Assembly: GCA_963805455.1 (NCBI GenBank)
Contig: CAWDUJ010000004.1
Location: 32,627 to 96,626, forward strand
Direction of reading: 5' to 3'
Origin: an uncultured Solirubrobacterales bacterium
GTDB lineage: Bacteria > Actinomycetota > Thermoleophilia > Solirubrobacterales > 70-9
DNA: 64,000 bases
The translations under genes were made by a program, and so were the position numbers. Below are positions 1-64,000 of this stretch, piece by piece. Numbering within the stretch: position 1 is the first letter of the stretch; every line of letters starts with the position of its first letter. The notes beneath the pieces are model-generated. The model was not told the DNA's origin and did not search any database. It worked only from the letters and a program-made list of their open reading frames with translations.

Positions 1-321
1 GAAGCGGTAGAGGTGCCGGACCTCCGAGTCGCTGAGCAGATCGCCGGTGCGGGGATCGTGGACGACCTGGTGGACGTCGACGACGACCTCGCCCCCCTCC
101 TGGGTCTCGAAGCCGACCGGTTCGACGATGCTCGAGACCTCCTCGAACTGGCGCTCCCAGTAGGCGCGGACCGCCTCGCGGCCGTGGACCCTGCCACCCT
201 CCCACGCGTTCGGCCAGTCAACCTCGGGGTGGATTCGAACCAGCACCGCATCGAGGTCGCGCCGGTTGAACGCGTGGTAGAGCGCGGCCAGGGTCTGCTC
301 AGGACCAGTCACCGACGGCAT
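1..321 (-). CDS. SnoaL-like / NTF2-fold protein, partial (C-terminus runs off the window)
   Basis: Not in the ORF track because there is no stop in the window. Manual minus-strand translation from ATG 319-321 gives MPSVTGPEQTLAALYHAFNRRDLDAVLVRIHPEVDWPNAWEGGRVHGREAVRAYWERQFEE..., a SnoaL_2-like pattern. Overlaps the stop of the upstream gene by 23 nt. Confidence 0.6.
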   Translation of the reverse strand, partial: MPSVTGPEQTLAALYHAFNRRDLDAVLVRIHPEVDWPNAWEGGRVHGREAVRAYWERQFEEVSSIVEPVGFETQEGGEVVVDVHQVVHDPRTGDLLSDSEVRHLYRF

Positions 322-766
322 CCTTGTAGCGCAGCGAGCCTGGGGTATCGAGTTCCTCGCCGGTCTCGAGCAGGGTCTTGAGGCCGGACAGAATCATCGG
401 CCAGCCACCGTAGAGTTCGCTGTTGGCTCCGTCGTTCAGCTGGTCGTGGGTCACCGTCAGCCGGCATGAGTCCCCGACCGGCTCAATCTCCCAGGTCACC
501 CGCGAGGTCCCTTCGCCCTTCACGTCATCGCTCCAGAGAGCGACCATTGACTGGACCAGACGGTTCGGCGGGTCGACCTCGAGGTTCTCGCCCTCGCTGA
601 TCGCGATCCCCGCGGCGGCGTGACCGGCCTCGTAGCGCGAGCCCGCCGCCCAATCGGAGTCGACCCCGACCCCGAAGCTGTACTTCTGCCTCATCTCGCT
701 GTCGGTGATCGCCTCCCAGAGACGCTCCGGCGTGGTCTTGATGTAGATCTCGAACACCTTTTCCAT
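299..766 (-). CDS. SRPBCC / AHSA1 (activator of Hsp90 ATPase-like) family protein
   Basis: 155-aa ORF. The N-terminus MEKVFEIYIKTTPERLWEAITD and the overall pattern are typical of the SRPBCC fold. Classic pairing with the ArsR gene just upstream. Confidence 0.8.
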   Translation of the reverse strand: MEKVFEIYIKTTPERLWEAITDSEMRQKYSFGVGVDSDWAAGSRYEAGHAAAGIAISEGENLEVDPPNRLVQSMVALWSDDVKGEGTSRVTWEIEPVGDSCRLTVTHDQLNDGANSELYGGWPMILSGLKTLLETGEELDTPGSLRYKDAVGDWS

Positions 767-769
767 CGT

Positions 770-1075
770 TCACTCCTCGATTTCGCGCTTGAGCCCGGTC
801 AGGGCCGCAGCCCAGGGCTCCGCGTATTTGCTCACCCAGCGGTCGTGGATGAGCCGGATCGGAATGGCGTTGAGGAAGTGGAGCTTCTCGCGACCGCGAC
901 GCTTGGTGGTCACCAGGCTCGCCTCCTCCAACACCTTGAGGTGCTTCATGACGCCAAAGCGCGTCATCGGCAGGCCCTTTTCCAGGGAGCTGAGCGACTG
1001 CCCGTCCTCCTCGTGGAGGGCGTCGAGCAGGCTGCGCCTGGTCGGGTCCGCCAACGCCTTGAACACCTCATCCAT
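770..1075 (-). CDS. ArsR/SmtB family transcriptional regulator
   Basis: Contains MDEVFKALADPTRRSLLDAL...MTRFGVMKHLKVLEEASLV, a wHTH motif. The ORF track starts at 1105. I prefer ATG 1075 because a palindrome occupies 1090-1105. Confidence 0.8.
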   Translation of the reverse strand: MDEVFKALADPTRRSLLDALHEEDGQSLSSLEKGLPMTRFGVMKHLKVLEEASLVTTKRRGREKLHFLNAIPIRLIHDRWVSKYAEPWAAALTGLKREIEE

Positions 1076-1089
1076 GGCCGAAACTATAC

Positions 1090-1105
1090 GTGACCATTTG
1101 GTCAC
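1090..1105. promoter_or_regulatory. Palindrome GTGACC-ATTT-GGTCAC, candidate ArsR operator
   Basis: Perfect 6-bp arms seen directly. Lies between the divergent ArsR and dtd genes. Confidence 0.35.
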
Positions 1106-1148
1106 CTGTCAAGCCGGCGCTCTCCGGCGATAGCGTGGGATCGATGAG

Positions 1149-1577
1149 GTGGGGTCCGAGTTGAGGGCGCTGGTCCAGCGCGTCAGCCAGGCGGCGGTCG
1201 ACGTCGAGGGCGACCGGGTCGCCCAGATCGGCCCCGGGATGGTGGTCCTGCTGGGCGTCCGGGTGGGCGACACCGGCGAGGCCGCCGATCGCCTCGCCGA
1301 GAAGGTGCGGGCGCTGCGGATCTTCGACGACTCCGAGGGCCGGTTGAACGAGCCGCTCGGCGAGCGCGAGGTCCTCTGCGTCAGCCAGTTCACCCTCTAC
1401 GGCGACGCCCGCCGCGGCAACCGACCCAGCTACACCGACGCCGCCCCGGCGGAGGTCGCCGAGCCGCTCTACGACCGATTCTGCGAGCGCCTCGGTGCGA
1501 AGAGGGGCGTCTTCGGCGCCTGCATGGGGGTGGCGCTGGTCAACGACGGCCCCGTCACCCTGATGCTCGAGACATGA
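1149..1577 (+). CDS. dtd: D-aminoacyl-tRNA deacylase
   Basis: Contains LRALVQRVSQAAVDVEG...VSQFTLYGD...GNRPSY...GVFGA.M.V.LVNDGPVT, the canonical Dtd pattern. The true start may be a few codons downstream. Confidence 0.85.
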   Translation: MGSELRALVQRVSQAAVDVEGDRVAQIGPGMVVLLGVRVGDTGEAADRLAEKVRALRIFDDSEGRLNEPLGEREVLCVSQFTLYGDARRGNRPSYTDAAPAEVAEPLYDRFCERLGAKRGVFGACMGVALVNDGPVTLMLET

Positions 1578-2327
1578 CCGGAACGCCCGCCTACGACCGG
1601 ATGGGGATCGACTACGCCGAGGTACGCCGCCCCGACCCGCGGATCGAGGCCGTGATCCACGCCGCCCTCGGCGACGCGAGGACCGTCCTCAACGTCGGCG
1701 CCGGCGCCGGCTCCTACGAGCCGGCCGACCGCGAGGTGCTCGCGGTCGAGCCCTCGCCGGTGATGATCGCCCAGCGCCCGCCGGGCGCGGCGCCGGCGAT
1801 CGAAGCGGTCGTCGAGCAGCTGCCGCTCGCCGACGACAGCGTCGACGCCGTGATGGGCGTCTTCACGATGCAGCACTGGTCCGACGTCGACCGCGGCCTC
1901 GCCGAGGTCGTCAGGGTCGGGCGAGACCGGGCGGTGTTCGTCACTCTCGACATGGACGCGGCCGAGTCGATGTGGCTCGGTCCCGAGTACCTGCCGGAGC
2001 TGATCGAGGCCGACCGGCGCGACTTCCCCTCGATCGAGCAGCTGGCCGCGGCCCTGCCCGGCCTCGAGGTCGAGCCGATCCCGGTGCCGAACGACTGCGC
2101 CGACGGGTTCTGCCTCGCGCTCTGGGGCCGGCCCGAGGCCCACCTCGACCCCCGGGTCCGGCAGGCATCCTCGACCTGGCATCGCCTGCCGGCCACCGCG
2201 GTCGAGCGCGCGCTGCGCGACTCTCGAGGCCGACCTCGAGAGCGGCGAGTGGGACAGGCGCCACGGCGACCTCCGCCGGCTGGACGAGCTCGACGTCGGC
2301 CTGCGGCTGGTCCAAGCCGAGCTCTGA
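1574..2327 (+). pseudogene. Class I SAM-dependent methyltransferase, frame break near 2221
   Basis: Has the VLNVGAGAGSYE SAM motif. After ...ERALRD the frame turns Arg/Pro-rich. The +1 frame from 2223 reads LEADLESGEWDRRHGDLRRLDELDVGLRLVQAEL* and looks like the natural C-terminus (stop 2325-2327). Confidence 0.7.
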
Positions 2328-2385
2328 AACGGGTCGAGCCGGGCCCGAGGGCCCGGCTCGATTCACCTCCCGGGTGCTATGCGCG

Positions 2386-2619
2386 TCAGGTGCCGCGCGG
2401 GTGCGGCGTGTGCCCACCGATGTGCAGGGTCTCGAGCACCTTCGGGACATAGAGAAGGCCGGCGACGCCGACGACGACGTAGACGATGTCGGTGAGCGTC
2501 CCGCCCCCGAACACATCTGAGATCACGTTCGTGTCGAACAGGCCGACCATCCCCCAGTTGAGAGCGCCGAGCACCATGACAACAAGGGCGACGGGCTCCA
2601 ATCGTCTGATCATCTCCAT
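2386..2619 (-). CDS. DUF378 family small membrane protein
   Basis: 77 aa. VLGALNWGMVGLF...DIVYVVVGVAGL is a typical DUF378 signature. Confidence 0.75.
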   Translation of the reverse strand: MEMIRRLEPVALVVMVLGALNWGMVGLFDTNVISDVFGGGTLTDIVYVVVGVAGLLYVPKVLETLHIGGHTPHPRGT

Positions 2620-2719
2620 CTCGTTCTTCCTCTCTGGGAGATAATGCGGATAGTTACGAACTTACTAACCGCCGATCGCACCCCGGTTACGCCCGATTCC
2701 TCGATACTGCGGCCGCACC

Positions 2720-3232
2720 ATGGGCGGCGCGGAGATCCGAGAGGCGAGGGCCGAGGAGGCCGGTTCCGTCGCCGCCCTTTGGACCGAGGCCTACGTCACC
2801 CTCGGCGTCGGCGGCAGGGCCGACCCCTACACCGAGGCCGACTTCATCGTCACCGCCGCCCGGGGCACGATCCACGTCGCCGCCGATGAGGACGGCGGCG
2901 TGGTCGGGGTCGTCGCCCTCTACGGGCCAGAGGCCCCGGGCCGAGTCGTCGCGACGGTGGGCGAGGCCGAGCTCTCCCGCCTGGCGGTCGCCTCCGCCGA
3001 GCGCGGCCGCGGGATCGGCCGCGCTCTCGTCTCCGTCTGCGAGCGTCGCGCCCGAGCCGCCGGCTGGCAGGCGATCGCGCTCTGGAGCCGGCCGGGACAG
3101 GTCGAGGCCCACCGTCTCTACGAATCCGTCGGCTACCGCCGCCTCGCCGAGCGCGACTCCGTCGACGCGAGCGGGCTGGCGCGGCTCGCCTTCCGCCTCG
3201 ACCTCGACCGAGACGGGGAAACGGGAGGATGA
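2720..3232 (+). CDS. GNAT family N-acetyltransferase
   Basis: Contains LAVASAERGRGIGRALV, the acetyl-CoA binding motif (R/Q-x-x-G-x-G/A). Confidence 0.8.
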   Translation: MGGAEIREARAEEAGSVAALWTEAYVTLGVGGRADPYTEADFIVTAARGTIHVAADEDGGVVGVVALYGPEAPGRVVATVGEAELSRLAVASAERGRGIGRALVSVCERRARAAGWQAIALWSRPGQVEAHRLYESVGYRRLAERDSVDASGLARLAFRLDLDRDGETGG

Positions 3233-3236
3233 CGCG

Positions 3237-3842
3237 GTGATCCCCGACGAGCAGCCGTTGACCGCCCGCCTCGAGGGCTCGCTCTTGGTCCTCGAGCCGT
3301 TCGCGGCCGAGCATGCCGAGGGACTGTGGGAGGCGGCGCAGCCCGAGGAGATCTGGGCCTGGCTGACGAACATCGGCCTCGACAGGGACCGCTTCGGCCT
3401 CTGGATGGGAATGACCCTCGACGCCGCCACCGCCGGCGCCGAGGGGCCGTTTGCGATCCGCCGTCGCGCCGACGACGTCCTGATCGGCAGCAGCCGCTAC
3501 CTCAACGTGCGGCGGTCGGACCGGGTCGTCGAGATCGGGTGGAGCTGGCTGACGCCGAGCGCCTGGCGGACGGGAGCGAACATCGAGACCAAACTGCTGA
3601 TGATGGGCCACGCGTTCGAGACGCTCGGGTGCGTGAGGGTCGAGTTCAAGACCGACTCCCGCAACGAGCGCTCGCGCGCGGCGCTGGCCGCGCTGCCGGC
3701 CCAATTCGAGGGGGTGATGCGGCGGCACATGATCGTCCCCGACGTCGGCCAGCGCGACTCGGCCTACTACAGCGTCATCGACGAAGAGTGGCCGGGAGTG
3801 CGCGAGAACCTCGAACGGCGCCTCGCCCGCCGAGTAGGCTAA
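3237..3842 (+). CDS. GNAT family N-acetyltransferase (RimJ/RimL-like)
   Basis: GTG 3237 lies just after the previous stop. Contains LVLEPFAAEHAEGLWEA...VEIGWSWL...NERSRAALAALPAQFEGVMRRHM. The long upstream part of the track ORF is a shadow over the previous gene. Confidence 0.75.
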   Translation: MIPDEQPLTARLEGSLLVLEPFAAEHAEGLWEAAQPEEIWAWLTNIGLDRDRFGLWMGMTLDAATAGAEGPFAIRRRADDVLIGSSRYLNVRRSDRVVEIGWSWLTPSAWRTGANIETKLLMMGHAFETLGCVRVEFKTDSRNERSRAALAALPAQFEGVMRRHMIVPDVGQRDSAYYSVIDEEWPGVRENLERRLARRVG

Positions 3843-3847
3843 GCGCG

Positions 3848-5434
3848 ATGCACGACTACGTAATCATCGGCGCCGGCTCGGCCGGCTGTGTGCTCGCGGC
3901 GCGGCTGACCGAGGACCCCGACACCAGCGTCCTGCTGCTCGAGGCGGGGCCCCCCGACGTCAACGACAACATCCACGTACCGCTCGGCTACCTGCAGCTG
4001 GCGGGGACCGAGGTCGACTGGAACTACTGGGGCGCACCCGAACCCCAATGCAACGACCGCCGGATCCCGCTGCCGCGGGGCAGGGTGCTCGGAGGCTCCT
4101 CATCGATCAACGCGATGGTCTACATCCGCGGCAACCGGCGCGACTACGACGAGTGGAACGCGGCCGGCTGGTCCTGGGACGACCTCTTCCCCTACTTCCT
4201 GCGTTCCGAGGACAACGAGCGCGGCGAGTCCGAGTGGCACGCCGTCGGCGGCCCGCTCGCGGTCGGCGACCAGCGGTCGGGGATCGCGATCACCCCGGCG
4301 TTCGTCGAGGCGGGCGTCGAAGCCGGACTCGCCCGCAACGAGGACTTCAACGGCGCCGAGCAGGACGGGGTCGGGATGTACCAGGTGACCCAGCGCGGCG
4401 GGATGCGCGCCAGCGCCTCGGTCTCCTACCTGCACCCGGCGATGGAGCGGCCGAACCTCACCGTGGCGCCCTACACGCAGGTCCACCAAATCCTGTTCGA
4501 GGGCAACCGGGCGACCGGGGTCGCGGCCTCGCAGCTCGGGCAGATCCAGGAGCATCTGGCCGAGCGCGAGGTGATCCTCTGCGGCGGGGCCTACAACTCA
4601 CCCCAGCTGCTGATGCTCTCCGGGGTCGGCCCGGCCGAGCACCTGACGATGCGGGAAGTCGAGGTGGTCCTCGACCAGCCCGCCGTCGGTGAGAACCTCA
4701 GCGACCATCCCGCCACCTACGGGGTCTGGACGACGCCGGAGCCGGAGAGCCTCCTGCTCGCGCTCGAGCCCGCTGCCGTCGAGGAGTTCGAGGCCTCCCA
4801 GACCGGTCCCCTCACCTCCAACCTCGCCGAAGCCGGCGGCTTCGCCCGGGTCGGCGGCGGCGCCCCCGCCCCGGACATCCAGTTCCACGTCGCGGCGCTT
4901 CAGATCGTCGAAGAGGGGCTCGGCGACCCCGATGCCCACGGGCTCTGGGTCTCCCCCTGCCTCCTCACCCCCGAGACCCGCGGCTCGGTCCGCCTCGCGT
5001 CGAAAGACCCGACGGCGCGGCCGGTGATCCGAAACCGGTTCTACGAGGAGCCCGCCGACATGGCGCGAATGCTCGACGGTCTGCGGCTGATGGAGGAGAT
5101 CTGCGGCCAGCCGGCGATCAGACCCTATGCGGCCGAGCGCTACTACGCGCCGGAGGGCGACTCCGACGAGGATCTGCGCGCGCACGCGGCGCGGTCGACC
5201 TTCGCGATCTACCACCCGGTCGGGACCTGCGCGATCGGCTCGGTCGTCGACAACGACCTGCGCGTCAACGGCCTCGAGGGGATCCGCGTCGTCGACGCGT
5301 CGGTGATGCCGACGGTGCCGCGCGGGAACACCAACGCCCCGACGATCGCGATCGCCGAGCGGGCGGCGGACCTGCTCAGGGGCGAGACCCCGCTGCGGGC
5401 CGGGGCCGAGGCGGAGCAGCCAGCCGGCGCCTAG
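3848..5434 (+). CDS. GMC family oxidoreductase (choline dehydrogenase-like)
   Basis: Starts MHDYVIIGAGSAGCVLAARLTED (FAD GxGxxG) and has ...GGSSSINAMVY. The C-terminal HPVGTCAIG matches the GMC signatures. Confidence 0.9.
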   Translation: MHDYVIIGAGSAGCVLAARLTEDPDTSVLLLEAGPPDVNDNIHVPLGYLQLAGTEVDWNYWGAPEPQCNDRRIPLPRGRVLGGSSSINAMVYIRGNRRDYDEWNAAGWSWDDLFPYFLRSEDNERGESEWHAVGGPLAVGDQRSGIAITPAFVEAGVEAGLARNEDFNGAEQDGVGMYQVTQRGGMRASASVSYLHPAMERPNLTVAPYTQVHQILFEGNRATGVAASQLGQIQEHLAEREVILCGGAYNSPQLLMLSGVGPAEHLTMREVEVVLDQPAVGENLSDHPATYGVWTTPEPESLLLALEPAAVEEFEASQTGPLTSNLAEAGGFARVGGGAPAPDIQFHVAALQIVEEGLGDPDAHGLWVSPCLLTPETRGSVRLASKDPTARPVIRNRFYEEPADMARMLDGLRLMEEICGQPAIRPYAAERYYAPEGDSDEDLRAHAARSTFAIYHPVGTCAIGSVVDNDLRVNGLEGIRVVDASVMPTVPRGNTNAPTIAIAERAADLLRGETPLRAGAEAEQPAGA

Positions 5435-5446
5435 GGTCCGGTCCCG

Positions 5447-6094
5447 ATGGCGCGGGATTTCTACGCATCTCCGTTCGGGGTCGCCTACGCCGCCTACATG
5501 GAGCGGCCTAAGGTCGTCCGCTTGGTGGCGCGAACGGTCTGGGCGGGAGACACCCGGCCCTACTTCGAGAGCATGCGCGCGGTCACCGAGGTGCCCGAGG
5601 GCGGCACGATCGTCGACTGCCCGTGCGGCGCGGGCCCGGCGCTGCGGGCGCTCGACCGCGATCGCGCCGTCCGTTACATCGGCGCCGACCTCTCGCCGGC
5701 GATGCTCCGCCGGATCCGCAAGCGGGCCGCGACGCGGGGCCTGGACGGGCTCGAGCTCCACGAAGCCGACGCGACGGACCTGCCGCTCGAGGACGGGATC
5801 GCCGACCTCTTCCTCTCCTACTGGGGCCTGCACTGCTTCGAGGAACCCGCCGCGGCGATGCTCGAGGCGGCAAGGGTGATGAAGCCGGGTGGCCGGATCG
5901 TGGGCGCCTCCTTCGTCCACAGCGCCGAGACGCTGAGGCAGCGGCTGCTGATCCGCCCCGGCCTCGGCGACTTCGGCCCGATGGGGACCGAGGATGAGAT
6001 CCGCGGCTGGCTCGAGGACGCGGGCCTGCGGCCGACGTCCTGGCTCCGCGGCGGCTCGATGCTCTACTTCGAGGCGACACCGGCCACGGCCTGA
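5447..6094 (+). CDS. Class I SAM-dependent methyltransferase
   Basis: IVDCPCGAGP motif I and VMKPGGRIV post-II motif. Confidence 0.75.
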   Translation: MARDFYASPFGVAYAAYMERPKVVRLVARTVWAGDTRPYFESMRAVTEVPEGGTIVDCPCGAGPALRALDRDRAVRYIGADLSPAMLRRIRKRAATRGLDGLELHEADATDLPLEDGIADLFLSYWGLHCFEEPAAAMLEAARVMKPGGRIVGASFVHSAETLRQRLLIRPGLGDFGPMGTEDEIRGWLEDAGLRPTSWLRGGSMLYFEATPATA

Positions 6095-6108
6095 GGGCAG
6101 GGCCGGGC

Positions 6109-6732
6109 TCAGTCCCTGGTGCCGAGAGCCTCGTCGATGAACGGCCCGAGCAGCTCCCTCGCGGCCGCCGCGGTCGTCTCGCTGGGGGCGGTCGGGACGG
6201 TGATGTAGCTGATCGCCAACCGGACCAGCGATTCGGCGAGCAGCTGGGTCTTCTCCACCGGGGCCTGGGGCCAGCCCTCCTGGATCACGGTCGAGAGCCG
6301 GGCGGTCGCCCAGAGGACGATCGGCATCCCCTGGGTGGTGACGAACGGCAGCATGCCGCCGGTCCCGTCGTCGCTCAGCATCATCCGGACCAGCGGGTCC
6401 TCGCCGGCGGTCCGCAGGAAGGTGTCGAGGGCGGCGCCGACCGCGGCGTGGGGGTCGTCGAGATGCTCGCGCACCGCGGCCTCGACGATGTCGAGGAAGC
6501 GTTCGCCCTCGTGGATCACGAACGCCTGGGCGAACTCGTCGCGGCTGCCGAACTCCTTGTAGAGGGTCTGGCGGCTGACGCCGGCGGCGGTGGCGACTTC
6601 GGCCATCGTGATCTCCGACCAGGCGCGGTGCTGGAGCTCGTCGCGGGTGACCCCGAACAGGGTCTCGCGAAGGAGCTGCCGCGCCGCGACGGCATAGGGC
6701 GCTCGCTCGGGTGCCGTCGACATCGCCGCCAT
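6109..6732 (-). CDS. TetR family regulator of the alkB unit (AlkU-like position)
   Basis: HTH TMAEVATAAGVSRQTLYKEFGSRDE. Sits directly downstream of alkB-rubredoxin, as in actinobacterial alk clusters. Confidence 0.85.
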   Translation of the reverse strand: MAAMSTAPERAPYAVAARQLLRETLFGVTRDELQHRAWSEITMAEVATAAGVSRQTLYKEFGSRDEFAQAFVIHEGERFLDIVEAAVREHLDDPHAAVGAALDTFLRTAGEDPLVRMMLSDDGTGGMLPFVTTQGMPIVLWATARLSTVIQEGWPQAPVEKTQLLAESLVRLAISYITVPTAPSETTAAAARELLGPFIDEALGTRD

Positions 6733-6736
6733 CGTC

Positions 6737-6907
6737 TCAGCCGGCGTCGACGGGCTCGAAGTCGACTTTGTCGCGGACCCCGCAGTCGGGGCAGGCCCAA
6801 TCGTCGGGAACCTCGGACCAGGCCGTCCCGGGCGGGAAGCCCTCGCGGGAATGGCCCGCCTCCTCGTCGTAGACGTAGCCGCAGCTGGGGCAGCGATAGG
6901 CGCTCAT
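6737..6907 (-). CDS. rubA: Rubredoxin
   Basis: Below the ORF-track size cutoff. Manual translation gives MSAYRCPSCGYVYDEEAGHSREGFPPGTAWSEVPDDWACPDCGVRDKVDFEPVDAG*, with two CxxC pairs. Its ATG overlaps the alkB stop (ATGA). Confidence 0.9.
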   Translation of the reverse strand: MSAYRCPSCGYVYDEEAGHSREGFPPGTAWSEVPDDWACPDCGVRDKVDFEPVDAG

Positions 6908-8127
6908 GCCTGCGCGGACCCGTAGCGAGCGAGGATGCGGCGGCGCTTGCGCGGCTGGATGTTGGCGCGGGTGACGTCGCCCTCGTAGTGATCGACCAGG
7001 ATCGGGTCCATCACCCGCCGCCAGACAGGCGGGACCCAGGCGAGGACGATCATCCCCGCGTATCCGGTCGGCAGCTGCGGGGCCTCATCGACGTGACGGA
7101 GCGCCTGGTAGCGCCGGGTCGGGTTGGCGTGGTGGTCGCTGTGGCGCTGCAGGTGGTAGAGGAGGACGTTGGAGGCGACGTTGTTGCTGTTCCAGCTGTG
7201 CTCCGCACGGCAGCGCTCGAAGCGGCCGTCCTCCTTGCGCTCCCGCAGGAGGCCGTAGTGCTCGAGGTAGTTGACGACCTCGAGCAGCGAGAACCCGAGA
7301 ACGGCCTGGAGCAGGAGGTAGGGAAGGACGACGGGGCCGAAGACGATCGCCAGCGCGGCGAAGAGGCCGACGGTCATCGCCCAGGCTCCGAGGATGTCGT
7401 TGCGGAGGGTCCAGTGCGACTTGCCCATCCGGTCGAGGCGGGAGCACTCGATGCCCCAGGCCGAGCGCAGGCTGCCGACGACGGTCCGCGGCAGGAATGC
7501 CCAGAAGCTCTCCCCCAGCCTCGAGCTCGCCGGGTCCTCGGGGGTGGCGACCCGGACGTGATGGCCGCGATTGTGCTCGATGAAGAAGTGGCCGTAGCCG
7601 GTCTGGGCGAGAGCGATGCGGCTGAGCCAGCGCTCGAGGCTGGCGCGCTTGTGGCCGAGCTCGTGGGCGGTGTTGATCGCGATCCCGCCGACGACGCCCA
7701 TCGTCAGCGCCAGGCCGAGGCCCTCGGCGACGGAGAGGTCGCCGCTGGACCAGAGGTAGCAGGCGAGGATCAGGCCGGCGTACTGGATCGGGATGAAGAC
7801 GTATGTGCACCAGCGGTAGTAGCGGTCCTGTTCGAGCCACTTGATGATGCTGTCGGGAGGGTTGGAGGGGTCCATCCCGATCACGATGTCGAGGATCGGG
7901 AAGACGGCGAAGACGAGGAGGGGCCCGGTGAACCAGAAGCCGCTCCACCCTGTCGCCTCGACCGACGCCCAGGCGATGAACGGGGCGAGGGGGATGATCA
8001 GGCCGAGGAGCCAGGCGTAGCGCTTCGCGTCACGCCAGGTCGCCGGGTTGAGCTCGACGTCCTCACCGTGGTGATGTTGGTGATCGTGCGCGTGCTCCTC
8101 GAGGTGTTCGGGCGTGGTCGCCTCCAT
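6904..8127 (-). CDS. alkB: Alkane 1-monooxygenase (integral membrane di-iron hydroxylase)
   Basis: His boxes HELGHK, EHNRGHH and LQRHSDHH, plus NYLEHYGL. Confidence 0.95.
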   Translation of the reverse strand: MEATTPEHLEEHAHDHQHHHGEDVELNPATWRDAKRYAWLLGLIIPLAPFIAWASVEATGWSGFWFTGPLLVFAVFPILDIVIGMDPSNPPDSIIKWLEQDRYYRWCTYVFIPIQYAGLILACYLWSSGDLSVAEGLGLALTMGVVGGIAINTAHELGHKRASLERWLSRIALAQTGYGHFFIEHNRGHHVRVATPEDPASSRLGESFWAFLPRTVVGSLRSAWGIECSRLDRMGKSHWTLRNDILGAWAMTVGLFAALAIVFGPVVLPYLLLQAVLGFSLLEVVNYLEHYGLLRERKEDGRFERCRAEHSWNSNNVASNVLLYHLQRHSDHHANPTRRYQALRHVDEAPQLPTGYAGMIVLAWVPPVWRRVMDPILVDHYEGDVTRANIQPRKRRRILARYGSAQA

Positions 8128-8163
8128 CGAGCCTCCTTGTCAAATCGGTTGCCGACGTCCCTG

Positions 8164-8194
8164 CGGTTTACACCGTAGCGTAATTTGTAAACCG
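8164..8194. promoter_or_regulatory. Inverted repeat CGGTTTACA-N13-TGTAAACCG upstream of alkB, candidate TetR operator
   Basis: Perfect 9-bp arms at 8164-8172 and 8186-8194, 37-67 nt upstream of the alkB ATG, in an AT-richer patch. Confidence 0.45.
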
Positions 8195-8394
8195 ACGCGA
8201 CATCGGATGGCCAAGTGTAGCCGGGGGAATACCCAATAACGGTGGCGTTAGTCACGAAACATCCCGCTGCTTCCTCCGCTTCGCGTCCGGGGGCAGCGGC
8301 TATTCGCCATATCGGCGCCGCTCGCAGAGCATCAGATCGTGATGCTCGCTAATCGGCTCTTCAGAGGGGGCTAGAGGCAGCGGAAGGCGGCGGT

Positions 8395-8619
8395 TTAAAT
8401 CTTCAGGAGGACGATGTCGTTGAGCACGAAGAGGATCGCGAAGAAGATCGTCGCGCGATCGAGGTTGCGCTCGACCATCGAGCCGCCCCCGAAGGAGCTG
8501 CCACCGCCGCCGATGCCGAAGGCACCGGAGAGGCCGGCGTCTTTGCCGGAGTGCAGAAGGATGAGGAAGATGAGGATGCCGGCGATGATCGCCTGCAGGA
8601 CGCCGAGAATTACGAACAT
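8395..8619 (-). CDS. secG: Preprotein translocase subunit SecG
   Basis: 74 aa. Two TM segments flank a Gly-rich loop, LHSGKDAGLSGAFGIGGGGSSFGG. Confidence 0.85.
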   Translation of the reverse strand: MFVILGVLQAIIAGILIFLILLHSGKDAGLSGAFGIGGGGSSFGGGSMVERNLDRATIFFAILFVLNDIVLLKI

Positions 8620-8630
8620 TGCGCGAAAGT

Positions 8631-11011
<2,381 letters not shown>

Positions 11012-11022
<11 letters not shown>

Positions 11023-11428
11023 TCGAGTTGTCTTCGGCGGCGGTGAACTTCGACGGGCACTTGGTGGTCAGCGTGTCCGGCTCGCCGGCGAAGACGCCGT
11101 CCTTCTCGACCTGGCCGGTGAGGACGATCTCGCGGCCCCCGCGGAACGGGTCGGGGACAGTGCCGGTGTAGGTGACGGGGATCGTCACCTTCGGGTCGTC
11201 GCGGTCGGCGACGCGGAAGCGGAGCCCCGAGCCCTGATGGGTGACCGAGCCGGGAACGACCTTGCCGGTCAGGTCGTAGCTGTTGCCGGGCGCGGCATTG
11301 AGAAGCTGGGAGGGCTCCTTCGCCTCGGTCGAGGCGCTGAACGAGGTGTAGACCAGGGCGGCGGAGAGCAGCACCGCGGTGCCGAGGGCGACGACCAGAC
11401 GGATCTTTCGCTTGCGGCTGGGATCCAC
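11012..11428 (-). CDS. ccmE: Cytochrome c maturation heme chaperone CcmE, Cys-type variant (CPSKF)
   Basis: N-terminal TM anchor, OB-fold pattern, C-terminal ...LTTKCPSKF in place of the canonical HxxxY. Confidence 0.8.
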
Positions 11429-11466
11429 GTCGGGAATTATCGCAAGGCCGGCCCCAAGCCAGTACG

Positions 11467-12192
11467 GTGACGGCGATGCCAGGCGGATCTCAAAGCGACC
11501 CGGTTCTGCTGATAACCGGTGCGAGCAGCGGGATCGGGGCCGCCACGGCGCGGGCGGCCGCGGGCACCCACCGCCTCGTCCTCGCGGCCCGCCGCGAGGA
11601 GCAGCTTCAGGATCTCGCCGCCGAGCTCGGCGGCGGGGAGCGGGCGATCGCGGTCCGCTGCGACGTCACCGAGTGGGATCAGGTCGAGGCGATGGCGGCG
11701 GACGGGATCGAGGCCTTCGGCCGGATCGACGCAGTTTTCGCCAATGCCGGCTTCGGCGCCAAGCGCGGCTTCCTCGAGGAGTCGGTCGAGCACTGGCGCT
11801 CGATGGTCCTGACCAACGTCTACGGCGCGGCGCTGACCGTCCGCGCCACCCTCCCCCACCTCCTCGAGCGCGGCGACGGCCATTTCCTGATCACCAGCTC
11901 GGTTGCCGGCCGGCGGGCGCTGCCGGGCTCGCTCTACTCGGCGACGAAGTGGGCGACTACGGCGATGGGCGAGGCGCTGCGGGCGGAGCTGCGCCAGATG
12001 CATGACAACCACGAGATCAAGGTAACCCTGATCGAGCCGGGGATGACCGACACGCCGTTCTTCGACAACAGTCCCGGCGAGTCGGCGCTCCGCGACGACG
12101 ACATCGCGCGAGCTGTGATCTACGCGCTCGAGCAGCCGCCCCACGTCGATGTCAACGAGATCCTGATCCGGCCCACCTCGCAGCCGACCTAG
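11467..12192 (+). CDS. SDR family oxidoreductase
   Basis: TGASSGIGAATA (TGxxxGxG), NAG, and YSATKWA (YxxxK). Confidence 0.85.
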   Translation: MTAMPGGSQSDPVLLITGASSGIGAATARAAAGTHRLVLAARREEQLQDLAAELGGGERAIAVRCDVTEWDQVEAMAADGIEAFGRIDAVFANAGFGAKRGFLEESVEHWRSMVLTNVYGAALTVRATLPHLLERGDGHFLITSSVAGRRALPGSLYSATKWATTAMGEALRAELRQMHDNHEIKVTLIEPGMTDTPFFDNSPGESALRDDDIARAVIYALEQPPHVDVNEILIRPTSQPT

Positions 12193-12270
12193 ATGGTTGA
12201 TTCCACGGCCGCGTGTGACTGGGCCACGTGTGCCATCCAGGCGTGTGGGGTCGTGGAATCAACCATCTAG
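12189..12270. repeat. Perfect 19-bp inverted repeat (CTAGATGGTTGATTCCACG / CGTGGAATCAACCATCTAG) with a 44-nt spacer
   Basis: Arms at 12189-12207 and 12252-12270, read directly. The arms contain the stop codons of both convergent genes. The spacer has 3 copies of CGTGTG. Confidence 0.8.
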
Positions 12271-13292
12271 CCGCGGAGCAGGAGGCGCACCAGGCGCCAG
12301 TAGCCGCGCAGGGCGATCCGCGCCGGTCGGGAGCGCGCGAAGGGCGGGATGAAGGGCGAATCGAGGTCCGCCGTCAACCAGGAGGCGAACTCCGCGGTCG
12401 AGACCGAGCGGGTCGCCTGCACCTTGCGACGCTCGCACAGCAACCGCGGCAGCCAGGAGAGGATTTCGAAGATCGCCTCGATTTTCTGCCGCCCCCAGCC
12501 GGCGGCGACCGAGGCCGGGATCAGGGCCATCTCGGTGACGAGCAGGGCCGGGGCGATCAGGAGCAGCAGCCATGTCGGGTAGACCCTGATCAGGAACGCC
12601 CACCGATTGCGCTCGAGCCAGCGCCACTTGTGCTCGCGGGCGCCGAACTCGTACTCGTGATCGACGACCGCCGCCGGCTCGATCCCGAGGACGCCGCCGG
12701 CGAGGCGCAGCCGCAAACATAGGTCGACGTCCTCGTGGTAGAGAAAGAACCGCTCGGGGAACCCGCCCGCCGCTTCCCAGATCGCCCGGGGAATCGCGAG
12801 GCAGGCGCCGGAGAGGTAGGTGACCTCGCCCGCAGGCGGCGCCTCGGAGATCGGGCGCCCGTGCCCGCCGGCCCAGACGATCCCGGTGAAGTGGACGGGG
12901 TTGCCGGCGGAGTTGATCCTCTCGCCGCCATGGTCGGCGACCAGGGCCTGCCACGCGACCCAGCCACGTTCCTGCACCCAGGGTAGGCGGATCGCAGCGC
13001 CCCAGCCGGGCATCGGCATAGCGTCCGGGTTGAGGATCACGAGCAGGTCCCCCTTCGCCAACCTCGCCCCCTCGTTGCAGGCGCCGGCGAAGCCGGCGTT
13101 GTGGCCGCTGGTGTGGAGGCGGGCGCCGGGCGCGAGCTCGCGGACCAGTCCGGCGGAGCCGTCGCCCGAGTTGTTGTCGACGACGATCAACTCGTCCTCC
13201 TCACCCAGCTCGGGGACCACGGCCGGCAGCGTCCGCGCCAACTCCTCGCGGCTGTTCCAAGCGATGATCAGGACTGAGAGCGTCGGAGGCAC
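12267..13292 (-). CDS. Glycosyltransferase family 2
   Basis: LSVLIIAWNSREEL...VVDNNSGDGS...NAGFAGACN...ILNPD, typical GT2 (DxD-type) motifs. Confidence 0.85.
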   Translation of the reverse strand: MPPTLSVLIIAWNSREELARTLPAVVPELGEEDELIVVDNNSGDGSAGLVRELAPGARLHTSGHNAGFAGACNEGARLAKGDLLVILNPDAMPMPGWGAAIRLPWVQERGWVAWQALVADHGGERINSAGNPVHFTGIVWAGGHGRPISEAPPAGEVTYLSGACLAIPRAIWEAAGGFPERFFLYHEDVDLCLRLRLAGGVLGIEPAAVVDHEYEFGAREHKWRWLERNRWAFLIRVYPTWLLLLIAPALLVTEMALIPASVAAGWGRQKIEAIFEILSWLPRLLCERRKVQATRSVSTAEFASWLTADLDSPFIPPFARSRPARIALRGYWRLVRLLLRG

Positions 13293-13317
13293 CGACGCCG
13301 GAGGCTAGTTCAAGCCG

Positions 13318-16212
13318 TTACTTCCGCTTCTTCTTCTTCTTCTTGCCGCAAGGCGTCTTCACCCGCAGCTTCTTGTTGCCCGCCTTCTTGCCGTTCTGGG
13401 CAAAGAGCCTGACGACCGCCTTGAGCTTCTTCGGCTTCGCCTTCTTCCCCTTCTTCTTCTTCGGGCAGAGATTGAGGCTGTTGGTCAGGATCCCGCGCTT
13501 GCCGCCTCTGACGGTGAGTTCGAATTTCGAGACCGGCACGTCCGGGATCGCGTTGAACGAGTTCCGGATCCGGCCCTTGGCGGTGTCGATCTTGCCGGCG
13601 ACGTCGATGTCGATCTGGCCGTGCAGGGAGGCGACGAGGTCGGGCAGGAGGTTGTTGGAGGAGCGCAGCCGGACCGGGCCTTCGAGCGGTTTGTCGAGCA
13701 GCGGGGTGAAGGCGCGGGCGAAGCCGTAGCTGGAGTTGTCCGGGCAGGCGTTCGCCGCGAACTGGGTCCGCGTGCAGACTTTCGCGATGTTGCTCTGATC
13801 GAGGATCAGGCCCTTCGGCAGGGTGACGACGGCGCGACTGAGGTTGGCGTCGCCTTCGCGGGCGCTGAGGACCGCCTTCAGCTTCGGGTTCTTGGCCCGT
13901 CGGGTCGCGCCGAACGTCCTCAGCGAGAGCTTCGGCTTGAAATCGAGGCCCTCGCACCCGTTGAGCTGGAAGGGGACCGAGGCCGGGAAGGCGGTGAACC
14001 CAGCCGCGTCGGCCGGGTTTGCGCCGCCGCCGCGGAGGGTCGCGCCGACGGCCATCGGTGAGCAGTTGGTGCCGTTGAGGGAGAAGTCCCTGCGGTCGAG
14101 GTCGACGTCGACCGAGCTGATGTCGAGCAGGGCGCCCCCGAACACGTCCGGTATCGGGTCCGAGACGGCGTGGACCTGGGCCGTTTCGCGGTCGACCAAC
14201 AGCGCCACCCGGAGAACGACCGAACCGAGGTCGAACGGCCCGGCCGTCGCCGGTGTGATGACCGCCAGGGAGAGCGGGGCCCCACCGTAGGGGCCGGCCA
14301 GGAACACCTTGCCGGCGATCTGCAGCGGCTCGCCGCTGCCGGTATGGACCGTCGCGGTGCCGACGAAGCTCGAGTTGGGACAGCTTGAGACCGCCGCCTC
14401 GTTGCGGCCGCTGCTGACGGCGGCGGCGGCGAGAGCCGACCCCGGGCAGTACCTGAGGTTGGCCAGCTTTGCGGTCTCGCCCGGCGGCAGGTCGACGGTC
14501 GCGCCTTTCAGCTCCTGCTCGCCCGGGGCGCGGGTGAGGTGGACCCGGAACGGGCTGAAGGCCCCGCCCTTGGGATTGTTGGTCGCGGCTTTGAAGCCCG
14601 GGGCGAAGGGGCGTGCCGCCATCGACCCGGCACAGGCGCCGCCGCCCGGAGCGGAGGCGAGTTTGAAGTCGCTGCTCGGGGTCGCGGGCGCGTTCCCCGT
14701 CCACGGCGTCAGCGAGGTGGTCGTCGAGTGCGGGCCACAGGTCGCGGGGCTCGTCAACGGCGCCCGCGGCCCGTCGTCGAAATGGAGCTTGAACGAGGTG
14801 AAGGGGACCTGCGGCAGTCCCGGCAGCGCCGCGCCGCCGAGCTTCGCGTCGTCGAACACCGTGGTCAGCCGGCCCGTCTGGGGGTCGGCTTTGACGTTCC
14901 CGATCAGCCGGGCGGAGATCCCGTAGCGGTCCGACCCGGCGACGACGAAGAGACGGTAGAGGTCGCCCGAGGCGGGGTCGGTGCTCTTCGGCTGGCCGAC
15001 GTAGACGTCGCCGGTCAGCGACCCCTCGGGCAGCGGCGGGGTCTCGATCGCGACCGTTCCGACTTTCGAGTCGGGCGGACAGGCGACCGGGTTCTTCGTC
15101 CCCTTGCCGAACTGCTCGTCGGTGCAGGCGACCAGGCCATTTCCGGCCGAGGGGTTGATCCCCATCCCGGGGGGAAGGGTGACCTCTGCGCGCCTGGTGT
15201 TGGCGGTCTCACGCGACGCTCCACCGGGGTTGTGGGGGAATTTGACGTCGGTCACCGCGCCCGAGGGCGAGTCGGTGGCCTGCTGGCCGGGGTCGACTTC
15301 GATGCTCGCTTCGTAGGGAACGTTCGCGCAGTCGGTCGGCATTTCGCCTTCGGGCAGCGGCGATTCGAACGGTGGCTCGGCGCTTGCAGGGAACACGTAG
15401 CCCGACTCCGACTCTTCCGCGGCCGAAGCGGCGAGCAGGAAGGTCGAGTAGATCCCCTCGAAGCCGGCCTGTTCGGGGTCGAGACAGGTCGAGGGGGTGG
15501 TGATGAAGGTGCCTTCGCCGGCGCGACCGTTGAAGGCCAGCCGGTTGGTGAGGATTTCACCGGCGGGAGAGGTCGGCACGTCGATCGTGAACCCCTCGTG
15601 GTAGTCGCCGTCCCAGGCGACGTCGGCGCGGAGGTAGACGTTGTTGCCGGCGAGGGTGAGGCCGAAGAGGGCCGGTTCCCCGTCAGCAGGGACCAGGTTG
15701 TAGACGGGCACTTCGGTGAGCGGCGCCGCCGGCGGCAGCACCACACCGAGGAGGGAGAGCGTCACCGCGCTCATCCCCACCTGAGAGAGCGGAGCGCTCG
15801 TGGCGCAGTTGCCGGGATTGGAGACGTCTTCGCACTGGGGTGTCGACTGCGGGTCGACCGTCAGGCCGACCGGGAGATCGACCCGGACTTTGCTGAGGAC
15901 GCCGACCGGGAATTTCGTCCCGGGGACGATTCCTTCGGTGTATTTGACCGTGAACTGGGTGAAGCCGACCTGCGGGTGTGCGGCGGCTTCCGTGAAGAAC
16001 TCACCGGGCGTGTCGACGGTGCATTGGGGAACGTCGGTATTGCAGGTGCCAGCCTGCCAGCCGTCGGCGGGCGTGTGGGGATTGTTTTGGGGGGCGATGA
16101 TGTCGCCGGTCGCCGCCAGTGCGGAGGAGGACGGAAGCAGGGCGATCGCTACCATCGCCAGCAAGCCGGCAACGCTCCACCCCGTCCATCTGGTTTCCCT
16201 GCCTACAGACAT
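13318..16212 (-). CDS. Large secreted protein with four repeated ~200-aa modules and a Lys-rich C-terminal tail, function unknown
   Basis: Start chosen at MSVGRETRW... (ATG 16210-16212), followed by signal peptide ...SSSALA. Modules open with VRVDLPVG, AEVTLPPG, ATVDLPPG and AVVTLPKG. Tail is CPKKKKGKKAKPKK...CGKKKKKKRK. Confidence 0.7.
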   Translation of the reverse strand: MSVGRETRWTGWSVAGLLAMVAIALLPSSSALAATGDIIAPQNNPHTPADGWQAGTCNTDVPQCTVDTPGEFFTEAAAHPQVGFTQFTVKYTEGIVPGTKFPVGVLSKVRVDLPVGLTVDPQSTPQCEDVSNPGNCATSAPLSQVGMSAVTLSLLGVVLPPAAPLTEVPVYNLVPADGEPALFGLTLAGNNVYLRADVAWDGDYHEGFTIDVPTSPAGEILTNRLAFNGRAGEGTFITTPSTCLDPEQAGFEGIYSTFLLAASAAEESESGYVFPASAEPPFESPLPEGEMPTDCANVPYEASIEVDPGQQATDSPSGAVTDVKFPHNPGGASRETANTRRAEVTLPPGMGINPSAGNGLVACTDEQFGKGTKNPVACPPDSKVGTVAIETPPLPEGSLTGDVYVGQPKSTDPASGDLYRLFVVAGSDRYGISARLIGNVKADPQTGRLTTVFDDAKLGGAALPGLPQVPFTSFKLHFDDGPRAPLTSPATCGPHSTTTSLTPWTGNAPATPSSDFKLASAPGGGACAGSMAARPFAPGFKAATNNPKGGAFSPFRVHLTRAPGEQELKGATVDLPPGETAKLANLRYCPGSALAAAAVSSGRNEAAVSSCPNSSFVGTATVHTGSGEPLQIAGKVFLAGPYGGAPLSLAVITPATAGPFDLGSVVLRVALLVDRETAQVHAVSDPIPDVFGGALLDISSVDVDLDRRDFSLNGTNCSPMAVGATLRGGGANPADAAGFTAFPASVPFQLNGCEGLDFKPKLSLRTFGATRRAKNPKLKAVLSAREGDANLSRAVVTLPKGLILDQSNIAKVCTRTQFAANACPDNSSYGFARAFTPLLDKPLEGPVRLRSSNNLLPDLVASLHGQIDIDVAGKIDTAKGRIRNSFNAIPDVPVSKFELTVRGGKRGILTNSLNLCPKKKKGKKAKPKKLKAVVRLFAQNGKKAGNKKLRVKTPCGKKKKKKRK

Positions 16213-16266
16213 CCTGTCCTCCCGATGATACTTGATTTTTGCGGAATTTATCACTATTTTTAAGTA

Positions 16267-16572
16267 GTGACTTCCCAAAACAACAAACTCAATTGGGAGC
16301 GCCTTGCTCGGGCGAATACCCATGCGCTCCGTATCTCAATCCTCGAAGTGCTGTCGATCGATGACGGCCGAACCCTCTCCCCGAAGGATCTCAGCATCGA
16401 GCTCCAGGCCCCCCTCAGCACGGTCAATTATCACGTGACCGAGCTGGCCAAGTCCGACCTGCTCGAGCTCACCGGGGAACGTCAGGTGCGGGGGGCGGTC
16501 GAGCACTTCTACCGCCCGGCGATGAACGGCAGGGTGGCGGTCCTCGAGGAGGTGCCGGTCGGGGCCCGATAG
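16267..16572 (+). CDS. Winged helix-turn-helix transcriptional regulator (ArsR-like)
   Basis: RISILEVLS...LSPKDLSIELQAPLSTVNYHVTELAKSDLLE. GTG start. Divergent from the large secreted protein gene. Confidence 0.65.
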   Translation: MTSQNNKLNWERLARANTHALRISILEVLSIDDGRTLSPKDLSIELQAPLSTVNYHVTELAKSDLLELTGERQVRGAVEHFYRPAMNGRVAVLEEVPVGAR

Positions 16573-16608
16573 CGGGGAACCTCACGGATCCACATGCCCG
16601 TACGTTGA

Positions 16609-17481
16609 TTGGGCATGGAGCGAGAGGACCTCGAGTTCCGGTCTCAGGGAGAGCCCTGCGCCGCCTGGCTCTATCCGGCCCCCGAGGACCGGAGCTCGCC
16701 CGTGGTGGTGATGGCCCACGGGCTGTCGGGAACCCGTCGCGACGGCCTCGGGCCCTTCGCCGAGCGCTTCGCCGACGCCGGGATCTCGGCGCTTCTCTTC
16801 GATCACCGGGGATTCGGCGACAGCGCCGGAGAGCCCGACCTCTTCTCCCCCGGCCGCCAGCTCGATGACTGGCGCGCGGCGATCGCCTGCGCCCGCGGGT
16901 TGCCGGGCGTCGACTCCGCTCGGATCGCAACCTTCGGTTCTTCGATGGGCGGTGGCAACGCACTCGCCGCGGCGGCGGACGACCACCGGGTCGTCGCCGC
17001 GGTCAGCCAGGTGCCCTTCATCGACCTGTTGACTCAGAGCCATCGCTCCGGACCCGCGGTGACGGCGCGGATGCTCATCGCCGCGGCCCGCGGCGAGCAC
17101 CTGCCGGCGGTCGGCTCCCCGCGTGAGGCGGCCTTCATCAACGCGCCGGAGGCGGAGGCGGGCTGGCTACACGTCGTCGCGACCGGCGAGGACTCCCGCT
17201 GGCGCAACCGCGCCTCCTCGCGTTGGCTGCTGGGCCGTCCCTTTCGACCGGTCCGCCACGCCCGCCGGCTCCATTGCCCGTGGCTGGTCTGCGTCGGTGA
17301 GGCCGACCGGGTCGCGCGTCCAGGCCCGGCGATCCGTGCCGCCCGCGCCGCGCCGCTGGGAGAGCTGCGCCTCTATCCCGGCGTCGATCACTTCGACATC
17401 TACGACGGGCCGGAGTTCGAGGCGGTCGTCGCCGACGAGGTCGACTTCCTCCGCCGCCGGGTTCTGGAGGTCGCGCCCTAG
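16609..17481 (+). CDS. Alpha/beta hydrolase
   Basis: VVVMAHGLSG...FDHRGFGDSAG...GSSMGG nucleophile elbow (GxSxG). Confidence 0.8.
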   Translation: MGMEREDLEFRSQGEPCAAWLYPAPEDRSSPVVVMAHGLSGTRRDGLGPFAERFADAGISALLFDHRGFGDSAGEPDLFSPGRQLDDWRAAIACARGLPGVDSARIATFGSSMGGGNALAAAADDHRVVAAVSQVPFIDLLTQSHRSGPAVTARMLIAAARGEHLPAVGSPREAAFINAPEAEAGWLHVVATGEDSRWRNRASSRWLLGRPFRPVRHARRLHCPWLVCVGEADRVARPGPAIRAARAAPLGELRLYPGVDHFDIYDGPEFEAVVADEVDFLRRRVLEVAP

Positions 17482-17912
17482 AAGAGCCTGTAGCGCTGGC
17501 GCGAGAGGAGGAAGCCGTGGCCGTTGCGGAGATTGCGACAGCGCACCCCGATTTCTTCGCTGGTGCAACGGAAACGGGCCTTGCGGATCGATTCGCCGTA
17601 GCGAAGCACCGGGCCGGCGCCGAACGCCGAGTCGCTGACGCAGCCGTTGCTGCCCCGCCCTTTGACGCCGACGAAGAGAGAGCCGCCATAGTCGAATTCG
17701 CAGCTCTTCGGCTTCTTCGGCAGCGGCCAGGAGTGGTGGATGATGTCGCAGCGGGCACCCTGCTCGGTCATGATGCAGCCGATGTTCCCGCTCGGGGATT
17801 CGAAGCCCTTGAAGGCGGCGGCGTGGGAGACGAAAAGGACGCTCAGAAGCAGCCCCAGAGCGCTCGCAAGCAGAAGACCGACTCCCCGGGCGCTCGGCAG
17901 TGCTCTGGTCAC
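17478..17912 (-). CDS. Secreted Cys-containing hypothetical protein
   Basis: Signal peptide MTRALPSARGVGLLLASALGLLLSVLFVSHAAA, then 6 Cys in the mature part. No family recognised. Confidence 0.55.
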   Translation of the reverse strand: MTRALPSARGVGLLLASALGLLLSVLFVSHAAAFKGFESPSGNIGCIMTEQGARCDIIHHSWPLPKKPKSCEFDYGGSLFVGVKGRGSNGCVSDSAFGAGPVLRYGESIRKARFRCTSEEIGVRCRNLRNGHGFLLSRQRYRLF

Positions 17913-17952
17913 GGCGGCAGTTTAACTCGCGGGGCGCTGTGCCTCGACGAAA

Positions 17953-18025
17953 AGCGGACGACGGGTCTCGAACCCGCGACCTCGAGCTTGGGAAGCTCGC
18001 GCTCTACCAACTGAGCTACGTCCGC
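17953..18025 (-). tRNA. tRNA-Gly (anticodon CCC)
   Basis: Reverse complement is GCGGACGTAGCTCAGTTGGTAGAGCGCGAGCTTCCCAAGCTCGAGGTCGCGGGTTCGAGACCCGTCGTCCGCT. Full cloverleaf by hand, 73 nt, anticodon loop TTCCCAA, CCA not encoded. Confidence 0.9.
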
Positions 18026-18048
18026 GAAGGCGGGATTCTAAGCCGTCC

Positions 18049-18582
18049 ATGACTAACCTCTGGGAGTTGAGCGCCCGCGCCCTGATTTCCTTCTTCGCCG
18101 TCCTGGCCGTCCTCGGCCTGCTCGTATTCGGGCTGGTGAGCAAGGGCGGGGCCAGCATCGCGGTCGGCGATCCGGTCCCCGACAAGGTGCTGCCGAAGCT
18201 CGAGGGCGGCGGGACTGGGTCAATCGCCGATTACAGGGGCCAGTGGGTGCTGGTGAATCTCTGGGCCTCCTGGTGCGACCCCTGCCGGGCGGAGGCGCCC
18301 GATCTCGAGGCGTACTCCCGCGCGCATCCCGACATGACCGTGCTCGGCATCAACGTCCAGGACAACAGCGACGACGCCGTCAGGTTCGCCCGCGAGCACG
18401 AACTCACCTATCCGCAGCTGCGCTCGGTCGGTAACGAACGCAGCGACGCCTTCGGCTCGACCGGTGTGCCGGAGAACTTCCTCGTCGATCCCTCCGGCCA
18501 CCTGGCGCTGATCTGGCGCGGGGTCGTCGACGAGGACTTCCTCGAAGAACGGGTCACGCCGCTGATCGGGGGATCGGCGTGA
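18049..18582 (+). CDS. TlpA/ResA/CcmG-like thiol-disulfide oxidoreductase
   Basis: N-terminal TM segment and WASWCDPCRAE thioredoxin CxxC motif. Directly upstream of ccmH. Confidence 0.8.
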   Translation: MTNLWELSARALISFFAVLAVLGLLVFGLVSKGGASIAVGDPVPDKVLPKLEGGGTGSIADYRGQWVLVNLWASWCDPCRAEAPDLEAYSRAHPDMTVLGINVQDNSDDAVRFAREHELTYPQLRSVGNERSDAFGSTGVPENFLVDPSGHLALIWRGVVDEDFLEERVTPLIGGSA

Positions 18583-19043
18583 GGCTGGCGGTCGCGGCGA
18601 TCGCGATGGCCCTTCTGGCGGGTGCGGCGCCGGCGCTGGCGGCGACACCGCAGACCGAACTCCCCGACATCGAAGACGAGGTGATGTGCCCGATCTGCGG
18701 CACCCTGCTCGAGCTCGCCCAGTCTCCGCAGGCCGAACGCGAGCGGGCCTACATCTCCGGGCTGATCGCCGAAGGGAGGACGAAGTCCGAAATCAAGGAC
18801 GAACTCGTCGCCCAATACGGGGACAGGGTCCTGGCCCTCCCGGGAGACAGCGGATTCGACCTCTCGGCCTACCTGGTGCCGGCGATCGCCTTCGTCGCCG
18901 CGGCGGTCGCCCTCACGATCAGCGTCTGGCGCTGGCGGGGAAGGTCCCGGCCGCCCGGTGGCAACGGCGAGGGCCCCCCAGACGCCCCGACCGACGAGGA
19001 GAGCGAGCGGCTCGATGCCGACCTCGCGCGCTATGACCTCTAG
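18579..19043 (+). CDS. ccmH: Cytochrome c-type biogenesis protein CcmH
   Basis: Signal peptide, VMCPICG CxxC motif, ...SEIKDELVAQYGDRVL, C-terminal TM segment. Confidence 0.8.
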   Translation: MRLAVAAIAMALLAGAAPALAATPQTELPDIEDEVMCPICGTLLELAQSPQAERERAYISGLIAEGRTKSEIKDELVAQYGDRVLALPGDSGFDLSAYLVPAIAFVAAAVALTISVWRWRGRSRPPGGNGEGPPDAPTDEESERLDADLARYDL

Positions 19044-19664
19044 GGAATCGGCTCGACGACGCCGGTGACGATGTCCCGCAGGCCGCGGGGAACGCGCGAC
19101 TTCGCGGAGCAGAAGATGACCCTGTCCGCCCGGGCGGCTGCGGCACGAAGGGAGTCCCCGTCGTCGATCGCCGGCCCGTCGAGGACGGCGACGTCGTAGG
19201 CCGCCGCGAAGTTTCTCGGTCGCGTGGCCGAAGCTCTCGGAGGCGAAGAGGACGGAGCCGAGCGCGGTCGGCGCGCCGGCGACAATGCAGACCAGCGGCG
19301 CCGCGGCGAGCGTCGACCCGGGTCCGGCGAGGATCGACGCCTGGAGGATCTCCGGCGCCTCGGCCTCGTGCGCGAGGTACTCGCCGAATCCGGGCACGGG
19401 GTCGAGCCCCAGCTCGTTCGCCAGCCTGGGAGTGGCGAGATCGCACTCGATCAGCGCGCCCTTGCGGCCGGCGGCGGCCGCGGCGGCCGCCAGGCCCACC
19501 GCCAGTTCGGATCTCCCCTCTTCACCTGTGACCAGCACCACGCCCTGGCCGATCTCCGACCACAACGCCAGCATCGCGTCGAGGCTCTCGCGGTCGAGCG
19601 ACCCCGAGCCGCGCAGGGGTATTCGTCCCAGCACCGGCGGCCTCGGGGCTCGCCCGAGCATCAC
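19040..19664 (-). pseudogene. ParA/MinD-like protein with degenerate Walker A, frame break near 19210-19215
   Basis: The N-terminal part ends ...FASESFGHATEK. It continues in the other frame as NFAAAYDVAVLDGPAIDDGDSLRAAAARADRVIFCS... (ORF 19040-19285). GEEGRSE replaces the GxGKS/T P-loop. Its start overlaps the argS stop (ATGA). Confidence 0.55.
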
Positions 19665-21307
19665 ATGCGCTCGGGCGCGGAGATCCCGAGCAGGCCGAGC
19701 GAGCCGGCGATCGTCCGCATGGTCAGCAGGCAGAGCGCCAGCCGTGCCTGCTCGACACCCTCCCCCTCGGCGCCGACCACCTGGCAGTCGCGGTAGAAGG
19801 CGTGGAAGTCGGCCGCGACCGCGGTCGAGTAGGTGCAGATCCGGTGCGGGGCGCGGCGGGCCGCCGCCTCGCGGACCTCGTCGGGGAACTCGAGGAGGCG
19901 CTTGATCAGCACCTTCTCGGCGGGCTCGAGGGCGGCCTCGGGCACGACCTCTGCGGACGCGTCCGGCGCCGCCGCGCCCTCTGCCTTGCGGAGGATGCTG
20001 GCGATCCGGGCGTGGGCGTACTGGACGTAGTAGACCGGGTTGTCGCTGGACTCGCGCCGGGCGAGCTCGACGTCGAGGTCGACGGTCGTCTCGTGGCTGC
20101 GCCAGAGCATGAACCAGCGGGTCGCGTCGACCCCGATCTCGTCGACCAGCTCGTCGAGGGTGACGAACTCGCCGCTGCGCTTCGACATCTGCGCCCGCTC
20201 GCCGCCTTCGACGAGGTGGACGAGGCTCATGATCAGCGGCTCGAGCAGGTCGGGGTCCTCGCCGAGCGCGGCGATCACGGCCTTCAGCCGGGGCGCGTAG
20301 CCGTGATGGTCGGCGCCGAGGACGTCGATCAGCAGCTCGAACCCGCGCTCGAGCTTGTCCCAGTGGTAGGCGACGTCGGCGGCGAGATAGGTCGGTTCGC
20401 CGTCGGCCCGGATCAGGACCCGATCCTTGTCGTCGCCGAAATCGGTGCTGCGCATCCAGAGTGCGCCGTTGCTCCTGTAGCTGTGGCCCTCCTTCTCGAG
20501 CTGGGCCAGCGCCGACTCGACCTCACCGCTCGCGTAGAGGTCGCGCTCGGAGAACCAGGTGTCGAAGCGGACGCCGAACCGGTCGAGCGTCGCCTTGACT
20601 TCCTCGAGGGTGAGCTCGACCGCGCGGCGGCCGAGCGCCTCGGCGTCGCCGGGGTCGGCTCCCTCCTCCTTCAGACGCGCCGCGAGGGCCTCGATGTGAG
20701 GGCCGGTGTAGCCGTCCTCCGGCGGCTCGGCCCCGGTCATCTGGGCGGCCACCGAGGCCGCGAAGCGGGTCACCTGGCCGCCGCCGTCGTTGACGTAGTA
20801 CTCGCGCTTGACATCGTGGCCGACCGCCTCGAGCAGGCGCACGAGGGAGTCGCCGTAAGCGGCGTGGCGGCCGCCGCCGACGTGGAGCGGCCCGGTCGGG
20901 TTGGCGGAGACGAACTCGACGAGGATCCGCTGCGGCGAGGAGGTCGGGACCGGCCCGAGGCTCTCGCCGGCCTCACCGAGGCGCGCCAGGGCGCGCCGGT
21001 ACCAGACGTCAGAGAGGAAGAGGTTGACGAACCCGGGGCCCGCGACCTCGACCCGGTCGACGCTCCCGCTCGAGACGAGATCGCGCTCGAGCTCGGCGCA
21101 GATGCGCGCCGCGACGTCTCGGGGCGCTTCCCCGAGCGAGGCGGCGAGCAGCATCGCCGCGTTGGAGCTGTAGTCGCCCAACTCGGGCTTCGGCGGGCGG
21201 TCGAGAGAGGGCTCCTGACCGGTCGCCTCACCCTCGCGCAGGGCACGCGCTGCCTCGTTCACTGCCGAGCGGAGCTCTGCGATCGAGTCGGTCACGGTCA
21301 CCATCAT
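19661..21307 (-). CDS. argS: Arginine--tRNA ligase
   Basis: 548 aa. SANPTGPLHVGGGRH (HIGH region) and a QMSKRSG (KMSK-like) motif. Confidence 0.95.
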   Translation of the reverse strand: MMVTVTDSIAELRSAVNEAARALREGEATGQEPSLDRPPKPELGDYSSNAAMLLAASLGEAPRDVAARICAELERDLVSSGSVDRVEVAGPGFVNLFLSDVWYRRALARLGEAGESLGPVPTSSPQRILVEFVSANPTGPLHVGGGRHAAYGDSLVRLLEAVGHDVKREYYVNDGGGQVTRFAASVAAQMTGAEPPEDGYTGPHIEALAARLKEEGADPGDAEALGRRAVELTLEEVKATLDRFGVRFDTWFSERDLYASGEVESALAQLEKEGHSYRSNGALWMRSTDFGDDKDRVLIRADGEPTYLAADVAYHWDKLERGFELLIDVLGADHHGYAPRLKAVIAALGEDPDLLEPLIMSLVHLVEGGERAQMSKRSGEFVTLDELVDEIGVDATRWFMLWRSHETTVDLDVELARRESSDNPVYYVQYAHARIASILRKAEGAAAPDASAEVVPEAALEPAEKVLIKRLLEFPDEVREAAARRAPHRICTYSTAVAADFHAFYRDCQVVGAEGEGVEQARLALCLLTMRTIAGSLGLLGISAPERM

Positions 21308-21348
21308 GATCGTATGAGCCAGAGTAGGCGCCGAGTACGCTGGCCCCC

Positions 21349-22086
21349 GTGCGCGTCGCGGTGATCGCCGACATCCATTCCAACCTGGCCGCCCTCGAGG
21401 CCTGCCTGGACTCGATCGGGGAGGCGGAGATCGACGAGATCTGGTGTCTCGGCGACATCGTCGGCTACGGCCCCGAGCCCGACGCCTGCACGGAGCTGGT
21501 TCGGGAGCGGTGCTCGCTCTGCCTGGCCGGCAACCACGACCTGGCGGTCCTCGACGCGCTCGACATCGAGTCCTTCTCGGAGACCGCGGCGACGGCCGTC
21601 AAATGGACCCAGGGAGCGGTCGGCACCGAGACGCTGGAGTTCCTGCGCGAGCTGGAGCCATCCGGGCAGAGGGGTGGGATCGACCTCCACCACGCCTCCC
21701 CCCGCGACCCGATCTGGGAGTACGTCCTCACCGGCGAGCAGGCGGATGCCTGTCTCGACGTGCAGGCGGAGCGGATCTGCGCGATCGGCCACTCCCACGT
21801 CGCCCTCTTCTTCACCCGCCACGACGGGGCCCACGGCCACGTCCGCGGCGCCCAGGCCAGCGACGGGACGCTGCTCGAGACCGGCGACGGCAGGTGGTTG
21901 GTCAACCCGGGCAGCGTCGGCCAGCCGCGGGACGGCGACCCGCGGGCAGCATGGCTTGCGCTCGACACCGAGGCCGACACAGTGATGTTCCATCGCGTCT
22001 GGTACGACATCGAGCGCACCGCGGAGTCGATCGCCGCCGCCGACCTGCCGAAACCGCTCGCCGACCGCCTCTTCGTCGGCCATTGA
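21349..22086 (+). CDS. Metallophosphoesterase family protein
   Basis: VIADIHSN, LGDIVGYG and GNHD motifs. Confidence 0.85.
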   Translation: MRVAVIADIHSNLAALEACLDSIGEAEIDEIWCLGDIVGYGPEPDACTELVRERCSLCLAGNHDLAVLDALDIESFSETAATAVKWTQGAVGTETLEFLRELEPSGQRGGIDLHHASPRDPIWEYVLTGEQADACLDVQAERICAIGHSHVALFFTRHDGAHGHVRGAQASDGTLLETGDGRWLVNPGSVGQPRDGDPRAAWLALDTEADTVMFHRVWYDIERTAESIAAADLPKPLADRLFVGH

Positions 22087-22138
22087 TGGGCAGATGCAGG
22101 TGAATTTCGTTCGCAACGCTGTTCTCTAGACTCGCCGG

Positions 22139-22720
22139 GTGATGGCTCTCCTGGTCAGAACGACGATCGTCGCCTCGCTGAGCGCCCTTGCGGTGGCGGC
22201 GCTCTCCGCCTGCGGCGGCGAAGACGCGAAGCTGCTGCCGGGTGAAACCGCGCGGGAGATCACCGCGAACCTCGACTCCGTCAAGCAGCTCACCGACGAA
22301 GGCGACTGTGTCGGCGCTGAAAGCGCGGCGGCCCAGGTCGGCGAACAGATCGAAGCGCTGAGCGGCGTCGACCGCAAGCTGAAGGAAGCTCTCGACAAGG
22401 GCGCCGAACGGCTGAACGAAGTCGTCGACGAATGCGAACAGGCGGAAGAACCCGAGGCGGTGGCACCCGCCGAAATCCCCACCGACGAAGCTGAAGAAGC
22501 GCCCGACAAGAAGGCCGAAAAGGAAGAAGAGAAAGCGGAAAAGGAACGCGAAAAGGAAGAACGCGCGCAGGAAAAAGAAGCGCCGCCGCCTGCCCCGGAA
22601 AACGAAGCCGGACCACCCGGGCAGGAAAAAATCCCGCCAGGACAGGAAAAGAAGGAAGAACCCTCCTCGGGTGGGGTCGAATCGGCGAGCCCGGTCGAAA
22701 ACGGACGGGGCGAACAGTGA
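22139..22720 (+). CDS. Lipoprotein with Glu/Lys-rich low-complexity C-terminal half
   Basis: Lipobox LSAC, followed by KKAEKEEEKAEKEREKEERAQEKE. Its stop overlaps the kinase start. Confidence 0.6.
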   Translation: MMALLVRTTIVASLSALAVAALSACGGEDAKLLPGETAREITANLDSVKQLTDEGDCVGAESAAAQVGEQIEALSGVDRKLKEALDKGAERLNEVVDECEQAEEPEAVAPAEIPTDEAEEAPDKKAEKEEEKAEKEREKEERAQEKEAPPPAPENEAGPPGQEKIPPGQEKKEEPSSGGVESASPVENGRGEQ

Positions 22721-23928
22721 TGGAGGCCGGGCTCCTATCCGGGCGCTATGAGATCGACGGGCGCCTCGGCTCGGGCGGGATGTCGACGGTGCATCGGGCA
22801 ACCGACCGCATCCTCGAGCGCACCGTCGCGGTCAAGATCCTCGCCGAGCACCTCTCCGACGACGACCGGTTCGTCGCCCGCTTCCGGCGCGAGGCGCTCG
22901 CCGTCGCGAAACTGATCCACCCCAACATCGTCCAGGTCTACGACACCGGGATCGACCAGGGGCGCCATTACATCGTCATGGAGTTCGTCGAGGGGCGCTC
23001 CGGAGCTCAGATCCTGCAGAGCCAGGGCTCGCTCGAGCCGAGGTTCGCGGCCGAGATCGGGATCCAGTCCTGCGCCGGGCTCGACTATGCCCATCGCCGC
23101 GGGATCATCCACCGCGACGTCAAGCCGGGGAACCTGATGATCGTCGGCGGCCCGCTCGGCGGCGACGAGCTGACGGTGAAACTGACCGACTTCGGGATCG
23201 CCCGGGCGATCGAACAGACGCGGATCACCCAGGTCGGCTCGGTGGTCGGAACCGCGGCCTACCTGTCTCCCGAGCAGGTGCGGGGCGAGGAGGCGACGCC
23301 GGCCACCGACGTCTACGCGCTCGGCGTCGTCATCTACCAGTTCCTTACCGGGCGCCTCCCCTACGAGGGATCGACCCTCGCCGAGCTCGCGGTCCGTCAG
23401 CAGAACGAGAGCCCGCTCCCTCCCAGCACCTATAACGACGAAGTGCCGGAGACTCTGGGCGGGGCGGTGTTGCGGGCCCTCGAGGGCGACACGAGCAGGC
23501 GCTACGCAAGCGCCGACGAGTTCGCCGGCGGCCTCCGGCTCGGCCTCGAAGGCGAGGACGTGACGCTGCCGATGGACGAGGGAACCGAGGCGACGAGGGT
23601 CCTGGGGGGCGAGCCCGCGACCCGCCGCCTGGACGAGACCGGCCGGACCGAGTTCAGGCCCGTCCCGCCGCCGCGCCCGCGCGGGACCGAACCACCGCCC
23701 CCGGTGGCCCCACCCCCATCCGCCCCCGCGAAGCGCGGCATGTTCTCGCGGTTCGCGAGGTTCGTCCTGGCGATGGTCGCGCTGGTCCTGATCGCGGCCG
23801 CGGTCGCGACCGCGGTGATCCTCGCGACCGACCGCGCCAGCGGCGTCCACGCGAAGGAAGTGGCCGGCGACTCAGTGAACAAGGTCGTGGACGAGTTCAA
23901 GGAACTGGTCGAAAAGAACACGGAATGA
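22717..23928 (+). CDS. Hanks-type Ser/Thr protein kinase with C-terminal TM anchor
   Basis: GSGGMSTV, VAVK, HRDVKPGNLM, DFG, SPE. A Pro-rich linker precedes a TM helix. Confidence 0.9.
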   Translation: MMEAGLLSGRYEIDGRLGSGGMSTVHRATDRILERTVAVKILAEHLSDDDRFVARFRREALAVAKLIHPNIVQVYDTGIDQGRHYIVMEFVEGRSGAQILQSQGSLEPRFAAEIGIQSCAGLDYAHRRGIIHRDVKPGNLMIVGGPLGGDELTVKLTDFGIARAIEQTRITQVGSVVGTAAYLSPEQVRGEEATPATDVYALGVVIYQFLTGRLPYEGSTLAELAVRQQNESPLPPSTYNDEVPETLGGAVLRALEGDTSRRYASADEFAGGLRLGLEGEDVTLPMDEGTEATRVLGGEPATRRLDETGRTEFRPVPPPRPRGTEPPPPVAPPPSAPAKRGMFSRFARFVLAMVALVLIAAAVATAVILATDRASGVHAKEVAGDSVNKVVDEFKELVEKNTE

Positions 23929-23935
23929 GGTCGTG

Positions 23936-24043
23936 GGGGGTCCGGGCCACCCTCCTCTCTCAACTTTTTGGAATTTCTAGGCGTTCTCCGCGAAACGCCG
24001 GGGCCAAAAAGTACAAGCCGTTCGGAGGGAGGCCCGAACCCCC
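23936..24043. repeat. Three-tier nested inverted repeat (extended hairpin) between convergent genes
   Basis: Outer stem 23936-23955/24024-24043 pairs 18 of 20. Middle stem is ACTTTTTGG/CCAAAAAGT (23963-23971/24004-24012). Inner stem is GGCGTT/AACGCC (23980-23985/23994-23999). Confidence 0.7.
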
Positions 24044-24065
24044 AGACGGCCGCATTCCGGGTCCT

Positions 24066-25274
24066 TTAAGACCGTGAGCTGTATGGCGAGCCTCCGGACA
24101 TGATGCTGGAGCTGTAGTCGCTGAACTTCCCGGCCTCGATGGAGCGCCGCGCGCCCGACAACAGGTGATGCAGGAAGGTGAGGTTGTGGAGGCAGAGGAG
24201 GCGGACGGCGGTCAGCTCCTCGGCCCGCGAGAGGTAGGAGAGGTAGTCGCGGTCGTGGCGGGTGCAGGCGTCGCAGGGGCAGCCCTCGACGAGCGGCTCT
24301 CGGTTTCCCTCCCAGCCGGCCTTGCGGAGGTCGAGGCGGAAGCGCTCGCCCGGGTCGGGGACGAGCGCGGTGCCGTGGCGGGCGAGGCGGGTTGGGATGG
24401 CGCAGTCGAAGACGTCGAGGCCGAGGGCGATGCCGGCCATCAGGTCGTCAATGTCGCCGATTCCGAGCAGGTGCTTCGGGGCCTCTTCGGGCAGGAGCGG
24501 CGCGGTCAGCTCGAGCACGCCCCGCATCTCCTCCTTGTCGCGCCCGAGCGTCCCGCCGATCGCGATCCCGTCGACCGCCGAGTCCGAGACGGCCTGCGCC
24601 GACTCGCGCCGAAGATCCTCGTGGATGCCGCCCTGGACGATCCCGAACACCGCCTGGCGCTCGGGGCCGTGGCGGTCGTGCCACTCGAGGCAGCGGCCGA
24701 GCCAGCGATGCGTCCTCTCCATCGATCGCGCGGTGTACTCGCGGTCGGCGTGGTAGGGCGTGCACTCGTCGAAGACGAGCGCGATGTCGGAGCCGAGCTT
24801 GGCCTGCACCTCCATCGAGACCTCGGGTGAGATGAACAGCTCCGCGCCGTCCCGGTAGGAGCGGAAGCTGACCCCGTCCTCGTCGATCTTGACGACCGAG
24901 CCGTGCCCTCCTCCCGGCCGCCCGCTGCCCTTGACCTCGTCGGCGACGCCGCCGTGGGCCAGGGAGAAGACCTGGAAGCCGCCTGAGTCGGTTATCAGCG
25001 CCCGCTCCCAACCCATGAACCCGTGGAGGCCCCCGGCCGCGGCGATCCGGTCGGGGCCCGGGGAGACGAACAGGTGGTAGGTGTTGCCGAGGATCAGCTG
25101 ATAGCCGAGCGCGGCGACCTCGTCACCGTCGAGCGAGCGGACCGTCCCCTTGGTCGCGAGCGGGATGAAGGCGGGCGTCTCGACCGGGCCGTGGACGGTC
25201 TGCAGCACCCCCGCCCTGGCGGCGCCGTCACTGGCTCCGATCTCGAAGCTCAGCCGCTGCGGGTCAAGCCTCAT
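24066..25274 (-). CDS. tgt: Queuine tRNA-ribosyltransferase
   Basis: LGNTYHL, TDSGGFQVFSL and the zinc site CPCDACTRH. Confidence 0.95.
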   Translation of the reverse strand: MRLDPQRLSFEIGASDGAARAGVLQTVHGPVETPAFIPLATKGTVRSLDGDEVAALGYQLILGNTYHLFVSPGPDRIAAAGGLHGFMGWERALITDSGGFQVFSLAHGGVADEVKGSGRPGGGHGSVVKIDEDGVSFRSYRDGAELFISPEVSMEVQAKLGSDIALVFDECTPYHADREYTARSMERTHRWLGRCLEWHDRHGPERQAVFGIVQGGIHEDLRRESAQAVSDSAVDGIAIGGTLGRDKEEMRGVLELTAPLLPEEAPKHLLGIGDIDDLMAGIALGLDVFDCAIPTRLARHGTALVPDPGERFRLDLRKAGWEGNREPLVEGCPCDACTRHDRDYLSYLSRAEELTAVRLLCLHNLTFLHHLLSGARRSIEAGKFSDYSSSIMSGGSPYSSRS

Positions 25275-26784
25275 CGAGCAACGACCGCCCGCTCATCGCC
25301 TCCGGCTGCTCGATTCCGAGCAGCTGCAAAGCGGTCGGGGCGACGTCGGCCAGGACCCCGCCCGAGCGCAGCTCGAGCCCGGCCGCGGTGACGATCAGCG
25401 GCACCGGGTTCAGCGAGTGGGCGGTGTTGGGCGAGCCGTCGGGCTCGAGCATGTGGTCGCAATTGCCGTGGTCGGCGGTGATGATGCAGGCACCGCCGGT
25501 ATCGATGACCGCAGCGACGACCTCGCCGAGACAGGCGTCGACCGCTTCGACCGCGGTGACCGCGGCCGGGATCACGCCGGTGTGGCCGACCATGTCCGGG
25601 TTGGCGAAGTTGAGGACCCCGAAGCCGTACTCGCCGCCCGACCAGCCGTCGACGAACGCGGCGGCGGCGGCCCGGGCGCTCATCTCCGGCTTGCGGTCAT
25701 AGGTCGGGACCTCGCGCGCGGACTCGACCAGCCGCCGGTCTTCCCCCTCCCACTCCTGCTCGCGGCCGCCGTTGAAGAAGTAGGTGACGTGGGCGTACTT
25801 CTCGGTCTCGGCGACGTGGAGCTGGCGCCTGCCGGACTCGGCGATCACCTCGGCCAGGGTCGTCTGCGGGCGCGCCTCGGGGAAGGCGACCGGGTAGGGC
25901 CAGCCCTGGCGGTACTCGGTCATCGTCGTCAGGTCGAGGACCGGGCCGCCGCTGCGCGAGAACTCCTCGAAGCCGGGTTCGGCCAGCGCCCGGGTCAGCT
26001 CGCGGGCGCGATCGGGGCGGAAGTTGAGGAAGATCGCGACGTCGCCCGCCGCCGCCCCGTCGTACCCGCCGATCACCGTCGGCTTGATGAACTCGTCGGT
26101 CTCGTCGCGGTCGTATGAGGCCTTGATCGACTCCGCCGAGGTCTCGGCGCCGAGGCCGCGGCCGTGGACGATCGCGTCATAGGCGAGCTTGGTCCGCTCC
26201 CAGCGGGTGTCGCGATCCATCGCGTAGAAGCGGCCGGAGACGGTTCCGACCCGACCCGCCCGGTAAAGCCAGCGCTCGAGCTCCTCGACGTAGCCGGCGC
26301 CTCCGTGGGGCAGGGTGTCGCGGCCGTCGGTGAAGGCGTGGAAGACGACGTCGGGGACGCCCTCCTGGGTGGCGAGCTCGATCGCGGCCTCGATGTGCTC
26401 CCAGCCGGAGTGGACGCCGCCGTCGGAGACGAGCCCGAGCAGGTGGAGCCGGCCGCGGGGACTGCGGCGGGCACGCTCACAGGCCGCCCTCAGGGCATCG
26501 TTCTCGAAGAAGCTGCCGTCGGCGACCGCGTCGTCGATTCGGGCCAGGTCCTGCTTGACGACGGCGCCGGCGCCGAGGTTGAGGTGGCCGACCTCGGAGT
26601 TGCCCATCTGCCCTTCGGGGAGGCCGACGTCGCGCCCCTGGGCGGAGAGCTGCGTGTGGGGGAACTCCGCCCAGAGCCGGTCGAAGACCGGCGTCTCGGC
26701 GAGCGAGATCGCGTTGCCGGGGCCGGAGTCGGCGATACCCCAGCCGTCGAGGATGACCAGCGCGACCGAGGGGACGGTGGGCAC
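25264..26784 (-). CDS. gpmI: 2,3-bisphosphoglycerate-independent phosphoglycerate mutase
   Basis: LVILDGWG, SEVGHLNLGAG, RFYAMDRD, ADHGN. Confidence 0.95.
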   Translation of the reverse strand: MPTVPSVALVILDGWGIADSGPGNAISLAETPVFDRLWAEFPHTQLSAQGRDVGLPEGQMGNSEVGHLNLGAGAVVKQDLARIDDAVADGSFFENDALRAACERARRSPRGRLHLLGLVSDGGVHSGWEHIEAAIELATQEGVPDVVFHAFTDGRDTLPHGGAGYVEELERWLYRAGRVGTVSGRFYAMDRDTRWERTKLAYDAIVHGRGLGAETSAESIKASYDRDETDEFIKPTVIGGYDGAAAGDVAIFLNFRPDRARELTRALAEPGFEEFSRSGGPVLDLTTMTEYRQGWPYPVAFPEARPQTTLAEVIAESGRRQLHVAETEKYAHVTYFFNGGREQEWEGEDRRLVESAREVPTYDRKPEMSARAAAAAFVDGWSGGEYGFGVLNFANPDMVGHTGVIPAAVTAVEAVDACLGEVVAAVIDTGGACIITADHGNCDHMLEPDGSPNTAHSLNPVPLIVTAAGLELRSGGVLADVAPTALQLLGIEQPEAMSGRSLLDEA

Positions 26785-27560
26785 TACCCGGCCGCCTCGA
26801 CGATCGCCGCGAATTCGGCCGGATCGAGGCTGGCGCCGCCGACCAGGGCCCCGTCGATGTCGGGCTGGGCCATCAGCTCGGCCGCGTTGTCGGGCTTGAC
26901 CGAGCCGCCGTAGAGGATCCGGACCCGGTCGGCCTCCGCCCCGCCCTCGCGCAGCACGTCGCGGATGAAGGCGATCGTCTCCTGGGCCTGCTCGGGGGTC
27001 GCGGTGCGACCTGTCCCGATCGCCCAGATCGGCTCGTAGGCGATCGTCACCTCCGCCACCCGGGTCGGATCGACGGCGGCGAGATCGGCCCGCAGCTGGC
27101 CCTCGAGCACGGCGTCAGTCTGTTCCGCGTCACGGGCCTCCTCGGTCTCGCCGACACAGAGGATCGGGTCGAGACCCGCCGCGAGCGCCGCCGGGACCTT
27201 GCGAGCCAGGGCCTCGTCGGTCTCGCCGAAGAGCTGGCGGCGCTCGGAGTGGCCGAGGATGACCGCCTCGACGTCGGCCTCGACCAGCATCGGCGCCGAG
27301 ACCTCACCGGTGAACGCCCCGGACTCCCCCTCGTGCATGTTCTGGGCGGCGACACGGACGGCGCTCCCGCGCGATCGCTCGACCACCTCGCTCAGCGCGA
27401 GGAAGGACGGGCAGATGACGACGTCGTGCTGGGTGGCGGCGATTCGCGGCAGCAGCGCGTCGACGAACTCCGCCGCCTCGGCGACGGTCTTGTTCATCTT
27501 CCAGTTGGCGGCCAATAACGGGGTCCGCGTGCTCTGCTCCCGCTCGCTCGCGCTCATCAT
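26784..27560 (-). CDS. tpiA: Triose-phosphate isomerase
   Basis: AANWKMN, GHSERR, AYEPIWAIGTG. Start taken at ATGATG 27555-27560, overlapping the pgk stop. The longer track ORF is a shadow over pgk. Confidence 0.9.
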   Translation of the reverse strand: MMSASEREQSTRTPLLAANWKMNKTVAEAAEFVDALLPRIAATQHDVVICPSFLALSEVVERSRGSAVRVAAQNMHEGESGAFTGEVSAPMLVEADVEAVILGHSERRQLFGETDEALARKVPAALAAGLDPILCVGETEEARDAEQTDAVLEGQLRADLAAVDPTRVAEVTIAYEPIWAIGTGRTATPEQAQETIAFIRDVLREGGAEADRVRILYGGSVKPDNAAELMAQPDIDGALVGGASLDPAEFAAIVEAAG

Positions 27561-27604
27561 CCCCGGTTTCCTCGCTCGCTCGCACCCGCGTCCGCCGCGG
27601 ACCC
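27521..27604 (-). repeat. Palindromic element copy J (family A), straddling the pgk stop and tpiA start
   Basis: Terminal arms GGGTCCGCG/CGCGGACCC. Shares the 16-mer CCGCGGCGGACGCGGG and the 18-mer CGGGAGCAGAGCACGCGG with copy U. Confidence 0.75.
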
Positions 27605-28873
27605 GCGGTCTAGTAGTGCCTCCACTCCGGGCAGGGTTTTTCCCTCCAATAGCTCCAAGGATGCTCCTCCTCCGGTTGAAATCCAGTCGATTCGGTCGGC
27701 CAGCCCGAACTGGTGCACTGCCGCGACCGAATCGCCGCCGCCGACCACGGTCATCCCCGGCGCCGCGGCGACCGCCTCGGCGACGGTGCGGGTCGCCGCG
27801 GCGAAGGGCTCGAGCTCGAAGGCGCCCATCGGGCCGTTCCAGAGGACCGTTCCGGCCGCGGCGATCGCCTCCGCGTAGGAGGCCGCGGTGCGGGGGCCGA
27901 CGTCGAGGCCCATCCAGCCGTCGGGGACCTCGACCCCGTCGCTCTCGCGGCGCTCGGTCTCGGCGTCGAAGCTCCTGCCGAGGACGAGGTCGACGGGGAG
28001 CTCCAGATCGCAGTCCGATCCCTCGGCCCGCCTCAGCGCCTCGGCGGCGAGCTTCACCCCCTCCTCCTCGACCAGCGAGTCGCCGGTGGCGATCCCCTCG
28101 GCGCGGAAGAAGCTGAAGCACATCGCGCCGCCGATCAGGATCCGGTCGGCGATCTCGAGAAAGCGGTCGATGACCCCGACCTTGTCGGAGACCTTGGCGC
28201 CGCCGAGGACGACCACCAGGGGCCGCGCGGGGGATTCGACGACGGCGGTCAGCTCGGTGACCTCGCGCTCGAGCAGAAGCCCGGCGTAGCCGGGCAGGAG
28301 GTGGGCGACGCCCTCGGTGCTGGCGTGGGCCCGATGGGCGGCGCCGAAGGCATCGTTGACGTAGATTCCGGCGAGGGCGGCGAGCCGCCGCGCCAACCCG
28401 GGGTCGTTCTCGGTCTCACCCGGCTCGAAGCGGAGGTTCTCGAGCAGCAGAATCTCGCCCGGGCCGAGCCCGGCGGCCAGCTCCTCGACCTCGGCGCCGA
28501 CCACCGCCGGCGCCTGCCCGACCTCGGCGCCGAGGAGCTCGGCGAGGCGGGCGCCGACCGGCGCCATCGAGAGCTCGGGGTCGGGCTTGCCGCCGGGACG
28601 CCCTAGGTGCGAGGCGAGGACGATCGAGGCGCCGCGCTCACGCAGGAGTTCGATCGTCGGCAGCGCCGCCCTGATCCGGGTGTCGTCTCCGACGACATAT
28701 TCCGCCGCCTCCTCTGCTCCCGCTCGCCCGGGAGAGTCAGATATGGATCCGGGCTCGCTCCCGCGTCCGGGGGCGGCGGGCGTGGCTTTCAAAGGTACGT
28801 TGAAATCCACGCGGAGCAGCACCCGCTCGCCCGCGACGGGGGCGTCGCGGACGCTTGCCTTCGAGAAGCTCAC
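27557..28873 (-). CDS. pgk: Phosphoglycerate kinase (carries a 26-aa in-frame insert and a 15-aa tail)
   Basis: VDFNVPL...DDTRIRAALPTI...GGGDS. Insert is PAAPGRGSEPGSISDSPGRAGAEEAA. Confidence 0.95.
   Translation of the reverse strand: MSFSKASVRDAPVAGERVLLRVDFNVPLKATPAAPGRGSEPGSISDSPGRAGAEEAAEYVVGDDTRIRAALPTIELLRERGASIVLASHLGRPGGKPDPELSMAPVGARLAELLGAEVGQAPAVVGAEVEELAAGLGPGEILLLENLRFEPGETENDPGLARRLAALAGIYVNDAFGAAHRAHASTEGVAHLLPGYAGLLLEREVTELTAVVESPARPLVVVLGGAKVSDKVGVIDRFLEIADRILIGGAMCFSFFRAEGIATGDSLVEEEGVKLAAEALRRAEGSDCDLELPVDLVLGRSFDAETERRESDGVEVPDGWMGLDVGPRTAASYAEAIAAAGTVLWNGPMGAFELEPFAAATRTVAEAVAAAPGMTVVGGGDSVAAVHQFGLADRIDWISTGGGASLELLEGKTLPGVEALLDRGSAADAGASERGNRG
28702..28779 (-). repeat. 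Palindromic element copy P (family A), in-frame inside pgk
   Basis: 78 nt. Arms CCGCCGCC/GGCGGCGG, blocks CGGACGCGGGAG, TCCATATCTGACTCT and CGGGAGCAGAG shared with copy U. Confidence 0.75.
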
Positions 28874-28886
28874 CGTCGCGAGTCGC

Positions 28887-30279
<1,393 letters not shown>

Positions 30280-30322
30280 GGCAGCGGAGGCTATACAGGC
30301 GACCGCCCCGGTGCGGAGACGG

Positions 30323-31078
30323 CTACCCGCCGCGGGGGGTCCAGCGGAAGTAGCGGATCGCGAGCAGGAGGCCGGCGACGCCCCAGGCGGCGACGACGGC
30401 GAGGTGGTGCCATGGAATCCCGGTTCGGTCGACGTAGACGGCGAAGAAGGCCTGGAAGAAGTGGCGGACCGGGAAGAAGTCGGCGAAGTGGATGACGCCG
30501 CCCGGCAGCTCGCCGTCGGGGATGAAGACGCCGGAGAGGAAGTAGAGCGGCAGCAGCAGCGCGTTGACGATCGGTGCCGCGGCATCCTGGGAGGGGATCG
30601 CGGCGGTCAGCGCGATCCCGAGGCAGCAGAACGATGCCGCCCCAACCGCGAGGACGACCAGCAGCTCGGGCAGGTGCGCCCAGGGGATCCCGACTCCGTA
30701 GATGACGCGCCCGATCCCGACGACGATCGAGAACATCAGCAGCGAGAGGACGATCGAGTTGCCGATTTTGCCGGCGATGAAGACCCAGGCGGGCATCGGG
30801 GTGCCCCGGCCTCGCTTCAGGCGCCCGTCCTCGCGCGCGATCACGACCGTCATCGCCAGCGTCTGCATCGTCGCCGAGATCACCGCCAGGGTGATGATCG
30901 CCGGGACGTAGTAGGTGGTCGCCTCGATCCCGCCCTCTTCGGCGATCTTGGCTTCGCCGAAGACGACGGCGAAGATCAGCAGGAGCAGGACCGGGAACAT
31001 CACGGTGAAGAAGACGGCAGCCGGATTGCGCCAGAAGACCTTCTGGTCAAACCGCAGCTGGTGCAGGACGAGCCTCAT
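30323..31078 (-). CDS. ABC-2 type transporter permease
   Basis: MRLVLHQLRFDQKVFWRNPAAVFFT... with six predicted TM segments. Its ATG overlaps the ATPase stop (ATGA). Confidence 0.8.
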   Translation of the reverse strand: MRLVLHQLRFDQKVFWRNPAAVFFTVMFPVLLLLIFAVVFGEAKIAEEGGIEATTYYVPAIITLAVISATMQTLAMTVVIAREDGRLKRGRGTPMPAWVFIAGKIGNSIVLSLLMFSIVVGIGRVIYGVGIPWAHLPELLVVLAVGAASFCCLGIALTAAIPSQDAAAPIVNALLLPLYFLSGVFIPDGELPGGVIHFADFFPVRHFFQAFFAVYVDRTGIPWHHLAVVAAWGVAGLLLAIRYFRWTPRGG

Positions 31079-31926
31079 TCCTGGCGGGTGAGGGTCAGGT
31101 AGATGTCCTCGAGGCTCGGGCGCGAGACTTCCAGCCCCTCGAGCTCGAACCCCTCGGCGAGGGCACGCCCGGTCAGCTCGTTCAGCGCCCGGACCGGGTC
31201 GTCGGTCTCGATCGAGACCTGCTCGCCGTTGCGGCTGTAGGTGATCGTCGTCGTCTGGGCGTCGCGGTCGCCGAGGTCCTGCGGGGCGCCACCGGCGACG
31301 ATCTCGCCACCGGCGATGATCGCGACCCGGTCGGCGAGGCGCTGGGCCTCGTCCATGTAGTGGGTGGTGAGGAAGACCGTCTTGCCGAGGTCGCGGAGGC
31401 CGGCGATCAGGTCCCACGCCTGGCGCCGTGCCTGGGGATCGAAGCCGGTGGTCGGCTCGTCTAAGAAGAGCAGGTCGGGGTCCCCGATCAGCGCCATCCC
31501 GACGTCGAGGCGGCGCTGCTGGCCTCCCGAGAGGCTGCCGGCGCGTGCATCGGCCTTCTCGACCAGCCCGACCAGCCCGATCGTCTCCTCGATCGGGCGC
31601 GGCTCGTCGTAGTAGCCGGCGAACAGTTCGAGCGACTCTCGCACCGTCAGGTACGGCTCGAGCTTGCAGCTCTGCAGCACGATTCCGATCCGCTCGCGCC
31701 AGGCCCGGTCGGCCTCGGCCGGGTCCTCGCCAAGGACGGTGACCTCCCCGGCGTCGCGGTCGCGGTAGCCCTCGAGGATCTCGACCGTGGTCGTCTTCCC
31801 CGCCCCGTTCGGGCCGAGAAACGCGAAGACCTCGCCGGGGCCGACCTCGATCTCGATCCCGCGGACCGCCTCGACGTCGCCGTAGCTCTTGCGCAGGCCG
31901 CTCGCACGGATCACAGGTTCAGCCAC
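31075..31926 (-). CDS. ABC transporter ATP-binding protein
   Basis: GPNGAGKTT, LSGGQQRRL, LLFLDEP. GTG start at 31926 (VAEPVIRASGL). Confidence 0.85.
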   Translation of the reverse strand: MAEPVIRASGLRKSYGDVEAVRGIEIEVGPGEVFAFLGPNGAGKTTTVEILEGYRDRDAGEVTVLGEDPAEADRAWRERIGIVLQSCKLEPYLTVRESLELFAGYYDEPRPIEETIGLVGLVEKADARAGSLSGGQQRRLDVGMALIGDPDLLFLDEPTTGFDPQARRQAWDLIAGLRDLGKTVFLTTHYMDEAQRLADRVAIIAGGEIVAGGAPQDLGDRDAQTTTITYSRNGEQVSIETDDPVRALNELTGRALAEGFELEGLEVSRPSLEDIYLTLTRQE

Positions 31927-31937
31927 GGGGTTGATTC

Positions 31938-32849
31938 TTACGAGTCGAGCTCGACGTCGCGGTGCTTGACCCGCAGGGTCACGTCCTCGCGCCCGTCGAG
32001 ATCGCGCCGGATGCGGTCGGCGACGGTCACCGAGCGGTGGCGTCCCCCCGTGCACCCGATTGCGATCGTGAGGTGGCTCTTGCCCTCGGCGACGTAGGCG
32101 GGGACGAGGAAGTCAAGCAGTGGCAGCAGCCTGCCGTAGAACTCTCCGGCCTGGGTCCCCGACTCGACGTACTCCCGCACCTCCCTGTCGAGGCCGGTCA
32201 GCGGCCGCAGCTCGTCGACGTAGTGGGGGTTGGGGAGGAAGCGGACGTCGAGGGTCAGGTCCGCGTCCCGCGGGGGGCCGTTCTTGAACCCGAAGGTGAG
32301 CAGGGTCAGGGCGAGCTTGCCGCCGCCGTCGCTGCCGAGCATCTCCTCCGCAATCCGGCTTCGAAGGGCGCCACTGGTGAGGTCGCTGGTGTCCATGACG
32401 ACGTCGGCCCGGGCCCGCAGCGGCGAGAGCAGCTCGCGCTCGGCCCGGATCCCCTCGACGATCCTTCCCTCAGGAGCGAGAGGGTGGCGGCGGCGGGTCT
32501 CCTTGTAGCGGTCGACCAGGGTCTCCTCGTCGGCCTCGAGGAAGAGGACCCTCGGCTTCACCCCGTCGGCGTCGAGGTCGTCGAGCACCTGGATCAGGTC
32601 GTCGAAGTAGTCGCCGCCTCGCACGTCGGAGACGACCGCGGCCCGCTCGACGCCGCTGCCGGGGTGGCGGAAGAGCTCACCGAGGCTGCCGATCATCCGC
32701 GGTGGCAGGTTGTCGACGCAGAAATAACCGCCGTCCTCGAAGGCGGCGATCGCCTCCGACTTGCCGGCCCCGGAGTGGCCGGTGATGACGACCATCGTCA
32801 CCCCGGGCTCGGCGCTCGCCCCGTCTGCCTGCGAATCCTCGGCCATCAA
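31938..32849 (-). CDS. rapZ: RNase adapter / nucleotide-binding protein RapZ (YvcJ)
   Basis: VVITGHSGAGKSEA...FCVDNLP...IGCTGGRHRSV. Confidence 0.9.
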   Translation of the reverse strand: MMAEDSQADGASAEPGVTMVVITGHSGAGKSEAIAAFEDGGYFCVDNLPPRMIGSLGELFRHPGSGVERAAVVSDVRGGDYFDDLIQVLDDLDADGVKPRVLFLEADEETLVDRYKETRRRHPLAPEGRIVEGIRAERELLSPLRARADVVMDTSDLTSGALRSRIAEEMLGSDGGGKLALTLLTFGFKNGPPRDADLTLDVRFLPNPHYVDELRPLTGLDREVREYVESGTQAGEFYGRLLPLLDFLVPAYVAEGKSHLTIAIGCTGGRHRSVTVADRIRRDLDGREDVTLRVKHRDVELDS

Positions 32850-34801
32850 CCTGTCCTGTTCAGCTGCTCGTGGATGTCGCGGGCCACTTTGCCAGGGACC
32901 CCGGGCACCGCCTCGAGTTCCTCCCTGGTGGCCGCGACCAGCCGCTCCGGCGAACCGAAGTGCTGGAGGAGGGCTCGCTTCCGCGCCTGGCCCACGCCCT
33001 TGATCTCGTCGAGGACCGAGCCCGTCATCGCCCTGTCGCGGCGGCCGCGGTGATGCTCGATCGCGAACCGGTGGGCCTCGTCGCGGATCCGCTGCAGCAG
33101 CTTCGAGGCCTCGGAGTCGGCGGCGAGGTCGACCGGGACCGAGCGACCCGGGACGAAGACCTCCTCCTCGCGCTTGGCGAGCGAGGCGACCGTGACCCCG
33201 CGCTCGACGAATGGCTGCAGCGACCGCATCGCGGCGGCGAGCTGACCCTTGCCGCCATCGACAACGACCAATGAGGGCAGCGACGCGAAGCTCGAGTCGC
33301 GTTTGCCGTCATGCGGCGAGAGATCGGCCTGCTCGAGGTAGCGGTTGACCCGCCTGGTCAAGACCTCTTCAACTGCCGCAAAGTCGTCCTGCCTCCCACC
33401 CGCCCGCGGCGGACGCGGGAGGACATCGCCGTCCATTTCTGACTCTTTGGCGGTGTCCGGGAGCAGAGCACGCGGGCGGAAATTGATTTTGAAGCGCCGG
33501 TAGTCCGACTTCTTCGTCGCGCCGCCCTCGAAGACGACCATCGAGGCGACCGTGTGCTCGGCCCCGAGGTTGGAGATGTCGTAGCCCTCGATCCGGATCG
33601 GCAGCTCCTCCATCGCCAGCGCCTCGCGCAGGTCGGCGAGCGAGTCGACCCGGCGCTGGCGGCGGTGCTCGCGACGGAGGCGGTCCTGGTCGAGGGCGAG
33701 GCGCGCGTTGCGCTCGGCGAGCTCGCGCAGGCGCCGCTTGTCGCCGCGCTCGGCGACCCGTACCTCGACCGGCGCCCCGCGCTCCTCGCTGAGCGCGGAG
33801 GCGAGCAGCTCGGCCCGGTCCGCCAGGTAGGGCCCGACGACGATCGTCCGCGGAACCGAGGGCGAGGCCGAGTAATACTGACCGAGGAACTCCTCGGCGA
33901 CCTCGGCGGGCTCGCGTTCGGCCTGGTTGTCGAGGTAGAAGCTCTGGCGCTCGGCGAGGATCCCGTCGCGGACCTGGAAGACCTGGGCGTTGGCGTCGGC
34001 CCCCTCGGTGGCGACCCCGATCAGGTCGGCCGTTCCGACAGACCCGCCGGCGATCCGCTGCCGCTCGAACAGGGACCGGATCGCCTTCAGTCGGTCGCGG
34101 TGGACCGCCGCCCGCTCGAATTCCTGCGATGCCGCGGCGGAATCCATCTTCGCCTCCTCGTCCGCCTCGACCTGGCGGTAGTGACCGGAGAGGAAGGCGA
34201 CGATCGCGTCGATGTTGCGACGGTACTCATCGCTGCTGATGTATCCGACGCAGGGCGCGCCGCAGCGCTTGATGAAGTAATCGAGGCAGGGGCTGCCGGA
34301 GCGGCGGCCCGGCTCGGCTCCCTCGCAGGTGCGGAACTGGAACAGCTTGCCGAGCAGGTCGAGTGTCTCGCGGACCCGCTTGGCGCTCGAGAAGGGGCCG
34401 AAGTAGGCGCGTCCGGGACGGTGCTTTTCGCGGGTGAAGTAGACCCGCGGGTACTCCTCGTCGAGACTGACGCAGACGTAGGGATAGGACTTGTCGTCGC
34501 GGAGGCGGATGTTGAAGCGCGGGCGGTGGCGCTTGATGAAGCTCTGCTCGGCGAGCAGGGCCTCAGCCTCGGTCGCGGTGACCAGGAACTCGATCCTCTC
34601 GACCCGCGAGGTGAGCCGGGTCTCGCCGCCGGAGAAGTGGGAGGCGACGCGTTTGCGGATCGAGCGCGCCTTGCCGACGTAGAGCAGCTCGTCATCGCCG
34701 CCATGGAAGAGGTAGACGCCCGGGGAATCGGGCAGCTCGCGGCGCTGCTGCGCGATCCGCTCCGCCCGCGTCCCGCCCTCATCTCCGTGCTCTTCGGCCA
34801 T
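32846..34801 (-). CDS. uvrC: Excinuclease ABC subunit C (carries a ~26-aa in-frame insert)
   Basis: GIY-YIG module GVYLFHGGDDELLYVGKA and a C-terminal HhH. Insert RPRALLPDTAKESEMDGDVLPRPPRA lies between the FKI and DDFA motifs. Confidence 0.95.
   Translation of the reverse strand: MAEEHGDEGGTRAERIAQQRRELPDSPGVYLFHGGDDELLYVGKARSIRKRVASHFSGGETRLTSRVERIEFLVTATEAEALLAEQSFIKRHRPRFNIRLRDDKSYPYVCVSLDEEYPRVYFTREKHRPGRAYFGPFSSAKRVRETLDLLGKLFQFRTCEGAEPGRRSGSPCLDYFIKRCGAPCVGYISSDEYRRNIDAIVAFLSGHYRQVEADEEAKMDSAAASQEFERAAVHRDRLKAIRSLFERQRIAGGSVGTADLIGVATEGADANAQVFQVRDGILAERQSFYLDNQAEREPAEVAEEFLGQYYSASPSVPRTIVVGPYLADRAELLASALSEERGAPVEVRVAERGDKRRLRELAERNARLALDQDRLRREHRRQRRVDSLADLREALAMEELPIRIEGYDISNLGAEHTVASMVVFEGGATKKSDYRRFKINFRPRALLPDTAKESEMDGDVLPRPPRAGGRQDDFAAVEEVLTRRVNRYLEQADLSPHDGKRDSSFASLPSLVVVDGGKGQLAAAMRSLQPFVERGVTVASLAKREEEVFVPGRSVPVDLAADSEASKLLQRIRDEAHRFAIEHHRGRRDRAMTGSVLDEIKGVGQARKRALLQHFGSPERLVAATREELEAVPGVPGKVARDIHEQLNRTG
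33400..33479 (+). repeat. Palindromic element copy U (family A), inside uvrC and antisense to the gene
   Basis: Arms CCGCCCGCG/CGCGGGCGG. Inner 10-bp stem GGACATCGCC/GGCGGTGTCC surrounds loop GTCCATTTCTGACTCTTT. Confidence 0.75.
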
Positions 34802-34863
34802 CGACCAAAGAGTAGGCTCCTGGCCGTACGGCCAAATCGCGGAACGGGGAGAGCGCAGACAAA

Positions 34864-35691
34864 ATGAGCAGCACAGAGACCATCAGCCCGCCCGAGCTGA
34901 ACACCCTTCGACTCGAGATCGACGGGGACATCGGAACTCTCACTCTCGACCGCCCCGACCTATTCAACGCGATGAGCCCGGAGATGATCGGGGAGATGAT
35001 GGTCCTCTTCGCCTGGCTGGCGGACGAGGCGCCGCTGCGGGCCCTGGTGATGACCGGATCGGGCAAAGCCTTCAGCTCCGGCGGCGACATCAACACCTTC
35101 AGAGACGGGGTCGAGGACGACTCGGTGGACCTCCCCTCGCAGGTGCGACGGGGCGCAGAGGCGCTGCACACGGCGATCATCGACCTGCGCCGGATCCCCT
35201 ACCCCGTGATCGCCGCCATCAACGGGGCGGCGGCCGGCGCCGGGTTCTCCCTGGCACTCGCGTGCGACCTGCGGATCACCTCGAGCTCGGCGTTTTTCGC
35301 ATGCGCCTACGGCCGGATCGGAGCTTCGCCGGACGGCGGCATGACCTACTTCCTCCCCCGCATCGTCGGCCCGAGCAGGGCGGCGGAGATCCTTCTCCAA
35401 GACCCGAACATGACCCCAGACGAGGCCCTCGCGGATGGGATCGTGACCGAGGTCGTCGAGCCCGATCAGCTGATGACCCGGGCCCGGGAGATGGCCGGGA
35501 AGCTCGCCGCCAAGGCCCCCCACTACGTGAAGATGGTGAAAGTCCTCTGCGGCGAGAGCATCGAGAACAGCCTCACCGAGCATCTCCAGCTCGAGCGCCA
35601 CGGGATCGCCGACAGCATGGCGACCGAGGACCTCCAAAACGGCGTCGCCGCCTTCTTCTCCGGTGAGAAGCCTGTGTTCGAGGGTCGTTGA
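34864..35691 (+). CDS. Enoyl-CoA hydratase/isomerase family protein
   Basis: Crotonase-fold pattern ...GKAFSSGGDI...AAINGAAAGAGFSLALACD. Confidence 0.85.
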   Translation: MSSTETISPPELNTLRLEIDGDIGTLTLDRPDLFNAMSPEMIGEMMVLFAWLADEAPLRALVMTGSGKAFSSGGDINTFRDGVEDDSVDLPSQVRRGAEALHTAIIDLRRIPYPVIAAINGAAAGAGFSLALACDLRITSSSAFFACAYGRIGASPDGGMTYFLPRIVGPSRAAEILLQDPNMTPDEALADGIVTEVVEPDQLMTRAREMAGKLAAKAPHYVKMVKVLCGESIENSLTEHLQLERHGIADSMATEDLQNGVAAFFSGEKPVFEGR

Positions 35692-35763
35692 ACCGTTGAT
35701 CGCCGCATCACGTACTGCGCGATTAGAGTCTGTGATCCCAGTCCCCCAGGAAAGGTCCCGCCG

Positions 35764-36219
35764 ATGAACAAGGCCCTCGCCCTGCTAGCCCTCGTATTCG
35801 CGGCCGTCGCGCTGGTCGCCTGCGGAAGCGACAGCGGCACCACCACCGAAGCCGAAACCGAAACATCGAGCGGCGCGGCGGCGGGTGAATCGGAATCGGA
35901 ATCCGGGGGAGAAGCTTCGGGCGGAGAAGCCTCGAGCGTCGAAATTGAAGCGGACCCGGGCGGCGCCCTCGCCTACACCCAGGAAGAAGTGACCGCCAAG
36001 GCCGGTGACGTGACGATCGACTTCAACAACCCCCAGCCGATCGGCCATGACGTCGACGTGGAAACCTCGGGCGGCGCAGACCTCGGCAAGACCGAAATCA
36101 TCGCCGAAGGCTCCGAAAGCGTCACGCTGAAAGGCCTGAAACCCGGCAAGTACACGTACTTCTGCTCGGTCCCCGGCCACCGCGAAGCCGGGATGGAAGG
36201 CACCCTGGTCGTCGAATAG
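35764..36219 (+). CDS. Cupredoxin (plastocyanin/azurin-like) copper-binding lipoprotein
   Basis: Lipobox LVAC, a Gly/Ser/Glu linker, and type-1 Cu ligands GHD...YFCSVPGHREAGM. Confidence 0.8.
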   Translation: MNKALALLALVFAAVALVACGSDSGTTTEAETETSSGAAAGESESESGGEASGGEASSVEIEADPGGALAYTQEEVTAKAGDVTIDFNNPQPIGHDVDVETSGGADLGKTEIIAEGSESVTLKGLKPGKYTYFCSVPGHREAGMEGTLVVE

Positions 36220-36230
36220 ACGCGCGCGGC

Positions 36231-36782
36231 TCAGAGGGCCAGCAGGCCCCCTTCGAGACTGGCGTGGACGATGTCCGCAACCTCCTCGGGGCTCTCTTCG
36301 CCGAACTCGATCGCGTTCGGCTCGAGGTCTCCGAGGTCGGCGAAGCTCTGCCAGAGCTGGCGGATGACGTCGGGATCGGCGAGGAACGGGCCTTCGCGTT
36401 TTTCCGCCCGCTCGATGCAGACCTGGAGCGGGGGGCGCAGGACCGCACAGGCGACCTGGTGGCCGGCGGCCTCGAGCGCCTCATGGAGGGGCCGCAGGAA
36501 CCAGGCGGGGATCACGATCCCGTCGACGATCGTCCGATAGCCGCCGTCGGCATAGCCCGCGGCGGCCCCTGCGACGATCCCCATTACCACCTCGTTCTGC
36601 TCCTGGGACTCGGGCTTCCAGGGCTCGACGTAGCCGGACTGGATGAAGGCGAAGAAGCGGTCCGCTTCGAGATGGGCCGCCCGCGGCGAGCGTTCGGCGA
36701 GGATCGCCGCTGTCGTCGTCTTCCCGGACCCGGGGGACCCGGTGAGGATCAGTACCGCAGGATCGTCGCCGGCGTCAGCCAG
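36231..36782 (-). CDS. P-loop kinase-like (AAA_33-type) protein, start non-canonical or disrupted
   Basis: Walker A LTGSPGSGKTT is encoded upstream of the first ATG/GTG/TTG (track ORF starts at 36590). The only in-frame option after the upstream TGA is CTG 36780-36782, giving (M)ADAGDDPAVLILTGSPGSGKTT. Confidence 0.55.
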   Translation of the reverse strand: MADAGDDPAVLILTGSPGSGKTTTAAILAERSPRAAHLEADRFFAFIQSGYVEPWKPESQEQNEVVMGIVAGAAAGYADGGYRTIVDGIVIPAWFLRPLHEALEAAGHQVACAVLRPPLQVCIERAEKREGPFLADPDVIRQLWQSFADLGDLEPNAIEFGEESPEEVADIVHASLEGGLLAL

Positions 36783-37248
36783 CGGGCGCCATCACCCGGG
36801 TGACGGAATCACCGACGAAACACGGCTTCTCGTTGCCCTCGACCTCGAGCGTGAAGCGGGTGACGACCTCCCACCAGCCGCCGCCCTTCTCGTCGATCGA
36901 GACGACCTCGGCGCGGCCGCGGACCCGGCCATCGGCCGGGACGGGAGCCGGGAAGCGGATCTTGTTCCAGCCGTAGTTGACGCCGAGGGCGAAGCCGGTC
37001 GAGGAGATCAGCTCTTTGCGGAACCCGTCGACCAGCGAGAGGGTCAGGTTGCCGTGGGCGATCGTCGTCCCGAACGGGCTTTCGCTCTTGGCGCGCTCGA
37101 CGTCGACGTGGATCCATTGGTCATCGCCGGAGAGCTCGGCAAAGGTGTCGATGTCCTCCTGGGTGACGGTGCGCCACTCGCTCGGGCCGATCTCCTGGCC
37201 CAGCATCGACTGCATCCCCTCGACCCCGTTTACCTCGACGGTCGCCAT
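36775..37248 (-). CDS. MaoC-like (R)-specific dehydratase
   Basis: FAELSGDDQWIHVD...TIAHGNLTLSL hot-dog fold motif. Confidence 0.85.
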   Translation of the reverse strand: MATVEVNGVEGMQSMLGQEIGPSEWRTVTQEDIDTFAELSGDDQWIHVDVERAKSESPFGTTIAHGNLTLSLVDGFRKELISSTGFALGVNYGWNKIRFPAPVPADGRVRGRAEVVSIDEKGGGWWEVVTRFTLEVEGNEKPCFVGDSVTRVMAPAG

Positions 37249-37273
37249 CGGCCCGGAGTCTAGTCAAGCCGAC

Positions 37274-38848
37274 TCAGGGCGTCGCGGTCCGGACCCGGTA
37301 GATGTGGAACACCGACTGCCGCAGACCGTGTTTGAACTTCTTCGCGTGGACCAACTGGCGCACGATCAGGAGCTTCTTCTGCGGTTTCTTCGCCATTTTC
37401 GCCACCGTGGAGGTGAACTTGGGCTTGATCTTCAGTTTCGCCACCTTCCACTTGTTCGGCTTCTGCTTTGCAGATACCGACGCCGTGATCGGCTCACCGG
37501 GCTTGCAGCGACGGCGCCCCTTCCTGGTCGCACACCGCTTCTTCACCGTCACCGCCGAGGCCGCACCGATGCATTCGGGCTTGAACCTGTGTGCGCATTT
37601 GAGGCGCAGGTAGAGGAACCTGCCTTCCAGTAGCGCGGTGTTGAAATCGGGCGGCACCGGCGGGCCGACCCGGTGGGTGGCGCTGGTCTGGGTCGCGGCC
37701 CCGGCCTGATTCGATCCGGTCACCAGACAGACGTACTGGCCGGCTTTGGACGCCGCGATCGAGGGGCTGGTCGCGCCCGCGACAACTTTGCCGTCTCGGC
37801 TCCACTGGTAGGCGAACGAGCTTGGAGCGCGGTAGAGCAGCGCTTCGAAGATGTCGGCGGCCCAGGCCCCCTGCGAGCAGGAGAGGGTCATTCCGATGTC
37901 GGAGCCACCGCCGATGGTCGGGGGGCCGGTGCCGATCGGGGCTTTCTGGACGATCGGGAAGGCCGGCCCTTCGGTGGTCGCTCCCGCGGTGGAGAGCGGT
38001 CCGCCGCCGCTGCCGTCGAGCCTGGCGAACCCGATGGTGTCGCTGGCTCCTTCGCCGCCGTTGTTGGCCCAGTAGACGATCCCCGTTTCGGGATCGATCG
38101 CGACCCCCCAGGGCACGTCGACCGGGGCGCCGGTCGTCGGCAGGTCGGCGCCGCCGCTGCCGTCGAGCCTGGCGAAGCCGATCGTTCCCCCAAGATCGGA
38201 CCAGAAGATCCGCCGCGAGCTGGGATCGATCGCGACCCCGGCGGGAATCACGACGGTCGCTCCGGCGGTGTTGAGGTCGCCGCCGCCGCCGCTGTCGTTC
38301 GAATTGGCGAACGAGATCGTCGCGCCGTTGTAGTTGGACCAGTAGACCCGGCCGGCGGCGGGGTCGACGGTTATCCCGGAGGGCCCATCGAGAGTGGCTC
38401 CCGTCGTGTTGAGGTCGGCCCCGCCGCTGCCGTCGAGGCTGGCGAAGGAGATCGTCCCGGGAACGGTGTCATTGGCCCAGAAGATCTTCCTCGAAGCCGG
38501 GTCTATCGCGAGCCCATCCGGAGCCTGGACGCTCGCCGAGCCGGTGTTGAGATTCCCTCCCGGGCTTCCGTCCGGGTTGAGGAAGGAGATCGTGTTGGCG
38601 CCCTCGTTGGTGTAGTAGATGCGTCCCGTCGCCGAGTCGATCGCCATCCCGGCCGCTCCAGTCGCGCCGTTGAAGATGTCCCCGGCGCCACCGCCGGCGA
38701 GGTTGGCGAAGGAGAGCGCTTTGCCGTTGTCGTTGCCCCAATAGACCCGGTCGGCGCCGGCGGAGGATGCCGGCAGCACCGCCGCAAGGACACAGGCGAG
38801 AGAGACCGCGGCCAAGAACCAGGCTTTTGGTTCTCGAAATTGCACCAA
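37274..38848 (-). CDS. Secreted six-bladed YWTD/NHL-like beta-propeller protein with Ig-like domain and Lys-rich C-terminal tail
   Basis: Signal peptide. Six repeats: RVYWGNDN, RIYYTNEG, KIFWANDT, RVYWSNYN, RIFWSDLG and IVYWANNG, each followed by ISFA.LDGSGG.L.T. Then ...YQWSRDG...YVCLVTGSN (Ig-like). The tail is rich in K/R. Confidence 0.7.
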   Translation of the reverse strand: MVQFREPKAWFLAAVSLACVLAAVLPASSAGADRVYWGNDNGKALSFANLAGGGAGDIFNGATGAAGMAIDSATGRIYYTNEGANTISFLNPDGSPGGNLNTGSASVQAPDGLAIDPASRKIFWANDTVPGTISFASLDGSGGADLNTTGATLDGPSGITVDPAAGRVYWSNYNGATISFANSNDSGGGGDLNTAGATVVIPAGVAIDPSSRRIFWSDLGGTIGFARLDGSGGADLPTTGAPVDVPWGVAIDPETGIVYWANNGGEGASDTIGFARLDGSGGGPLSTAGATTEGPAFPIVQKAPIGTGPPTIGGGSDIGMTLSCSQGAWAADIFEALLYRAPSSFAYQWSRDGKVVAGATSPSIAASKAGQYVCLVTGSNQAGAATQTSATHRVGPPVPPDFNTALLEGRFLYLRLKCAHRFKPECIGAASAVTVKKRCATRKGRRRCKPGEPITASVSAKQKPNKWKVAKLKIKPKFTSTVAKMAKKPQKKLLIVRQLVHAKKFKHGLRQSVFHIYRVRTATP

Positions 38849-38888
38849 ACCAGACTCTAGTCCGCGCTGACCCGCCCGTCCAGTCTCT

Positions 38889-40229
38889 CTACGCCACCAG
38901 CCTCACTTCGAAGGCCGGCAGCAGGAGCGACCCGGAGCCGCCGAGGAGGGCGAGGATGCGGCTTACGTAGGCCTGGGTCTCGGGGATCGAGGGGACGCAG
39001 CCGCAGTCCTCGACCGCGCCGGGGCCGGCGTTGTAGGCGGCGAGCGCCAGCTGAGGCGAGCCGAACTGCCGCAGCAGGTCCGACATCAGGTGCGCCTCGG
39101 CATCGATCGCCGCCACCGGGTCGAAGGGGTCCTCGAGGCCGTAGGCGGCCGCCGTCGAGGGGATGAACTGGGCGATCCCCTCGGCGCCGGCGGATGAGGA
39201 GGCGAACGGGTCGAAGTTCGACTCCGCCATCAGCTGCGCGGCGAGCAGCGCCGCGGAGACGTTCCAGTGAGCGGCGGCACGAGCCAACGGGTCCCGGAAG
39301 CGGGCGGGGACGAAGCTCGGCAGGCCGCCGATTCCGGCGACGGTTCCGTCGCCACCTGGGGCCGCGACCGAGTTCCCGGCCGCCGAGCACGGCGCGGGAG
39401 GCCTTTCGTAGCCGTAGTGCCAGGCCTCCCAGGAATAGCGCTGGACGAAGCCGAAGCGGGCGGCGTTCGCGGCGAGCCAGCCGTAGGCCGAGTCGGGGCC
39501 GAGATCGAGCTCGGTCGCGCAACGGTGGAGCGAGTGGCCCGGCGGGGCGACCCATTGCGGGTCAGGGTTGGCGGCGAAGAGCGCCGCCTGTTCGGCGTCC
39601 GATCGGAAGCCGGAGTTGACCGTCAGGGCCACTCCCGCCGCCGCGGCTGCGGCTGCCATCCGGTCGAAGGCGGCGCCGACGTCCGGCCTCATCCCCTCGC
39701 CCTGGCGATAGGTGAGCGGGCCGCTGTAGCCGCCACCGGAAGCGATCGGCGGCAGCGAGGGCAGGGCGCCGGCCGCAGCCGCGGCTTCGGCTTCGGCCGT
39801 CGCCTCGACCCGACGGGTTGTCCCCGCGAGGTCAGCCGAAACCGAGGTCCTGACCCGGACCGGGGCGAACGAGAGGGCGTCGGGAAAGCCGACCCGCAGC
39901 CTCGCCACCCCCACCCCGTTCGCCGCTCCAGCGTCGGTGGCCGCGAGGCGGGCGCGCAGGAGGTAGGTCAGTTTGGCCATGTGCACGGGATTGGGAAGCC
40001 CGTTCGGGAGCGTCGGCGGAGAGAGCAGACGCGGCAGGTCATCGCGCATCGACCTCGCGGCCGAGATCGCCGCCAGATCCGCCGCCCGCTGGGTTCTCCC
40101 CTTGCCGGTCACGGCGCCCGCGATCGCGACCAGGGCCAGCGCCCCGGCGATCAGCGCAAAGGAGCCGCCGATCGCCAACACCACCGCCTGCCCGGACTCC
40201 CGGTGCCTGGCTGAGACCCCGCCGGTCAT
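38889..40229 (-). CDS. TadG-like membrane-anchored protein fused to M15 (VanY-type) peptidase and SLT lytic transglycosylase domains
   Basis: Start ATG 40227-40229 overlaps the upstream stop. ESGQAVVLAIGGSFALIAGALALV is a TadE/G-like N-terminus. NSGFRSDAEQ, HSLHRCATELD and EAWHY match M15. AESNF, GIAQF and AYNAG match SLT. Confidence 0.7.
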   Translation of the reverse strand: MTGGVSARHRESGQAVVLAIGGSFALIAGALALVAIAGAVTGKGRTQRAADLAAISAARSMRDDLPRLLSPPTLPNGLPNPVHMAKLTYLLRARLAATDAGAANGVGVARLRVGFPDALSFAPVRVRTSVSADLAGTTRRVEATAEAEAAAAAGALPSLPPIASGGGYSGPLTYRQGEGMRPDVGAAFDRMAAAAAAAGVALTVNSGFRSDAEQAALFAANPDPQWVAPPGHSLHRCATELDLGPDSAYGWLAANAARFGFVQRYSWEAWHYGYERPPAPCSAAGNSVAAPGGDGTVAGIGGLPSFVPARFRDPLARAAAHWNVSAALLAAQLMAESNFDPFASSSAGAEGIAQFIPSTAAAYGLEDPFDPVAAIDAEAHLMSDLLRQFGSPQLALAAYNAGPGAVEDCGCVPSIPETQAYVSRILALLGGSGSLLLPAFEVRLVA

Positions 40230-40807
40230 GCCGCCAGCAACCGCGCGCAGGCCGGCTGCGGCAGCGCCGCGCCGCCGACGCCAGGGACCAGGGCGCCGGC
40301 CAGAGCCCGTCGTGCGGCGATCCAGCCGAGTGGCCGCTTCAGGACCGCGGGCCTGACCCCGTGCTCGAGCAGATCGCCGACAGCCAGGGCGGTGAGGGCG
40401 CGGTCCTCGGCCAGATCCGCCCGGAGAAGGGCCCCGGAGGGGCGGATCGGTCCCGCCAGCGCCTCCTGCACCAGGTGCGGGGCGAGGTTCACGACAACGA
40501 TGCCGCCGCGGCCGATCGCGAGCGCGGCCCCCACCCGTTCCAACCCGCCCTCGTCGGAGGGCAGGGTCAGGTGGCAGATCTTCCCTCGCGAGGCGACGGC
40601 GGCCTCGGGCAGGTGTGCGACCAGCCGCTCCTCGAGCTCGCGGGCTGCGCCGGTCGCGATCAGCGACGGCCGGGGCAGACGACCCGGGTCGAGATCGACC
40701 AGAAGCCCCGCCCGGTCGGGCTCGGCTCCCGCGCAGGCCAGTGCCGCGGCGGCCGCCCGGGCGCCGCCCGCCGCGCCGACCCGTACGACGAGGACCACCG
40801 CGCTCAT
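40226..40807 (-). CDS. ParA/TadZ-like protein with degenerate Walker A
   Basis: AVVLVVRVGAAGGARAAAAALACAGAEPDRAGLLVDLDPGR mirrors the ParA/MinD N-terminus, but the GKT lysine is absent. Confidence 0.5.
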   Translation of the reverse strand: MSAVVLVVRVGAAGGARAAAAALACAGAEPDRAGLLVDLDPGRLPRPSLIATGAARELEERLVAHLPEAAVASRGKICHLTLPSDEGGLERVGAALAIGRGGIVVVNLAPHLVQEALAGPIRPSGALLRADLAEDRALTALAVGDLLEHGVRPAVLKRPLGWIAARRALAGALVPGVGGAALPQPACARLLAA

Positions 40808-41133
40808 CCCGGCCTCGCCGACGCCGAGGAGGAGAGAACCAGGCGCCCGTCAAGGAGGCCGAAGGGCGAGGGGGGGCTGAGTCGGACCGTGACCCTGCCG
40901 CGGTCGACCTCGACAACGAGGTCGTCGTCTGCCCAACCGGGGAGGCCGGCTCGCGCGCCCTGGGCCGCCGAGCGGCCCGAGGCGAGGGCGAGGGCACCGG
41001 CCTCCGCGGCTCCGTCGGCCAGGGTCAGCGCGTAACCGGCGAGCAGCAGCTGCAGGGCGATCAGGGCGGCCAGCAGCAACGCCGGCACCGCGGCGACGAG
41101 CTCGACCGAGGCCTGGCCTCGCTCGTTATCCAC
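40804..41133 (-). CDS. TadE-like pilus assembly protein
   Basis: GTG 41131-41133. ERGQASVELVAAVPALLLAALIALQLLLAG is a TadE N-terminal domain pattern. Confidence 0.65.
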   Translation of the reverse strand: MDNERGQASVELVAAVPALLLAALIALQLLLAGYALTLADGAAEAGALALASGRSAAQGARAGLPGWADDDLVVEVDRGRVTVRLSPPSPFGLLDGRLVLSSSASARPG

Positions 41134-41476
41134 CAGCGCCCAATCTCGTGCTCGCGGCGACGGTGACCGGTGGCAGGCCAGGCAGCAGCCGGGGAACCGG
41201 GACCTCGACCGATACCGAGCCGGCGTCATCGACGCGGGCGCCGTGGCGCATCGACGGCGGCAGGGCGGCCCTTGCCGCACCGGCGGCATCCCGCCCCACG
41301 ACCGCCGCGCGCGCTCCCGCCCGCGCCGCCACCCCGGCGGACCAGAGGGTTTGGCCGGCGAGCGCGAGCTGGGCGGCGACGAGGATCGCGAGCAGCAGAA
41401 ACGGGAGGGCTCCGACGAGCTCGATCGAGGCCGAGCCGGCCTCGTCGCTGCGGCGGACGGGATTCGAGGTGCTCAC
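41126..41476 (-). CDS. TadE-like pilus assembly protein
   Basis: DEAGSASIELVGALPFLLLAILVAAQLALAG. Confidence 0.65.
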   Translation of the reverse strand: MSTSNPVRRSDEAGSASIELVGALPFLLLAILVAAQLALAGQTLWSAGVAARAGARAAVVGRDAAGAARAALPPSMRHGARVDDAGSVSVEVPVPRLLPGLPPVTVAASTRLGAGG

Positions 41477-41530
41477 GAACCGACGGTCCCACGCCGCGCT
41501 TCAAGCGTGGCGCGACAAAGCTAACGAATC

Positions 41531-41905
41531 TCAGTAGGTGTTGGCCTCGATCCAGATCCGCCAGATCGCGGCCACCGAGGCCCCGAACAGGAGAATCCAG
41601 ACAAGGGTGCCGCCGCCGCTCGAGAACATCTCGTCGCTACCGGCGACCAGCAGCGCGATCAGTCCCAGCGCCCCGTAGAGGATCGCCCGCCGAGCATCGC
41701 TCAGCGTCGCCAGCGTCAGCTGGTTCTGACGGGAGAGCACGTAGACGGTCCAGGCGATCGCGGCCAGGAAACCGATCGTGATCGCCGTCAGCACCGCATC
41801 GGCGATGTTGCCCCCGGCCGGGAGAAAGGCGACCGCAAGCGCCAGCACCAGCACGATCGCGATGTTGCGAACCCGACGCATCCCCTCAATTGTAGGAGCA
41901 TCCAC
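41531..41905 (-). CDS. Membrane protein, function unknown
   Basis: 124 aa with four hydrophobic segments and coding-like composition. Confidence 0.55.
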   Translation of the reverse strand: MDAPTIEGMRRVRNIAIVLVLALAVAFLPAGGNIADAVLTAITIGFLAAIAWTVYVLSRQNQLTLATLSDARRAILYGALGLIALLVAGSDEMFSSGGGTLVWILLFGASVAAIWRIWIEANTY

Positions 41906-41929
41906 TGCCCATCCTTGCGGTGGGCCGAC

Positions 41930-42166
41930 TCAGTTGTTGGCCATGACGATGATGCCCACCGCGACCGCCCCCAGGGTCCCAGCGACCGCGAGGATGCCGA
42001 GTGTGGCCGCGGCGGCGGCGGCGGCGGGACGATCGCTTCGGCTGAGCTCGACGAAACGCGCGGCGCCCCAAATCGCCACCGAGAAGACAGCCGTGATCCC
42101 GACCCCGACGACGAGCGAGGCGACCACCGTCTCCAGCAACTCCTTGGTCTCGACGACGACCGCCAT
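41930..42166 (-). CDS. Small membrane protein, function unknown
   Basis: 78 aa with two TM segments. Its start abuts the PiT stop. Confidence 0.5.
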   Translation of the reverse strand: MAVVVETKELLETVVASLVVGVGITAVFSVAIWGAARFVELSRSDRPAAAAAAATLGILAVAGTLGAVAVGIIVMANN

Positions 42167-43263
42167 CAGCTGGCGGGGACGGGAGCGCCCTGTTGCGCGC
42201 GCCGCACGAAGGCGACGATCACAAGTGCGAGGGCGGCCAGGGTCACCAGCACCGGCCCCAACGCCCCGGTGCCGAAGATTCGGGTCACCCCATAGGTCGC
42301 CGCACCGATCGCCGCCGCCGCCGGCAGTGTCAGCAGCCAGGCGACCATGATGTTCCCGGCGACGCCCCAGCGGACCGCGGAGACCCGCTTCGCGGCGCCG
42401 GCCCCCATCACGCCACCGTTGATGACGTGAGTCGTCGAGAGCGGGAAGCCGAAGTGGGTCGAGGTGAGGATCACCGCCGCCCCCGCCCCCTGCGCCGAGA
42501 ACCCCTGTGCGGCGTCCATCTTGATGATCCGTGTCCCCGTGGTGCGGATGATCCGCCAGCCTCCGCTGTAGGTGCCGAGGGAGATGGCAGCCGCCGCCGA
42601 GACGATCACCCAGAGCGGCGGGTCCGAGCCGGCCGCGAGAGAACCGTTCGCGATCAGGGCCAGCGTGATCACCCCCATTGTCTTCTGGGCGTCGTTGGTC
42701 CCGTGCGCAAGAGCGAGCATGCCCCCTGAAACGATCTGTCCCAGACGGAACCCCCGGGTCACCGTGCCGGGTCGCTGGCGGCCGACGATTCGGTACACGA
42801 TCCCGATCGAGATACCGGCAACGAGGAGGGCGAGGATTGGAGCAATGACCGCGGGGACGAGGACTTTGCCGACCACGCCGTCGGCCAGCACGGCGTCGAG
42901 ACCGGAGGCGGCCACGGCCGAACCGATCACACCGCCGATCAATGCGTGAGACGAGCTCGAGGGCAGACCCGAATACCAGGTGATCAGATTCCAGGCGATC
43001 GCGCCGATCAGACCCGCGAAAACGACCGTTGGGGTGACCACCGCCGGGTCGACGACGTCATTGGCCACCGTCGCCGCGACCGAAATCGAGATGAAGGCGC
43101 CGATGAAGTTCAGCAGGGAGGCAAAGGCGATCGCCACCTGCGGGCGCGCCGCTCGGGTCGAGATCGATGTGGCAACCACGTTGGCGGTGTCGTGGAAGCC
43201 GTTGGTGAAGTCGAACGCCAGCGCCGTGGCGACGACGATCACCATGATCAGATCCGAGCTCAC
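42166..43263 (-). CDS. pit: Inorganic phosphate transporter, PiT family
   Basis: FDFTNGFHDTAN and ALAHGTNDAQKTMG signatures. GTG 43261-43263 overlaps the DUF47 stop. Confidence 0.9.
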   Translation of the reverse strand: MSSDLIMVIVVATALAFDFTNGFHDTANVVATSISTRAARPQVAIAFASLLNFIGAFISISVAATVANDVVDPAVVTPTVVFAGLIGAIAWNLITWYSGLPSSSSHALIGGVIGSAVAASGLDAVLADGVVGKVLVPAVIAPILALLVAGISIGIVYRIVGRQRPGTVTRGFRLGQIVSGGMLALAHGTNDAQKTMGVITLALIANGSLAAGSDPPLWVIVSAAAAISLGTYSGGWRIIRTTGTRIIKMDAAQGFSAQGAGAAVILTSTHFGFPLSTTHVINGGVMGAGAAKRVSAVRWGVAGNIMVAWLLTLPAAAAIGAATYGVTRIFGTGALGPVLVTLAALALVIVAFVRRAQQGAPVPAS

Positions 43264-43880
43264 GAGTTCTTGATGACGATGCCCTCGATGATCTGAGCCG
43301 CGGTCTCGGTTGCGTCGATCGCGTTCTCGAGAACAGCGAACATGTCCTTCCACCGAATCACGACCATCGGGTCGATCCCATTCGAGAACAGCGATGCGAC
43401 CGCGTCGCGGGAAATCCGATCGCCCTCGTTCTCGAGGCGATGGATCTCGATCCAATACTTGTCGAGGCCCTTGAACTCGCGCAGGTGCTCGAGCCCGTTG
43501 GCAAGCTCCTCGCAGGCGCTGACCAGTACCTCCGTCAACGCCTGCGCCTGCTGCATCGGCGCCTCGATCTGGTACAGGCCGAGCAGATCCGCCGCCTCCT
43601 CCGTGTAGTCGACGATGTCGTCCATCTGGGTCGCAAGGCCGTAGATGTCCTCGCGGTCGATCGGGGTCACGAAGGTGGAGTTCAGCCGCCGGACGATGTC
43701 GTGGGTGATCCGATCCCCCTCCTGCTCGGCCTTGAGGATCTCCCTGCCCAAATCGCCGTCATCGGGCCAGGTGGCCATCATCTGGTCGAGCAGACGCGCG
43801 GCCCTGAGGGTGTTGCGACCCGCCTCGACGAAGAGATCGAAGAACATGCGGTCGCGAGGCAGTAGCGAGAGCCGCGCCAT
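43260..43880 (-). CDS. DUF47 (PhoU-like) phosphate transport regulator
   Basis: 206 aa. FFDLF...EQEGDRITHDI...ENEGDRISRD. Typical partner of PiT. Confidence 0.85.
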   Translation of the reverse strand: MARLSLLPRDRMFFDLFVEAGRNTLRAARLLDQMMATWPDDGDLGREILKAEQEGDRITHDIVRRLNSTFVTPIDREDIYGLATQMDDIVDYTEEAADLLGLYQIEAPMQQAQALTEVLVSACEELANGLEHLREFKGLDKYWIEIHRLENEGDRISRDAVASLFSNGIDPMVVIRWKDMFAVLENAIDATETAAQIIEGIVIKNS

Positions 43881-43907
43881 CGAGCAATCCTATTGATCGA
43901 TGGCGCC

Positions 43908-46094
43908 TCAGCCCGCCGCCGCCGCGAGTTGCTCCGCGGCCCTCCCACCATGCCGTTCGCGGAGCTCATCCTGGACGCTCCGGCGCCCCTCCTCAGGGGT
44001 CGGAGTCCTGTTCCAGACCCCGTCGGAGTCCAGCTCCCAGGCGTTCGCGTTGTCCGCGAGGCAGCGCTCGAGGGTGTCGACCATCTCGGCCTGCAGGGTC
44101 GGGTCCTCGACCGGCGTCACCAGCTCGACGCGGTGATCCAGGTTGCGCGGCATCAGGTCCGCGGAGCCGATCAGGACCCGGACCTCGTCGCCGCGATGGA
44201 AGGTGTAGAGACGCGAATGCTCGAGGAAGCGACCGACGACCGAGACGACGCGGATGTTGTCGGAGACGCCGGGAACATGGGGGCGCAGGCAGCAGATCCC
44301 CCGCACGTTGAGGTCGACCTGCACCCCGGCGCGCGACGCCTCGTAGAGCGCGCGGATGCAGCCCGGGTCGACCAGCGCGTTCATCTTCAGGGCGATCCGA
44401 GCGTCTTCGCCGGCGCGGTGCGCGTCGACGGTCCTCTCGATCTCGCCGAGGAGGCTGTCGCGCATCGTCGTCGGCGACACCAGCACCTTGCGGAACCCGG
44501 CCGGCCGGCCGTAGCCGGTGAGGAAGTTGAACATCTCGGAGACGTCGGCGCCGATCTGGGAGTCGGCCGTGAAGATCCCGAAATCGGTGTAGAGACGGGC
44601 CGTGGTCGGGTTGTAGTTGCCGGTCCCGATGTGGACGTACTCGCGGACCTGATCGCCCTCACGACGGACGACGAGGATCGCCTTGACGTGGGTCTTCAGT
44701 CCGGGGATTCCGTATACGACATGGACCCCGGCCTCCTCGAGCGACTTCGCCCAGTGGATGTTCGCCGCCTCGTCGAAACGGGCTTTGAGCTCGACCATGC
44801 AGACCGCCTGCTTGCCCCGTTCGGAGGCGCGGATCAGCATCGGCACCAGCGGAGAGTCGTCGCTGGTCCGGTACACCGTCTGCTTGATCGCGAGGACGTC
44901 GGGGTCGGCGACCGCCTGGGCGACGAAGCGATCGACCGAGGTTGTGAAGGAGTCGTAGGGGTGGTGGACGAGGATGTCTCCCTGGCGGATCGCGGCGAAC
45001 ATGTCGACCGGCTCCTCGTCCTCGCCCATCAGGCGCGGCTGGGTGCAGGGGCTCCAGGGCTCGTAGCGCAGCTCGAGCCGGCCCGGGACGTCGGCGAGGT
45101 CACTGACGTCGGCGAGGTCGATCAGGCCGTCGACGTCGTAGACCTCGCGGGCCTCCAGCCGCAGCGCGTCGATCAACGAGGCTCGGAGCTTGGAGTTCAT
45201 CCCGGTGGCGATCTCGAGCCGGACGACCTCGCCGAAGCGGCGGCGGCGCAGTTCGTCCTGGACCGCCTGGAGGAGGTCGTCGGCCTCGTCGGAGACGGTG
45301 AAGTCGGTGTCGCGGGTGACCCGGAAGTAGCCGTGGTCGACGACCTCGGTGCCGGGGAAGAGGGCATCGAGATTGGCGGCGATCGCCTCCTCGAGCGGCA
45401 CGAAGGCCTCCTTCCCCTCCTCGCCGATCCGCAGGAAGCGGCCGAGAAGCTCCTTCGGCACCTTGACCCGGGCGATGATCTCGGTCGCGCTCTCGGGGTC
45501 GCGCAGGAGCACGCCGAGGCTGAGCGAGAGGTTCGAGATATAGGGGAACGGCCGGCCGAGCCCGATCACCAGCGGCGTCAGGGCCGGGAACACCTGGTCA
45601 TGGAAGCGGGCGTCGATCTCGCGGCGCTCCTCCTCGGTGGCCGTCTCGAGGGAGACGATCCGGATCCCCTCCTTCTCGAGCGCGGGGCGAAGGTCCCCCT
45701 TGAAGCAGCGGTTGAGGCGGCCGTCGAGCTCGAGGACCCGCGCCTGGATCGAGTCGATCAGTTCTCCGGGCCCGAGCCCGTCGGGGCCGCGAGCGTCGAT
45801 CCCGGCATCGAGCTGGTCGAACAGACCGGCGACCCTGACCATGAAGAACTCATCGAGGTTCGAGGCGTAGATCGAGCAGAAGCGGACCCGCTCGAGCAGG
45901 GGCACGCTCTGGTCCTCGGCCAACTCCAGCACGCGTTGGTTGAAGTCGAGCCAGGAGAGCTCGCGATTGAAGTAGAGCGCTGGATCGTCGATCAGGCCAT
46001 CGTACTGTGGGGCACCCGTCTTCCAGGGCGACTCAGGCAGCACGAACTGCCGTTTGCCGGCCACCCAGGGCCGAGGTGCCGGCCGCCCGGCCAT
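43908..46094 (-). CDS. ppk1: Polyphosphate kinase 1
   Basis: YFNRELSWLDFNQRVLELAED...NLDEFFMVRV and onward, with no interruption. Start is uncertain (ATG 46094, GTG 46064 or GTG 46043). The upstream part of the track ORF belongs to the GT4 gene in a shifted frame. Confidence 0.9.
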   Translation of the reverse strand: MAGRPAPRPWVAGKRQFVLPESPWKTGAPQYDGLIDDPALYFNRELSWLDFNQRVLELAEDQSVPLLERVRFCSIYASNLDEFFMVRVAGLFDQLDAGIDARGPDGLGPGELIDSIQARVLELDGRLNRCFKGDLRPALEKEGIRIVSLETATEEERREIDARFHDQVFPALTPLVIGLGRPFPYISNLSLSLGVLLRDPESATEIIARVKVPKELLGRFLRIGEEGKEAFVPLEEAIAANLDALFPGTEVVDHGYFRVTRDTDFTVSDEADDLLQAVQDELRRRRFGEVVRLEIATGMNSKLRASLIDALRLEAREVYDVDGLIDLADVSDLADVPGRLELRYEPWSPCTQPRLMGEDEEPVDMFAAIRQGDILVHHPYDSFTTSVDRFVAQAVADPDVLAIKQTVYRTSDDSPLVPMLIRASERGKQAVCMVELKARFDEAANIHWAKSLEEAGVHVVYGIPGLKTHVKAILVVRREGDQVREYVHIGTGNYNPTTARLYTDFGIFTADSQIGADVSEMFNFLTGYGRPAGFRKVLVSPTTMRDSLLGEIERTVDAHRAGEDARIALKMNALVDPGCIRALYEASRAGVQVDLNVRGICCLRPHVPGVSDNIRVVSVVGRFLEHSRLYTFHRGDEVRVLIGSADLMPRNLDHRVELVTPVEDPTLQAEMVDTLERCLADNANAWELDSDGVWNRTPTPEEGRRSVQDELRERHGGRAAEQLAAAAG

Positions 46095-48306
46095 AGCCGG
46101 CCGCGAGCTGCTCCAGCGACCGCTCCCAGGAGCGCCCGCTGGGCGGCGTTGACGCCCGCGGTCCCGAGCCGGCGCCGCAGCAGCGGCGTCGAGGCGAGGC
46201 GCAGGATCCGCGCCCGCGAGGTGATCGGCGTCGGCCTGGCAGAGGAGCCCGGTGTGGTTGTTCTCGATCAGGGTCGCCGGCCCGCCCTCGGCGACCGCGA
46301 CCACCGGCAGCCCGCTGGCGCCGGCCTCGAGCACGACCTGTCCATAGGTGTCGGTCCGCGAGCAGAAGAGGAACATGTCGGCGCTGGCGTAGGCACGGGC
46401 CAGGTCCTCGCCCTCGAGCCAGCCGAGGAAAGTGGCGGAGTCTCCCGAGCCGCCCGCGCAGCTCCGCTTCCTCGGGCCCGCCTCCGGCGAGGAGCAGGTG
46501 GAGGCGCGGCTCGCTGCGGCGGGCACGGAGGAAGGCGTCGGCGAGCAGGTCGACGCCCTTCTCGCGCGTCATCCGGCCGGCGTAGAGGACCTTGATCTCG
46601 CCCGGATAGGCGTCGGGGTCGGCCTTGACCGGGTCGAAGCGGGAGACGTTGACGCCGCGCTCCCAGCGCCCGATCCGCTCCTTCTCGACGCCGAGGCCGG
46701 CGAGCGAGGAGTCGGCCGACGGGCTAGGCGAGAGGACCACCGAGGGGGCGTTGTAGAAGGCGGCGATCGCCATCTGGGCCATCGCCTCGATTCCGCCGTC
46801 GCCGGTTCGCATGCCGGCGTAGGCGCCGAGCTCGGTGTGGTAGCTGCCGACCAGCGGCATCCCGGTGATCCGGCCGAGCAGCATCGCGGCGATCCCGGCC
46901 GGGCCGGGGGCGGTGACGTGAAGCAGGTCGTAGCGGCCCTCGGCGAGGGTCTCGACGAGGTCGGTCAGCCCGGGCACGCCGAGCTTGAGCCCCTCGTAGA
47001 AGGGAACCTCGAGCTCGGTCGCAGCCGGCAGCCGGCGGTCGACCCCGGCGTCGGTGCCGACGACCTCGACCTCGAAGCCGGGGACCCCGTACTCGCGGAT
47101 CTGCTCGATCGTGTGGGTGACGCCGTGCATCGAGGCGATCCCGTCGACGATCACGGCAACCCGGCGCTCACCCTCGCGGCGGGCGAGCTTCGCCTTCTCG
47201 GCGCCGAGGAACGCGGCGGAGGGCGCGTAGGGGATCGCCGGGACGAGGGCCTCGAAGACGCCGCCGAAGGCCCTGCCGAGGTGGCCGTCGACCACCGCCC
47301 GGGAGCCGTCGGTGACGGCCGAGCGCAAACGCCGCTCGTGCGCGCGGCGGGCGCGGCGGTAGAGGTTGGCGTGGGAGAAGCCGTCGGACTGCAGGTGGGA
47401 GATCAGAGCCCGGCCGCGGAGGTCGAGCCCGACCGAGTCGAGCCAGGTGTCGAGCAGCCGGCGGGCGTCGTCGGGGCCGATGTCGGCCGCGGCCAAGCCC
47501 TCGCGGGCGGCGCCCTGATCGACCACCCGCTGGGCGATCTTGAGGACGGTGGCGGGGTCGGGAGCCCCCTCCCCCATCTCCTGCCCGTCGAGCGCGAGTG
47601 CGCGGGTGGCGAGCGCCATCGCCGCGTGGGCCCACTTCGCGGCGCTGCCCTGTTCGCCGGCCGCGGCGGCTTCGCCGTCGCGGATTCGGCCCAGAAACTC
47701 TTCCGGCGTGGACGCTATCGGCACCTCGGTGAATGTCCTGCCGATGTCCACGCCGGCGTGATCGTCGGAACCACCGATTCCGGTGCCGCCGTGCGTCTCG
47801 ATGTAGATCACGGCCGGCGCGTTCAGCTCGGGAGCCCGTGAGCCGTTGCGCACCTCCCAGATCGGGAACAACTCGGCCAGCCGGCGCCGGTGGCGCGGGG
47901 TGAGCGGAGCGGCGACGTCGTAGAACGGATGCGCAAGCGCGCACGTGATCTCGTTCTCGTGAAGGTGGGCGGCGCAGGCCTCGACGTCACCGGCATGTGC
48001 CTGCAGCCATTCGTGGTCTCCGGGAGTGATCCCGTAACAGAGGACATGCACCGCCTGGGGCTCGCCGGCAAAGCGGGCGGTCAGCTCCTCGGAGATGAAG
48101 CAGTCGGGCCGACCCTCGAGCTCGAGGCAGCCGGCGATCGTGTCGTGATCGGTGATCGTCACGAAGTCCATCCCACGGCGCTTGGCGAGCTCGTAGACCT
48201 CCTCGGGCGGGGTCGCGCACTCCGGCAGGCCGAGTGAGCGCTGGACGCCCAATCGAGAAAGCTGCGAGGCGGTGGAATGACAGTGCATGTCAACTCGGGA
48301 AGTCAT
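46033..48306 (-). pseudogene. PHP-domain phosphoesterase fused to GT4 glycosyltransferase, three frame breaks in the GT4 C-terminal part
   Basis: ATG 48304-48306 is preceded by GGGAG. PHP motifs are VDMHCHS, ITDHD, AHP and GGSDDHAG. GT4 motifs are VLYAGRMTREKG...FLGWLEGEDLARAYASADMFLF...EAGASGLPVV...SWERSLEQLAAGY. These can be read only by switching frames near 46441-46446, 46204-46210 and 46131-46134. Confidence 0.75.
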
Positions 48307-48371
48307 CGGTGTCTCCCTTTCCATGTCGGTCGCTATATCACCACCTAGTTTCTGCAATTAGCAGGGAAAAC

Positions 48372-48412
48372 TTGTGAACTGACGGGAAACCACGAGTGAA
48401 GAATCTGTGAAT
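48372..48412 (-). promoter_or_regulatory. PHO-box-like array upstream of the PHP-GT4/ppk1 operon
   Basis: Minus-strand read is ATTCACAGATT CTTCACTCGTG GTTTCCCGTCA GTTCACAAGTT. TTCAC units recur with exact 11-nt phasing. Confidence 0.6.
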
Positions 48413-48420
48413 GGGCGTGG

Positions 48421-49313
48421 CTAGAGGACGCGGTTCAGTGCGGTCCAGGTGCCGCTGCTCGCCTCGGCCCGCCAGAGGTCATGGAAGTCGCGGAAAAGCT
48501 GCTCGCGCCGGGCGATGAGCAGGGTGGTCAGCGGGGGGATGCCGTCGACCCTGGGCAGCATCACGTCGCAGTCGTGGATGTCGCCGAGCAAGCTCTGCAA
48601 TTCCTTGACCGCCCTCCGCGCCGCGACCGCCTCCTCGCCGAAGCAGAACTCGGTGATCTCAAGGACATAGCGAAGGCGCTTGGCGGCGATCCGCATGTCG
48701 TGCTGGGCCGTCGCGGCGGCGGGGTCCAGCGCCTGCTCCGCGAATCCGCCCAGCTCATCGAGTCTGGTCGCGACGATCCTTCCGGCGTTGGCGCGCAGAG
48801 ATTTCTGCGGGTCGAGGCCATCGACCCTGCGCGCCTTCACCTTCCCGCTGCCCCGACGAGCTTGTCCATTCGACGGCGCAGCTTCTTCAGCCGCTTCTTG
48901 TCCACCGCCGATGCCAATCCCTCGTTGGCCTCGCGTTGATCCTGGCGCAGGCCTTCGATCACCACCGCGAGACGATCGCGATCGGACCCACGGACCTCGC
49001 CCGTGAACTCGGAGAGGAACTCGATCGCGACGTCGGGGTCGCGGCGCTCCCCGAGGGCATCGGCGAGCGCCTTGACCCTCTTCAGCGCCCGGCGCCACGG
49101 CTTCGCCGGGAAGCAGGGCTCGAATATCTCCATCGCGGCGCGGAGTCGCCGGGTCGCGACCCTCATGTCGTGGACCCGCTCGATTTCGCCGGTGTCGAGG
49201 ACGCCGGGGGAGTGCTCGAACAGCTCCTCGGCGCGGAGGGCGATTACCCGCGCAGCCGCCTCGGCGAACTGCGCGTCGCAATTGAGATCGGGGATCTCCC
49301 GGGCCCGAGCCAC
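48421..49313 (-). pseudogene. CHAD domain protein, frame break near 48841-48846
   Basis: Two CHAD-like halves, VHDMRVATRRLRAAMEIF and HDMRIAAKRLRYVLEI. They join at ...DKLVGAAG|KVKARRVDGLDP if one base is removed from GGGAAGG. Confidence 0.75.
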
Positions 49314-49350
49314 GGAGTGAGGCTAGAGAAAAGCTCCCAAATTGGGGGAA

Positions 49351-50259
49351 TCAGGCAGCCAGGCGGTCGGCGGTGCGGCCGTTGGCGTTGCAGTTGAGGA
49401 GGTCGAGGATGACCCCCTCGCGCAGGCCGCCCTTACCGATCTGGAGCGGTTGCCCGAGCAGATCGGAGGCCTTCTCCAGCAGCAGGACGCCGGTGGTGAG
49501 AATGCGGACGCGCTCCGGGTCGAGCTCGAAGCGCCTGGCGACATCGGCAGCGGGCTCGCCGGCCAGGACCCTGACCCCACGCTCGAGCGTCTCGTACTCG
49601 AGCACCGCGCCCACCAACCTTCGCATCGAGGTGGCGCTGCCACCGACGGCGACGGCCTGCGCCGGCGGGGCGATCTCGACCCCTTCGAAGATCTCCTCGA
49701 TCCGCTCGCGGATCCGGCGGATCTCGGCCGCCGAGGGTGGGTCGGAGGAGATCAGCTCGTCGGCGAGCGCCCCGGACCCGACCTTCCAGGAGAGCACCTC
49801 CTCGACCCCTCCGGAGACCGTCCCGAGGACGACCTCGGTCGAGCCACCGCCGACGTCGACGACTCCGACCTTGCCGTCGGCGGGGTGGCCGAGCGTTTTC
49901 GTCGCGCCGATGAAGGCCAGGCGCCCCTCCTCCTCCTCGCTGAGGATCTCGACCGGGACCCCGGAGTGCTTGGCGATCTTCGCCGCCACGGCCTCGCCGT
50001 TGCCGGCCTCGCGGACGGCGGCGGTCGCCACCGCGCGAATCTCCTCGGCGCCGAGCTCGCGGGCCAGGCGCACCTGGGTGGCGACGACCTCGACGACCTC
50101 CTCGATCTTCTCGGGGACGATCGCGCCGTCGTCGCCGATCGCCTTGTTGATCCGCGTGTACGCGCGCTGCTCCATCACCTTCTTGAGCTGGCCATCGACC
50201 GGCTCAGCGACGAGCACGCGCGTCGTATTCGACCCGATATCTATTGCCCCACAGAGCAT
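49351..50259 (-). CDS. ppx: Ppx/GppA family phosphatase (exopolyphosphatase-like)
   Basis: AIDIGSNTTRVLV...DVGGGSTE. Confidence 0.85.
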   Translation of the reverse strand: MLCGAIDIGSNTTRVLVAEPVDGQLKKVMEQRAYTRINKAIGDDGAIVPEKIEEVVEVVATQVRLARELGAEEIRAVATAAVREAGNGEAVAAKIAKHSGVPVEILSEEEEGRLAFIGATKTLGHPADGKVGVVDVGGGSTEVVLGTVSGGVEEVLSWKVGSGALADELISSDPPSAAEIRRIRERIEEIFEGVEIAPPAQAVAVGGSATSMRRLVGAVLEYETLERGVRVLAGEPAADVARRFELDPERVRILTTGVLLLEKASDLLGQPLQIGKGGLREGVILDLLNCNANGRTADRLAA

Positions 50260-50342
50260 CAGCGACGGTCATTCATGTTGTCAGACGTCCCGGACCGGAT
50301 CGTCACGCAGTCCGCTCTTTCCGGGGTCCCGGAAATGGGGCA

Positions 50343-51038
50343 TCAGGGCCGGACGGTCTCCTCGGGGTGCGAGGCGTCCTCGAACTCGCGGAAGAGCCCG
50401 GTGACGACGAAGGCCACCTGCTCGCCGATGTCGACGGCGTTGTCGGCGATGCGCTCGATCGCCCGCGCCGCAAGCAGCATCGTCATCGCCCACTCGCGCC
50501 GGTCGGGGTCGTCGCCGATCTCGAGCGCGAGGCCGAAGCACTCGCGATTGAGGTTGTCGACGGCATCGTCCTGGCGGACCAGATCCTGCGCCATCTCGAC
50601 ATTGCGCTCCTCGAAGGCCCGTTTCGACTGGGCGAGAAGGGTGCGCGTCTGTCTGCCCATGGTCAGGATCAGCTTCACCATTTCGGCGTCCGCGGGTGGG
50701 TCGTTCCCGGTCAGCGGAATCATCTTGCAGATGTTCACGCACTGGTCGCCCATCCGCTCGACGTTCTTCAGCACGTGCAGCAGGGCGGATATGACGCGCA
50801 GGTCGGTGGCCACCGGCGCCTGCGTTGCCAGCAGTGCTATCAACGCCTGGTGGACCTCGAGGTAGCGGCCGTCGATCCGGTCGTCATCGGCGATCACCAA
50901 CTGGGCCAGCTCGACGTCCTGATGCTCGATCGCCTCGAGGGTGCGGCTCAGCGCGGAACTGACCAGGTCAAGGCCGCCGAGCGCGCTGGCCTCGAGCTGC
51001 TCGAGTTCGTCCTGATACTGGACCCTGGTCTCCCTCAT
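50343..51038 (-). CDS. phoU: Phosphate signalling complex protein PhoU
   Basis: Two PhoU repeats, ...DDRIDGRY... and [10 protein letters not shown] / ...DDAVDNL...[10 protein letters not shown]. Confidence 0.9.
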
Positions 51039-51916
51039 CCGAATTTGCCGGTGACGTACTGCTCGGTGCGCTCATCGTCGGGGTTGGTGAAGATCTTGTC
51101 GGTCGGCGCCATCTCGACCAACTCACCGCTCAGCATGAAGGCGGTCCTACCGGCGACCCGCGCCGCCTGCTGCATGTTGTGGGTAACGATCACGATCGTC
51201 ACCCGCTCCTTGAGCCTGGCGATCAACTCCTCGATCCTCAAGGTCGCCATCGGGTCGAGTGCCGAGCACGGCTCGTCCATGAGCAGGACCTCGGGTTCGA
51301 CCGCAAGGGCGCGGGCGATGCAGAGGCGCTGTTGCTGGCCGCCGGAGAGCCCAGCGCCATGCTTGTCGAGGCGGTCCTTGACCTCCTCCCACAGGCCCGC
51401 CCCGTCCAGCGCGTCGCGCACACGATCCTCCATCTCCCGACGGGGAGTGCTCGTAAACCTAAGCCCTGAGGCCACGTTGTCGAAGATAGACATCGTCGGG
51501 AACGGGTTCGGTTTCTGGAAAACCATGCCGACCGCCCGGCGCACTGAGACGACATCAACCTGTGGGGCATATAGGTTCTCGCCATCGAGCAGGACCTCGC
51601 CTTCGGCCCTGGCGCCGACGATCTCCTCATGCATCCGGTTGACGCAGCGAACCATGGTCGACTTGCCGCAGCCGGAGGGTCCGATGATCGCGGTGACGTC
51701 GGAGGATGCGAAGGAGAGGCTGACGTTCTTGACCGCGTGATGGGAGCCGTAGTAGGCGTTCAGGGTCCGCAACTCGACCTGACGCTTGGCCCCGGCCGGG
51801 ATCAGGGCCGGTTCCTGTCCCGTTCCCTGGCTCTCAATGGCCACTGAAACCCGATTCTCACCCTTTGCGGCGTCCCGCTCAGCTCCGATCTGTGCCTCGG
51901 GTGGCTGGGGGTTCAT
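51035..51916 (-). CDS. pstB: Phosphate ABC transporter ATP-binding protein
   Basis: [27 protein letters not shown] 51914-51916 (MNPQPPEAQ...). Confidence 0.9.
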
Positions 51917-52785
51917 CTCAGGTGTTCCTTTGACACGGCTTCTCCGTTGGATCAGTTTGGCTATCAGGGTAACGATCAGGATCATTGCGATGAGCGTTAT
52001 CGCCGCACCCCAGGCCCGCTGGACGAGTTCGTTGTTGGGCTGTTTGAGGTCTTGGAAGATCTGAGCGGGCAGGGAATTCATCGGTTCGTTCAGATTGAAG
52101 GTGGTCCCCTTGACGATAGACGCGGTGAATAGAAGTGGTGCGGTCTCCCCTGCCGCCCGGGCGAGCGAGAGGAGGGCCCCGGTGAGGATGCCCGAGGCAG
52201 CGCTCGGAAGCACGACACGGACGACCACTCTCCAGCGCGGCGCTCCAAGAGCCAGTGCCGCTTCGCGCAGTGAACTGGGCACGAGGGTCAGCGCAACCTC
52301 AGCCGAGCGGGTCACGATCGGGAGCATGAGAAGGGCGAGGGCGGCGGACCCCTTCCAGCCGGCGAAGCTCGAGCCGCCGGTGTCGGCGAGGACGAGCGTT
52401 ATGTAGATGAAGAGGCCGAACACGATCGACGGCACACCGGTCATCACATCGATGAAGAAGCGGACGACCTGAGCCAACTTGCCGCGGCCACCGAACTCGG
52501 TCAGGTAGAGGGCGACGCCGATGCCCAGCGGGACCGCGACCAGCGTCGCGAACCCGACAATCTCGATCGTGCCGAGGATTGCGCTCGACGCCACCCTGAG
52601 CACCGAGAAAATCTCCGGTCGGATCGGTGGTAAAGAATTCAGTGCTGAATGGGCGCCGATGCCTTTGCGAAGCGTGTAGAAGATGACGAGGACGAAGGGG
52701 AAGGATCGCCACGATGGTCGCGCAGCCACAGGATCGAGCGCGCGGCTTTGTCCATGCGACGACGACCGGCGACCGGTGCGGGCAT
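51913..52785 (-). pseudogene. pstA: Phosphate ABC transporter permease PstA, at least 4 internal frame breaks
   Basis: Reads [21 protein letters not shown] | ATIVAILP | [15 protein letters not shown] | [21 protein letters not shown] | [11 protein letters not shown]... only by hopping frames near 52720-52725, 52697-52700, 52649-52656 and 52585-52592. There is no stop before pstB in the final frame. Confidence 0.75.
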
Positions 52786-53839
52786 TTAAGCGGTCTGCTG
52801 GGGGAGGAAATCGAGCCCAAGCCTCCAGTCTAGAGGCCCTCCCTGCGGGACAGCCACGATCGGGCGGCCGCCCTCACGCTCGCTGCGCATCACGACCAGG
52901 CGCGCGATCGAATTGACGAGCAGGGTGAGGACGAAGAGCACGAGGCCGGCGGCGATCAGCGCCGATTTGTGCAGCGGGTTGGAGGCCGCCTCGCCGAACT
53001 CGTTTGCGATCACGGCGGCCAGCGAGTAGCCCTGGTCGAAGATGCTGTGGCCGAGGATCGGGTTGTCGCCGATCACGATCGTCACCGCGATCGTCTCGCC
53101 GATCGCCCGGCCCAGGCCGAGCATCGCGCCGCCGGTGATGCCGCGCCTAGCGTAGGGCAGCATCGCGGTCCGGATCATCTCCCAGCGCGTTGCGCCCAAG
53201 GCCAGCGCCGCCTCCTTGTGATCGGCGGGCACCGTGGAGAGGACCTCGCGGCTGATCGCGCTGACGATCGGCAGCAGCATGATCGCCAGGACGAGTCCGG
53301 CGATGAAGTAGTTAGGGCCGGCGACGTTGTCGGTGGCAACGAAGGGGATGAAGTGAAAGGTTCGGCGAACCACTGCTCGGCCGGTTTCAGCTTCGGGATC
53401 AGGAAGTAGAAGGCCCAAAGCCCGTAGACGACCGAGGGCACCGCGGCCAGCAGGTCGACCAGGATAGTCAGCGAGCCCCGAACCCGGCGCGGGCGCAACT
53501 CGGTGAGGAACAGCGCGACCGACACCGCGATCGGAACCCCGATCACCAGCGCCAGTGCCGAGGTGATCAGGGTACCGACCAGCAGCGGCAGAGGCGCCAT
53601 AGATCGCATTGGAGACATCCCAGTTGTTCGTGAAGATGAAGCCGAAGACTCCGAATTCCTGAAATACGAGACTTCGATTCAAGCGCGAGCTTGACGAAGA
53701 AGTAGGCGAGGAGGACGAGGATCGCCGCAGAGATCGCCGTCAGCCCGTATCGCAGGATGCGATCCGGAGGAGGCGAGGAGAGGGGCGAGCGACCGAGAGA
53801 TCGCCCGCCCCCTATCGCTTGCTGGGTTCCGGCCTCCAC
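52786..53839 (-). pseudogene. pstC: Phosphate ABC transporter permease PstC, at least 3 internal frame breaks
   Basis: Reads ...YFFVKLALESK | LVFQEFGVFGFIFTNNWDVSNAIYGA | LPLLVGTLITSALALVIGVPIAV...AEQWFAE | TFHFIPFVATDN...[14 protein letters not shown].... Breaks lie near 53670-53673, 53590-53593 and 53358-53363. Confidence 0.75.
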
Positions 53840-53881
53840 CGGGCCTAGCCAGGACGTGGGTTCTATTGGCTTGCCGTTGCG

Positions 53882-54953
53882 TTACAGGCCTTCCACCTTG
53901 GCCGTGCGAGGCTTCCGGCAGTTCCGGCGAGAGGCCGGCGTAGTCGAGTTTTTCCGCGACCTGCTGGCCTTCGCCCAGCCCGTAGTCGAGGAAGGTGACC
54001 ACGTTCTTGGCGGTTTCTTCGCTCTTTTCCGCGTTGCAGAGGTCTTCGTAGACGATCACGAAGGTGCCCGAGGCGATCGGGTAGGCGGCCGGTGCCTTTG
54101 ATGCGTTGATCGCGCTGAATCGGAGGGTCCGGCGGGAACTTCGCGGCACTTCGCTGGCCGCCTGGGTCGATTCCAGAGTCGGCTCAACAAACTTCCCGGC
54201 CTGATTCTGCACGGCCGCCGTCGTGAATTCGTTCTGTAGCGCGTAAGCAAGCTCGACGTAGCCGATTGCGCCTTCGGTCTGCTGGACGGATCCGGCCACG
54301 CCTTCGTTGCCGTTGGCGCCGGTGCCCGTTGGCCACTTGACGGTCTTGTCGGTGCCGACCTTGCTGTGCCATTCCTTGTTGGTTTCGTCGAGGAACTGCG
54401 TGAACAGAGCCGTCGTGCCCGATTCGTCGGAGCGATGGACAACCGTGATGCCGGTGCTCGGCAGCTTGATGCCCGGATTGAGCTTGGCGATCGCCGGGTC
54501 ATCCCACTTGGTGATATTGCCAAGGTAGATGTTGCCAACGGTGTCGCCGTCGAGCTTCAGACCCGATTCGACGCCCGGCAGGTTGTAGGAGACGGTGACG
54601 GCGCCGAAGACGATCGGTACATGAACCGTCGTCCCGTTCTTGTCCGCGACTTCGATTTCTTCGTCGGTCATCGCTGAATCGGTGTCGCCGAAGTCGACGG
54701 TGTTGGCCTGGAACTGCGCGATGCCACCGCCAGAGCCGATCGAGTTGTAGTTGACCGTCAGACCGTCGCTTTCCTTGAGTTCGGAACCCCATTGGCTGAT
54801 GATCGGCTGCGCGAACGTCGAGCCCGCCCCGCTGATCGTGCCGCCGCCACCACCACCGCCGCTGGTTTCGTCGCTGCTGCTACCACAGGCCGCAACTCCC
54901 AATGCCAGGGCTGCGAGTGAGACGAGGACAGCCAACCATCTTGAGGGACTCAC
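53882..54953 (-). pseudogene. pstS: Phosphate-binding lipoprotein PstS, probable frame break near 53905-53908
   Basis: GTG 54951-54953 follows AAGGAG. Lipobox VAAC, then GAGSTFAQP...YNSIGSGGG. The track ORF reads through into pstC. The shifted frame ends ...TAKVEGL* at 53882-53884. Confidence 0.75.
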
Positions 54954-55034
54954 ACGATCTCCTTTTCTCGTTTGACTGGACGCGGGCGGGTTTATCCCGC
55001 ACAACCCGGGCCACATTCGCAGTGGCCCTCCGAG

Positions 55035-55078
55035 AGCTTGTTACTCGCTTGTGCGGAAGGTGTGAAAAAGATGTAAAA
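55035..55078 (-). promoter_or_regulatory. PHO-box-like array upstream of pstS
   Basis: Minus-strand read is TTTTACATCTT TTTCACACCTT CCGCACAAGCG AGTAACAAGCT. The ACA cores recur every 11 nt (counted by hand). Confidence 0.6.
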
Positions 55079-55081
55079 GCC

Positions 55082-55411
55082 TCAGCCGTCCGGTGAGAAG
55101 CGATAGCCGACTCCGTTGTGCGTGTGGATCAGGTCGAGACCGGGAAGCGCTTCGCCGAGCTTCGACCGCAGCCGGCTGACATAGACATCAACCGAGCGAT
55201 CGTCGCTGCGGGGCTCGCCGCCCCAGATCTCCGAATACAGCTCCTCGCGGGTCATGATCCGCTGGGGATGCGCGGCGAGGGCGCTCAGCATCTGCAGCTC
55301 TCGGACCGTCAGCCGCACGGGCCTGCCATCGACCAGCGCAGCGTGCTCCTCCGGCTTGATCTCGAGGCGCTCGGCCGTGACCTGTTGCTCGCCTGCATTC
55401 TCGACAGACAT
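55082..55411 (-). CDS. Stand-alone OmpR/PhoB-type winged-helix DNA-binding domain protein (no receiver domain)
   Basis: 109 aa. LTVRELQMLSALAAHPQRIMTREELYSEIWG...RSVDVYVSRLRSKL...IHTHNGVGYRF. Confidence 0.8.
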   Translation of the reverse strand: MSVENAGEQQVTAERLEIKPEEHAALVDGRPVRLTVRELQMLSALAAHPQRIMTREELYSEIWGGEPRSDDRSVDVYVSRLRSKLGEALPGLDLIHTHNGVGYRFSPDG

Positions 55412-55458
55412 CGAGCCGTGAGCATGTCGGCGCGCGAGGCGCGGCCGGTTATCCCGGT

Positions 55459-55491
55459 GTGAAGCTGCTGTGAACGGCTAGTAACACTAGG
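55459..55491 (-). promoter_or_regulatory. PHO-box-like array upstream of the stand-alone wHTH gene
   Basis: Plus-strand read is GTGAAgctgctGTGAAcggctaGTAAC, which is GTTAC/TTCACA/TTCACA on the minus strand at 11-nt spacing. Overlaps the stop of the response-regulator gene. Confidence 0.55.
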
Positions 55492-56290
55492 ACGCGGCGG
55501 CTCGTTCCCGCTTTGCAGCGAGAAGGTCCGTCACCGGCTCCGGTGCCGGCTCCGGTGCCGGCTCGGCGGACTCGGCGCCGACCGCGACCGCCTCCGGGTC
55601 GAACCGGTACCCGACCCCGAAATGCGTGTGTATGTACTGCCACCCCGGTGAGCTCTTCTCGAGCTTCTGGCGCAGCTTGCGGATGAAGACGTCGACCGAG
55701 CGATCGCCGTGGGCCATCGCGTAGCCCCATACCCGCTGATAGATGGCCTCGCGCTCGAGAACCTGGCCTTCGGACTCCGCCAGCAGCTGGAGGAGCTCGA
55801 ACTCACGCCGGGTAAGGTCGAGGCTGGTGCCGGCGACAAAGGCCTGGAAGCGGTCGGCGCGGATCTCGAGCTCACCGGCGACGACCGGGCCGGCCTCGAT
55901 CTGGGGCCGGGCCCGGCGACGGCGCCGGAGGACGGCCTCGACCCTGGCGACGACCTCTTCGGGATGGCACGGCTTGCCGATCCAGTCGTCGACCCCGAGG
56001 CGTAGCCCGCGCACGCGCTGGGCGACGGTGGAGCGTTCGGTGCAGACGATGACCCCGAGGTCGGGGAGCATCCCGCAGATGCGCTCGAGGTAGGCCCAGC
56101 CTTCCTCGCCGATCACCGTCGGGTCGAGCAGGAGCGCGTTCAGCTTCATCGCCACCAGCTCCTCGGCGGGAATCCCGCCGCTGAGGGTCCGCTGCTGCCA
56201 GCCCGCCGCCTGGGTGCGTTTCGACAGCACGGTTACGAAACCGCTGTCGTCATCGATAACCGCGAGCCTGATCGTCTGCTGAGAGTTCAC
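55487..56290 (-). CDS. OmpR/PhoB family response regulator (PhoP-like), no adjacent histidine kinase
   Basis: GTG 56288-56290. Receiver residues VIDDD, LLLD, VCT and GKP. Effector part is REFELLQLL...RSVDVFIRKLRQKL...HTHFGVGYRF. Confidence 0.85.
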   Translation of the reverse strand: MNSQQTIRLAVIDDDSGFVTVLSKRTQAAGWQQRTLSGGIPAEELVAMKLNALLLDPTVIGEEGWAYLERICGMLPDLGVIVCTERSTVAQRVRGLRLGVDDWIGKPCHPEEVVARVEAVLRRRRRARPQIEAGPVVAGELEIRADRFQAFVAGTSLDLTRREFELLQLLAESEGQVLEREAIYQRVWGYAMAHGDRSVDVFIRKLRQKLEKSSPGWQYIHTHFGVGYRFDPEAVAVGAESAEPAPEPAPEPVTDLLAAKRERAAAS

Positions 56291-56389
56291 GTGAATCGCA
56301 GTCCTGGGGGCGTCGTGCTTGCGTCGCCCGTACCTGAGGTGCGCCGATTGTATGCACGGCGAACGGCGGCGGACGCCGGCCATGCCTGA

Positions 56390-56422
56390 GTTCACAGGAT
56401 TTTCACAGGTTTTGCAGTCCAA
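56390..56422 (+). promoter_or_regulatory. PHO-box-like array oriented on the plus strand
   Basis: GTTCACAGGAT TTTCACAGGTT TTGCAGTCCAA, read directly. Confidence 0.55.
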
Positions 56423-56521
56423 ATTCCGCAAAAACGGTCCCCCCGCATTCTCCGGATATTCACCCCCCGGACCTCCCCGGCCGCGAGACTCGTGCCCTCA
56501 CGAGACTCTCTCCCGTCTCCC

Positions 56522-56556
56522 GCGAACGGCCCACTGCCCCGGGCCGTTCGCTTTTT
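56522..56556 (+). terminator. Intrinsic terminator-like hairpin plus T5
   Basis: GCGAACGGCCC-ACTGCCCC-GGGCCGTTCGC is a perfect 11-bp stem followed by TTTTT. The U-tract exists only for a plus-strand transcript. Confidence 0.6.
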
Positions 56557-56739
56557 GTAGGGGCGTCTCCGTCGACGGTCACAGGTCCGGATGCGGCCGA
56601 ATGACCGGCGCAGTTCGGCACCTCCCCGGATTCCCACATAGCGCCGCTATGCGGGAACCGTGTCGTCGCCGCCCTGCTTGGCCCTCGTCCACCCCGAACC
56701 CGCGACCGCCTCCGTCGCCGCCCGCGAATTTCGGTGTTG

Positions 56740-57577
56740 TCAGGTCGAAGAGAGCACGCCGGTGGCGAGCATGATCAGGATCAGCAGGCCGAGGATGACG
56801 CGGTAGGCGATGAAGATCGAGAAGTTGTGGTGGGCGACGTAGCGCAGGAGCCAGGCGATCGCGATGAAGGCGACGACGAAGCTGACGAGGGTGGCGACGA
56901 TCGTCGGGCCCCACCCGACGCCGCTCGAGATGTTGCTGAATTCGGTGACCCCCTCGAGGATCGCGGCGCCGGTGAGCGCCGGGATCGCGAGGAAGAACGA
57001 CAGTCGGGTCACTGCGACGCGATCGATTTCGCGCAGGAGGCCGGCCGACATCGTCGCCCCGGATCGGGAGACGCCCGGGAATCAGCGCCACGCACTGGAC
57101 GATGCCGATGATCAGGGTGTCGAGCCAGGTGACATCGGACTCGTGCCGGCGCAGGGTGGCCCGGCTGTCGGCGTAATACATCACCCCGCTCCACAGGATC
57201 AGGGCCCAGCCGACGAACCAGAGGCTTCGCAGGGTGGTCTCGATCTGGTCCTTGAAGGCGATGCCGACGATCACGATCGGGATCGACCCGACGATCACCG
57301 CCCAGGCAAAGCGGTAGTCGGAGGCGCTGCGCTCCCTCGGGTCGCGGAGCCCGCGGACCCAGGCCGCGAGGAGCCTGACGACGTCCTCGCGGAGGAAGAC
57401 CAGGGTCGCGGCGATCGCCCCGAACTGGATGATCGCCGTGAAGGCGGTGATTTCGGGATCGTCGGTCGGGTGGTTGAGGAGCACCTCGAGGACGGTCAGG
57501 TGGCCGGTGCTCGAGATCGGCAGGAACTCGGTGATCCCCTCGACGACGCCGAAGAGAATGGCTTCCCACCAATCCAT
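56740..57577 (-). pseudogene. uppP: Undecaprenyl-diphosphate phosphatase, frame break near 57072-57075
   Basis: MDWWEAILFGVVEGITEFLPISSTGH...VALIPG | VSRSGATMSAGLLREIDRVAVTRLSFFLAIPA.... One extra base sits in CCCGGGCGTC. Confidence 0.85.
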
Positions 57578-57638
57578 CGGCTAAGCATCCTAGGGGAGCG
57601 ACATTAAAGATCCGCCCGGGTCCGATAGATTTGGCGGA

Positions 57639-57891
57639 GTGAAGCCGTCGCCGCACAAATGTCGCCTCGGCCCTGCTGGCGGCGCTCGCGATTTCGCTCC
57701 TCGCCGCGCCCGCGGCCCTCGCCGAGAACGGCACCGGGCTCGCCGGGCCGCTCACCGACAAGACCGTCACCTTCTTCTGCTTCGGCGTGATCATCTTCTT
57801 CGCGGCCCTGCCGATCGTCCTCTCGTTGATCCAGCGCCGGCTGGAGAAGAAAAAGGAAGCGCGGCAGTACGACCTCAACCGCTTCGGCTGA
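57639..57891 (+). pseudogene. Small exported/membrane protein missed by the ORF track, frame break near 57657-57661
   Basis: GTG-AAG-CCG... gives MKPSPHK. The next frame then gives VASALLAALAISLLAAPAALAENGTGLAGPLTDKTVTFFCFGVIIFFAALPIVLSLIQRRLEKKKEARQYDLNRFG*. Confidence 0.5.
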
Positions 57892-57894
57892 CGC

Positions 57895-58743
57895 CTAGCT
57901 GAGCGTGAATCCGGAGAGCAGGCGTTTCTCGCTCTCCCCCTCGATCTTGGCGACGACCTCTACCCGCCCCTCGAGCGGCGTGCCGCGGATCTTCGTCGCC
58001 AGCAGGTCGTCGACCTGGAAGATCCCGGCCGAGTTGTTGAGGTCGATCTCGATCCGCACCGCGCGCTCCTCCCCGGCCTCGATCCGGACCTCGTCGACGG
58101 CCGCGGCCGAGATCGAGTGGATCCCCTCGCGTCCCGCCTCCATCGGGATCCGGATCCGGCCCTGCGCCATGTCGAGCGCATCGGCGACGCGGACGACTCC
58201 GGCCTCGACCGTGTAGGGCTCGCCGCGGCGGCGGTGGCCGATGATCGCGTGGAGGATCTCGGAGGCGATCACGGTCCGTTTCGGCTCACGATAGGCGTCG
58301 GCGAGAAGCCGATCGAGGGCGCCCGCAGCGAGGAAGAGGCTGTAGGCCTCGTGGTCGTTGCGGTGGATCGACATCCCGATGTCGTGGAGCAGGGCGCCGC
58401 CGGCGACGACCACCTCGGCGTCCCGCGAGGGGAGCCCGTGGTCGGTGACAACCGCCGGCTCGACGCCGGCCTTGACCAGCAGCCGCAGCAGCCGCAGCGC
58501 GATGTTGAGGACGATCTGCATGTGGACCCAGGAGTGGTCTGACATCCCGAGCCGTTCGGCGTGCACCTGGGCCATGTACCACCAGGTGCGCACCTGCTCG
58601 TCCTCGTTCACAGCCGAGAGGAAGCTCTCGAGCTTGCGATTGCCCCGGGTTGGCGCCCGGACCTCCGACTCGGCGATCGCCTCCTCGAGCGGCTTGCGAG
58701 CAGGCCCGTCGGGGTCCGGAGCGGGAACTCGCTCTTCATTCAT
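57895..58743 (-). CDS. HD-domain phosphohydrolase
   Basis: SDHSWVHMQIV...LLHDIGMSIHRNDHE are HD motifs. Confidence 0.75.
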   Translation of the reverse strand: MNEERVPAPDPDGPARKPLEEAIAESEVRAPTRGNRKLESFLSAVNEDEQVRTWWYMAQVHAERLGMSDHSWVHMQIVLNIALRLLRLLVKAGVEPAVVTDHGLPSRDAEVVVAGGALLHDIGMSIHRNDHEAYSLFLAAGALDRLLADAYREPKRTVIASEILHAIIGHRRRGEPYTVEAGVVRVADALDMAQGRIRIPMEAGREGIHSISAAAVDEVRIEAGEERAVRIEIDLNNSAGIFQVDDLLATKIRGTPLEGRVEVVAKIEGESEKRLLSGFTLS

Positions 58744-58752
58744 GACAAATCC

Positions 58753-58811
58753 TCGCGCTTCACTCGCTGCGCGAAGAAACAGAAGATGACGCTTGCCCGC
58801 TCCGCGCTCAC
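58753..58811 (-). repeat. Family B leader repeat, copy R1 (ends 9 nt before the HD gene ATG)
   Basis: Minus-strand read is GTGAGCGCGGAGCGGGCAAGCGTCATCTTCTGTTTCTTCGCGCAGCGAGTGAAGCGCGA. Confidence 0.8.
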
Positions 58812-58860
58812 GAGAGGAGATCGTAGGGGAGAGGAAGGCGCGACCCGCCCAAACAATGGA

Positions 58861-58918
58861 TCGCGCTTCGCTCGCGGCGCGAAAATCAGAAGATGACGCT
58901 TGCTCGCTCCGCGCTCAC
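58861..58918 (-). repeat. Family B leader repeat, copy R2 (its GTGA supplies the stop of the rpf-like gene)
   Basis: Minus-strand read is GTGAGCGCGGAGCGAGCAAGCGTCATCTTCTGATTTTCGCGCCGCGAGCGAAGCGCGA. Confidence 0.8.
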
Positions 58919-59409
58919 GAGCCGCAGATGGGCCAGGGGCTGGAGCCCGAGGCCGTGTACAGCAGCGCCGCGCGGTAGTCCTGCTCGGCCTCGGGGGCCG
59001 CGGCGGGATCACCGGAGCCGCCGACCGAGGCCCATGTTTCGTGGCTGAACTGGTATTTGCCGCGGTAGGTGCCGTCTGAGGAGACGATCGTCGGGTCGCC
59101 GCCCGACTCGCAGGAGGCGATCGCTTCCAGGGTCGAGAGCGAGACGCCACCCGGAAGGGTCGCGAACGCCTCGCGCCGCTGCCGGCGCTGTTCGGCCCGG
59201 TGGGCGGCGCGAATCCGCTTCAGGCCGACGTCGATCGCGTGGTGGAAGTCGGTCGCCGGCCGGTAGAGGACGTCGAGCGCCGCCGGGTGGGCGTCGCCGA
59301 GGCCGATGTGCTGAGCCGGCTCGCCATCGCGGCCGGCGCCGACGGCGACCGAGGGAAGCGCGAGGATCGCGATCAGGGCAAGGACTGAATATGTGTGCTT
59401 TGTGAGCAA
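58915..59409 (-). CDS. Secreted transglycosylase-like (Rpf-like) domain protein
   Basis: Signal peptide, then C-terminal IASCESGGDPTIVSSDGTYRGKYQFSHETW...EQDYRAALLY...PWPICG. Confidence 0.8.
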   Translation of the reverse strand: MLTKHTYSVLALIAILALPSVAVGAGRDGEPAQHIGLGDAHPAALDVLYRPATDFHHAIDVGLKRIRAAHRAEQRRQRREAFATLPGGVSLSTLEAIASCESGGDPTIVSSDGTYRGKYQFSHETWASVGGSGDPAAAPEAEQDYRAALLYTASGSSPWPICGS

Positions 59410-59535
59410 GCGGGGAACCGTGGCTGGGTTCTCGTCGCCGCAGAGTGAGGGGCATCACAGACCTCACATTCATCGCGCCAAACGCCACAAGCTCAGGCAC
59501 GCCTCCAGACTTCTGAACCGAACCTGAACCTTGTC

Positions 59536-60429
59536 TTGCAGGGAGTTTTTGCGTTTCTTGGGGATGATTGGCCGATCGAAGACGTCCATCGGACATCGCG
59601 GCTGCTCCTCGCCTGCCCCGACCGGCCGGGGCTGATCGCCGCCGTCAGCGGCTTCCTTGCCGAGGCCGGGCTCAACATCGTCGACGCCGACCAGCACTCC
59701 AGCCACGAGGGGCGCTTCTTCATGCGGATGGCGTTCGAGCCACCCGCGCAGGCCGACCGCGCAGCCCTCCAGCGGCGCTTCCGGGAGGAGATCGCGGAGC
59801 CGTTCGAGATGGAGCACCGGTTTGCCGAGTCGAGCGATCCGAAGCGGATCGCGGTGATGGTCTCGCGCGAAGACCACTGCCTCTCCGACCTGCTCTGGCG
59901 CTGGCGCAGCGGCGAGCTCGGCGCCGATATCGTCTGCGTCATCTCCAACCACCCCGACCACGCCGAGCAGGTCTCCTCGCTCGGCCTTCCCTTCCATCAC
60001 GTGCCGGTCGACGCCGACAACCGGCCCGCGGCGGAGGCGCGGGCGCTGGAGCTGCTCGGCGAGGGGGTCGATTTGCTCGTCCTCGCCCGCTACATGCAGA
60101 TCCTCAGCGGCGAGTTCCTGCGCCGGCTGGAGGCGCCGGCGATCAACATCCACCACAGCTTCCTGCCGGCTTTCGTCGGGGCCGACCCCTACGCCCGCGC
60201 CCACGAGCGCGGGGTGAAGCTGATCGGCGCCACCGCCCACTACGTCACCGAGGAGCTCGACGCCGGCCCGATCATCGACCAGGACGTGACCAGGGTCAGC
60301 CACCGCGACGAGACCGAGGACCTGATGCGGATCGGCCGCGATATCGAGCGCCTCGTCCTCGCCCGCGCCGTCACGGCACACGTCGACGACCGGGTTCTTC
60401 TCGACGGAGCGCGGACGATCGTCTTCTGA
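59536..60429 (+). CDS. purU: Formyltetrahydrofolate deformylase
   Basis: ACT domain LLLACPDRPGLIAAVSGFLAE and INIHHSFLPAFVGADPY. The real start may be GTG near 59584. Confidence 0.9.
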   Translation: MQGVFAFLGDDWPIEDVHRTSRLLLACPDRPGLIAAVSGFLAEAGLNIVDADQHSSHEGRFFMRMAFEPPAQADRAALQRRFREEIAEPFEMEHRFAESSDPKRIAVMVSREDHCLSDLLWRWRSGELGADIVCVISNHPDHAEQVSSLGLPFHHVPVDADNRPAAEARALELLGEGVDLLVLARYMQILSGEFLRRLEAPAINIHHSFLPAFVGADPYARAHERGVKLIGATAHYVTEELDAGPIIDQDVTRVSHRDETEDLMRIGRDIERLVLARAVTAHVDDRVLLDGARTIVF

Positions 60430-60455
60430 GCGGCCCGGTTACGTAGCCTCCAGTT

Positions 60456-60968
60456 ATGGACCGTGATGAGCTGCGAGCGATACAGACGCCTCTGAAGGAG
60501 CGATACGCGGAGAGCCCCGAGGCCGCCCAGGTGACGCTGCGGGCCGACGGCGCCCTCGGCGAGGGCGTGACCTGCTCGGTCGAGACGGGCCGGGCGATCG
60601 CGGCAGCAGGCCTGCATCCGGCGGCGGGCGGGGACGGCACCCTGCTCTGCTCGGGCGACATGCTCCTCGAGGCGCTGGTCGCCTGCGCCGGGGTGACGAT
60701 GCAGGCGGTCGCGACCTCGATCGGCGTCTCGATCGAGCGCGGGCGGGTCAGCGCCGAGGGCGACCTCGACTTCCGCGGCACGCTCTCGGTCGAGAGTATG
60801 GCGCCGGTCGGATTCGCTGCGATCCGGCTCAGCTTCGAGCTCGAGACCGATGCCACCGAGAAGGAGATCGAGACGCTGCTGAAGCTGACCGAGCGCTACT
60901 GCACGGTTTTCCAGACCCTCGCCACCCCACCCCAGCTCAATGCCCGGGCCACTACGACACCTGGGTGA
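60456..60968 (+). CDS. OsmC family peroxiredoxin-like protein
   Basis: Conserved Cys pair (LLCSGDMLLEALVAC ... ERYCTV). Confidence 0.8.
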   Translation: MDRDELRAIQTPLKERYAESPEAAQVTLRADGALGEGVTCSVETGRAIAAAGLHPAAGGDGTLLCSGDMLLEALVACAGVTMQAVATSIGVSIERGRVSAEGDLDFRGTLSVESMAPVGFAAIRLSFELETDATEKEIETLLKLTERYCTVFQTLATPPQLNARATTTPG

Positions 60969-61866
60969 GCTGGCTCGCGCCCGCGCGACACGGCGCACCT
61001 CCGAACGCGACGACGGGCAGGCCCTCGACGAGTTGGAGACCCGGCAACTGGAGCTGCCGGCCGGACTGGAGATCGAATGGCTCGGGGTCTCCGGTTACCG
61101 CCTCACCTGCGAGGGCCAGACGCTCTTCATCGACCCCTACCTCTCGCGGGTGCCGTTCCGCGACATCCTCCTGCGCCGCCCGAACCTGCCCCAGGCCGCC
61201 ACCCTCGACCGTTTCCTGCGGGCCCCGGGGCCCGTCGCCGGAGTCCTCGTCGGCCACACCCACTTCGACCACGCGGTCGATGCCCCCGAGATCGCCCGCC
61301 GCCACGGCTGCAAGGCCTACGGGTCGAGCTCGCTCGTCAACCTGATGGCGCTGCACGGGCTCGCCGACCGAGCGGTGGAGGTCGTGCCCTACCGGACCTA
61401 CGAGCTGGGCCCGTTCGAGGTCAGCTTCACGCCCAGCCTGCATTCGAAGCTGCTTCTCGGCCTCGCCGTCCCCTTCGACGGTGAACTCACCTGCGAGCAC
61501 CTCGACTCCCTCGCCCCGGGCGCCTATCGCTGCGGCCAGGTCTGGGGGATCTCGATCAGGGTCGGCGGGATCACGCTCTACCACCAGGGCAGCGCGAACC
61601 TGGTCGACGACGCGATCCGGGAGCAGGGGGTCGACGTCTTCCTCGCCGGGGTCGCCGGCCGCAGCTTCACCGAGTCCTACTGGAAGCGGATCCTGCCGAA
61701 GCTCCAGCCGCGGGTTGTGGTGCCGACCCATTACGACAACTTCTTCCGCCCGCTCGGGCGCCCGATCGAGTTCGTCGCCAACGCCCAGGTCGCCAGGCTG
61801 CCGGACGAGATCGCCGGAGTCAGCCCTGAGATCGATCTTGTGGCGCTTCCCCGCTCCGACGCCTAG
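60940..61866 (+). CDS. MBL-fold metallo-hydrolase
   Basis: VGHTHFDH (HxHxDH). Start is uncertain. Confidence 0.75.
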   Translation: MPGPLRHLGELARARATRRTSERDDGQALDELETRQLELPAGLEIEWLGVSGYRLTCEGQTLFIDPYLSRVPFRDILLRRPNLPQAATLDRFLRAPGPVAGVLVGHTHFDHAVDAPEIARRHGCKAYGSSSLVNLMALHGLADRAVEVVPYRTYELGPFEVSFTPSLHSKLLLGLAVPFDGELTCEHLDSLAPGAYRCGQVWGISIRVGGITLYHQGSANLVDDAIREQGVDVFLAGVAGRSFTESYWKRILPKLQPRVVVPTHYDNFFRPLGRPIEFVANAQVARLPDEIAGVSPEIDLVALPRSDA

Positions 61867-62411
61867 CCGCCGAAATACCTGGCTGCGATCTGCTCGACCG
61901 TGCCCATCGTCCGAGTGGTGGTCAGCCCGAGGGCGGCCTCGACACCCTTCAGGTCGAGCTCGGAGTCGGACATGCCGCCACTCGGCAGCCAGTAGAGCTC
62001 GCGCCCCTCGAGCGCCAGGAGGTCGTCACCGGTCGCAAGGGCGAGTGCCTCCCGCCGCGCCTTGGCCGGCGGCTTCTTCTGCAGCAACACGACCTGGAGC
62101 TTTCCCTTCGACGCTTCGAGCTGCGCCGGCTTGAACGGCTTGCCGGATGCGATCACCCGGACCTCCGCGGCGCTGCGTAGAAACACCGGAACCTCGTACC
62201 CGAGTGAGTCCGCGAGGCCCTCTTCGAGGCGGTCGGAGATCTGCCGCTCGGTGCCTCGGTCCGAGCTGAAAACGACGTTGCCGCTCGCCCTGAAGGCCTC
62301 GACCTCCTCGAAGCCGATCCCGGAGACCGCCGCGGCTAGATCCCCGTTCGTGACCCGACGGCCGCCGAGATTCATCCCCCGCAGGAAGGCGGCACAGGTC
62401 GTCGTCGACAT
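61863..62411 (-). CDS. DUF1697 family protein
   Basis: MSTTTCAAFLRGMNLGGRRVTNGDL...ASGNVVF. ATG 62409-62411. Confidence 0.75.
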   Translation of the reverse strand: MSTTTCAAFLRGMNLGGRRVTNGDLAAAVSGIGFEEVEAFRASGNVVFSSDRGTERQISDRLEEGLADSLGYEVPVFLRSAAEVRVIASGKPFKPAQLEASKGKLQVVLLQKKPPAKARREALALATGDDLLALEGRELYWLPSGGMSDSELDLKGVEAALGLTTTRTMGTVEQIAARYFGG

Positions 62412-62426
62412 CCGGCCCAGGGTACG

Positions 62427-63026
62427 GTGCCGGCGGCGAACTGGGAAGCTCGGGGCGTGAGGGATTTCCACCGCCTTCCGGATGACCTGCCGGTTCCCGA
62501 GGACGACGGCGCCGCCGACCACCTCGCCGGGCTTGCGCTGCCCGACCTGAGCCTGCCGTCGACCGCAGGAGGCGCCGCCAAGACAGGCCTTGCCGCGCTC
62601 GGCTCGGGACTTCTCGTCGCCTATGTCTACCCGCGGACCGGGGTCCCGGACCGGCCCCTGCCCGCGGGCTGGGACGAGATCCCGGGCGCCCGCGGCTGCA
62701 CGCCTCAGAGCTGCGCCTATCGCGACGCCCTCGCCGAGTTCGACGCCCTCGGCGTCACCGTGGTCGGAATCAGCGCCCAGAGCCCCGCCGAACAGCGCGA
62801 GTTCGCCGATCGCGAGCACATCCCCTTCCCGCTCCTGAGCGACGACGGCCTCCGACTAGCCGCCGAGCTGCGCCTTCCCACCTTCGAGGTCGAGGGGACG
62901 ACGCTCTATCGGCGCCTGACGATGGTCGCCGAGGGAGGGCGGATCGCGAAGGCCTTCTACCCGGTCTTCCCGCCCGACCGAGACGCCTCCGAGGTGCTCG
63001 CCTGGCTGCGGACGGCCTCGAAATAG
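62427..63026 (+). CDS. Peroxiredoxin (AhpC/TSA, Bcp-like)
   Basis: YPRTG...GCTPQSCAYRD...VVGISAQSPAEQREFADREHIPFPLLSD. Confidence 0.8.
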   Translation: MPAANWEARGVRDFHRLPDDLPVPEDDGAADHLAGLALPDLSLPSTAGGAAKTGLAALGSGLLVAYVYPRTGVPDRPLPAGWDEIPGARGCTPQSCAYRDALAEFDALGVTVVGISAQSPAEQREFADREHIPFPLLSDDGLRLAAELRLPTFEVEGTTLYRRLTMVAEGGRIAKAFYPVFPPDRDASEVLAWLRTASK

Positions 63027-63038
63027 GCCGGTGATCGA

Positions 63039-63396
63039 TGGAGGCGGCCGGAATTGAACCGGCGTCCCTGGTCGTAGCGCGAAGGCGTCTACAGGCATAG
63101 CCGGCGCTTGATTCTCGTCTCCCGGGGTCCGCGCCGGCGGGCACTGCGGAAGATAAAGCCCCTCAAATTTCCCCTGGCGGCCGAGGCGCTCCGCCTGGGT
63201 GAGCCCGCAATTGAAGCCGGAACCCCCCTCCGCGGGCGGGAGAGGGCCGACTCTCACCTACTTAGCTATTGACTAAGCAGCGAGGGCGAACTCATGGTCC
63301 GCACGTATTGGTTGGTGCCGGTGTTTTGCGAGGCCTCCGGCAACCTCGGCCTGCAACCGTTCGCACGGACCGACCAGATCGAAGCCTGTCGCCCCC
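63039..63396 (-). ncRNA. ssrA: tmRNA (transfer-messenger RNA)
   Basis: The 5' GGGGGCGACAGGCTTCGA pairs with the 3' ...GGACGCCGGTTCAATTCCGGCCGCCTCCA, giving an acceptor stem with G3:U70 and a T-arm. The tag frame ends ...GCG GAC CAT GAG TTC GCC CTC GCT GCT TAG = ...ADHEFALAA*. Confidence 0.9.
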
Positions 63397-63429
63397 GTGC
63401 TATGTCTGCCTCAATTGTACGGTTCCCCG

Positions 63430-63488
63430 GTGAGCGCGGAGCGAGCAAGCGTGCATATCTGGTCCTTCGCGCAGCGAGAGAAGCGCGA
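63430..63488 (+). repeat. Family B leader repeat, copy R3 (ends 9 nt before the oxidoreductase ATG)
   Basis: GTGAGCGCGGAGCGAGCAAGCGTGCATATCTGGTCCTTCGCGCAGCGAGAGAAGCGCGA. About 50 of 59 positions are identical to R1 by hand alignment. Confidence 0.8.
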
Positions 63489-63497
63489 GAGCCTGTG

Positions 63498-64000
63498 ATG
63501 GCTGAGCGGGAATTCGACGCAATCGTCCTCGGCGCCGGAGCTCCCGGGGAGGTCTGTGCCGGCCGCCTCGCCGAAGGCGACCTCAGGGTCGCGATCGTCG
63601 AGCCCGGGCTCCTCGGCGGCGAATGCTCCTACTACGCGTGCATGCCCTCGAAGGCCCTGCTGCGCCCCGGCGAGCTGCTCGCCGAGGCCCGCCGGGTCCC
63701 CGGCGTGCTGCAGGCGGTCACCGGAAGCCTCGACCCCGAGGCGACGCTGGCGAGGCGCGACGAGGTGATCCACGACCTCGACGACTCGGGTCAGCTGTCC
63801 TGGCTCGAGGGCCGCGGCATCAAGCTCTTTCGCGGCGCCGGCCGGCTCGACGGCGAGCGCCGGGTCGTGGTCGGTGACGACGTCCTGACCGCGGCGAGGG
63901 CGATCGTCGTCGCCACCGGCAGCAGCGCGGAGATGCCGCCGATCGACGGCCTCGACACGGTGCGGGCCTGGAACAACCGTGAGGGGACGACCTCGCGGCG
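63498..64000 (+). CDS. Class I pyridine nucleotide-disulfide oxidoreductase (dihydrolipoyl dehydrogenase / mercuric reductase-like), partial
   Basis: Not in the ORF track because there is no stop in the window. Reads MAEREFDAIVLGAGAPGEVCAGRLAE...GGECSYYACMPSKALL, with the redox CxxxxC. Confidence 0.8.
   Translation, partial: MAEREFDAIVLGAGAPGEVCAGRLAEGDLRVAIVEPGLLGGECSYYACMPSKALLRPGELLAEARRVPGVLQAVTGSLDPEATLARRDEVIHDLDDSGQLSWLEGRGIKLFRGAGRLDGERRVVVGDDVLTAARAIVVATGSSAEMPPIDGLDTVRAWNNREGTTSR

Follow-up and report, generated by a model that had tools for sequence, protein, structure and literature searches.

The palindromic segments P, U, and J, found in a 64-kb window (the whole stretch of DNA analyzed here, from an uncultured Solirubrobacterales bacterium), are copies of one hairpin-forming repeat family of ~80-90 nt. 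Solirubrobacterales belong to the high-GC Actinomycetota, class Thermoleophilia, and their ~80-nt family is previously undescribed; it differs from RPE, REP, MITE, and MIRU as those systems are described. The family is probably a non-autonomous, structure-dependent mobile repeat, REP/MITE-like and with RPE-like behavior; whether the element is selfish or structural in nature we can only infer.

The kinship of the three segments, proposed in a preliminary description, is confirmed by a covariance model (CM) trained on copies of other genomes, which scores all three (Table 1), and by a search of public genomes (genome_contigs) with the core two-motif pattern, which returned at least 114 exact matches. 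Among the matches listed, almost all were titled Solirubrobacterales, Conexibacteraceae, or Thermoleophilia, mostly MAGs; the further copies that had been sought beyond the window are thus present in large numbers in related genomes, and the G+C content of family copies is 59-80%. No match was found in viral_contigs. An Rfam scan at gathering thresholds returned tmRNA and one tRNA and nothing else, and a scan at E <= 10 over positions 26500-34500 gave no match overlapping P, U, or J. The sequence details first quoted are all present: the 16-mer and 18-mer shared by J and U, the series CGGACGCGGGAG, TCCAT(A/T)TCTGACTCT, and CGGGAGCAGAG in P and U, the complementary arm pairs of all three copies, the U inner stem of 10 bp with one G-T, and the P inner stem with 8 of 10 positions paired, the two exceptions being tandem G.A/A.G.

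Chance similarity in GC-rich coding sequence rich in Gly, Ala, Pro, and Arg, or a set of ancestral lineage-specific protein loops, would be in keeping with a genome of ~70% G+C in which GGCGGC-like strings are common and single motifs with one mismatch are no commoner than in shuffled sequence. Such an origin is exceedingly improbable, and was rejected, since exact two-motif matches fall only at the three window sites and, in public genomes, nearly all within one order. CGGACGCGGG and CGGGAGCAGAG each occur three times in the window, at the P, U, and J sites only. CM scores of 85-108 bits, the translation of the same DNA from either strand and in more than one frame, depending on the protein, and the absence of the segments from most PGK and UvrC orthologs also count against it.

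Table 1. Members of the repeat family and their host genes in the window.
Feature	Position	Strand	Remarks
Copy P, type A, 58-nt core	28698..28783	-	Sense, in frame in pgk; encodes ...TPAAPGRGSEPGSISDSPGRAGAEEAAEY...; CM 86 bits
Copy U, type A, 59-nt core	33397..33482	+	Antisense, in frame, uvrC linker between YRRFKI and DDFA; CM 84.6 bits
Copy J, type B, 63-nt core	27517..27608	-	pgk/tpiA junction; CM 31.4 bits; nhmmer type-B E = 9e-14
Mini copy	8260..8303	-	Arms GCCGCTGCC/GCAGCGG around CCCGGACGCGAAGCGGAGGA; CM 22.9 bits, E = 4e-4
Divergent relative, loop GTGCATATCTGGTCCTTC	63417..63497	+	Immediately upstream of tmRNA gene; CM 16.5 bits; inverted repeat I1
Divergent relative, second copy	58744..58824	-	CM 14 bits; 79% complementary to 63430-63505
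pgk CDS	27557..28873	-	Hosts P, ends within J; PF00162 relatives
uvrC CDS	32846..34801	-	Hosts U; syntenic UvrC genes with Pfam domains in L195 and L196
tpiA CDS	26784..27560	-	Starts inside J loop (ATGATGAGC); PF00121 in syntenic loci

The window contains three canonical copies, one mini copy, and two divergent copies, the last three of which the preliminary description had missed. On its purine-rich strand (here called O), the element starts with an outer arm of 6-9 nt (GCCGCC-like), CC or CG, CGGACGCGGGAG, and the inner stem, and after the apical loop it continues with CGGGAGCAGAG, GA or CA, the complementary arm, and an AAT(A/T)T tail. The outer arms thus form terminal inverted repeats of 6-9 bp that are complementary and covary, and they are heritable within sublineages, the unusual pair CCGCTCATC/GATGAGCGG being common to the unrelated loci L008 and L011 (L numbers denote loci of other genomes). 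The inner stem of 10-11 bp differs in sequence in nearly every copy, with pairing kept, and the apical loop is conserved as TCCATATCTGATTCTTC in type A and GAGATCGCCGGTGATGATGAGC in type B; rarer modules also occur, and the mini form has just AA. At ~40 nt, compared with ~80-90 nt for the full form, the mini form recurs at ~10 further positions, among them the PGK site of L115, L144, L157, and L183. The mini copy of the window lacks the inner stem-loop and includes GCGAAGC; in its ortholog in L041, the arm changes are compensatory. The conservation of the apical and internal loops, part of which follows from searching with an exact pattern, counts against plain neutral decay of selfish copies.

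Covariation no better than expected for GC-rich sequence had been named as a finding that would speak against the hairpin, and both stems lie far above shuffled and slid controls. The inner helix of 42 type A copies is 95% paired with both sides changed in 10 of 11 pairs, at a covariation of 0.577 versus 0.177 when shuffled (0/500 shuffles reach 0.577) and 0.10-0.15 with slid partners, and in 33 type B copies both sides changed in 17 of 20 pairs (0/500 shuffles), statistics that are inflated because some copies are orthologous and so not independent. Mismatches on the O strand comprise 18 G.T versus 3 A.C (p = 0.0015), plus 52 G.A/A.G cells, and their O-strand side is independent of host-gene direction. 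Of the "covariation of a selected hairpin" first described, the covariation stands; selection is not proven by covariation alone, because correction of palindromes at the DNA level could produce it.

P lies in the sense orientation and in frame in pgk, as first described; the 26 codons then attributed to it are approximate, the gain being 28 residues relative to an empty ortholog. Among the 120 nearest PGKs, 92 have no insert and carry an ordinary xDGRVA turn, with 79-97% identity outside the insert, so that the insert is not an ancestral loop. By state these PGKs comprise 92 empty, 15 sense, 4 antisense, 7 mini, and 3 remnants; on the PGK tree these states are dispersed, requiring 20 parsimony steps. 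AlphaFold models insert residues 35-56 of the window PGK, at pLDDT < 50, as a beta-hairpin loop flanked by strands 28-30 and 59-61, in agreement with the surface loop that had been expected; the J-encoded tail also has pLDDT < 50, and the remaining fold is intact and confident.

Again as described, U lies in frame within uvrC in the antisense orientation, and its "about 26 codons" likewise hold only approximately: the net gain is 23 residues relative to empty orthologs because part of the old linker was replaced. A short Gly-rich linker is found in 35 of 36 metagenomic UvrC relatives, so that here too the insert is not an ancestral loop. An orthologous copy is present in L010 and a degenerate one in L129. 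J covers both the stop of pgk and the start of tpiA (GGGGATGATGAGC), with the pgk TGA at 27559-27557 and the tpiA ATG at 27560-27558, and supplies the last 16 codons and TGA of pgk as well as the ATG and first ~11 codons of tpiA. Orthologs of J occur in L196, L145, L166, and L193, and L073 has a tandem pair, while ~70 relatives have an empty, overlapping ATGCCTGA pgk/tpiA junction.

Comparison of three syntenic genomes shows how these sites differ between relatives. The window has P in sense, U in antisense, and J present; L195 has an empty P site, a different copy in sense elsewhere in the UvrC linker, and an empty J site; L196 has P in antisense, an empty U site, and J present. Two IleRS sites are each found with the element in both orientations or empty, and identical variants, one with a C.C mismatch, sit at unrelated loci in different genomes. 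Since orthologous sites in close relatives can be filled, empty, inverted, or reduced to a remnant, copies are gained and lost over times comparable to those in which species diverge. Filled versus empty PGK, UvrC, and pgk-tpiA sites show a few host bases replaced and no duplication, and no consistent target-site duplication was found flanking copies. Neither a transposase nor a longer autonomous element with the same ends (parent IS) was seen in ~1.8 Mb of loci (8-21-kb slices) or in the 17-kb syntenic neighborhoods of L195 and L196, and no RAYT gene was seen in the loci examined; among the genomes compared, no nearly identical pair differed by one copy.

Some of this polymorphism may reflect homologous recombination or deletion, since the right junction (AEYVV) is identical in the S-type PGK inserts and the "empty" J site of L195 still has 16 nt of the element; some presence/absence could thus come from allelic recombination and not from fresh transposition. 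Taken further, the repeats might never have been mobile, or be so no longer, with old insertions moved as alleles by homologous recombination and stems kept by quasi-palindrome template-switch correction in place of structural selection. Correction of imperfect inverted repeats by template switching is a well-known mutational process, the ..AAEYVV.. junction is common to all S-type PGK inserts despite their scatter on the tree, the insert of P0003 is partly decayed, yet P0003 is nearly identical to empty alleles, and the J site of L195 resembles a recombinant of empty and filled alleles. We nonetheless consider this quite unlikely, because the same variant, even with a mismatched stem, occupies many nonhomologous sites in different genomes, and because the UvrC linkers of the window and L195 hold two distinct copies that differ in orientation and in their point of insertion. 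Pure DNA correction would also not be expected to give the G.T versus A.C strand asymmetry, nor to leave loops more conserved than stems.

The RPE-like, in-frame behavior first noted for P and U extends to unrelated genes. Among the copies listed, about one quarter lie in frame inside conserved proteins (24 intragenic copies tallied), and besides PGK and UvrC the hosts are an ABC transporter, Lhr, Dxs, IleRS (two sites), UvrA, an SdhB-like protein, MMPL, SMC, HisF, and AlaRS. Pfam identity could be assigned to 10 host proteins; single tRNA-synt_1, SMC_N, and His_biosynth domains span the insert, and the inserts of the Dxs, UvrA, AlaRS, and ABC hosts lie between Pfam domains. Each element leaves four to five of its six frames open, and the intragenic share is 10/12 for copies with a 58-nt core versus 5/45 for those with a 59-nt core (Fisher p = 4e-6). 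Many more copies give a gene its last codons and stop or sit just upstream of a start codon: many border a stop codon or have ORFs running into them from one side or the other, and 10 sense and 14 antisense ORFs terminate within the core.

These positions bear on the idea that the family is a host-functional structured RNA motif (an mRNA stabilizer, terminator, processing site, or translational-coupling module) whose usefulness has led to its multiplication, with intragenic copies as tolerated by-products. It is unlikely, even if the strong covariation, the conserved unpaired apical and internal loops, and the tolerance of G.U and tandem G.A on one strand would suit it, as would the many copies that adjoin stops or sit 8-18 nt upstream of starts with AGAGGAGG positioned like a Shine-Dalgarno site, the T runs after some copies (L004, L041, L047, and L088), and the pgk-tpiA stop/start overlap provided by J. 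At gene 3' ends, ~30 copies are sense versus ~41 antisense, both orientations being similarly frequent; the folding strand of U, which is antisense to uvrC, would be absent from uvrC mRNA; there is no association with a gene family; close relatives lack copies at the P, U, and J sites; and no Rfam family matches.

A mobile repeat, the reading we prefer, would spread at the DNA level, mobilized in trans and needing its hairpin for movement. G.T and G.A mismatches fall only on the O strand whichever direction the gene runs, which makes single-stranded DNA a more likely folded form than mRNA, and an ssDNA hairpin would fit a structure-recognizing enzyme such as an HUH/Y1 transposase, as in REP-RAYT. 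The genomes are compact, and insertions would therefore persist only in very short intergenic spacers, tolerant surface loops, and interdomain linkers, an intragenic copy presumably being kept only if it adds a multiple of three and an open frame. The 3' end of the element, AGAGGAGG, is predicted to be able to act as a Shine-Dalgarno site, and the type B loop reads TGA TGA TGA or ATG ATG, depending on the frame. Because its sequence is compatible with translation, a copy can replace a gene end, an operon junction (J), or a protein loop (P, U) with expression kept. We propose that the inserted peptides are passengers without conserved function, their sequence set by the frame and orientation used.

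Contrary to what had been supposed, precedents exist outside Rickettsia: several phyla are reported to contain REPs inside genes (PMC3733652), and a review of MITEs in such positions is given in PMC10969869. The Rickettsia palindromic elements RPE-1 to RPE-10, of ~100-150 bp (Ogata et al. 2000, 2002, summarized in PMC10969869), resemble the present family as short palindromic multicopy repeats, a large fraction of which lie in frame in unrelated housekeeping genes and others between genes, with the inserted peptide in a fold-compatible loop and a transposase known for neither. They differ in host, an AT-rich obligate intracellular alphaproteobacterium as opposed to free-living high-GC soil actinobacteria, and in length, the Solirubrobacterales element being ~80-90 nt; its hairpin is nested, its inner stem is hypervariable and covaries, and its apical modules can be exchanged. 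Unlike in RPE, no one peptide is conserved, since copies are read in either orientation and in several frames. Common descent with RPE, compared here by description, is implausible because of base composition and because the matches, among those listed, are almost all from Solirubrobacterales or Thermoleophilia.

REPs and REPINs are defined as GTAG- or CGTC-tagged palindromic repeats (PMC3733652) and are associated with RAYT (PMC2817692). They too are small G+C-rich imperfect palindromes with heterogeneous stems and a short unpaired tail, with some copies intragenic, including in DNA-repair genes, and they probably act as hairpins of single-stranded DNA. REPs have a high copy number and lie mostly between convergent or co-directional genes near stops, an arrangement that the present family may share. 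The Solirubrobacterales copies have no terminal GTAG or CGTC, ending in GCCGCC-like arms and then the AAT tail; CGTC is only internal, in a conserved motif on the complementary strand. Whereas a REP consists of one stem of 8-9 bp closed by a 4-5 nt loop, or is a head-to-head dimer, this element is nested, with two helices and large conserved purine-rich internal loops, and the survey in PMC3733652 lists no such families from Actinobacteria. ERIC/RU elements, Correia, and BOX are bacterial MITEs that also occur inside genes (PMC2759123, PMC2229807, and PMC10969869). Like them, the family is non-autonomous, structured, and < 200 bp, can fuse in frame with host ORFs, and can donate stops, starts, or regulatory signals. 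It differs in having no recognizable target-site duplication or parent insertion sequence, in a terminal inverted repeat of only ~9 nt that varies between sublineages, and in a proportion of coding overlap far above what is usual in reports on MITEs.

Mycobacterial interspersed repetitive units (MIRU), reportedly described by Supply and colleagues in 1997, are said to be direct tandem repeats at intercistronic junctions of operons, with short ORFs that overlap, at their ends, the stop and start codons of the genes on either side. They are actinobacterial, lie at operon junctions, and can be duplicated in tandem, to which J, with its two tandem copies in L073, is comparable; they are not palindromic, are not known to lie inside protein-coding genes, come from a different class, and have no known sequence similarity to the family. 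Identity with MIRU was rejected, since the Solirubrobacterales unit is a palindrome, dispersed singly and also found inside genes, though J overlaps a stop and a start.

The three copies P, U and J of the palindromic repeat, as delineated in the preliminary description, agree exactly with the sequence of the window. When read in their common purine-rich orientation (O), all three carry the motifs CGGACGCGGG(A/T)G and CGGGAGCAGAG, each of which occurs three times within the 64 kb, at P, U and J only. The gene contexts claimed for two of them are also confirmed, with P lying sense and in frame in pgk and U antisense and in frame in uvrC. J lies across the pgk-tpiA junction and has the loop GGGGATGATGAGC of the second of two repeat types (type B), inside which the pgk stop TGA overlaps the tpiA ATG as ATGA. 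In isolation P and U fold more stably than shuffled sequences (z = -2.3 and -3.3), and the stability of J is not beyond that of shuffles (z = -0.8). A covariance model (CM) built from 42 type-A copies found all three in the window, together with a mini copy and two divergent relatives of the family. Adjoining the mini copy is a degenerate fragment, AGCGAGCATCACGATCTGATGCTCTGCGAGCGG, which is like the interior of the UvrC-linker copy in the syntenic relative L195 and, judged from its sequence, is probably a decayed adjacent copy.

Repeat copies and other features in the window. Bits for P, U and J are from the type-A CM, which also found the mini copy and both divergent relatives.
Feature	Position	Strand	Bits
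P	28698-28783	-	86
U	33397-33482	+	84.6
J	27517-27608	-	31.4
Apical loop of J, GATGATGAGCGC	27547-27562		
Mini copy	8260-8303	-	
Degenerate fragment	8320-8350	-	
Divergent relative	58744-58824	-	
Divergent relative	63417-63497	+	
pgk	27557-28873	-	
uvrC	32846-34801	-	
tmRNA gene	63036-63396	-	139
Tandem repeats	37965-38720		

Copies beyond P, U and J, as the proposal of a repeat family anticipates, were found both by CM and as at least 114 exact matches to CGGACGCGGG-N30-55-CGGGAGCAGAG in bacterial and archaeal contigs (one genome per species). About 106 copies extracted from the matches listed are in MAGs titled Solirubrobacterales, Conexibacteraceae or Thermoleophilia, and the few pattern matches in other taxa look like chance or binning noise. 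The family is a lineage-specific, multi-copy set of nested hairpins, with the same variants present at unrelated loci. There are two main types, with rarer apical modules besides. Type A, which includes P and U, has a core (the motif-to-motif part between the outer arms) of 57-61 nt and the loop TCCATATCTGATTCTTC, and type B, which includes J, has a core of 62-65 nt and the loop GAGATCGCCGGTGATGATGAGC. A mini form of about 40 nt, found in about 10 places, has AA in place of the inner stem-loop, reads CGGACGCGAAGCGGAG and contains GCGAAGC. An AAT(A/T)T tail 3' of the 3' arm moves with the element in both orientations. No family matching the element is present in Rfam, no match to it was found in viral contigs, and repeats of such a kind were not found described in the literature on Thermoleophilia, Solirubrobacterales or Conexibacter. 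A 43-aa insert-peptide profile had one match only among 5.8 billion proteins (P0121, 55 aa), since short matches cannot reach significance at such a database size.

The stem covariation proposed for this hairpin is real. In gap-free alignments the inner helix is paired in 95% of type A and 87% of type B, and two-sided changes are seen at 10 of 11 pairs of this helix in type A and at 8 of 11 in type B. The outer arms covary too; columns 14 and 74, for example, are always paired, as C-G 29 times and as G-C 13 times. Covariation scores of 0.577 (type A) and 0.350 (type B) stand above those of shuffles (0.18 and 0.13, with 0 of 500 reaching the observed value) and of slid partners (0.06-0.15), although some copies are orthologous, so that covariation and mismatch counts are non-independent events. 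There are 33 different inner stems among the 42 type-A copies, and the apical loop is nearly invariant even though it lies outside the search pattern. Mismatches, counted over the same partly orthologous copies, are strand-specific, with 18 G.T versus 3 A.C (p = 0.0015) and all 52 tandem G.A/A.G cells on the O strand. O is therefore the folding strand, and this holds for copies antisense to their host gene, such as U. Since folding is strand-specific whatever the transcription direction, it is probably as single-stranded DNA that the O strand folds. The CUGAU/GAUGAG of the loops could be read as part of a ribozyme, hammerhead-like or other, but Rfam gives this no support and the idea was dropped.

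Most PGK and UvrC orthologues are without the inserts, which are accordingly not ancestral loops, as the preliminary description had held. In a survey of the 120 best PGK relatives (79-97% identity outside the insert), 92 have an empty site with the ordinary turn VPLxDGRVADDTRI, 15 PGKs have a sense copy, 4 (P0002, P0010, P0021 and P0038) an antisense copy in the same place, 7 the mini form (..PGREAEE..) and 3 a deletion remnant. These states are scattered over a neighbour-joining PGK tree (single gene, no support values) at a cost of 20 parsimony steps, with the window and P0001 sister to the empty P0004. Most of 80 metagenomic pgk loci are empty at the P site, and these loci (about 0.9 Mb) contain three recognisable family copies only, all at the pgk-tpiA junction. 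UvrC relatives have a Gly-rich linker of 8-16 residues at the U site, the exceptions being locus L010, with a copy orthologous to U, and L129. The latter, a metagenomic relative, has strongly diverged copies in both PGK (8703-8841) and UvrC (3881-4010), each in frame, and this indicates that old inserts decay in DNA with the reading frame kept. When the window PGK was modelled with AlphaFold (alignment of 44 sequences, mean pLDDT 77), the PGK fold was kept and the insert, residues 35-56, was predicted as a loop of pLDDT below 50, flanked by strands 28-30 and 59-61, consistent with the loop placement expected beforehand; the J-encoded C-terminal tail (422-438) is likewise of low confidence.

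Orthologous sites differ in whether they hold a copy and in which orientation. The window shares a uvrC-rapZ-ABC-ABC2-glyoxalase-gap-pgk-tpi-iPGM-tgt block with L195 and L196, whose PGKs are 92% and 90% identical to its own. The window has a sense copy at the P site, an antisense copy in the UvrC linker and a copy at the J site. In L195 the P and J sites are empty and the UvrC linker has a different sense copy elsewhere, after KKGVEGQTT, while L196 has an antisense copy at the P site (CM 93 bits, opposite strand), an empty UvrC linker (RKGVEDPTTDDFA) and a copy at the J site. The empty pgk-tpiA junction of L195 (9155-9227) keeps AGAGCACGCGGACCCC, the 3' motif and arm of J, beside the canonical GATGCCTGAG, and by its sequence looks like the remnant of a deletion or a recombination product of a filled and an empty allele. 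Two IleRS sites are sense, antisense or empty among loci L011, L020, L053 and L074, and one SdhB-like site has type A in L024 and L059 and type B in L096. From these mixed states, either tolerant loops are hit repeatedly or copies are inverted and exchanged in place, and allelic recombination or deletion may be behind part of the polymorphism. The L195 J site and the Gly-codon GGCGG strings at empty PGK and UvrC sites had prompted the idea that the outer arms are copied from the target; we reject it, as the same unusual arms are found at unrelated loci (L008/L011; the CATC/GATG sublineage).

The pgk-tpiA junction has further arrangements. It is composite in L193 (11140-11290), with a type-A remnant and then a type-B copy, and L073 (6680-6835) has two tandem type-B copies between the two genes. 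In L120 (~5262-5460), L128, L144 and L187 the pgk stop/tpiA start overlap holds a different element of ~165-190 nt, which has a terminal inverted repeat of its own, AGATGCCTGA ... TCAGGCATCT, and this second element type suggests that small mobile elements have an insertion hot spot at the junction. In type B the apical loop GATGATGAGCGC is close to the canonical empty overlap GATGCCTGAGCGC of L116-L191, a resemblance that is perhaps coincidental or perhaps points to an origin of the type-B module in an intercistronic junction.

Many essential genes carry copies in frame. In a stop-to-stop and GC3 screen, 24 copies run in frame through long coding ORFs; gene calling by GC3 is crude, and the gene-context counts are approximate. 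Ten hosts were confirmed by Pfam: an ABC transporter, Lhr helicase, Dxs, IleRS, UvrA, an SdhB-like Fe-S protein, MMPL, SMC, HisF and AlaRS. A single Pfam domain match spans the insert in some hosts (tRNA-synt_1, SMC_N, His_biosynth), and in others the insert lies between domains. Most copies have 4-5 of 6 frames open, and the encoded peptides differ because both orientations and several frames are used (e.g., PAAPGRGSE..SISDS..AGAEEAA, AASSAPAT..ESDMD..SLPRPGAAG and PRTRERGREISGDDERVLAGAEEA). Among type-A copies, 10 of 12 with a 58-nt core, for which arms and core make 78 nt, are intragenic versus 5 of 45 with a 59-nt core (p = 4e-6), which is the prediction of a frame-preserving survival filter. 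This enrichment for frame-keeping lengths favours translation of the inserts over their removal, and makes it unlikely that they are tiny introns excised from mRNA. Of the 105 copies with sufficient flanking sequence, the core contains the end of a sense ORF in 10 cases and of an antisense ORF in 14, and many more ORFs end a few bases from an arm, where the stop codon (TAG, TAA or TGA) immediately adjoins GCCGCCCC. In several cases a gene begins 8-18 nt past a AGAGGAGG 3' end.

This behaviour matches that of Rickettsia palindromic elements (PMC10969869), which supports the likeness drawn in the preliminary description, and it likewise matches that of intragenic REPs, reported from several phyla (PMC3733652). 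Colonisation of coding sequence by a palindromic repeat has precedents; new are its scale and host lineage here, the nested and modular build of the element, its strand-specific structure and the fact that the same protein loops are occupied repeatedly. The family does not belong to the GTAG/CGTC REP super-families, since its ends carry no tag and it is more than a single short stem-loop, nor is it a classical MITE, since it is without target-site duplication. It is not a MIRU either, because its unit is not a direct tandem repeat, though J mimics the stop/start overlap typical of MIRUs.

We infer that these repeats are mobile and non-autonomous and depend on their hairpin for mobilisation. 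Selection would clear insertions except in short spacers and tolerant loops, and survival would be favoured by the open frames and by the stop, start and Shine-Dalgarno-like signals that are built into the sequence. No transposase was seen in the loci searched, including the L195 and L196 neighbourhoods, no target-site duplication was found at the copies, and a search of the loci for an autonomous parent with the 5' and 3' motifs 0.12-4 kb apart gave chance pairs only. A bolder reading, which we consider rather improbable, is that this is a new class of strand-specific, hairpin-guided element. Arms and purine-rich internal loops (GCGAAGC in the mini form) would form a conserved platform for interchangeable apical modules, and a putative structure-recognising enzyme acting on single-stranded DNA would insert, excise and invert the element at the same protein loops. 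Such an element would have evolved open frames and built-in stop, Shine-Dalgarno and start signals compatible with translation, and so could colonise the essential genes of compact genomes.

RPE-style colonisation is usually seen as a trait of Rickettsia and a few other lineages. The repeat family described here indicates that it is not peculiar to Rickettsia: a widespread soil order of free-living, high-GC bacteria shows it at scale. Dozens of 26-28-residue insertions in PGK, UvrA, UvrC, IleRS, AlaRS, SMC, HisF and others are natural experiments in which the same loop is available empty, filled either way round or as a remnant, a tractable system for the tolerance of proteins to insertions and the origin of new loops. 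With its CM and more than 100 copies, the family is a defined target for finding the hairpin-moving enzyme, and in Thermoleophilia MAGs its inserts will mislead taxonomic markers based on indels as well as the calling of gene boundaries.

Two other features of the window may be mentioned. The divergent relative at 63417-63497 lies immediately upstream of the tmRNA gene, and forms with the one at 58744-58824 a 76-nt inverted repeat, 79% complementary, at a distance of 4.6 kb. The tandem array consists of four to seven repeats of ~135-138 nt each with 66-89% identity, and probably encodes a repeat protein.

Follow-up and report, generated by a model that had tools for sequence, protein, structure and literature searches.

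On the minus strand of the window analysed here, a stretch of 64,000 nucleotides, pgk and tpiA meet within copy J, a member of a dispersed family of hairpin repeats of about 83 nt in a 2.5-Mb Solirubrobacterales MAG (G000; Table 1). As the first-pass annotation of this DNA had described, copy J spans the gene boundary, and its centre, GGGGATGATGA, holds the pgk stop TGA and an ATG in frame with tpiA. The two overlap as ATGA and are followed by a second ATG and a second TGA; all sequence statements made there on copy J hold when read on the minus strand. The gene pgk reads through the 5' half of the copy and ends at the TGA in the apical loop, the protein thus terminating in ..LPGVEALLD-RGSAADAGASERGNRG*. 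That this half encodes a PGK tail had been recognized before, but the tail counts 16 extra residues, an R plus the 15 originally listed, and the end then taken as normal, ...LPGVEALLD, has to be corrected to ..AL(L/R)DA*, as found in relatives. The ancestral pgk stop, located within GATGCCTGA, is lost in G000, the ancestral tpiA ATG is gone as well, and the Pfam PGK profile stops at residue 412 of 438. From the loop ATG, the tpiA frame reads MMSASEREQSTRTPLLAANWKMN, with the Pfam TIM profile starting at P14; a Shine-Dalgarno (SD)-like GAGGA in the apical loop (27573-27569, minus strand) lies 8 nt upstream of this ATG.

The outer arms of copy J, GGGTCCGCG (27604-27596) and CGCGGACCC (27529-27521), form a perfect 9-bp inverted repeat with 66 nt between them. 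By itself such a pair is unremarkable, with three perfect inverted pairs of at least 9 nt occurring here within 351 nt. Copy J is instead set beyond chance by the strong match of the whole stretch to the family, with 80-89% identity to about 20 other copies in BLAST, an nhmmer E-value of 1e-14, and a covariance-model match of 92.9 bits (E=9e-20) that extends over 27516-27610.

Table 1. Features of the pgk-tpiA junction in G000, in window coordinates.
Feature	Position	Strand	Remarks
pgk, 438 aa with tail	27557..28873	-	
PGK C-terminal tail, element-derived, sixteen codons, RGSAADAGASERGNRG	27560..27607	-	
pgk stop TGA, new, element-borne	27557..27559	-	second in-frame TGA at 27554-27556
Copy J, subfamily A, long loop	27521..27604	-	matched by BLAST, nhmmer and covariance model; orthologous site empty in most congeners
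Outer stem P1, 5' arm GGGTCCGCG	27596..27604	-	also PGK tail codons G-S-A; perfect complement of 27521-27529
Inner stem P2, 5' strand GCGAGCGAGCG	27573..27583	-	G-C pairs alternating with tandem G.A mismatches
Apical loop, 20 nt, AGGAAACCGGGGATGATGAG, with stop/start motif	27553..27572	-	predicted to be unpaired in MFE and consensus folds
Inner stem P2, 3' strand CGCGAGCGAGCG	27541..27552	-	partner of GCGAGCGAGCG
Outer stem P1, 3' arm CGCGGACCC	27521..27529	-	overlaps tpiA codons R-T-P; ACCCC is ancestral tpiA sequence
tpiA from loop ATG, 258 aa	26784..27560	-	
tpiA start ATG (most likely), within the ATGA shared with the pgk stop	27558..27560	-	second in-frame ATG at 27555-27557
TpiA N-terminal leader, element-derived, thirteen codons, MMSASEREQSTRT	27522..27560	-	
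Alternative TTG start (M-AANWKMN), judged unlikely	27513..27515	-	no SD upstream; would cut Pfam TIM domain by two residues

Alleles of the junction within the genus

In 19 of 22 sampled congeners the junction is compact, GATGCCTGAG, and has neither tail nor extension: PGK ends in ..AL(L/R)DA*, and tpiA begins with MPERTPYIAANWKM or MPERTPYIAANWKMH, its ATG overlapping the stop. The ancestral junction is G-ATG-CC-TGA-G. In most of the 162 genomes of the genus, only the tpiA part of the junction query finds a match, i.e. the site is empty, while a repeat or remnant is present at the pgk-tpiA site in seven further genomes. Wherever an allele has a tail or an extension, the repeat or a remnant recognizable as such is present as well. 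With no tail or extension lacking a repeat signature among the relatives, the comparison supports the core of the earlier proposal, element-derived termini on both proteins, but not the gating role that it gave to the outer arms.

The TGA ending pgk overlaps an ATG in the tpiA frame in G000, G133, G122 (twice), G177, G022, G154, G087 and G011, and this ATGA has been kept in all eight genomes despite rearrangement, truncation or duplication of the repeat sequence around it. G177 retains the full consensus 3' arm plus 15 more nt; a 15-nt in-frame deletion would lead from its type to that of G000. An in-frame deletion of 27-30 nt yields MTRTPLL.. in G154 and G087, and the left half is 45 nt longer in G022 and G154, with the frame kept. 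G122 carries a tandem duplication with an 83-nt period, in which a stop/start relay runs from pgk via MMSASEREQSTRSRSAADAGASERGSRG* to tpiA, and remnants in G102 and G164 read MPE-STRTPLL and MPDQSTRTHML. All structural changes at the junction, namely the 15-nt and 27-30-nt deletions, the 45-nt and 83-nt additions and the remnants, keep the relevant frame, bearing in mind that, in MAG assemblies such as these, frame arguments resting on single bases could be affected by indel errors in homopolymers. In the locus tree, the insert-free G016 falls inside the clade of G000, G011 and G022, a placement which needs either two gains, a precise loss, or an error in the tree. A 15-nt extra in G020 (STRTA) was considered as an excision footprint; G102 and G164 hold similar remnants, and the event behind them may have been deletion or recombination.

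The repeat family

The genome of G000 contains about 45 copies of the family according to nhmmer and 47 according to the covariance model. In 21 of 24 congeners 1-17 copies are found, giving a range of 0 to 47 within the genus, and 16 genomes from other genera of the order gave no match to the covariance model. Detecting the family required whole-genome BLAST, nhmmer and the covariance model; a generic repeat finder run on the whole window did not report it, the copies being too divergent or too far apart, and an exact-pattern scan of genome contigs, with its strict pattern, retrieved 5 loci only, hosted by uncultured Solirubrobacterales MAGs. A literature search found no publications on repeats in Solirubrobacterales.

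Relative to their flanking genes, about 31 copies in G000 are in sense orientation, 7 are antisense and 6 ambiguous, and start codons downstream of copies follow 3-10 nt past the 3' arm. In 9 of 21 copies of subfamily A the loop start shares the frame of the downstream gene, where chance would predict one third, and 5 of the 21 contain a mini-ORF of 14-17 codons whose stop overlaps the start of the next gene (TGATG, ATGCCTGA, ATGCCTAG). In four copies the loop TGA serves, in the same frame, as the stop of the upstream gene; one of them is located on the nuoE-nuoF operon junction, where relatives are empty (GATGCCTGAG); three copies other than copy J provide the upstream gene with a same-frame tail, ..PPAADAGASE(R/Q)G.R*. 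For at least one copy, next to a trpG-like gene (C3:154003), homology puts the real start after the repeat. Copies are also found in frame within coding sequences, as an insert of 81-84 nt (27 aa) inside pgk, present in G000 alone among 25 genomes, and as an insert of 27-28 aa in UvrC; one of these internal copies is antisense. The unit is 83 nt long (2 mod 3), with the loop consensus CCGG[GTGA]TC[ATGA]G. Tandem arrays were not noted among the copies of G000, copy J being a single unit; G122 has two tandem 83-nt units.

Fold of the hairpin

The repeat is predicted to form a rod-like hairpin, in which an outer stem is followed by an inner one, where G-C pairs alternate with tandem G.A mismatches, and by an apical loop of about 20 nt that carries RTGA, a start codon overlapping a stop by 4 nt. 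In other copies, the second GA/GA step of P2 is swapped for Watson-Crick pairs (TT/AA, CC/GG, GC/GC). Across the copies both stems covary, with double changes at 13 of 22 pairs, a value reached by 0 of 500 shuffles and far above that of slid controls, and compared with the family consensus CCGCC/GGCGG, the outer five P1 pairs of copy J show three double changes that compensate each other.

Could this hairpin, and its outer 9-bp arms in particular, be a regulatory RNA that ties the translation of tpiA to that of pgk, or a site of mRNA processing or stability? The covariation of both stems and the strong sense-orientation bias of the copies speak for it, as do the compensatory changes by which the outer arm of copy J pairs with tpiA codons, and which it has in common with G133; moreover, the 5' strand would already be melted by any ribosome that terminates in the loop. 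However, the alleles of G022, G154, G087 and G011 lack P1 and still keep the ATGA, and copy J, with an MFE of -44.5 kcal/mol, folds no more stably than shuffles do (z=+0.28). The thermodynamic z-scores are likewise not significant for either strand of copy J, for two other copies, and for the G022 and G011 junctions, as shuffled sequences fold equally well at this high G+C content. The counts of G.U and A.C are 5 versus 3, giving no sign of maintenance at the RNA rather than the DNA level, and compensatory changes could result, in the absence of selection, from template-switch homogenization, which is known to act on the arms of inverted repeats (PMC7202029, PMC8604942). We therefore consider a regulatory hairpin rather unlikely, noting that it could act on top of a repeat insertion. 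The suggestion of the first-pass annotation that the 9-bp arms fold the junction and gate the coupling of tpiA is not borne out, given the lack of P1 in several orthologous alleles, the z-score, and a stem that is generic to the family.

The start of tpiA

Our comparison strongly favours the loop ATG overlapping the pgk TGA as the start of tpiA, followed by 13 extra residues leading into ..PLLAANWKMN, because the in-frame ATGA has been kept in eight genomes through several in-frame rearrangements. The alternative TTG start raised in the first-pass annotation does exist, although not at the position given there, where 27518-27516 reads TTA. If tpiA started at this TTG, 3' of copy J, TpiA would be M-AANWKMN, without MMSASEREQSTR and thus without an element-derived leader, and the loop ATG would open nothing functional or merely deliver ribosomes. 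The location of the TTG, 6 nt past the 3' arm, agrees with most family copies, which have the start of the downstream gene 3-10 nt past that arm, and several element-bearing alleles carry a TTG or ATG 1-3 codons ahead of AANW, so that a second or alternative start is possible. However, no SD precedes the TTG, the region upstream being predicted to pair in P1, and the Pfam TIM domain, whose profile begins upstream of it, would lose two residues. G022 has a CTG in its place, and from an in-frame stop up to the catalytic N-W-K its sole canonical start is the loop ATG; TRTPLL follows immediately on an ATG in G154 and G087; and at least five independent rearrangements upstream all keep the frame from the ATGA to tpiA. 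A TTG start is thus improbable. With the pgk stop and, very probably, the tpiA start supplied by copy J, both enzymes would have repeat-encoded ends.

Origin and mobility of the family

Comparison of filled and empty sites (pgk-tpiA, pgk internal, nuoE-nuoF) revealed microhomology, for instance GGCGG and GAGCGC, but no clear target-site duplication. Terminal inverted repeats with a conserved sequence are absent, the arms being complementary but varying in sequence between copies. A search for a parent element, with left and right ends 150-5000 nt apart, yielded only neighbouring independent copies, one pair of which brackets pgk, and the Y1 (RAYT) transposase PF01797, found in control genomes, is absent from G000, which is 92% complete. 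Since these comparisons turned up neither a transposase partner nor a parent element, and no clear target-site duplication, we use the term mobile in the sense of presence/absence polymorphism.

Alternatively, the repeats could be neither selfish nor mobile, but an old cis-regulatory regulon of riboswitch-like or protein-binding RNAs, of which copy J would be one regulated site. The internal loops, whose sequences CGGACGCGGGA and GGGAGCAGAG are conserved throughout the copies, are compatible with this, as are the placement at ribosome-binding sites and the sense bias. We nevertheless regard it as very improbable: the copies are 80-90% identical to each other, yet polymorphic at orthologous sites between congeners, their number varies from none to 47 within one genus, they reside in frame inside pgk and uvrC, one of them antisense, and the genes downstream (carB, trpG-like, ychF, nuoF, tpiA) are functionally unrelated. 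Nor did the covariance-model scan of the junction with Rfam return a family match at or near gathering score for copy J, the best hit (14 bits, E=1.9) being to an unrelated model outside of it. Finally, although dispersed repeats can cause mis-assembly, it is hardly credible that the repeat was mis-joined into the junction of the G000 MAG, considering that the locus is collinear on either side with the gap-pgk-tpiA-gpmI order of all relatives, both reading frames are intact, and homologous insertions occupy the same site in the independent MAGs G133, G122, G022 and G177.

Discussion

What can be concluded about the history of this junction? Most probably, copy J arose when a small hairpin repeat, dispersed and non-autonomous, inserted specifically in this lineage where the pgk stop and the tpiA start overlap. 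The repeat would act as a portable translational-coupling cassette that swaps one overlapping stop/start for another, by which an insertion between two essential glycolytic genes would be tolerated. In a first step, it would have inserted just upstream of the start and in frame, as in G177. The old start and the outer 3' arm would then have been lost through an in-frame deletion of 15 nt, after which selection or quasipalindrome template switching may have re-matched the 5' arm to the tpiA codons. With a unit of 83 nt, tandem copies would form a stop/start relay, as in G122. More speculatively, the family might represent a self-neutralizing mobile translational coupler acting at the RNA level, a hairpin solution reached independently of the mycobacterial MIRUs. 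In such a coupler, the apical loop would display an accessible SD and start codon, and ribosomes that come from the gene upstream or load at the loop would open the hairpin as they translate its 3' half, and would then be passed on to the next gene, in frame or across the stop/start overlap. The unit length would be tuned such that any number of units relays, and the arms could be re-templated from host coding sequence. If it holds true, the unit would be reusable as a compact synthetic coupling part.

The closest known analogues appear to be the MIRUs, for insertion at start codons and the -4 overlap, and the Rickettsia RPEs, for in-frame insertion. MIRUs are short GC-rich actinobacterial repeats at start codons and operon junctions, oriented with the genes; a -4 (ATGA) overlap couples their internal ORF with the flanking gene, their insertion barely disturbs expression, and tandem units relay (Supply et al. 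1997 Mol Microbiol 26:991, via PMC12548453). They form arrays of tandem direct-repeat (VNTR) units of 46-101 bp. Our family is similar in its location at start codons and operon junctions, in its co-orientation with flanking genes (about 31 sense versus 7), in the -4 nt ATGA overlap at pgk-tpiA in eight alleles with mini-ORF overlaps at five other loci, and in the tandem relay, seen in G122 with its 83-nt period. It differs in its provenance from uncultured Solirubrobacterales, in consisting mostly of single units rather than VNTR arrays, and in being strongly hairpin-forming, with covarying stems, tandem G.A pairs and the stop/start motif in the apical loop. The likeness lies in placement and coupling; Rfam holds no MIRU model. 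RPEs are palindromic repeats of about 100 nt that lie in frame in unrelated housekeeping genes and are translated as an extra peptide (PMC10969869), which is paralleled by the copies inside pgk (27 aa) and uvrC and by the PGK and TpiA termini. However, RPEs are mainly internal, a stop/start pair rebuilding a junction is not known for them, and host and, presumably, sequence are unrelated.

The similarity to other small repeats is more general. MITEs, ERIC and Correia-type hairpins are small and non-autonomous, have inverted-repeat ends, are co-transcribed with their neighbours, sometimes carry ORFs and fuse to host genes, and undergo lineage-specific expansion in copy number (PMC10969869, PMC3184786, PMC2759123). 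The present family shares the small size, non-autonomous nature, dispersal, inverted-repeat ends and lineage-specific expansion, along with ORFs, fusion to host genes and a putative co-transcription, but has no sequence-conserved TIRs, as its arms vary and stay complementary, and no clear target-site duplication or parent IS was found for it. REP elements, mobilized by RAYT (Y1) transposases (PMC2817692), resemble it as GC-rich hairpins with stem covariation and tens of copies; in contrast, G000 has no Y1 transposase, the copies are longer than typical REPs, and they lie at start codons with a strong bias to sense orientation, whereas REPs occur in BIME-like alternating arrays downstream of genes.

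The pgk-tpiA junction would be a clean natural case of a selfish repeat entering the overlapping junction of two essential glycolytic genes and breaking neither, and the alleles of the genus, from empty via full, deleted and duplicated to footprint, form a graded series documenting the replacement of gene ends and start codons. With 47 copies in G000, many at ribosome-binding sites, gene callers and annotators will misplace starts and stops near such repeats. The principle of the MIRUs would extend beyond mycobacteria into a deep-branching, largely uncultured actinobacterial order, and the unit could serve as a compact module for translational coupling. A resemblance of the centre-right part of copy J to a second repeat, family B (GTGAGCGCGGAGCGAGC; 58795-58811, 58902-58918 and 63430-63446 in the window), noted in the first-pass annotation, is real but loose; elsewhere in the genome, hybrid copies combine B-type outer modules with the same apical hairpin as the copy J family.

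The pgk-tpiA junction

On its minus strand the window carries a head-to-tail run of gap, pgk, tpiA and gpmI. Read on that strand from 27604 to 27521, the repeat at the pgk-tpiA boundary, copy J, is GGGTCCGCG-GCGGACGCGGGT-GCGAGCGAGCG-AGGAAACCGGGGATGATGAG-CGCGAGCGAGCG-GGAGCAGAGCA-CGCGGACCC, with outer 9-mers that form a perfect inverted repeat. The pgk frame passes from ..LPGVEALLD into RGSAADAGASERGNRG and stops at the TGA 27559-27557, overlapped as ATGA by an ATG (27560-27558) in frame with tpiA, yielding MMSASEREQSTRTPLLAANWKMN. The first-pass annotation had described the sequence, arms, pgk stop and tpiA ATG of this copy accurately, apart from two small points: the repeat does encode the PGK tail, which has 16 rather than 15 residues, and the alternative TTG before AANWKMN is present, at 27515-27513 instead of around 27516-27518.

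A structured repeat family within one genus

A BLAST search of the copy J stretch against its own genome (2.53 Mb, 15 contigs) yields about 20 copies, which match at 80-89% identity along 70-76 nt; the count rises to about 45 with a profile HMM and to 47 with a covariance model, which scores copy J at 92.9 bits. Two subfamilies have basal modules in common (CCGCC..CGGACGCGGGAGCGAG / CGAGCGGGAGCAGAG..GGCGG) and differ in the apical hairpin; the loop consensus of the long-loop subfamily A, which includes copy J, is CCGG[GTGA]TC[ATGA]G, with two in-phase RTGA motifs. The predicted consensus fold is a rod: beyond an outer stem of roughly 10 bp come G-C dinucleotide steps with symmetric purine loops (tandem G.A) between them, and the rod is capped by an apical loop some 20 nt long. 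Covariation is strong, with two-sided changes in 13 of 22 pairs and a score of 0.30 that none of 500 shuffles reached (slid controls, 0.02-0.11), and in several copies Watson-Crick pairs take the place of one G.A/A.G step. A scan of Rfam returned no family matching the repeat. The family is confined to one genus of uncultured Solirubrobacterales, where 21 of 24 congeners carry 1-17 copies each, and 16 genomes from other genera all lack it; the genome containing the window, G000, has the highest count among those compared, all of which are MAGs.

The junction in relatives and the start of tpiA

Comparison of the junction in related genomes supports the core of the earlier reading, that both proteins have element-derived termini. 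In 19 of 22 aligned congeners it is repeat-free (..CTG CTG GAT GCC TGA GCG CAC CCC CTA CAT C..), PGK ending in ..AL(L/R)DA and tpiA starting at the ATG within GATGCCTGA to give MPERTPYIAANWKMH. In G000, TGCCTGAG(CGC) is replaced by the repeat, and the ancestral stop and ATG are both lost. When 162 genomes of the genus were scanned with a query reaching from the loop to early tpiA, the match was limited to the tpiA part in most, and about a dozen had repeat sequence at the site.

Repeat copies in the window (window coordinates) and repeat-bearing pgk-tpiA alleles of congeneric genomes (G numbers)
Copy or allele	Position	Strand	PGK end	tpiA N-terminus	Description
Copy J	27521-27604	minus			Subfamily A, spans the pgk-tpiA junction
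Second copy	28700-28780	minus			Short-loop subfamily, in frame in the pgk N-terminal domain
Third copy	33398-33480				Antisense, in frame in uvrC (ORF 32846-34801, minus)
Family B hairpins, about 62 nt	58736-58918	minus
Family B hairpins, about 62 nt	63430-63505	plus
G133			..RGSAADAAASERGSRG	MMDASERERSTRTMCLAANW	Arms same as G000
G122					Tandem pair of units repeating every 83 nt (2 mod 3); pgk stop in first loop; tpiA start in ATGA of second loop; unit ORF MMSASEREQSTRSRSAADAGASERGSRG from first loop ATG to second loop TGA
G177				MMSPNEREQSTRAEFVRTPYIAANW	Consensus element complete and in frame
G022			33-residue tail	MSASEREQSTRTRYLAANW	Left half different, 45 nt longer
G154, G087				MTRTPLLAANW	Reduced remnants ..GAGCG-ATGA-CGCGGACC..
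G011			..LLRCPIRE	MTRPRNRERVRRPYVAANW	ATGA overlap in a decayed remnant
G102, G164				MPE-STRTPLL / MPDQSTRTHML	ATGCCTGA of the ancestral junction, with 15-18 nt from the 3' end of the repeat

From what codon, then, is tpiA translated? The loop ATG, first or second, is very probably the start, because several features favour it over the TTG 3' of the repeat. Eight alleles have a loop or a remnant of one, and in each of them the pgk stop is overlapped by an ATG that reads into tpiA in frame; the frame is kept by every length change (a 15-nt deletion, a 27-30-nt deletion, a 45-nt difference, an 83-nt duplication and short remnants), where chance would keep it one time in three. In G022, with an in-frame stop 13 codons upstream, no canonical start other than the loop ATG precedes the catalytic N-W-K. 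The loop ATG of G000 has a GAGGA 8 nt ahead of it, inside the predicted unpaired loop. Initiation at the TTG, which the first-pass annotation had raised, is improbable: this codon lacks a Shine-Dalgarno sequence, is preceded by the predicted outer stem, and would cost two residues of the domain, as the Pfam TIM profile begins at P14.

The tandem locus L081 (G122:C9:342628-342805) presents a three-step ATGA relay from pgk through a 28-codon unit ORF to tpiA. At L025 (G020), L083 (G102) and L087 (G164), the ancestral ATGCCTGA is kept together with 15-18 nt matching the 3' end of the repeat, translated as (Q)STRT(P/A/H) after MPE/MPD; these nucleotides may be deletion footprints or recombinants. 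In a gap-pgk-tpiA tree, G000 groups with G016, which has the empty junction, G011 and G022 (SH-aLRT 95 for the four, 88 for G000 and G016), and one gain with loss, two gains, or tree error are possible explanations for the position of G016.

Evolution of the outer arms

The inner part of the outer stem P1 of copy J (CGCGG/CCGCG) is consensus, whereas the outer five pairs, GGGTC/GACCC versus CCGCC/GGCGG, differ by three compensatory double changes. ACCCC, on the 3' side of the outer arm, is ancestral tpiA coding sequence, and G177 has a consensus 3' arm followed by AATTTGTGAGG and ACCCCG; judging from this arrangement, the G000-type junction looks like the result of a 15-nt in-frame deletion after which the 5' arm was re-matched. 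The same arm state occurs in G133 and in the first unit of G122; the second G122 unit carries a further compensatory change, GCTCC/GGAGC. The re-matching could reflect selection for the helix or, equally, quasipalindrome template switching, a process that makes the arms of an inverted repeat alike in a single multinucleotide step (PMC7202029, PMC8604942); counts of G.U versus A.C gave no pointer to RNA-level maintenance of the stems. The proposal that the arms fold the junction and gate the coupling of tpiA is not supported, as the outer stem is gone in G022, G154, G087 and G011, with ATGA kept, and the predicted stability is no better than that of shuffles. A generic role for the hairpin is plausible, in which a ribosome terminating in the loop would have opened the 5' strand, favouring re-initiation.

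Placement of other copies

About 31 copies run in the sense direction of the flanking high-GC3 ORFs and 7 antisense to them, with 6 ambiguous. At loci whose true start is fixed by homology (carB MPRRDDIQKILLIG, trpG-like MNVLVIDNYDSF, ychF MKVGIVGLPNAGKST, epimerase MFGRIDHIGV, nuoF), that start lies 3-10 nt past the 3' arm. Of 21 copies of subfamily A, nine have their loop start in the frame of a long downstream ORF; in five the loop start opens a mini-ORF of 14-17 codons, ended by a stop that overlaps the start of the next gene (TGATG, ATGCCTGA, ATGCCTAG); and in four the upstream gene enters the 5' half in one common frame, acquiring the tail ..PPAADAGASE(R/Q)G.R and ending at the loop TGA. 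One of these four is at nuoE-nuoF, where the empty junction of relatives (..GACGCCGATGCCTGAGAC..) has the motif GATGCCTGAG in common with pgk-tpiA, and where other relatives have unrelated inserts at exactly the same spot. Orientation, start placement, mini-ORFs and loop stops together suggest that the family either targets start codons and overlapping junctions or survives there, and that it would supply the codons needed for continued translation.

The nuoE-nuoF copy (C9:258530-258624 of G000; loci L056-L078) is arranged like copy J: the NuoE tail SPPGPDAGASERGLRS ends in the loop, and a 15-codon mini-ORF from the loop ATG closes with the TGA in ATGCCTGA, which overlaps the start of nuoF. 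Across these loci, the GATGCCTGAG junction is empty in most relatives; at the same spot G014 and G011 have a different hairpin insert of about 75 nt, and G010, G020 and G005 a G-rich insert of about 30 nt.

Mobility and related systems

Presence/absence polymorphism and copy-number variation suggest that the family is mobile. G000 contains no Y1/RAYT transposase, a longer element bounded by the family's ends was looked for and not found, and three filled-versus-empty comparisons revealed no clear target-site duplication. The nearest functional analogue is the mycobacterial MIRU, which, as summarised in PMC12548453 (citing Supply et al. 1997), inserts at start codons and couples a repeat-internal ORF to the gene with -4 spacing, minimising the effect on expression. 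Palindromic repeats translated in frame within housekeeping proteins are the hallmark of the Rickettsia RPE (PMC10969869), and the Solirubrobacterales family likewise lies in frame inside pgk and uvrC. New with respect to known systems are the tandem-G.A hairpin architecture, the apical-loop stop/start pair and the host lineage.

The internal pgk copy adds about 27 residues (..NVPLKAT-PAAPGRGSEPGSISDSPGRAGAEEAAEY-VVGDDTRIRA); among 25 aligned genomes, this 27-residue insert between NVPL and DDTRIRA occurs in G000 only, being absent from all 24 others. Two direct family copies, 1.2 kb apart, thus bracket pgk. Between ..DYRRFKI and QDDFAAVEEVL, the uvrC copy inserts about 27-28 residues. Short-loop copies at C1:108677, C6:42563, C6:305642 and C6:60498 of G000 lie inside high-GC3 open frames of 800-1150 codons; each case is either an insertion in frame or a fusion of two genes through loss of a stop to the repeat.

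The second repeat type, family B, has the layout TGAGCGCGGAGCGAGCAAGCG - loop TCATCTTCTGATTTTC - GCGCAGCGAGYGAAGCGCGAG, and its hairpins too end a few nucleotides ahead of start codons (..GATTTGTC-ATG-AAT.., ..CCTGTG-ATG-GCT..). Hybrids at C9:118573, C2:88072 and C15:10641 combine B-type outer modules with the family-A apical hairpin.

Follow-up and report, generated by a model that had tools for sequence, protein, structure and literature searches.

The three repeats R1, R2 and R3 found in the window, i.e., the whole 64,000-nt stretch of DNA analysed here, belong to a dispersed and recently mobile repeat family of the MIRU type and are not a locus-specific leader, which was overlooked in the initial annotation. 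We consider it probable that they represent a non-autonomous mobile or duplicating element of 68 nt, which is specific to the Solirubrobacterales and works like the mycobacterial MIRU. The Solirubrobacterales are an actinobacterial order that branches deeply, is mostly uncultured and abounds in soil; the 68-nt family occupies well over 150 distinct sites across genomes of this order and soil metagenomes.

Two 23-nt motifs of the repeat were each located at exactly three places in the window, the 5' motif at 58789-58811 (-), 58896-58918 (-) and 63430-63452 (+), and the 3' motif at 58753-58775 (-), 58861-58883 (-) and 63466-63488 (+). Three motif matches were reached by none of 100 dinucleotide shuffles. 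The three copies are therefore located as in the initial annotation, the gap of 49 nt that it gave between R1 and R2 was measured at the same value, and all three copies open with GTG as it described, R2 in the form of GTGA. The repeat size of 58-59 nt has to be corrected, as the full unit of 68 nt continues beyond a conserved 58-nt core (positions 2-59) into a variable tail of 8-9 nt, the exact boundaries of the element being known to within ~3 nt.

R1 (58744..58811, minus strand) is a complete 68-nt unit composed of the GTG, the conserved core (positions 2-59) and a 9-nt tail GGATTTGTC. It is located directly between a -10-like box and the ATG of the gene it displaces, which encodes an HD-domain phosphohydrolase (57895..58743, minus strand); the -10-like hexamer TACGAT (58820..58825, minus strand) is 8 nt upstream of R1 position 1. 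The mini-ORF of R1 (58740..58811, minus strand) includes the GTG and 22 further sense codons (VSAERASVIFCFFAQRVKREDLS), in agreement with the 23 sense codons read previously, and its TGA overlaps the HD start as ATGA. R2 (58852..58918, minus strand) is an older, decayed unit of 67 nt, which contributes the last codon and the stop of the rpf-like transglycosylase gene (58915..59409, minus strand). That its GTGA provides this stop, as had been proposed, is borne out by the relatives without R2, in which the rpf-like protein ends in ICG before the stop codon, while that of the window ends in ICGS. The frame of R2 terminates at codon 11 with a TGA at 58886-58888, where R1 has TGT, and a relative (L001) carries a 68-nt R2 with the identical codon-11 TGA. 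The 1-nt deletion, to which the truncation had been attributed, is located downstream of this substitution and is therefore not responsible. R3 (63430..63497, plus strand) is again a complete 68-nt unit, placed in a divergent region adjoining the tmRNA gene, between the -10-like hexamer TACGGT (63418..63423, plus strand; 6 nt upstream of R3 position 1) and the ATG of a pyridine-nucleotide-disulphide oxidoreductase gene, the 5' part of which (63498..64000, plus strand) is displaced by R3 and runs off the window end. Its mini-ORF (63430..63498, plus strand) consists of GTG and 21 sense codons, i.e., a frame of 22 codons, and the A of its TGA (63496-63498) is also the first base of the oxidoreductase ATG (TGATG).

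Comparison with relatives indicates that R1 and R3 are insertions. The HD protein of the window is without an exact-protein record, and relatives were found by homology search. R1 is present in the window only and is missing from all close relatives (L001, L123-L128), which at this site read CTCTCG followed immediately by ATGAATG. It is thus a clean 67-nt insertion with unambiguous boundaries, and no duplicated flank, which would indicate a target-site duplication, was found relative to the empty alleles. The R3 site is empty in L001, L123-L126 and L002, and the closest relative, L127, retains a 22-nt internal-deletion remnant of R3. Both R1 and R3 are missing from genomes that are ~96-98% identical in the HD gene, and R3 in particular from genomes with 96-97% identity. 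R2 is present in L001, L123, L125, L127 and L128 and missing in L124 and L126, so that its presence differs among genomes encoding an identical HD protein. Overall, each of the three copies varies in presence among genomes sharing at least 95% identity in the HD gene. Neither the R1 nor the R3 tail shows any resemblance to its upstream flank, i.e., the tail is not derived from the target. A TGA is present at the junction in all three targets of the window.

A scan of genomes returned at least 117 stretches, nearly all in MAGs of Solirubrobacterales, and an independent scan of metagenomes, employing a different pattern, returned at least 120 stretches, of which ~100 are true copies. At least 129 strong copies are contained in at least 117 genome loci; by their distinct flanks, these 129 copies form at least 87 clusters, and the number of independent sites is higher still because one flank cluster merges the tandem arrays of several loci. 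The sequences returned by the genome scan include complete Solirubrobacterales chromosomes such as OY969721.1, OY969702.1, OY970321.1 and OY969094.1. Among the true matches listed with a taxon name, all are from Solirubrobacterales (one Conexibacteraceae), with the exception of one unclassified 'Actinomycetes' MAG, and the element is common in soil Solirubrobacterales. No blastn match to it was obtained in the plasmid and phage collections. The family is not a regulon, and its downstream genes are mutually unrelated: 85 independent downstream proteins match 86 Pfam families, the largest with no more than three members, and they include SecA, peptide deformylase, argininosuccinate synthase and IGPD.

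The anatomy of the unit is closely tied to the starts and stops of the neighbouring genes. Position 1 completes a start codon (ATG, GTG or TTG) in 120/129 genome copies and in 88 of the 100 metagenome copies listed, a frame of 21-24 codons follows in 107/129 and 71/100, and the stop is TGA in 120/129 and 85/100, respectively; since the element is fixed at 68 nt, this geometry is largely inherited and the copy counts overstate the number of independent events. The relation to a downstream start codon described for R1 extends to the family, as the stop codon of the mini-ORF overlaps with an in-frame start of the next gene (ATGA or TGATG) in 83/119 genome copies and 61 of the 91 metagenome copies listed. 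The downstream coding sequence is co-directional in 119/123 genome copies and 91/94 of the metagenome copies listed (97%), and the TGA at element positions 2-4 is also the stop of the upstream gene in 57/99 co-directional genome cases and 40/71 of those listed from metagenomes. Position 1 is A, G or T, with A the commonest and C almost never found. Tandem arrays with an exact period of 68 nt are present at L060 and L052 (3 units each), L075 and L021 (2 units each) and L056 (two pairs), and because 68 mod 3 is 2, the stop of each arrayed unit is formed by the NTGA of the next. About 10% of the copies, R2 included, have an early in-frame stop or no start codon, and the coupling is sometimes lost.

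Some of the sites appear to be leaderless starts. A peak of TAnnnT at -14 to -12 was found in 59/198 loci, compared with 1/198 in a control window, and in ~30% of loci the new NTG is located exactly at the expected leaderless 5' end. R1-free relatives have TACGAT 7-9 nt upstream of the HD ATG, and the empty R3 alleles have TACGGT 6 nt upstream of the oxidoreductase ATG. Judged from this spacing of the -10-like hexamers, the HD and oxidoreductase genes in the empty alleles are as would be expected for leaderless genes. In a simple scan of the copies and their surroundings, no canonical sigma-70 promoter and no intrinsic terminator was detected, and the leaderless assignment is based on the positional TAnnnT peak and not on the sigma-70 scan.

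Based on these features, we propose that the element lands exactly at a translation start, where position 1 would form a new ATG, GTG or TTG in the spot of the gene's own start. As it occupies this spot, the new start would inherit the initiation signal of the gene, whether this is an upstream stop (NTGA overlap), a Shine-Dalgarno sequence or a leaderless 5' end. We infer that the frame is translated and that re-initiation occurs at the host start: ribosomes would read the 22-23 codons, the peptide sequence itself being unselected, terminate at the UGA overlapping the displaced start (AUGA or UGAUG) and then re-initiate. Some tails contain GAGG, which may assist re-initiation in those copies. 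Such a relay would make an insertion nearly neutral, even in front of essential genes.

Alternatively, the repeat might be selfish at the DNA level, of the REP, MITE or IS200/IS605-derived type, with a frame and overlaps that are never used by ribosomes. The overlaps would then be the residue left after purging of harmful insertions, or the by-product of a TGA-specific target, as the TGA at the three window junctions might suggest. The conservation is of nucleotides rather than codons, the end-to-end fold described below resembles structured single-stranded DNA substrates, and the GAGG of some tails could start the host gene without any coupling. This explanation is nevertheless unlikely. Position 1 forms a start codon in ~90% of copies and is almost never C, even though in about half of the loci it is also the third base of the final codon in an upstream gene of ~70% GC. 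Furthermore, in the ~30% of loci where the new NTG is placed at the expected leaderless 5' end, ribosomes could hardly get to the host ATG, now 68 nt further on and frequently lacking a Shine-Dalgarno sequence, unless by a relay. The tolerance of insertions before essential genes likewise speaks against a purely DNA-level repeat.

The pairing of the element was assessed by explicit counts of paired changes, which were more informative than mutual information over all column pairs; the latter was dominated by adjacent positions within a variable patch (24-28) and by one sub-lineage (GTGATC...GCGGAGG). For a hairpin joining both ends of the element, 28 cells were changed on both sides, compared with 4.9 +/- 1.7 after shuffling, a value equalled by 0/500 shuffles, with the qualification that the covarying outer helix is short (4-6 Watson-Crick pairs) and that some of the double changes derive from sub-lineages and are not independent events. 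In R1 (58755..58807, minus strand), this covarying helix pairs positions 5-8 (58804-58807) with positions 54-57 (58755-58758). The inner helices of the whole-element hairpin join element positions 12-13 with 49-50, 16-17 with 45-46 and 20-23 with 40-43, and the hairpin contains purine-purine internal loops. RNAalifold independently predicts the same whole-element hairpin. Single-sequence folds of R1, R2, R3 and the consensus, as RNA and as DNA, were not more stable than those of shuffled sequences (z -0.5 to +1.2); the minimum-energy structures differ between copies, and the thermodynamics of single copies do not favour the covarying helix. In a leaderless mRNA, a stem involving nucleotides 5-8 might impede initiation instead of leaving it unchanged.

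The initial annotation had distinguished covariation from codon-style conservation. Covariation is indeed present, although in a different helix, the end-to-end one, while the helices put forward originally do not covary and codon-style conservation is absent. For the 7-bp local hairpin UUCGCGC-N10-GCGCGAG, 2 cells were changed on both sides against 3.3 after shuffling, and among 95 independently ascertained copies 412/500 shuffles did as well. The switch-like alternative pairing of the 5' GAGCGCG with CGCGC showed no covariation whatsoever among these 95 copies.

These results bear on a cis-regulatory role, in which the element would be a host leader controlling downstream genes through a uORF combined with an alternative-hairpin attenuator or a riboswitch-like switch. 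In any of its locations the element would be transcribed, either as 5' leader or as intercistronic spacer, the helix 5-8/54-57 and the local hairpin 37-43/54-60 exclude each other because they share a 3' arm, as would befit a switch, and the tail following the local hairpin is weakly U-rich (TTTGT). We nonetheless regard such a leader as very unlikely. The downstream genes are as diverse as their Pfam assignments indicate, presence and absence vary among near-identical genomes, and identical units are arranged in tandem arrays. In addition to the lack of covariation in the local hairpin and the alternative pairing, and to folds no more stable than shuffles, a search of Rfam returned nothing over the element even at E<=1 (the matches at gathering score being tmRNA and tRNA only), no terminator-like site was found, and the peptide-level constraint typical of sensing leader peptides is missing. 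On the same grounds of Rfam, covariation, unrelated downstream genes and variable presence, assignment to the riboswitches or attenuators was rejected.

The mini-ORF peptide is not under selection at the amino-acid level. Synonymous changes make up a fraction of 0.27 in the mini-ORF, which hardly exceeds the 0.22 of random expectation, and the three codon positions vary to a similar degree (0.115, 0.108 and 0.156), with no 3-nt periodicity. The encoded peptide differs in nearly every copy, and its C-terminus is dictated by the variable tail and the host gene. The coupled leader peptide proposed for R1 is thus retained in its start and stop anatomy, which holds family-wide, but not as a peptide; because the product is not conserved as a protein, the frame is better understood as a ribosome relay than as a functional leader peptide. 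It is scarcely credible that the product of 22-23 residues (MSAERASVHIWFFAPRAKRE..) functions as a microprotein with many coding copies per genome, and this gene assignment was rejected, since the open frame and start codon of most copies and a hydrophobic centre between charged residues are set against near-random synonymous and codon-position values, a sequence that is different nearly every time, copies that stop at codon 11 and a C-terminus set from outside.

Among known systems, the mycobacterial interspersed repetitive unit (MIRU) is the closest, and the present family is of the MIRU type by architecture but not a MIRU family by descent. According to the MIRU passage of PMC12548453 (citing Supply 1997), MIRUs are mobile, insert at start codons and contain an internal ORF coupled at -4 nt, and that of PMC3184786 describes ORFs overlapping the adjacent genes, tetranucleotide direct repeats, imperfect terminal repeats and GC-rich internal inverted repeats. 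Both MIRUs and the present element are short (40-100 bp), GC-rich dispersed repeats of an actinobacterial lineage, found at gene starts or between co-directional genes, with a co-oriented ORF that overlaps the stop of the upstream gene by its start and the start of the downstream gene by its stop (ATGA/TGATG). Complementary GC-rich arms near both ends and the existence of filled and empty alleles are common to the two as well. The MIRU array of senX3-regX3 in M. tuberculosis has a 77-nt period (2 mod 3) with ATGA/TGATG chaining, and the tandem periods of both systems are 2 mod 3, i.e., 77 or 53 nt for MIRU and 68 nt here. They differ in their hosts, which are Mycobacterium and relatives for MIRU and Thermoleophilia/Solirubrobacterales for the present element, and in the covariation-supported whole-element hairpin with purine-purine internal loops. 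Placement at leaderless 5' ends, seen in ~30% of the present copies, does not appear in the MIRU passages of PMC12548453 and PMC3184786. Homology between the two was rejected on the evidence at hand, no sequence similarity of this kind being detected: an nhmmer search of the senX3-regX3 locus with the family profile gave no match to the array, the sole hit (E=5.2) lying elsewhere in the locus, and the global alignment score was 27, compared with 15.2 +/- 6.5 for shuffled sequences (41/1000 equal).

REP/BIME elements with their RAYT transposases and IS200/IS605-derived palindrome-associated elements are small, structured repeats without coding capacity, which are believed to be mobilised in the form of folded single-stranded DNA. 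A REP is a palindrome of 20-40 nt with a conserved GTAG head, typically 3' of genes and in both orientations or as inverted doublets, and the RAYT genes are flanked by REPs. These elements share with the present one a non-autonomous nature and the absence of target duplication, but REPs are without start and stop codon geometry, while the present element is phase-locked to start codons and 97% co-directional. Membership in the REP/RAYT group was rejected given the missing GTAG head, the single orientation in 97% and the location at start codons. A classical MITE was likewise rejected, as R1 has no target-site duplication and its terminal complementarity amounts to a GCGC core of just 4-6 bp. 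The Neisseria REP2 and Borrelia IR elements (PMC3184786) provide the gene with a promoter and with its own start codon; the present element differs in being a separate mini-cistron coupled to the host start, with no recognisable promoter. In uORF translational coupling, as reviewed in PMC12548453, a short upstream ORF has the sole function of delivering a terminating ribosome to an overlapping start. The uORFs reviewed there evolved in place, in contrast to the uORF predicted here, which is carried by a multicopy mobile sequence.

As to movement, we infer all aspects of the transposition mechanism: positions 2-59, as single-stranded DNA or RNA, may fold into the imperfect hairpin joining both ends, and this would presumably be recognised by the mobilising machinery. 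We also see a modest chance, on the doubtful side, that the family is a second start-codon-homing lineage, either independent or anciently diverged, the hairpin of which is the substrate of a structure-guided insertion/excision machinery acting at NTGA junctions, including leaderless 5' ends.

If the MIRU-like mechanism is true, the strategy of placing a mobile repeat at start codons, with a throw-away ORF that passes the ribosomes on, would not be peculiar to mycobacteria and would recur with unrelated sequence in the Solirubrobacterales. A leaderless gene would acquire a translated leader of 68 nt with no obvious damage, and such a conversion would allow leaderless initiation and termination-reinitiation to be studied in a natural experiment. 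To our knowledge, the mechanism of MIRU movement has never been established, and none is given in the MIRU passages of PMC12548453 and PMC3184786. In the present family, handles for finding the mobilising enzyme are offered by hundreds of copies that have diverged, by alleles that are cleanly either filled or empty, and by the covariation of the hairpin. As the family is large, diverse and recently active across many sequenced genomes, phylogenetic profiling could lead to the mobilising machinery and, with it, to an explanation of MIRU movement. For genome annotation, the units create spurious small ORFs and wrong N-termini. Some host genes seem to have taken over the first four codons of the element (MSAE...).

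Two similar stretches, R1 (58744-58811, minus strand) and R2 (58852-58918, minus strand), are located between the stop codon of the rpf-like (transglycosylase-like) gene and the ATG of the HD-domain gene, while a third, R3 (63430-63497, plus strand), lies immediately 5' of the ATG at 63498. The 5' 23-mer has three exact occurrences in the 64-kb window, as has the 3' 23-mer, and three matches were reached in 0 of 100 dinucleotide shuffles. The repeat is real and non-random, with its copies where the initial annotation placed them and beside the proteins it described, an HD domain protein and a transglycosylase-like protein. R3 precedes a pyridine-nucleotide-disulphide oxidoreductase gene divergent from the tmRNA gene (63036-63396, minus strand; tag peptide ADHEFALAA), near which related loci also carry smpB and an RNB-domain (RNase II/R family) gene. 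The proposed unit of 58-59 nt corresponds to a conserved 58-nt core, but the full unit is 68 nt with a variable tail. The frame of R2 is indeed truncated, although not by the 1-nt deletion held responsible, because the TGA that closes it, at codon 11 (TGT in R1), lies upstream of that deletion. At 58915-58920, R2 does supply the stop codon of the rpf-like gene, as had been suggested: relatives lacking R2 end in ...ICG before the stop, and the window and other R2 carriers in ...ICGS, a gain of one residue. A run of diverged direct repeats at 37965-38718 (approximately 135-147 nt, 66-89% identical) is unrelated to this element.

The close relatives of the HD protein found by homology search number in the thousands and are named Solirubrobacterales or Thermoleophilia; the syntenic locus was compared in ten related assemblies. 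R1 is absent from all close relatives, which read ...TACGATC(C/T)CCTCTCG-ATGAATG...; the hyphen marks the exact point at which the window carries 67 additional bases, with no duplicated flank. R3, a 68-nt insertion whose boundaries are apparently shifted 2-3 nt relative to R1, is absent from the related loci L001, L123-L126 and L002, where the empty site reads TGTACGGTTCCCTG-ATGGCT. The nearest relative of the window (L127; HD gene 98.0% identical) holds at this site a 22-nt internal-deletion remnant, GTGAGCGCGGAG-GAACTATGTG (L127:11422-11500, reverse strand of the locus; orthologous to window 63418-63500), in which the deletion runs between the two GCGCG(G)AG arms of the element and the stop/start overlap is no longer kept. 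R2 is present in five relatives and missing from L124 and L126, which encode an identical HD protein; it is older than R1 and R3. The copies in the window are insertions, and a TGA is found at the junction in all three targets. The R3 site, which has the tmRNA-divergent TTGTACGGT box on one side and the oxidoreductase gene on the other, is empty in the other close relatives and filled with differing variants in several metagenome lineages (L143, L177, L231, L241), a pattern that could reflect a hot spot, an old polymorphism, or allele transfer by recombination.

That the repeat is a mobile multicopy element, the main point, had escaped the initial annotation. Scanning a genome collection for a 19-base pattern taken from the element's 5' half gave at least 117 stretches, almost all in Solirubrobacterales MAGs among the matches listed. 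A profile search of these loci recovered 142 copies, 129 of them strong. Grouped by flank, the strong copies make up at least 87 distinct clusters, in one of which the tandem arrays of several loci are merged. The sole non-actinobacterial match among those listed, in a Rhodospirillales MAG (L035, OZ245764.1), is a chance 19-base match that the family profile does not recognise. Metagenome contigs, scanned with a pattern covering positions 11-32, yielded at least 120 stretches, with about 100 true copies among the matches listed; since neither end of the element is constrained by this pattern, the second sample is an independent replication. Plasmid and phage collections gave no match, and the literature search found no such repeats described in Solirubrobacterales or Thermoleophilia. 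Several loci contain head-to-tail arrays with an exact 68-nt period; because 68 is 2 mod 3, the frame of each unit ends at the TGA in the NTGA of the next, and the arrays are chains of overlapping mini-cistrons. One sub-lineage combines the 5' end GTGATCGCGG with the 3' arm GAAGCGGAGG, from which C57 is lost (L135, L137, L142, L149, L161, L162, L171, L186, L200, L214, L216), and several of its metagenome copies precede the same gene (atgaactacttcgtcaccgg...).

Numbering from the first base of the start codon, conservation sets in sharply at position 2 (TGAGCGCGG...) and stops at position 59 (...GAAGCGCGA). Position 1 is most commonly A, otherwise G or T, with C almost absent, and ATG, GTG or TTG begins 120/129 genome and 88/100 metagenome copies. 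The internal frame (mini-ORF) has 21-24 sense codons in 107/129 and 71/100 copies, respectively, its stop is TGA in 120/129 and 85/100, and this stop overlaps an NTG in 110/129 and 70/100. By a third-position GC phase test, downstream coding is co-directional for 119/123 genome and 91/94 metagenome copies, and the mini-ORF stop overlaps an in-frame start of the downstream gene in 83/119 and 61/91. With these start and stop overlaps in both samples, the coupled-leader geometry proposed from R1 is correct. The upstream gene is co-directional for 99/124 and 71/91 copies; in 57 and 40 of these, the TGA of element positions 2-4 serves as its stop. In the empty alleles of the HD and oxidoreductase genes, the ATG lacks a Shine-Dalgarno sequence and follows 6-9 nt behind a -10-like hexamer (TACGAT or TACGGT), as would be expected for leaderless genes; after insertion, the GTG of the element takes the place behind this hexamer. 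Among loci uncoupled to an upstream gene, TAnnnT peaks sharply at -14 to -12 (59/198 distinct loci, versus 1/198 in a control window), which puts the element start codon at the place predicted for a leaderless 5' end; other loci have a Shine-Dalgarno-like motif instead. Many downstream genes open with the first 12 nt of the element itself, ATGAGCGCGGAG (MSAE...; L107, L095, L108, L076, L096, L060, L052, L031, L013), and in the array of L052 the units have a variant ATGACC... that matches the start of the host gene. The TGA junctions and the ATGAGCGCGGAG gene starts suggest microhomology-dependent events, partial units, or co-opted first codons.

The peptide encoded by the mini-ORF differs in almost every copy and shows no conservation at the protein level. 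Of the differences from the consensus, a fraction of 0.27 is synonymous versus 0.22 expected (approximately 0.30 versus 0.30 in the other two frames), and all three codon positions vary to about the same extent. Constraint is seen at the start codon: position 1 is most often A and almost never C in genomes of approximately 70% GC, even though at about half of the loci it doubles as base 3 of the upstream gene's last sense codon. A pathway-specific leader is ruled out because the downstream genes are unrelated to one another, 85 independent proteins spreading over 86 Pfam families with at most three members each. Since they include SecA, peptide deformylase, argininosuccinate synthase, imidazoleglycerol-phosphate dehydratase and phosphoglucose isomerase, insertion is tolerated before normally essential genes.

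Codon-style conservation is lacking, and covariation is present in a helix other than the one first proposed. The 7-bp hairpin (37-43/54-60) is conserved with no compensatory change, both-side changes amounting to 2 cells versus 3.3 in shuffles; 412/500 shuffles reach this number, and many single changes break the hairpin. The alternative pairing of the 5' GAGCGCG with CGCGC, read as a switch, shows zero double changes. Single-copy RNA and DNA folds had no stability beyond shuffles and differed between copies. The proposed hairpin and switch are not supported. The independently ascertained sample revealed compensatory changes at 5/57 (G-C to A-U, C-G, U-G), 6/56 (C-G to U-A through U-G) and 7/55 (G-C to C-G, U-A), and variants replace the consensus G-A juxtapositions 9/53 and 10/52 by C-G or G-C pairs. 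For the resulting end-to-end hairpin, both-side changes across 95 sequences reach 28 cells versus 4.9 +/- 1.7 in shuffles (0/500 equal), bearing in mind that the copies are related, that some double changes derive from sub-lineages, and that positions 11-23 are fixed by the search pattern. It outscores all slid controls, and RNAalifold predicts the same fold without guidance. Covariation therefore supports one long imperfect hairpin, which may form in RNA or single-stranded DNA, with putative helices 5-8/54-57, 12-13/49-50, 16-17/45-46 and 20-23/40-43, purine-purine internal loops between them, and a 16-nt terminal loop holding the most variable patch of the element. The end-to-end and local hairpins would be mutually exclusive because the 3' arm is common to both.

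The best-supported reading is that of a selfish, non-autonomous, translationally transparent element. Its NTG would take the position of the host start codon and therefore inherit the initiation signal of the host, be it an upstream stop codon, a Shine-Dalgarno sequence, or a leaderless 5' end. The element would then be translated as a throw-away cistron of 22-23 codons, and the UGA/AUG overlap would hand the ribosome back to the displaced start. The insertions, their geometry and orientation, the start-codon constraint, the unconstrained peptide and the variety of targets are observed; translation of the mini-ORF, re-initiation and the means of movement are what we infer here.

The principle has been known from the mycobacterial MIRUs since 1997. 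In one account, these are 40-100 bp, apparently mobile repeats that insert at start codons and couple an internal ORF to the host gene at -4 nt (PMC12548453); another mentions tetranucleotide direct repeats, imperfect terminal repeats, GC-rich internal inverted repeats, and ORFs overlapping adjacent genes (PMC3184786). The MIRU array of M. tuberculosis senX3-regX3 (L249) repeats every 77 nt, which is likewise 2 mod 3, and its units (ATGACC...CGCTG-ATGA) are 25-codon frames with TGATG/ATGA chaining, as in the Solirubrobacterales element. Sequence homology, in contrast, was not detected: the family profile has no match in this array, and the global alignment score of element against MIRU was equalled by 41/1000 shuffles. 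Because the architecture matches while homology is undetected, we treat the element as working like a MIRU outside the MIRU sequence family. The family is large, active, unrelated to MIRUs in sequence and found in a different class, its insertions at leaderless starts are clear, and covariation supports its fold; it is a practical means of approaching the mobilisation mechanism. Several public gene calls for M. tuberculosis RegX3 (P0121-P0126) are 245-347 aa long instead of 227 aa, and at the one locus inspected the call (P0123, 256 aa) begins inside the MIRU array (L249:2355-2593). Genes that follow the Solirubrobacterales element can be expected to show the same kind of annotation error.
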